DNA of 12,000 bases from the NCBI GenBank assembly GCA_044356295.1, contig JBIKWN010000072.1:1-12000 (forward strand), read 5' to 3'. Below the pieces are notes generated by a model. That model worked only from the letters and a program-made list of their open reading frames with translations. It searched no databases and was not told the origin of the DNA. Both the position numbers and the translations under genes were made by a program. The stretch is from Bdellovibrionota bacterium (GTDB lineage: Bacteria; Bdellovibrionota_C; UBA2361; JBIKWN01). Shown here one piece after another: positions 1 through 12,000 of the stretch. Numbering within the stretch: position 1 is the stretch's first letter; each line of letters starts with the position of its first letter.

Positions 1-99
1 GAGGGGCATATTAAGCCATTGAACCCCTTTGAAGGTGATGGAAGTTTAGAAACCTTAAAAAAAATTCGCCTCGGCAAGGTTTCTCTTGAACGAAAAGAT
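1..99 (+). repeat. Exact direct repeat, copy A (copy B at 9231-9329); may extend beyond the window start
   Basis: Base-by-base identity from gaggggcata to cgaaaagat, offset 9230 bp; the next base differs (a vs g). Confidence 0.97.
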
Positions 100-147
100 A
101 TATTTCATTGGTACAAGGTAACTCGGATTAATGAATACTTTCGATAG
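1..147 (+). pseudogene. Truncated duplicate of the peptidoglycan-binding-domain gene at 9072-9590 (5' end outside window)
   Basis: Bases 1-99 are identical to 9231-9329 and in the same frame (EGHIKPLNPFEGDGSLETLKKIRLGKVSLERKD). The sequence then diverges, reads into the 68-bp element (IFHWYKVTRINEYFR) and stops at TAG 145-147, so the C-terminal PG-binding domain is missing. Confidence 0.75.
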
Positions 148-177
148 TTTAAATCACAATAAAAGTTACCCTGTACC
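110..177 (+). repeat. 68-bp intergenic element with terminal inverted repeats, copy 1
   Basis: GGTACAAGGTAACTCGGATTAATGAATACTTTCGATAGTTTAAATCACAATAAAAGTTACCCTGTACC. The ends GGTACAAGGTAACT / AGTTACCCTGTACC are 13/14 complementary, extending to TT/AA at 108-179. Identity is 57/68 to copy 2 and 58/68 to copy 3. Confidence 0.92.
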
Positions 178-387
178 AAGATCATTAGTGATGAAAATTA
201 GCATTTGAGGAAAAGAGGTAGATTTCAGCAGAAACTATGGAAATAGCATAGATGTCTAAGCTATAGAACTTTGGTTGAACAATGAATACTTTCCGAACGT
301 CATTTGATTGCCCATCCATTTAACAAAGTTTCACTCATGTAATTATCCAAAAACATCGATAAAAGTCTTGATAAAAGCGAGATTTGC

Positions 388-3300
388 ATGATTCTTTCAA
401 AAAGAAAAAAAAGAACAAATTCACTAATAATTAAGACAAAAAATCTTGGATTTGTATTTCTATTATCACAAATATTTTCAGTAACCGCTGCGTTTGCATT
501 ACCAGAGCAGCTCGCACTGAATAATCTACAAGAAAAAAATCTACAAAATGTTACACAACCAAAAAAACAAGATCTACCAAAAGAAGTAAATAAAGGATGG
601 TATGCAAAAGTAACCAGCCAGATTGAAGCCGATGAGTACAAGGGAACTTTTCAATCAAAAGATAACTCTGGAAAAAAATTTAAAACACCAAAGATTCATT
701 TCACTAACAGACAACAAAAAATAAGAGCATATATCTCTGATACAGAATATCTAATAGTACCATCGGAAGTTAGCGACGAAAAAAGCCAAGTTCAAAATAC
801 AAAATGGCAATGGTCATATTCTTACGCAGGACTAGTCCGAGACGGAAAAACTTTTGAGTCCAAAGGAAGTAATCTGAAAAACAAAATAGAAATTACAGCA
901 GAAGGCAATGCTTCAATCAAGAAATCAGAAAACGTAACAGAGTGGTACAAAAATTCTAAAGTAGGACTTGAACAAGGATTTACAATTAATCAAAGAGTTG
1001 GTGCAACAGAAAGTAAAGGTGAACTTATAGTTCGTGGATTTGTAAATACAGATTTAAAAGTAAATGCAGCATCTTTAGATAAGATAATTTTTTCAGATAA
1101 TTCAAAAGATATAATTAGCTTTTCAAATATCAAGGCATGGGACAGTAAAGGCACCACACTTCCTGCAAGCATTAAGTACTATAAAGACAAAAAAAGCGGG
1201 AAGAATATCTATGATCTCGTTGTTAATGATGTAGGTGCAATGTATCCAATTATTGTAGATCCGCTTGCGACATCTGCCGCTTGGACATCAGAGTCAGATC
1301 AAGCAGATGCTCTCTTTGGCTACTCAGTATCAACAGCAGGAGACGTAAATGGTGATGGATATTCAGATGTGATTGTCGGCGCGGCTTACTATACCAACGG
1401 TCAAACCTATGAAGGACGAGCTTATGTGTACTTAGGGAGTGCAAGTGGTCTAGCAACTACTGCAGCTTGGACAGCAGAATCGGATCAAGAAAATGCATAC
1501 TTTGGATATTCAGTATCAACGGCAGGAGACGTAAATGGAGATGGATATTCAGATGTGATCGTAGGGGCCTATCAATACGACAACGGAGAAAGCAACGAAG
1601 GACGAGCGTATGTGTATCTAGGGAGTGTGACTGGTCTAGCAACAACCGCTGCTTGGACAGCAGAATCAGATCAAGCAAGTGCTGAGTTTGGCCTTTCAGT
1701 CTCAACAGCAGGAGACGTAAATGGAGATGGATATTCAGATGTGATTGTCGGGGCGGCTTACTATGACAACGGAGAAAGCAACGAAGGACGTGCGTTTGTG
1801 TATCTAGGGAGTTCGAGTGGTCTAGCAACAACTGCTGCTTGGACAGCAGAATCAGATCAAGCAAATAGTTGGTTTAGCTTTTCAGTATCAACAGCAGGTG
1901 ACGTAAATGGAGATGGATATTCAGATGTGATCGTAGGGGCCAATCAATACAACAACGGAGAAAGCGACGAAGGACGAGCGTATGTGTACCTAGGCAGTGC
2001 AAGTGGTCTAGCAACGACTGCCGCTTGGACAGCAGAATCAGATCAAGCAAATGCTAACTTTGGCTACTCAGTATCAACAGCAGGAGACGTAAATGGAGAT
2101 GGATATTCAGATGTGATCGTAGGGGCCAATGAATACAACAACGGAGAAAGCGACGAAGGACGAGCGTATGTGTACCTAGGCAGTGCAAGTGGTCTAGCAA
2201 CAACTGCCACTTGGACAGCAGAATCAGATCAAGCAACTGCTTACTTTGGCTATTCAGTATCAACAGCAGGAGACGTAAATGGAGATGGGTACTCAGATGT
2301 GATTGTCGGGGCCTATCAATACGACAACGGACGTAGTAACGAAGGTCGAGCGTATGTATACCTAGGGAGTGCAAGTGGTCTAGCAATAACTGCCGCTTGG
2401 ACAGCAGAATCAAATCAAGTAAATGCTGTCTTTGGCAATTCAGTATCAACAGCAGGAGACGTAAATGGAGATGGATATTCAGATGTGATTGTTGGGGCAC
2501 TTTTCTATGACAACGGAGAAAGCAACGAAGGACGCGCGTATGTCTATTATGGTAGCGCCGATGGGCTGTCAACTTCTTCTGCGTGGACAGCAGGCTCAAA
2601 TCAAGACACTGCTCTCTTTGGCACATCAGTATCAACGGCAGGTGACGTAAATGGAGATGGATATTCAGATGTGATTGTTGGGGCACGTTTCTATGACAAC
2701 GGAGAAAGCAACGAAGGACGAGCGTATGTGTACTTAGGCAGTGCAAGTGGTCTAGCAACGACTGCCGCTTGGACAGCAGAATCAGATCAAGCACATTCTT
2801 ACTTTGGCTATGCAGTATCAACAGCAGGAGACGTAAATGGAGATGGGTACTCAGATGTGATTGTCGGGGCCTATCTATTCGACAACGTACAAACCGACGA
2901 AGGACGAGCCTATGTGTATCTAGGGAGTGCAAGTGGTCTAGCAACAACTGCTGCTTGGACAGCAGAATCAGATCAAGTAACTGCTTACTTTGGCTATTCA
3001 GTATCAACAGCAGGTGACGTAAATGGAGATGGATATTCAGATGTGATTGTCGGGGCCTATCAATACGACAACATAGAAAACAACGAAGGACGAGCGTATG
3101 TGTATCTAGGGAGTGAGAGCGGTCTAGCAATAACTGCCGCTTGGACAGCAGAATCAGATCAAGTAAATGCTCTCTATGGCAATTCAGTATCAACAGCAGG
3201 AGACGTAAATGGAGATGGATATTCAGATGTGATTGTCGGGGCCAATCAATACGACAACGGAGAAAACAACGAAGGACGAGCGTATGTATATCTAGGGAGT

Positions 3301-4740
3301 GCAAGTGGTCTAGCAACGACTGCAGCTTGGACAGCAGAATCAGATCAAGCAACTGCTAACTTTGGATATTCAGTATCAACAGCAGGAGACGTAAATGGAG
3401 ATGGGTACTCAGATGTGATTGTCGGGGCTGCTGACTATGACAACGGAGAAACCGACGAAGGACGAGCGTATGTGTATCTAGGGAGTTTGAGTGGTCTAGC
3501 AACAACTGCTGCTTGGACAGTAGAATCAGATCAAGTAAGTGCTGAGTTTGGCTATTCAGTTTCGACAGCAGGTGACGTAAATGGTGATGGATACTCAGAT
3601 GTGATTGTCGGGGCTGTTTACTATGACAACGGACAAAACAACGAAGGTCGAGCGTTTGTGTATCTAGGCAGTGCGAGTGGTATAGCAACAACTGCTGCTT
3701 GGACAGCAGAATCAAATCAAGCAAATAGTTGGTTTAGCTTTTCAGTATCAACAGCAGGTGACGTTAATGGAGATGGATATTCAGATGTGATCGTAGGGGC
3801 CCCTTACTATACAGGCGGACAAATCAACGAAGGACGAGCGTATGTCTACTACGGCAATAATGGCGTCAGTTTAGATATTATTCCTCAACAGTTAAACAGC
3901 CTCTCTACACGGATAGAAACTCTTGGAAGATCTAATACAAATGCTTTTAAGATACGTATGCTTGCAAGGCCAGCAGCAGGAAGAACACGAACAAGACTTG
4001 TATATGAAGTAAAACCATTTGGAACAGCTCTAACCGGAACAGGACTTGGATATAGTAGTTGGGTAACAACTGGCTTAACTGGAACTTCAATTGAGCAATC
4101 TATTTCTGGATTAACATTCAGCACCGCATATCATTGGAGAGCAAGATTACAATATTTTCCGTACATGAATTATGGAGCATGGTTCTCTTCGGGAAATAAC
4201 GCAGCAGCAGAGCAGGATTTTAAAGCTGGTGCCGCTCCTACGCCTACAGCAACACCGACGAATACTCCGACAACAACACCTACACCTACTGTGACACATA
4301 CAGCAACAGCGACGAGCACTGCGACAGCAACACCTAGCGCAACACCGACAAGCACTGCGACACCAACACCTACAGCAACACCGACAAGCACTGCGACAGT
4401 AACACCTAGCGCAACACCGACGAGTACTGCGACAGCAACACCAACCGAAACCCCAAAGCAATGCTTCAATGGAAACCTACCCAAGGCAAAAATTTCAATT
4501 AAAAAGCGAAACGCAACTATCACACTACCAAGATCAATTAGACCTTCCAAAGAATGTGTTATTAGTGCGAAAGCGACTCGAACAAAACCTAACAACCGAA
4601 AAACTAAGGGATTTGGATCGAAGTCATCGACTGTAATTTCGAAATTAAGTAAAGGTAAATGGAAGTTTAGCTACATTGTTAAAACAATGTCGCTTGGTAC
4701 AAGTCAGGAAAGCTCAAATCGAACCATAGTTGTTAAATAA
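388..4740 (+). CDS. Large secreted FG-GAP (integrin alpha-like beta-propeller) repeat protein, probable adhesin or surface protein
   Basis: 1450-aa ORF. Basic N-terminus plus hydrophobic stretch ending AFA-LP (signal-peptide-like); ~250-aa N-terminal domain; 14 repeats of [23 protein letters not shown]...EGRAYVYLG with Ca2+-binding DxNxDGxxD loops; a beta-rich, possibly Fn3-like segment (YHWRARLQY); a Pro/Thr linker; a Lys/Arg-rich C-terminal domain. Confidence 0.93.
1276..3855 (+). repeat. Intragenic tandem array of 14 x 186-bp (62-aa) FG-GAP units, last unit partial
   Basis: The motif ggagacgtaaat recurs at 1339, 1525 and onward with a 186-bp period; [18 protein letters not shown] occurs 14 times without variation in the translation. 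Confidence 0.96.
4231..4455 (+). repeat. Low-complexity Pro/Thr/Ala linker repeats (PTATPT-like)
   Basis: Translation [41 protein letters not shown]...; recurring DNA blocks such as acacctagcgcaacaccgac and agcactgcgac. Confidence 0.9.
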
Positions 4741-4757
4741 AAGTTTTAGAAATAATA

Positions 4758-4825
4758 GGTGCAACGTAACTCGGATTACTTAATACTTTCAGTGGTTGAA
4801 ATCACAATGAAAGTTACTCTGTACT
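4758..4825 (+). repeat. 68-bp intergenic element with terminal inverted repeats, copy 2
   Basis: GGTGCAACGTAACTCGGATTACTTAATACTTTCAGTGGTTGAAATCACAATGAAAGTTACTCTGTACT. Lies 17 bp after the FG-GAP stop codon, between convergent genes. 58/68 identical to copy 3, with which it also shares flanks (aaataat... and ...aaatcgttt). Confidence 0.92.
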
Positions 4826-4862
4826 AAAATCGTTTCAGTCTTTTTTCTTCTAATGAATCAAT

Positions 4863-6071
4863 TTAATATTCTTCAGGAACAGAAATTCTAGATTTAACCA
4901 TGGTCTGTTCCTCAGGAATCAAAACTCCTGCTTTATATGGTTCTCCATTACAATGTACATTAACAGCAATCCAACCTTTGTTAGTGATAGAGTTAGCCGA
5001 TTTAATCATATTTTCAACCTGGGGTCTTTGAATTTTATCACAAATAGCGAAATTACTGACCAAGGTTTGAAGTAAATAACCTTTGCCGTCCATCCATAAA
5101 GCACCTCCCGAATACCCCTGCGGATTTCCAAAAGCTCCAACAACTATTTCAGAATCATTGATATCTAAAGGGGTAGGGTAGGCGTTCGATAAATCAGTTG
5201 TGCCTCCAAGTGTGGGTAGCGCTGTAACGACTCCCTTTTTAAGTAAATATCCTCCCGAATTAAAATCTAACCAGAATTGTCCTACTACTACACTATCTTT
5301 TTTATCATTGATAGCAACAGCAGTGCTTTTAGTTCCCGACCCGAGCAGGTTGATAGGAGGGATACGAAATGAGTAAACCCCGGCATTATTTTTCTCCCAA
5401 AGAACGCCTACTTTTCCTCGCCCTCGAGCGTTTTCGTCACACCATCCAGCTATAACGCCATAATCATTAATCGATGATGCAGAACAATGCGATTTTCCAT
5501 TAGGAACCGGAAGAAGAGTTGTAGAGTTATTTTCATATATAAAACCCCGGAGATAATCATTCCCATTGATGTTAACTCCGGTAGAACCGATCACGCTTTT
5601 AAGATTATTCACATCATTAGCACGATTAGAGAAAGAGTTATGTGCCAAGCCTGGGATTACTGACGGGGAACCGTTACGCCAGATCAAAGCAACACTGCCA
5701 GACGTAACGGTTCCGTAAGTTCCACCCACTGCTATGCCATTTCTTGACCCAAATACTGAGAATTTCATATTTGAAACTGGGACATTCAAAAGTTTAAACC
5801 CACCGTTTATAACATTTGAGATCATAAGATATGAGAAAGGAGAAATAGTATTATTAGCACTTGGCGTCCAGCCATACACATTACCGTCATCTGAGATTGT
5901 TAGTGCCTCACTACCAGCATTAGTACCAGAACTGCGATCTTCAAATGAACCAATCATGACAAGTTTATATTTTGGAGGGGTAGGAGTAAGAGGGATAGTA
6001 ATCACTTGGGCAAGTACAATTTTCGAAATGCAAAAAACAGATAAAAAAGATCCAACAATATATTTATTCAT
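4863..6071 (-). CDS. Secreted protein with HAF-like extracellular repeats (probable beta-propeller)
   Basis: 402-aa ORF with signal-peptide-like N-terminus (MNKYIVGSFLSVFCISKIVLA-Q). Recurring motif S-x-A-x-x-IND-x-G-x-VVG (ANDVNNLKSVIG, ASSINDYGVIAG, AVAINDKKDSVVVG, PLDINDSEIVVG, ANSITNKGWIAV), plus a LPTLGG segment typical of HAF-family extracellular repeats. Confidence 0.75.
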   Translation of the reverse strand: MNKYIVGSFLSVFCISKIVLAQVITIPLTPTPPKYKLVMIGSFEDRSSGTNAGSEALTISDDGNVYGWTPSANNTISPFSYLMISNVINGGFKLLNVPVSNMKFSVFGSRNGIAVGGTYGTVTSGSVALIWRNGSPSVIPGLAHNSFSNRANDVNNLKSVIGSTGVNINGNDYLRGFIYENNSTTLLPVPNGKSHCSASSINDYGVIAGWCDENARGRGKVGVLWEKNNAGVYSFRIPPINLLGSGTKSTAVAINDKKDSVVVGQFWLDFNSGGYLLKKGVVTALPTLGGTTDLSNAYPTPLDINDSEIVVGAFGNPQGYSGGALWMDGKGYLLQTLVSNFAICDKIQRPQVENMIKSANSITNKGWIAVNVHCNGEPYKAGVLIPEEQTMVKSRISVPEEY

Positions 6072-6128
6072 AAGAGTGATGTGAGCCCTGTATTTTAGAC
6101 ACCGACTATTCGTTATATTAGGAGGTGT

Positions 6129-6377
6129 ATGACAAAGCGATATTCGAGTGAGATTCGAACGGAAGTACTTGGCAAGATTAGAGGTGGGAAGCGCGTTGTA
6201 GAGGTAGCGAAGGAGTACGGTATTAATGATATGACAATCCGTACGTGGCTAGAGCGAGATACTGAAGTTGGCGGATCGCAAAGCCTAGAGCTTAGCCGTC
6301 TAAAAAGGGAGAACGAAGCACTGCTTCGAATTGTAGGGCAGCTGACATACGAGAGTCGGTTAGCAAAAAAAAATTAA
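6129..6377 (+). CDS. IS3-family transposase OrfA (HTH DNA-binding)
   Basis: 82 aa. MTKRYSSEIRTEVL...VVEVAKEYGINDMTIRTW matches the HTH_Tnp_1 pattern; coiled-coil ELSRLKRENEAL; strong RBS AGGAGG at 6120-6125; ends at an A9 run. Confidence 0.9.
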   Translation: MTKRYSSEIRTEVLGKIRGGKRVVEVAKEYGINDMTIRTWLERDTEVGGSQSLELSRLKRENEALLRIVGQLTYESRLAKKN

Positions 6378-6381
6378 TACT

Positions 6382-7278
6382 GTGCAGCAAGCATCCAAAG
6401 GGAGCAAAAGCTCCCTTGCGATAGAACTTGGTATTTCAAGAGCCAGTCTGTATTACCATCCAAAAATTCCTGAGAAAGACGAATTACTTCGAAAACAGAT
6501 AGAAGAAGTAATGAGAGCACATCCAGGATACGGGTACCGACGCGTAGCGCTTGCTCTTGATATTAATCACAAACGCGCAAAGCGCGTGATGAAGAAATTT
6601 AATCTAAAGCCGGCACGCAGAGCAAAAACACCAAAGAAACCAAATGATCTCGGAAAAGCACATGCTCACTATCCTGATATGCTGTCGAAATTATCCCCCG
6701 TTATTCCGGATTTCGTATGGGTAAGTGACTTTACCTATATAAGCTTTAAAGGCACCTGGTACTATCTAGCAACTGTGCTTGATGCGTTTTCTGGAATGAT
6801 ACTTGGGTTTAATATATCACGGACGCATGATGCAACTTTTGTAAAACGTGCAATTCAAAGAGCTGTTACGGTGGTTGGAAAACTCCCGCAGTGGTTCAAT
6901 TCCGATCAGGGTAGTGAATATCATTCAGATGAAGTTTCTCTGTGCCTAGAGATGCAAGGAGTTAGTATCTCGATGTCACCAAAGAGTTCCCCTTGGAGAA
7001 ATGGTGCTCAAGAATCTTTCTTCGGAAGGTTTAAAGTAGAGTTTGAGGACCCAGATAGATTTCATTCACTTGGTGAATTTCTTGAGGCTATCTATACCCA
7101 CATTCATTACTTCGCTTACGGACGTATAAAAAATAAATTAAAAATGACGCCTGCTGAGTTTAGGGAAAATTGGTTTTCCACACATGCACACAGGTATCCA
7201 CAGGTTATGAGTCTCCCCCCACACCCCCCTCATGCTGCGCCTTCGGCGCAGGGTACACGACTACTACTTTTTGAGTAA
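6382..7278 (+). CDS. IS3-family transposase OrfB (DDE integrase core)
   Basis: 298 aa. YGYRRV HTH-like motif; catalytic motifs WVSDFTY (D), FNSDQGSEY (D) and NGAQESFFGRFKVE (E...K). The frame is open from 6364, overlapping the A9 run at the end of orfA. Confidence 0.93.
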   Translation: MQQASKGSKSSLAIELGISRASLYYHPKIPEKDELLRKQIEEVMRAHPGYGYRRVALALDINHKRAKRVMKKFNLKPARRAKTPKKPNDLGKAHAHYPDMLSKLSPVIPDFVWVSDFTYISFKGTWYYLATVLDAFSGMILGFNISRTHDATFVKRAIQRAVTVVGKLPQWFNSDQGSEYHSDEVSLCLEMQGVSISMSPKSSPWRNGAQESFFGRFKVEFEDPDRFHSLGEFLEAIYTHIHYFAYGRIKNKLKMTPAEFRENWFSTHAHRYPQVMSLPPHPPHAAPSAQGTRLLLFE

Positions 7279-7301
7279 TGTTTGTCTAAAAAAGGGGGTC
7301 A

Positions 7302-7307
7302 TTGACA
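7302..7307 (+). promoter_or_regulatory. Outward-facing consensus -35 hexamer (TTGACA) at the tip of the IS right inverted repeat
   Basis: TTGACA forms the last 6 bp of IRR. IS3-family elements are known to carry a -35 in IRR that builds a junction promoter in the circular intermediate. Confidence 0.55.
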
Positions 7308-7617
7308 CTTTTCTTCCTTCCTCTTACCAACACTATTCCCTTGGTTAATACCACGAGACTAGTAGGTTATCAGATTACATAAAATGTTCATTTTCCAGTG
7401 AACCTTTACAGGGCGGACTGCCAGGTGACGAGCTATACACCGAGCCAAAGGATTAACAAAAGCTGATAATTACAAACATCAGAATCCTAATAATATGCTA
7501 ATTAACATCGAAATCCTCAAGAATTTCAGCAAGTTGAAAAATATAGGGGTTATTAGAATTATGATATGTTACACCTACAAAATCAGATTTCATAACGGAT
7601 CTTAGTATTGAAATAAT

Positions 7618-8163
7618 TTGGAGCTATGTACATATATGGTAGATTTTGGTGATAGACATAAAATAGAGTTAACCCTAAAAGACCTAAAACAACTCGATAA
7701 CTCCAGGCTAGCCATCGCCCTTGATTGCACAGACAGTGAAACACGATCTGCCGTAGAAAAAATAATTGCGCAGAATCCAAATAAAGATTGGGTGATTGGG
7801 GACTTATTAAATCCACAACCCTTATCCCTAAGCTTATCTTTCTACAAAAGCCTTCCCGAAGAATCAGCCGCAGCCATTGATAAACTAAGAAGAGATTTTT
7901 TCGGACGCTACCCAATAGAAAGTTATTCGAGCTTAGAAATTTTAGTATTAAGAGAGAAAACGATGCCTGCCATTGAGGCACAAAGCCGCAAGTTACTGAA
8001 TGAACGAAAAATAAATCCCGGACTTTCCAAGATTCTAACTGGCGACCCTCTAAAAAAAATAATCTTAGACCCTGGAGGTAATTTCGTTCCAATTCGAAAA
8101 ATTCACATCGATCCTCCAATCACATTAGGCAAATTGCCCAAATTGGGCGATTCTAATGATTGA
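7618..8163 (+). CDS. Hypothetical protein (true start may be ATG at 7636)
   Basis: 181-aa ORF with protein-like composition filling the gap between the IS and element copy 3; GGAG at 7620-7623 precedes the in-frame ATG at 7636. No recognised domain. Confidence 0.65.
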   Translation: MELCTYMVDFGDRHKIELTLKDLKQLDNSRLAIALDCTDSETRSAVEKIIAQNPNKDWVIGDLLNPQPLSLSLSFYKSLPEESAAAIDKLRRDFFGRYPIESYSSLEILVLREKTMPAIEAQSRKLLNERKINPGLSKILTGDPLKKIILDPGGNFVPIRKIHIDPPITLGKLPKLGDSND

Positions 8164-8187
8164 CCCAACCAATCAGGAAAAATAATT

Positions 8188-8255
8188 GGTACAATGTAAC
8201 TTGGATTACCTAATACTTTCAGAAGTTTAAATCATAATGAAAGTTACCCTGTACC
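8188..8255 (+). repeat. 68-bp intergenic element with terminal inverted repeats, copy 3
   Basis: GGTACAATGTAACTTGGATTACCTAATACTTTCAGAAGTTTAAATCATAATGAAAGTTACCCTGTACC. Lies between convergent stop codons at 8163 and 8288; aligns without gaps to copies 1 and 2. Confidence 0.92.
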
Positions 8256-8287
8256 TAAATCGTTTTTTTCTGCCAAATTCACAAATA

Positions 8288-8791
8288 TTAAGGTTTAAAT
8301 TCCTTGATTGCTTTTGCAATGTTTACTCGAAGATCCTCATCTGAATATGGCCCTTTAATCGGAACTACTACAGTTGAGATCTGATCCTTACCATCTTTAT
8401 CTTTAATATGTTTAGTAAATTCCATACGTACTTCTTGTAGTATGCCCGTCTTTTTGTCTATTACTCCTTTAATCAACATTTCATATCCATTTTTACGAAG
8501 TTCTAGAATCGCTTTTTGTGTCTCTACGTCCCCGGGATTATTACCCATGGAACCGTAATAAAATACTTGTTTGAATTGACCGACACGGACTTTGGTGTTC
8601 TCCGAATCCACTACTGTCGAGTTTACTATGAATTCAGGATTCATTTTATGTACAGTGAATGTCGGAAGCTGTCCATTCTGACCCTGCATTTGTTTCAGTG
8701 TTAAGGACTTGTCAATTGAAGGAAGTTGTTTGTGTGCAATGAGATCTTGAGAGAACTGGGAAAGTGTAGTTTCTGACTTTGTTGCTACCAT
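8288..8791 (-). CDS. Hypothetical protein
   Basis: 167-aa ATG-initiated ORF with soluble-protein composition; no recognised domain. Confidence 0.7.
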   Translation of the reverse strand: MVATKSETTLSQFSQDLIAHKQLPSIDKSLTLKQMQGQNGQLPTFTVHKMNPEFIVNSTVVDSENTKVRVGQFKQVFYYGSMGNNPGDVETQKAILELRKNGYEMLIKGVIDKKTGILQEVRMEFTKHIKDKDGKDQISTVVVPIKGPYSDEDLRVNIAKAIKEFKP

Positions 8792-9071
8792 AACGAAGAC
8801 TCGCTAAAAATAACCACATATCTTTTGATCTTAAGTATTTGTATCAAGAAAAGAATATTACCAGGTGAAAGAGTTAGTATGTTAAGAGGATTATAGGGAT
8901 TAAGGCACAATCTAGGTTAAATTCTTAGTGTGTAGGCCGGTAAATGGTGTAAGTGGTGATTCTACTGCTTTGTGGAAAACATAAAAAACTTTCGTCATCC
9001 TCCTTCAAGTACTTAGAGTTTCTTAGTTTTGGAATTATTTCATTTTAATAACTGTTAACTTATCTGAATTT

Positions 9072-9590
9072 TTGCCGATTTTACCATCTCTGATGGGAAG
9101 TCGAGATACAAAAGAGAGTAAAATGCCTGAGAGTCCTTTTAAAGGGCAGTCTTTACCAAACTTAAAGGATAGTTCGCTTCCTCGTGCTTCGCGAACAATG
9201 TCGCTTCGATCAAGAAGTCCATCAAACAAAGAGGGGCATATTAAGCCATTGAACCCCTTTGAAGGTGATGGAAGTTTAGAAACCTTAAAAAAAATTCGCC
9301 TCGGCAAGGTTTCTCTTGAACGAAAAGATGAAGGAGGTGTCATGATTCTTGTAAAGCAGAAACTAAATGCGTGGCTTGGAACAAATGAAGATTTTAAGAG
9401 AAGTACAATGCTACCTCTGGATGGAATTTTTACAGCTAAAATGAAACTAGTCGTGAAAGCATTTCAAAAAGAAGCGTTTGATAAAGGCATCCGAAAAAGT
9501 GAACCAAATGGGATTGTCGATAAGGAAACACTTCTTGCACTTGAGAAGTCTATTAATCAAAAACCAGGAAAGAAACAACTGAGCCCTTGA
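9072..9590 (+). CDS. Protein with C-terminal peptidoglycan-binding domain (PG_binding_1-like); start may be ATG 9093 or 9123
   Basis: C-terminal pattern G..V.LVKQKLN...LDGIFTAKMKLVVKAFQK...PNGIVDKETLLAL matches the three-helix PG-binding motif (DG.F...T..AV..FQ....DGIVG..T...L). The N-terminus is Ser/Pro/Arg-rich and probably disordered. Confidence 0.75.
   Translation: MPILPSLMGSRDTKESKMPESPFKGQSLPNLKDSSLPRASRTMSLRSRSPSNKEGHIKPLNPFEGDGSLETLKKIRLGKVSLERKDEGGVMILVKQKLNAWLGTNEDFKRSTMLPLDGIFTAKMKLVVKAFQKEAFDKGIRKSEPNGIVDKETLLALEKSINQKPGKKQLSP
9231..9329 (+). repeat. Exact direct repeat, copy B (copy A at 1-99)
   Basis: Identical to window bases 1-99. Confidence 0.97.
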
Positions 9591-9623
9591 AGTAGTGTAT
9601 ACTTCAGAAACAAATGGTAAAAT
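9588..9623 (+). promoter_or_regulatory. Candidate uvrC promoter: extended -10 (TGgTAAAAT, 9615-9623) with an upstream palindrome TGAAGTA-N5-TACTTCA (9588-9606)
   Basis: Motifs read directly from the 42-bp gap before the uvrC ATG at 9633; function is inferred. Confidence 0.4.
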
Positions 9624-9632
9624 GCATCTTCA

Positions 9633-11483
9633 ATGTCAACCGAGGCTCACCCATTAAAATCTAAAATAAGTGCTTTTCCAAAAACCCCGGGTGTCTACAT
9701 CATGAAAGATTTTGATGGTGTCATTATCTATATTGGTAAAGCAAAAGACTTGCGCGCCCGTGTGAAAAATTACTTTGGCGTAGGTGATGGGCGTATTCAG
9801 ATTCAATACCTCATAAAAAAAGTTAGTACGATTGATTATGTTATTACTCAAAATGAAGGGGAAGCACTCCTCTTAGAGCGAGAACTAATAAACAAAAATA
9901 AGCCCCGATATAATATTCGTCTTAAAGATGATAAAGCATATATATCAATTCGGATAAATCGAAATCATCCTTGGCCGCGACTTGAAACTGTTCGAAGAAT
10001 TATTCCCGATGGTAGTGAATATTACGGCCCCTATATCAATTCCTATAAATTGCGAGAACTACTGGAAGTAGTAAAGCGCGTTTCGCCACTTCGTACCTGT
10101 ACTGATGCTGTTTTTTCAAACCGTGCTCGCCCATGTTTAGAGTATGAAATAAAAAGATGCTCTGGCCCTTGTTGTATTCCGGTAGATCGTGAAGCGTATG
10201 AAGGTTGGTTGAAAGATGCAATTTCAATCTTAGACGGGAAAATTGAACCGATAATTTCATCACTTGAAAAACAGATGGAGTTTTCTTCTCAAGATTTACG
10301 TTTTGAAGAAGCTGCCGCTATTCGAGACCGTATTGAAACTCTGACGAGCTTTCATGCAGGTGAGCAGCAATCACTGACCTATGATTTTACTTGTGATGTT
10401 TTTGGTTTATACCGAGAAGAGGATTTGGTCGTTATTGCAGTGATGCGTTCACGTGACGGGCGTCTTCATGAAGTTGATACGTACAGCCTTAAGGATGTTC
10501 AGATTGGTAATGATGAAGTTTTAGAGGCGGTGATCCCTCAGTATTATGAAAGTGGGCATGATGTTCCGGCTGAAATAGTTCTTCCAATTCCTTTGGCTGA
10601 GAATAATTTATTAGAAGCACTTTTTGAAAAGCAATTTGATAAAAAAGTTTTATTCACAGTTCCAGACCAGGGAGCCAAACACCGCTTAGTGAGAATCTGT
10701 GAATTAAATGCAAAGCAGGCTTTTCAAAATAAATTTTTCTCTGAAGCTCGTTTTGATTCTATTAGCGAAGTATTACAGGAACGTTTCCAGTTACGACAAG
10801 CTCCACGAACAATAGAATGTGTTGATATTTCAAATTTACAAGGGTCAGACATTGTAGGGGCAGTGGTTGCATTTAAAGATGGAATTCCAGATCGAAGCCG
10901 ATACCGACGCTTTACTATTTCTTTTAGTGGATCCCCAAATGATTTTGAAGCAATTCATGAAGTAGTAACCAGACGACTTACAAAAGCTGATCATTTACCA
11001 GATTTACTTATTATTGACGGAGGTTCACAGCAGCTTCGGCGAGCATTAGATGCTCGAGATTCGTTAGGACTAACACTAGATATTATTTCACTAGCTAAAA
11101 TTAAAGTTGAAAAAAGTAAAGGGAAAGATGTTCTCTCTCACACTCTTGAGCGAATCTTTATTGAGGGTGGTGGTTCTTCAATTCCTCTTGATGGTTCCGA
11201 TTCAGTAACACAGTTCTTACAAAGGGTAAGAGACGAAGTACATCGATATGTTATTACGTTTCACCGACAGAAAAGAAAAGCGCGAGTTTTTCGTTCAGTA
11301 TTAGATGATATCCCAGGGGTGGGGGAAGAGCGTCGCAAAAGACTGTTAACTGAGTTTTCATCGATTCAAGGAATTTCTGAAGCTCAGGTTGAAGTCATCG
11401 CCAAAGTTGGTCGAATGCCGTTAACGCTTGCCGAAAAAATTAAGCAGATATTGTCAGATCATATTATGAACGATACGAAGTAG
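9633..11483 (+). CDS. uvrC: Excinuclease ABC subunit C
   Basis: 616 aa. N-terminal GIY-YIG (PGVYIMKD...IYIGKAKDLRARVKNYF, EALLLERELINKNKPRYNIRLKDDK); Cys cluster (RPCLEYEIKRCSGPC); UVR domain (LRFEEAAAIRDRI); RNase H-like domain (ECVDISNLQG, PDLLIIDGG, RVRDEVHRY); C-terminal HhH (LDDIPGVGEERRKRLL). Confidence 0.98.
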   Translation: MSTEAHPLKSKISAFPKTPGVYIMKDFDGVIIYIGKAKDLRARVKNYFGVGDGRIQIQYLIKKVSTIDYVITQNEGEALLLERELINKNKPRYNIRLKDDKAYISIRINRNHPWPRLETVRRIIPDGSEYYGPYINSYKLRELLEVVKRVSPLRTCTDAVFSNRARPCLEYEIKRCSGPCCIPVDREAYEGWLKDAISILDGKIEPIISSLEKQMEFSSQDLRFEEAAAIRDRIETLTSFHAGEQQSLTYDFTCDVFGLYREEDLVVIAVMRSRDGRLHEVDTYSLKDVQIGNDEVLEAVIPQYYESGHDVPAEIVLPIPLAENNLLEALFEKQFDKKVLFTVPDQGAKHRLVRICELNAKQAFQNKFFSEARFDSISEVLQERFQLRQAPRTIECVDISNLQGSDIVGAVVAFKDGIPDRSRYRRFTISFSGSPNDFEAIHEVVTRRLTKADHLPDLLIIDGGSQQLRRALDARDSLGLTLDIISLAKIKVEKSKGKDVLSHTLERIFIEGGGSSIPLDGSDSVTQFLQRVRDEVHRYVITFHRQKRKARVFRSVLDDIPGVGEERRKRLLTEFSSIQGISEAQVEVIAKVGRMPLTLAEKIKQILSDHIMNDTK

Positions 11484-12000
11484 CGCCGTAGCTAAACCGA
11501 CAGCTACCAAAGTCATCGGTTATCTGCGCAGCAAATCCGGAGCTTGCACGTGTACTTTTCAAATTTTGATATACAATAGAAGCATCAACATCAGTTCCAT
11601 CAGTATCTCGGTAGGAATTGAAAACTTCCAATCTTTTACCACCATCCCGTGATCGTCCGTAAAAAGTTCCATCGTGACTTGTATTAATTACGGTTGATGC
11701 TCGATTCATTCTGATAATGTGGCGAAAGTTGAAACGGCTATTGATAGAACCACAACCATTTCTTGAAAGATAATACGTACCGGACCAACGCCCAGGAAAG
11801 TTTGTTTTGCTATTTACTTTTAATGTTTTAGCTTCAAATGATCGTGCTCTAATGTAGGCTCGAAAAGCAGCTTTTTTTGCATCAAGAGCAAGAGATTCTT
11901 GTGCTTTCGTAATGGTTGGTTCGATACTGGTTGATTGTGCTTGTACTTGTACAGAAGAAGATGCTGCTGCAAGCAGTGAAACAAAGCAAAAAGCGATAAT
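11464..12000 (-). CDS. Probable secreted hypothetical protein, 5' end outside window
   Basis: The 81-aa track ORF is the tail of a frame open to the window edge: IIAFCFVSLLAAASSSVQVQA-QSTSIEPTITKAQESLALDAKKAAFRAYIRARSFEAKTLKVNSKTNFPGRWSGTYYLSRNGCGSINSRFNFRHIIRMNR... The visible start looks like a signal-peptide h-region with a VQA cleavage site. Its 3' end overlaps uvrC by 20 bp. Confidence 0.75.
   Translation of the reverse strand: MIAFCFVSLLAAASSSVQVQAQSTSIEPTITKAQESLALDAKKAAFRAYIRARSFEAKTLKVNSKTNFPGRWSGTYYLSRNGCGSINSRFNFRHIIRMNRASTVINTSHDGTFYGRSRDGGKRLEVFNSYRDTDGTDVDASIVYQNLKSTRASSGFAAQITDDFGSCRFSYGATSYRS

Follow-up and report, generated by a model that had tools for sequence, protein, structure and literature searches.

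Co-oriented hairpin repeats between variable genes of a Bdellovibrionota genome share their arms with a RayT-like transposase unit

What kind of site recurs, always in the same orientation, between unrelated genes? The question is raised by a stretch of 12,000 nucleotides (the window) from a 2.96-Mb Bdellovibrionota MAG, here called G000. Its + strand carries three ungapped copies of a 68-nt sequence, at 110-177, 4758-4825 and 8188-8255. An earlier note on this DNA had described them as co-oriented and placed at gene boundaries, and we reproduce that description exactly: the pairwise identities are 57/68, 58/68 and 58/68, and all three copies lie between ORFs. The note went further, proposing that their exact length reflects spacing-dependent protein binding and that they delimit the modules of an undescribed, site-specific cassette system of the integron or pdif kind. 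Do the sites belong to such a system, or to a mobile element of another sort?

The likeness among the three copies reaches beyond the 68 nucleotides to about 86-88 nt (102-189, 4750-4837 and 8180-8267), with 68-74 of 86 positions identical. Each 68-nt site is part of a hairpin element of about 85 nt, which we name E. Within the genome the window copies find one another with BLAST E values of 2e-18 and 4.5e-17, and the model CM R1 recovers copies 1, 2 and 3 with E values of 9.5e-20, 1.0e-18 and 3.0e-21; an Rfam search of the window at E values up to 1 gave no match. Every window copy folds into the hairpin GGTACA-x-GGTAACT ... AGTTACC-x-TGTACC. The arms, GGTACAAGGTAACT and AGTTACCCTGTACC, enclose a spacer of about 40 nt and form 12 consensus pairs (21 copies). 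Compared with shuffled sequence, E hairpins fold more stably (z-scores of -1.6 to -5.7). Within the 14-16-nt arm the only self-complementary stretch is GTAC, and the arm contains two direct half-sites, GGTACA and GGTAAC. Mean column identity across the copies is 81%, and none of the 12 hairpin pairs shows a compensatory (double) change. Five of the 21 aligned genomic copies have indels; because the family includes such variants, the argument from exact length to spacing-dependent binding is weak.

In the window, E separates modules of unrelated content. Positions 1-99 (+) are an exact copy of 9231-9329, codons 54-86 of the gene at 9072-9590, and the reading frame of this truncated duplicate of the gene's 5' half stops within E copy 1 (102-189, +; arms 110-123 and 164-177), which follows it directly. 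The cargo of module 1 is a gene for a 1450-aa FG-GAP repeat protein (388-4740, +) with 14 tandem 186-nt units. Copy 2 (4750-4837, +) starts 12 nt past its stop codon, between this gene and the convergent ORF at 4863-6071 (-), whose 402-aa product has a weak DUF3466 match below cut-off. That ORF belongs to module 2, together with a 181-aa hypothetical ORF (7618-8163, +) and an IS3-family insertion sequence unrelated to E (6074-7307, +; orfA 6129-6377, orfB 6382-7278; HTH_Tnp_1, rve). A contig of run X3 spans exactly the 6074-7307 interval, with unlike sequence on either side of it. Copy 3 (8180-8267, +) starts 19 nt past the stop of ORF 7618-8163, which converges on the cargo of module 3, a 167-aa hypothetical ORF of no family (8288-8791, -). 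Beyond it lie a 172-aa gene with a weak PG_binding_1 match (9072-9590, +) and the core gene uvrC (9633-11483, +), which marks the end of the variable region. The upstream region and 5' half of the PG_binding-like gene (9009-9329, +) are the second copy of a duplicated target, 93.6% identical to C27:1-311 (reverse complement). Positions 1-99 also overlap one end of contig C27 (reverse complement). By this single 99-nt overlap the window would probably be joined, on its left, to another array with six E copies.

How widely is E distributed? CM R1 finds 24 distinct full loci in G000, besides fragments, and 17 in its sister species G002; it was run on 41 genomes, and the remaining 39 gave none. 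When 185,579 species genomes were scanned with a pattern, all matches lay in records titled 'MAG: Bdellovibrionota bacterium', and a metagenome scan returned four short contigs. None of the 25 copies that reach an nhmmer score of 25 falls inside an ORF of 70 aa or more; any overlap is limited to 4 nt. The G000 copies are spread over at least 12 contigs, and some adjoin core genes (ileS, acrB/tolC, uvrC, flagellin). The population has a dominant 'master sequence' with many identical copies. Subtype A accounts for all nine strong copies in C28-C27-C90; of the 12 copies in the rest of G000, 11 belong to subtype B or are mosaic. Copies inside one array are each other's closest relatives, which suggests that arrays grow locally. 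Clusters are co-oriented within species-specific DNA. Orientation was also set against GC skew to look for a sign of strand-specific transposition: on short contigs, nine G000 loci are concordant with the skew, two discordant and one mixed; in G002, four are concordant and five discordant.

G000 also contains a transposase unit whose ends carry the arms of E. Inverted repeats with the sequence TGGTACAAGGTAACT and its complement lie on either side of a gene for a 321-aa HUH-tyrosine transposase (C79:2655-3620): its left flank carries TTGGTACAAAGTAACT (2596-2612) and its right flank two inverted copies of AGTTACCTTGTAC(C) (3846-3862 and 3893-3910). The corresponding unit in G002 (C212) has inverted repeats at its ends that match perfectly over at least 16 nt (22 nt by eye) and contain the E arm. 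Genome-wide, a relaxed arm motif occurs only in E copies, at the C79 gene and at two stray sites. This 13-mer scan replaced the 16-mer flank-frequency test of Bertels et al., because the C79 arm has a substitution and exact 16-mers are rare (at most five). A paralogue at C8:3343-4341 has its own inverted arms on both flanks, and a partial copy on the same contig is 96% identical to the full C79 copy.

Is this enzyme a RAYT? It matches NCBIfam NF047646, 'REP-associated tyrosine transposase', with an E value of 8e-10 over profile positions 1-144 of 146, although it falls under the curated cut-offs both of that family (38.8 versus 80 bits) and of Pfam PF01797 Y1_Tnp (19.3 versus 23 bits). Its relatives carry the source name 'REP element-mobilizing transposase RayT'. 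H60, H62, Y121, N125 and P126, which make up the HUH motif and the catalytic tyrosine (Y...NP), are invariant in 30 family sequences. A sequence search against the PDB found no match, so a fold search was needed. With a structure model of pLDDT 90.8, the top PDB match in Foldseek is 4er8_A, the E. coli RAYT bound to a REP hairpin (E value 1.4e-6, 153 aligned columns, target TM 0.72); the next fold matches are ISDra2 and IS608 TnpA. The C-terminal half of the protein is unexplained. Its family is multi-copy, with members in 71 of 91 genomes from the order. Between G000 and G002 the unit has 95% DNA and 98% protein identity, against 70-83% DNA identity for core genes. Because it is near-identical in two species and has a second, partial copy on C8, the unit looks IS-like and horizontally mobile rather than like a single-copy, vertically inherited RAYT. 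All genomes compared are fragmented MAGs. Mis-binned contigs are a possible source of near-identical transposase units in two species.

Because its arms are the inverted repeats flanking this gene and the enzyme's best structural match is a RAYT-REP complex, E is best read as the REPIN/MITE-like partner of the RayT-like transposase. We therefore consider it probable (roughly 0.78) that the three window sites are genus-restricted, non-autonomous hairpin repeats of about 85 nt, REPIN/MITE-like, whose arms are the terminal inverted repeats of a RayT-like HUH-tyrosine (Y1) transposase unit elsewhere in the genome. The observations behind this reading are the arm identity, the intact HUH and tyrosine motifs, the RAYT-like fold, the extragenic, multi-copy spread and the 'master sequence' population. 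By analogy with RAYT and IS200/IS605 enzymes, the transposase would bind the E hairpin in single-stranded DNA and cut and rejoin the DNA beside it, and E would spread in this way.

The integron-like alternatives deserve attention, since G000 does carry an integron. Its intI lies on C38 (TIGR02249, 429 bits, above the curated cut-off) beside an array of attC sites unlike E. Could E be a second type of attC, forming CALIN arrays recombined by this integrase? The enzyme is encoded, E is a hairpin with AAC...GTT in its arms, the genes of C27 are co-oriented with E copies 0-120 nt past their stop codons, and one E sits within a CALIN on C128. The R'' and R' boxes of attC follow the consensus RYYYAAC and GTTRRRY. 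Measured against this consensus, the AGGTAAC ... GTTACCC of E has the AAC and GTT cores and fits at 1/3 Y and 1/3 R positions, and its conserved outer stem extends past the boxes. Against this idea stands the genome's own attC, a different site (YAACAA...AAACGTT) with variable, compensating stems, found beside intI and in at least six other clusters. Derived from 11 local attC sites next to intI, the model R2 recovers 39 sites in G000; none coincides with an E, whether on C90, C27, C23, C63, C113 or C12. E, moreover, is conserved in sequence with no compensatory pairs, genes flanking it on C23 are antisense to it, and its arms are the ends of a HUH transposase unit. We regard a second attC type as very improbable.

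A boundary of the Xer/dif (pdif) type is less credible still. The loop of E contains GGTTAAAT, which resembles the XerD arm of dif, but the best match of E to the 28-nt E. coli dif is 15/28, against a genome maximum of 20/28, and no Xer gene lies near any E array. Modules of the pdif kind are bounded by inversely oriented sites, whereas the array copies of E are all co-oriented. On our reading E is neither an integron attC site nor a Xer/dif site. The earlier proposal of an integron- or pdif-like site-specific system is thus not supported, and the grounds on which the note itself would have given it up largely apply, as three results show: the scatter of E over many contigs, some copies beside core genes; the match of its arms to transposase unit ends in the same genome; and the failure of the model of the genome's own attC sites to match any E.

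Might E instead be mainly an RNA element co-opted by the host, a 3' stabiliser or terminator that stands at gene ends because it works there and not because it moves? Window copies 2 and 3, like those of C27, start 0-120 nt past stop codons, and the stability of the hairpin above shuffled sequence would suit such a role. No T-run follows the hairpin, a simple terminator scan leaves E unflagged and Rfam has no match for it; on C23 and C12, E lies antisense to or upstream of its neighbour genes. This explanation seems to us improbable, though less so than either recombination site.

If E is a REPIN/MITE-like repeat, why does it stand at the edges of modules? E lies at, or within about 100 nt of, the borders of strain- and species-level insertions. 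Around 14 G002 copies, only 17% of the sequence within 1 kb on either side matches G000, and all 14 have an unmatched flank on at least one side. Several insertions ending in E have direct target duplications on their flanks, which range from 9 to about 320 nt: 9 nt at an 887-nt strain-level indel, 45 nt at C112/C214, 61 nt at C142, 128 nt at 94.5% identity at G002 C221, and about 320 nt in the window plus C27. At a 7.9-kb insertion on the ileS side, E is about 100 nt off the border, and a search at word size 7 showed no duplication of the flanks. The earlier note's suggestion that E delimits modules survives in this respect: the modules vary between strains and species, their breakpoints coincide with E or adjoin it, copies form co-oriented clusters, and one E-gene-E unit is duplicated at a second locus. 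Its integron-like, site-specific mechanism does not survive.

Are the modules, then, true mobile cassettes? Circles of E-gene-E or of gene plus E might be excised by the RayT-like enzyme, or by RecA working on the 85-nt repeats, and be reinserted at another E; two co-oriented copies give a segment the same left-arm/right-arm layout as the transposase unit, and the result would be integron-like gene capture built on a hairpin-specific HUH transposase. Several findings suit this idea. An E-ORF157-E module occurs at two loci, C23:67031-68013 and C113:3410-4351, which are 87% identical over 872 nt, the likeness starting at the left E and resuming in the right arm; sister copies bracket a 4.25-kb module on G002 C84; the 887-nt indel that distinguishes two strains consists of cargo plus E; cargo is unrelated between modules; and co-orientation is 10/10 in the inferred C28-C27-window region. 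We also considered whether the ORFs of about 160 aa between E copies form one family, for example a hidden transposase: only those of C23b and C113 are related, the other seven are not, and Pfam assigned them no family.

Against mobile cassettes stand the single duplicated module and the ends of partial E copies, which fall at many different positions and so argue against a precise crossover point. Insertions are mostly one-ended, with E at a single border only, and their duplicated flanks are of very unlike length; these features fit homologous or illegitimate recombination better than precise transposition. No excised-circle junction was recovered. Short contigs assembled from four lake-water runs do contain joints relative to the window (178>4751, 4833>4748 and 4834>8180), but these link one E copy to another over 34-68 nt, span short sides only and are no evidence of excision, because other E loci may be their source. 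Gaps in the cover that these runs give of the window carry no meaning. We saw no empty/filled site pair for a solo E, no transposition or excision event, and found no target-site rule for E. True mobile cassettes are accordingly possible but doubtful. The same hesitation applies to a broader version, in which E copies would be the delimiting or capture sites of a gene-cassette platform run by the RayT-like HUH transposase, by repeat recombination or by both, with entry at an existing E duplicating E and target into co-oriented arrays and E-gene-E units moving as composites.

For the REPIN/MITE-like repeat that we favour, the mode of module turnover is a matter of inference. E copies would build up, co-oriented, in hypervariable, species-specific regions, the arrays growing locally. 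Foreign or rearranged DNA would enter at or beside an existing E, duplicating a target stretch of variable length and often E with it; this is the best-supported route. It might proceed by Campbell-type single crossover of a circle carrying E, its flank or both, or by repair at the hairpin, and either event could leave E-cargo-E units with duplicated flanks.

To our knowledge, work on REPIN-RAYT systems has dealt almost entirely with Pseudomonas and enterobacteria, and the systems are regarded as vertically inherited, gene-free intergenic passengers. The E family resides in uncultured bacteria of predatory type (Bdellovibrionota), is linked to a long, multi-copy RayT-like enzyme, and marks the edges of strain- and species-specific genes with unusually long target duplications. 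A literature search outside the subscription journals returned no description of the E family or of gene-containing REPIN arrays. If E is active in gene gain and loss, it would offer a second, non-integron way of assembling accessory-gene arrays and a practical marker of hypervariable loci in metagenome-assembled genomes. Were the cassette platform true, it would be a functional analogue of the integron using the single-strand hairpin chemistry of another enzyme class. If E is a mere passenger, it warns that co-oriented intergenic hairpin repeats do not prove an integron-like system.

How does E compare with known systems? Like a REPIN, it is a hairpin made of two inverted copies of a motif of about 15 nt with a spacer between them; its copies are numerous, extragenic and confined to a lineage, with a dominant 'master' sequence and clusters with duplicated flanks; the motif also flanks a HUH-Y1 transposase gene, and the enzyme's best structural match is the RAYT bound to REP (PDB 4ER8). 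PMC3337134 describes the classical REP singlet as an imperfect palindrome with conserved flanks; classical RAYTs are genes of about 500 bp, and published abstracts describe the cognate RAYT as single-copy and vertically inherited. The arms of E are not themselves palindromic, and no tag of GTAG type was seen; its enzyme is twice as long (321 aa), scores under the curated family cut-offs and comes from a multi-copy family widespread in the order, with a unit near-identical in two species and probably present twice. Published REPIN clusters, as described in Bertels & Rainey 2011 (PMC3116915) and PMC3337134, are tandem units within extragenic space, the largest over 700 bp, whereas E arrays span kilobases with whole genes between co-oriented copies.

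IS200/IS605 elements (IS608 and ISDra2 TnpA; PDB 2vjv, 2xm3) share with the E system the HUH-Y1 fold, hairpin ends and a short derivative that retains the ends alone. Their strand-specific, single-strand mechanism could yield local co-orientation. Instead of a single long terminal inverted repeat, though, they have different subterminal hairpins at the left and right ends, and the E system has no TnpB partner and no identified target tetranucleotide. Integron attC and CALIN arrays resemble E in their co-oriented hairpin sites between unrelated, mostly small genes of unknown function, in a genome that carries an integron; E is a different site family, conserved in sequence rather than structure, with arrays at many chromosomal sites, genes in both orientations, long target duplications and a link to a HUH transposase instead of a tyrosine recombinase. 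As in a MITE derived from an IS, the terminal inverted repeats of E are common to an autonomous element in the same genome. MITE-bounded composites (integron mobilisation units, MITE-flanked cassettes of Acinetobacter and Enterobacter) and the minimal mobile elements of Neisseria likewise use short non-autonomous repeats or conserved flanks to bracket exchangeable accessory genes, as E does. Those systems depend on DDE-transposase MITEs that make target-site duplications of fixed size, or on ordinary homologous exchange between conserved genes; here one border is a hairpin repeat of HUH type, and the flanking duplications run from 9 to about 320 nt.

The three 68-bp sites in the window are real and co-oriented: pairwise, 57, 58 and 58 of the 68 positions are identical. 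All are on the forward strand. Copy 1 (core 110-177) is intergenic; copies 2 (4758-4825) and 3 (8188-8255) lie between convergent genes, with a stop codon 12 and 19 nt before them, respectively. The likeness reaches beyond the core to ~86-88 nt, and this element, here called E, forms a hairpin with an outer stem of 6 bp (GGTACA/TGTACC), a 1-base mismatch, an inner stem of 7 bp (GGTAACT/AGTTACC) and a loop of ~40 nt. An Rfam search of the window gave no match. The window's gene with FG-GAP repeats encodes 1450 aa and has 14 tandem 186-nt units (1209-3926), 66-89% identical to a reference copy; its product is probably a length-variable surface protein. The depth of metagenome run contigs over this gene is uneven.

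How widely is E distributed? All genomes compared are fragmented metagenome bins with mechanical ORF calls; the source assembly (G000) has 2.96 Mb in 128 contigs at 38.6% G+C, and the window makes up the entire 12-kb contig C90. A covariance model of E (A2, R1), built from 21 copies, finds 24 distinct full-length loci in the source genome and 17 in one sister species (G002). In a third member of the genus (62% complete) it has no hit, nor has it any among 38 genomes drawn from 20 further families of the order. When 185,579 species genomes are scanned for the exact arm pattern, matches occur only in records titled 'MAG: Bdellovibrionota bacterium'; a metagenome scan adds four short contigs. Within the source genome E is spread across at least 12 contigs, and several copies adjoin core genes (ileS, acrB/tolC, uvrC, a yajQ-like gene and flagellins). 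The earlier note, which proposed a cassette system, had itself named scattering beside core genes as evidence against it; by that measure the distribution favors a REP- or MITE-like element. An E lies within ~220 nt of each of two flagellin genes that contain inserted FG-GAP propellers (C113:5707-7530 and C12:20156-22003). The most abundant 16-mers in the genome (up to 88 counts, both strands) belong to a different palindromic family of CGCGAAGGT/CGCGAAGTA 9-mers, often at contig ends (for example, C38:66505-66569 and C113:14615-14713), so by sequence the genome has at least two hairpin-repeat families. A 16-mer set with CCCCGCGCACGCGGGG, counted 67 times, resembles a type I-E-style CRISPR repeat and therefore probably marks a sizeable CRISPR array.

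Are the E copies sites of an integron- or pdif-like cassette system, as the earlier note supposed? The evidence does not support this. The genome has a complete chromosomal integron at C38:54059-64500 (4060-14500 of locus L035). Its intI encodes 358 aa (TIGR02249, 429 bits, over the curated cut-off) and at least 13 cassettes come after it, their attC sites of the classical kind (YAACAA...AAACGTT) and with variable, compensating stems; three palindromic ATCTGTGGTTAT...ATAACCACAGAT boxes occupy the intergenic region between intI and the cassettes. A covariance model made from 11 local attC sites, R2, finds 39 sites across ten contigs, which amount to one integron plus several attC clusters; those on C125, C51, C15, C69, C25 and C128 lack an integrase. 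Genome-wide, none of the 39 coincides with any E. The sequence of E is conserved, none of its pairs shows a compensatory change and R2 does not match it, and we reject its identity as attC. The Xer/dif reading is likewise rejected: the E loop agrees poorly with a dif site, at 15 of 28 positions. A single E does lie inside the C128 attC cluster, where it neighbors a cassette of the C38 array in decayed form. This cassette carries an ORF6N-domain gene (C38:58134-58871 and C128:93185-93922, 90.7% identical), and the attC boxes of the C128 copy have decayed from AAC to ATA and from CGTT to CTTT. What survives of the cassette idea is the clustering, the common orientation and the bordering of variable gene modules.

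On the assembled contigs, E copies cluster, co-oriented, at the borders of variable DNA. Comparison with the sister species places contigs C28 and C27 side by side, and the end of C27 and the start of the window have the same ~89-99 nt; the window thus probably forms the right-hand portion of a region of ~25 kb in which ten E copies share a single orientation. Further arrays are found on C23 (3 and 2 copies) and C12 (3), and in the sister species on C142 (4 plus 1 inverted), C112/C214 (at least 5) and C84 (2). The cargo between copies is unrelated among modules and mostly belongs to no family. One E-ORF157-E module occurs at two loci with 87% identity. Within an array, E copies are each other's closest relatives, and arrays grow locally: all 9 strong copies in the C28-C27-window region are of subtype A, 11 of 12 elsewhere in the source genome are of subtype B or mosaics, and the two copies bordering the sister species' C84 module have private variants in common. 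The loop is identical in many sister-species and metagenome copies.

Array positions differ between the two species' chromosomes. Around 14 sister-species copies, 17% of the ±1-kb flanks have any BLASTN match in the source genome, against 81-100% for control stretches, a biased baseline because these were picked for synteny. All 14 copies have at least one unmatched flank, and in 5 of the 14 E marks the exact point at which conserved DNA gives way to DNA specific to the species. The sister species' C112/C214 array occupies a gap that in the source genome is 325 nt and free of E; its C221 differs from C72 by a 1.8-kb insertion consisting of a 400-aa ORF and one E; and beside ileS the source genome has a 7.9-kb insertion that starts with E copies. 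A single arm-like motif, TAGGTACAGGG, lies directly 3' of a conserved gene's stop codon at C27:8935-8955 and at 4722-4747 of the sister species' C8, exactly where synteny between the species stops.

Strains differ as well. Among metagenome contigs 94-99% identical to the sister species, one (L078) differs from its C24 by an 887-nt indel of cargo plus E, flanked by a 9-nt direct repeat; elsewhere one E-E module is shortened, and one strain has an additional, inverted E that another lacks. A contig from lake-water run X4, near-identical over window 7369-8178, has 118 extra letters right before E copy 3 and diverges past 8216, inside it; the breakpoints of this strain variant thus fall both at E copy 3 and within it. 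Contigs of runs X1 and X4 (depth ~2) link 8188, where the arm of copy 3 begins, back to 6033, a short way to the left of the IS3 element, with ATTT between. Either the IS-ORF181 segment has been duplicated in tandem or circularized there, or the joint is an artefact. Nothing usable as evidence for circles came from the run contigs. E is genuinely tied to modules of variable genes.

Direct duplications of the target, widely differing in length, often accompany insertions that end in E. In the recurring pattern, E closes the insertion and, 0-30 nt further on, the target sequence from the opposite end appears again in diverged form. In the sister species these duplicates measure 128 nt (C221, 94.5% identical), 45 nt (C112/C214, 91%) and 61 nt (C142, 98%), with 9 nt at the C24 indel; at the window itself ~320 nt are duplicated (window 1-99 plus C27:1-311 against 9009-9329). 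No flank duplication was found at the 7.9-kb ileS insertion.

E and a transposase unit have, at the level of sequence, common ends. Several genes of ~320 aa came up when we looked for Y1 (HUH) transposases. One, C79:2655-3620 (321 aa), has TTGGTACAAAGTAACT on its left flank and two inverted copies of the motif on its right; the orthologous unit in the sister species has a perfect inverted repeat containing the E arm, of at least 16 nt and 22 nt by eye. Apart from the E copies and this gene, just two stray places in the whole source genome carry a relaxed arm motif. Several short source-genome contigs are 95-100% identical to sister-species sequences, reflecting either mobile DNA common to both or mis-binning of some contigs; this bears on the claim that the unit is near-identical between species. 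A paralogue on C8 has its own, different inverted arms, and relatives in other genomes of the order have common outer termini (TGGTAC.../...GTACCA) with variable inner parts. Of 91 genomes from the order, 71 have the family, each with 1-13 copies, and in 30 members neither the HUH histidines nor the Y...NP tyrosine motif varies. The 321-aa protein aligns with the whole NCBIfam profile 'REP-associated tyrosine transposase' at 38.8 bits, under the 80-bit cut-off, and scores slightly under the cut-off for Pfam Y1_Tnp; one source calls its relatives RayT. The best PDB match of its structure model (pLDDT 90.8) is 4er8, E. coli RAYT with a bound REP hairpin (E 1.4e-6, target TM 0.72), followed by the ISDra2 and IS608 transposases; the C-terminal ~170 residues have no match. 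From these solved relatives we infer how the enzyme would act on E.

How might modules come to lie between E copies? New DNA would enter at or beside an existing E, and a variable stretch of target, often including all or part of E, would be duplicated, either when a circle with E and/or flanking sequence recombines with the chromosome in a single crossover or through repair at the hairpin. Such entry would explain the co-orientation of E copies, the sister copies on either side of cargo, the half copies with scattered breakpoints and the duplicated flanks. The transposase may take part in it, or E may serve only as homology that moves from place to place or as a fragile site. Alternatively, strand-specific single-strand transposition may by itself account for the orientation of E.

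Bertels and Rainey define a REPIN as an inverted pair of motifs that forms a hairpin, the motif also flanking a RAYT gene (PMC3116915, PMC3337134). With arms that match the motif flanking a RayT-like gene, a RAYT-like protein and a hairpin, E has REPIN architecture or, put differently, is a MITE of a RayT-like unit. Their work also reports duplicated flanks in classical REPIN clusters, which entry of DNA at the element would explain too. The E system differs from classical REPINs and RAYTs in that its enzyme is long and multi-copy and in its near-identity across species, and E itself in that its arms are non-palindromic and its arrays are co-oriented, contain genes and carry long target duplications.
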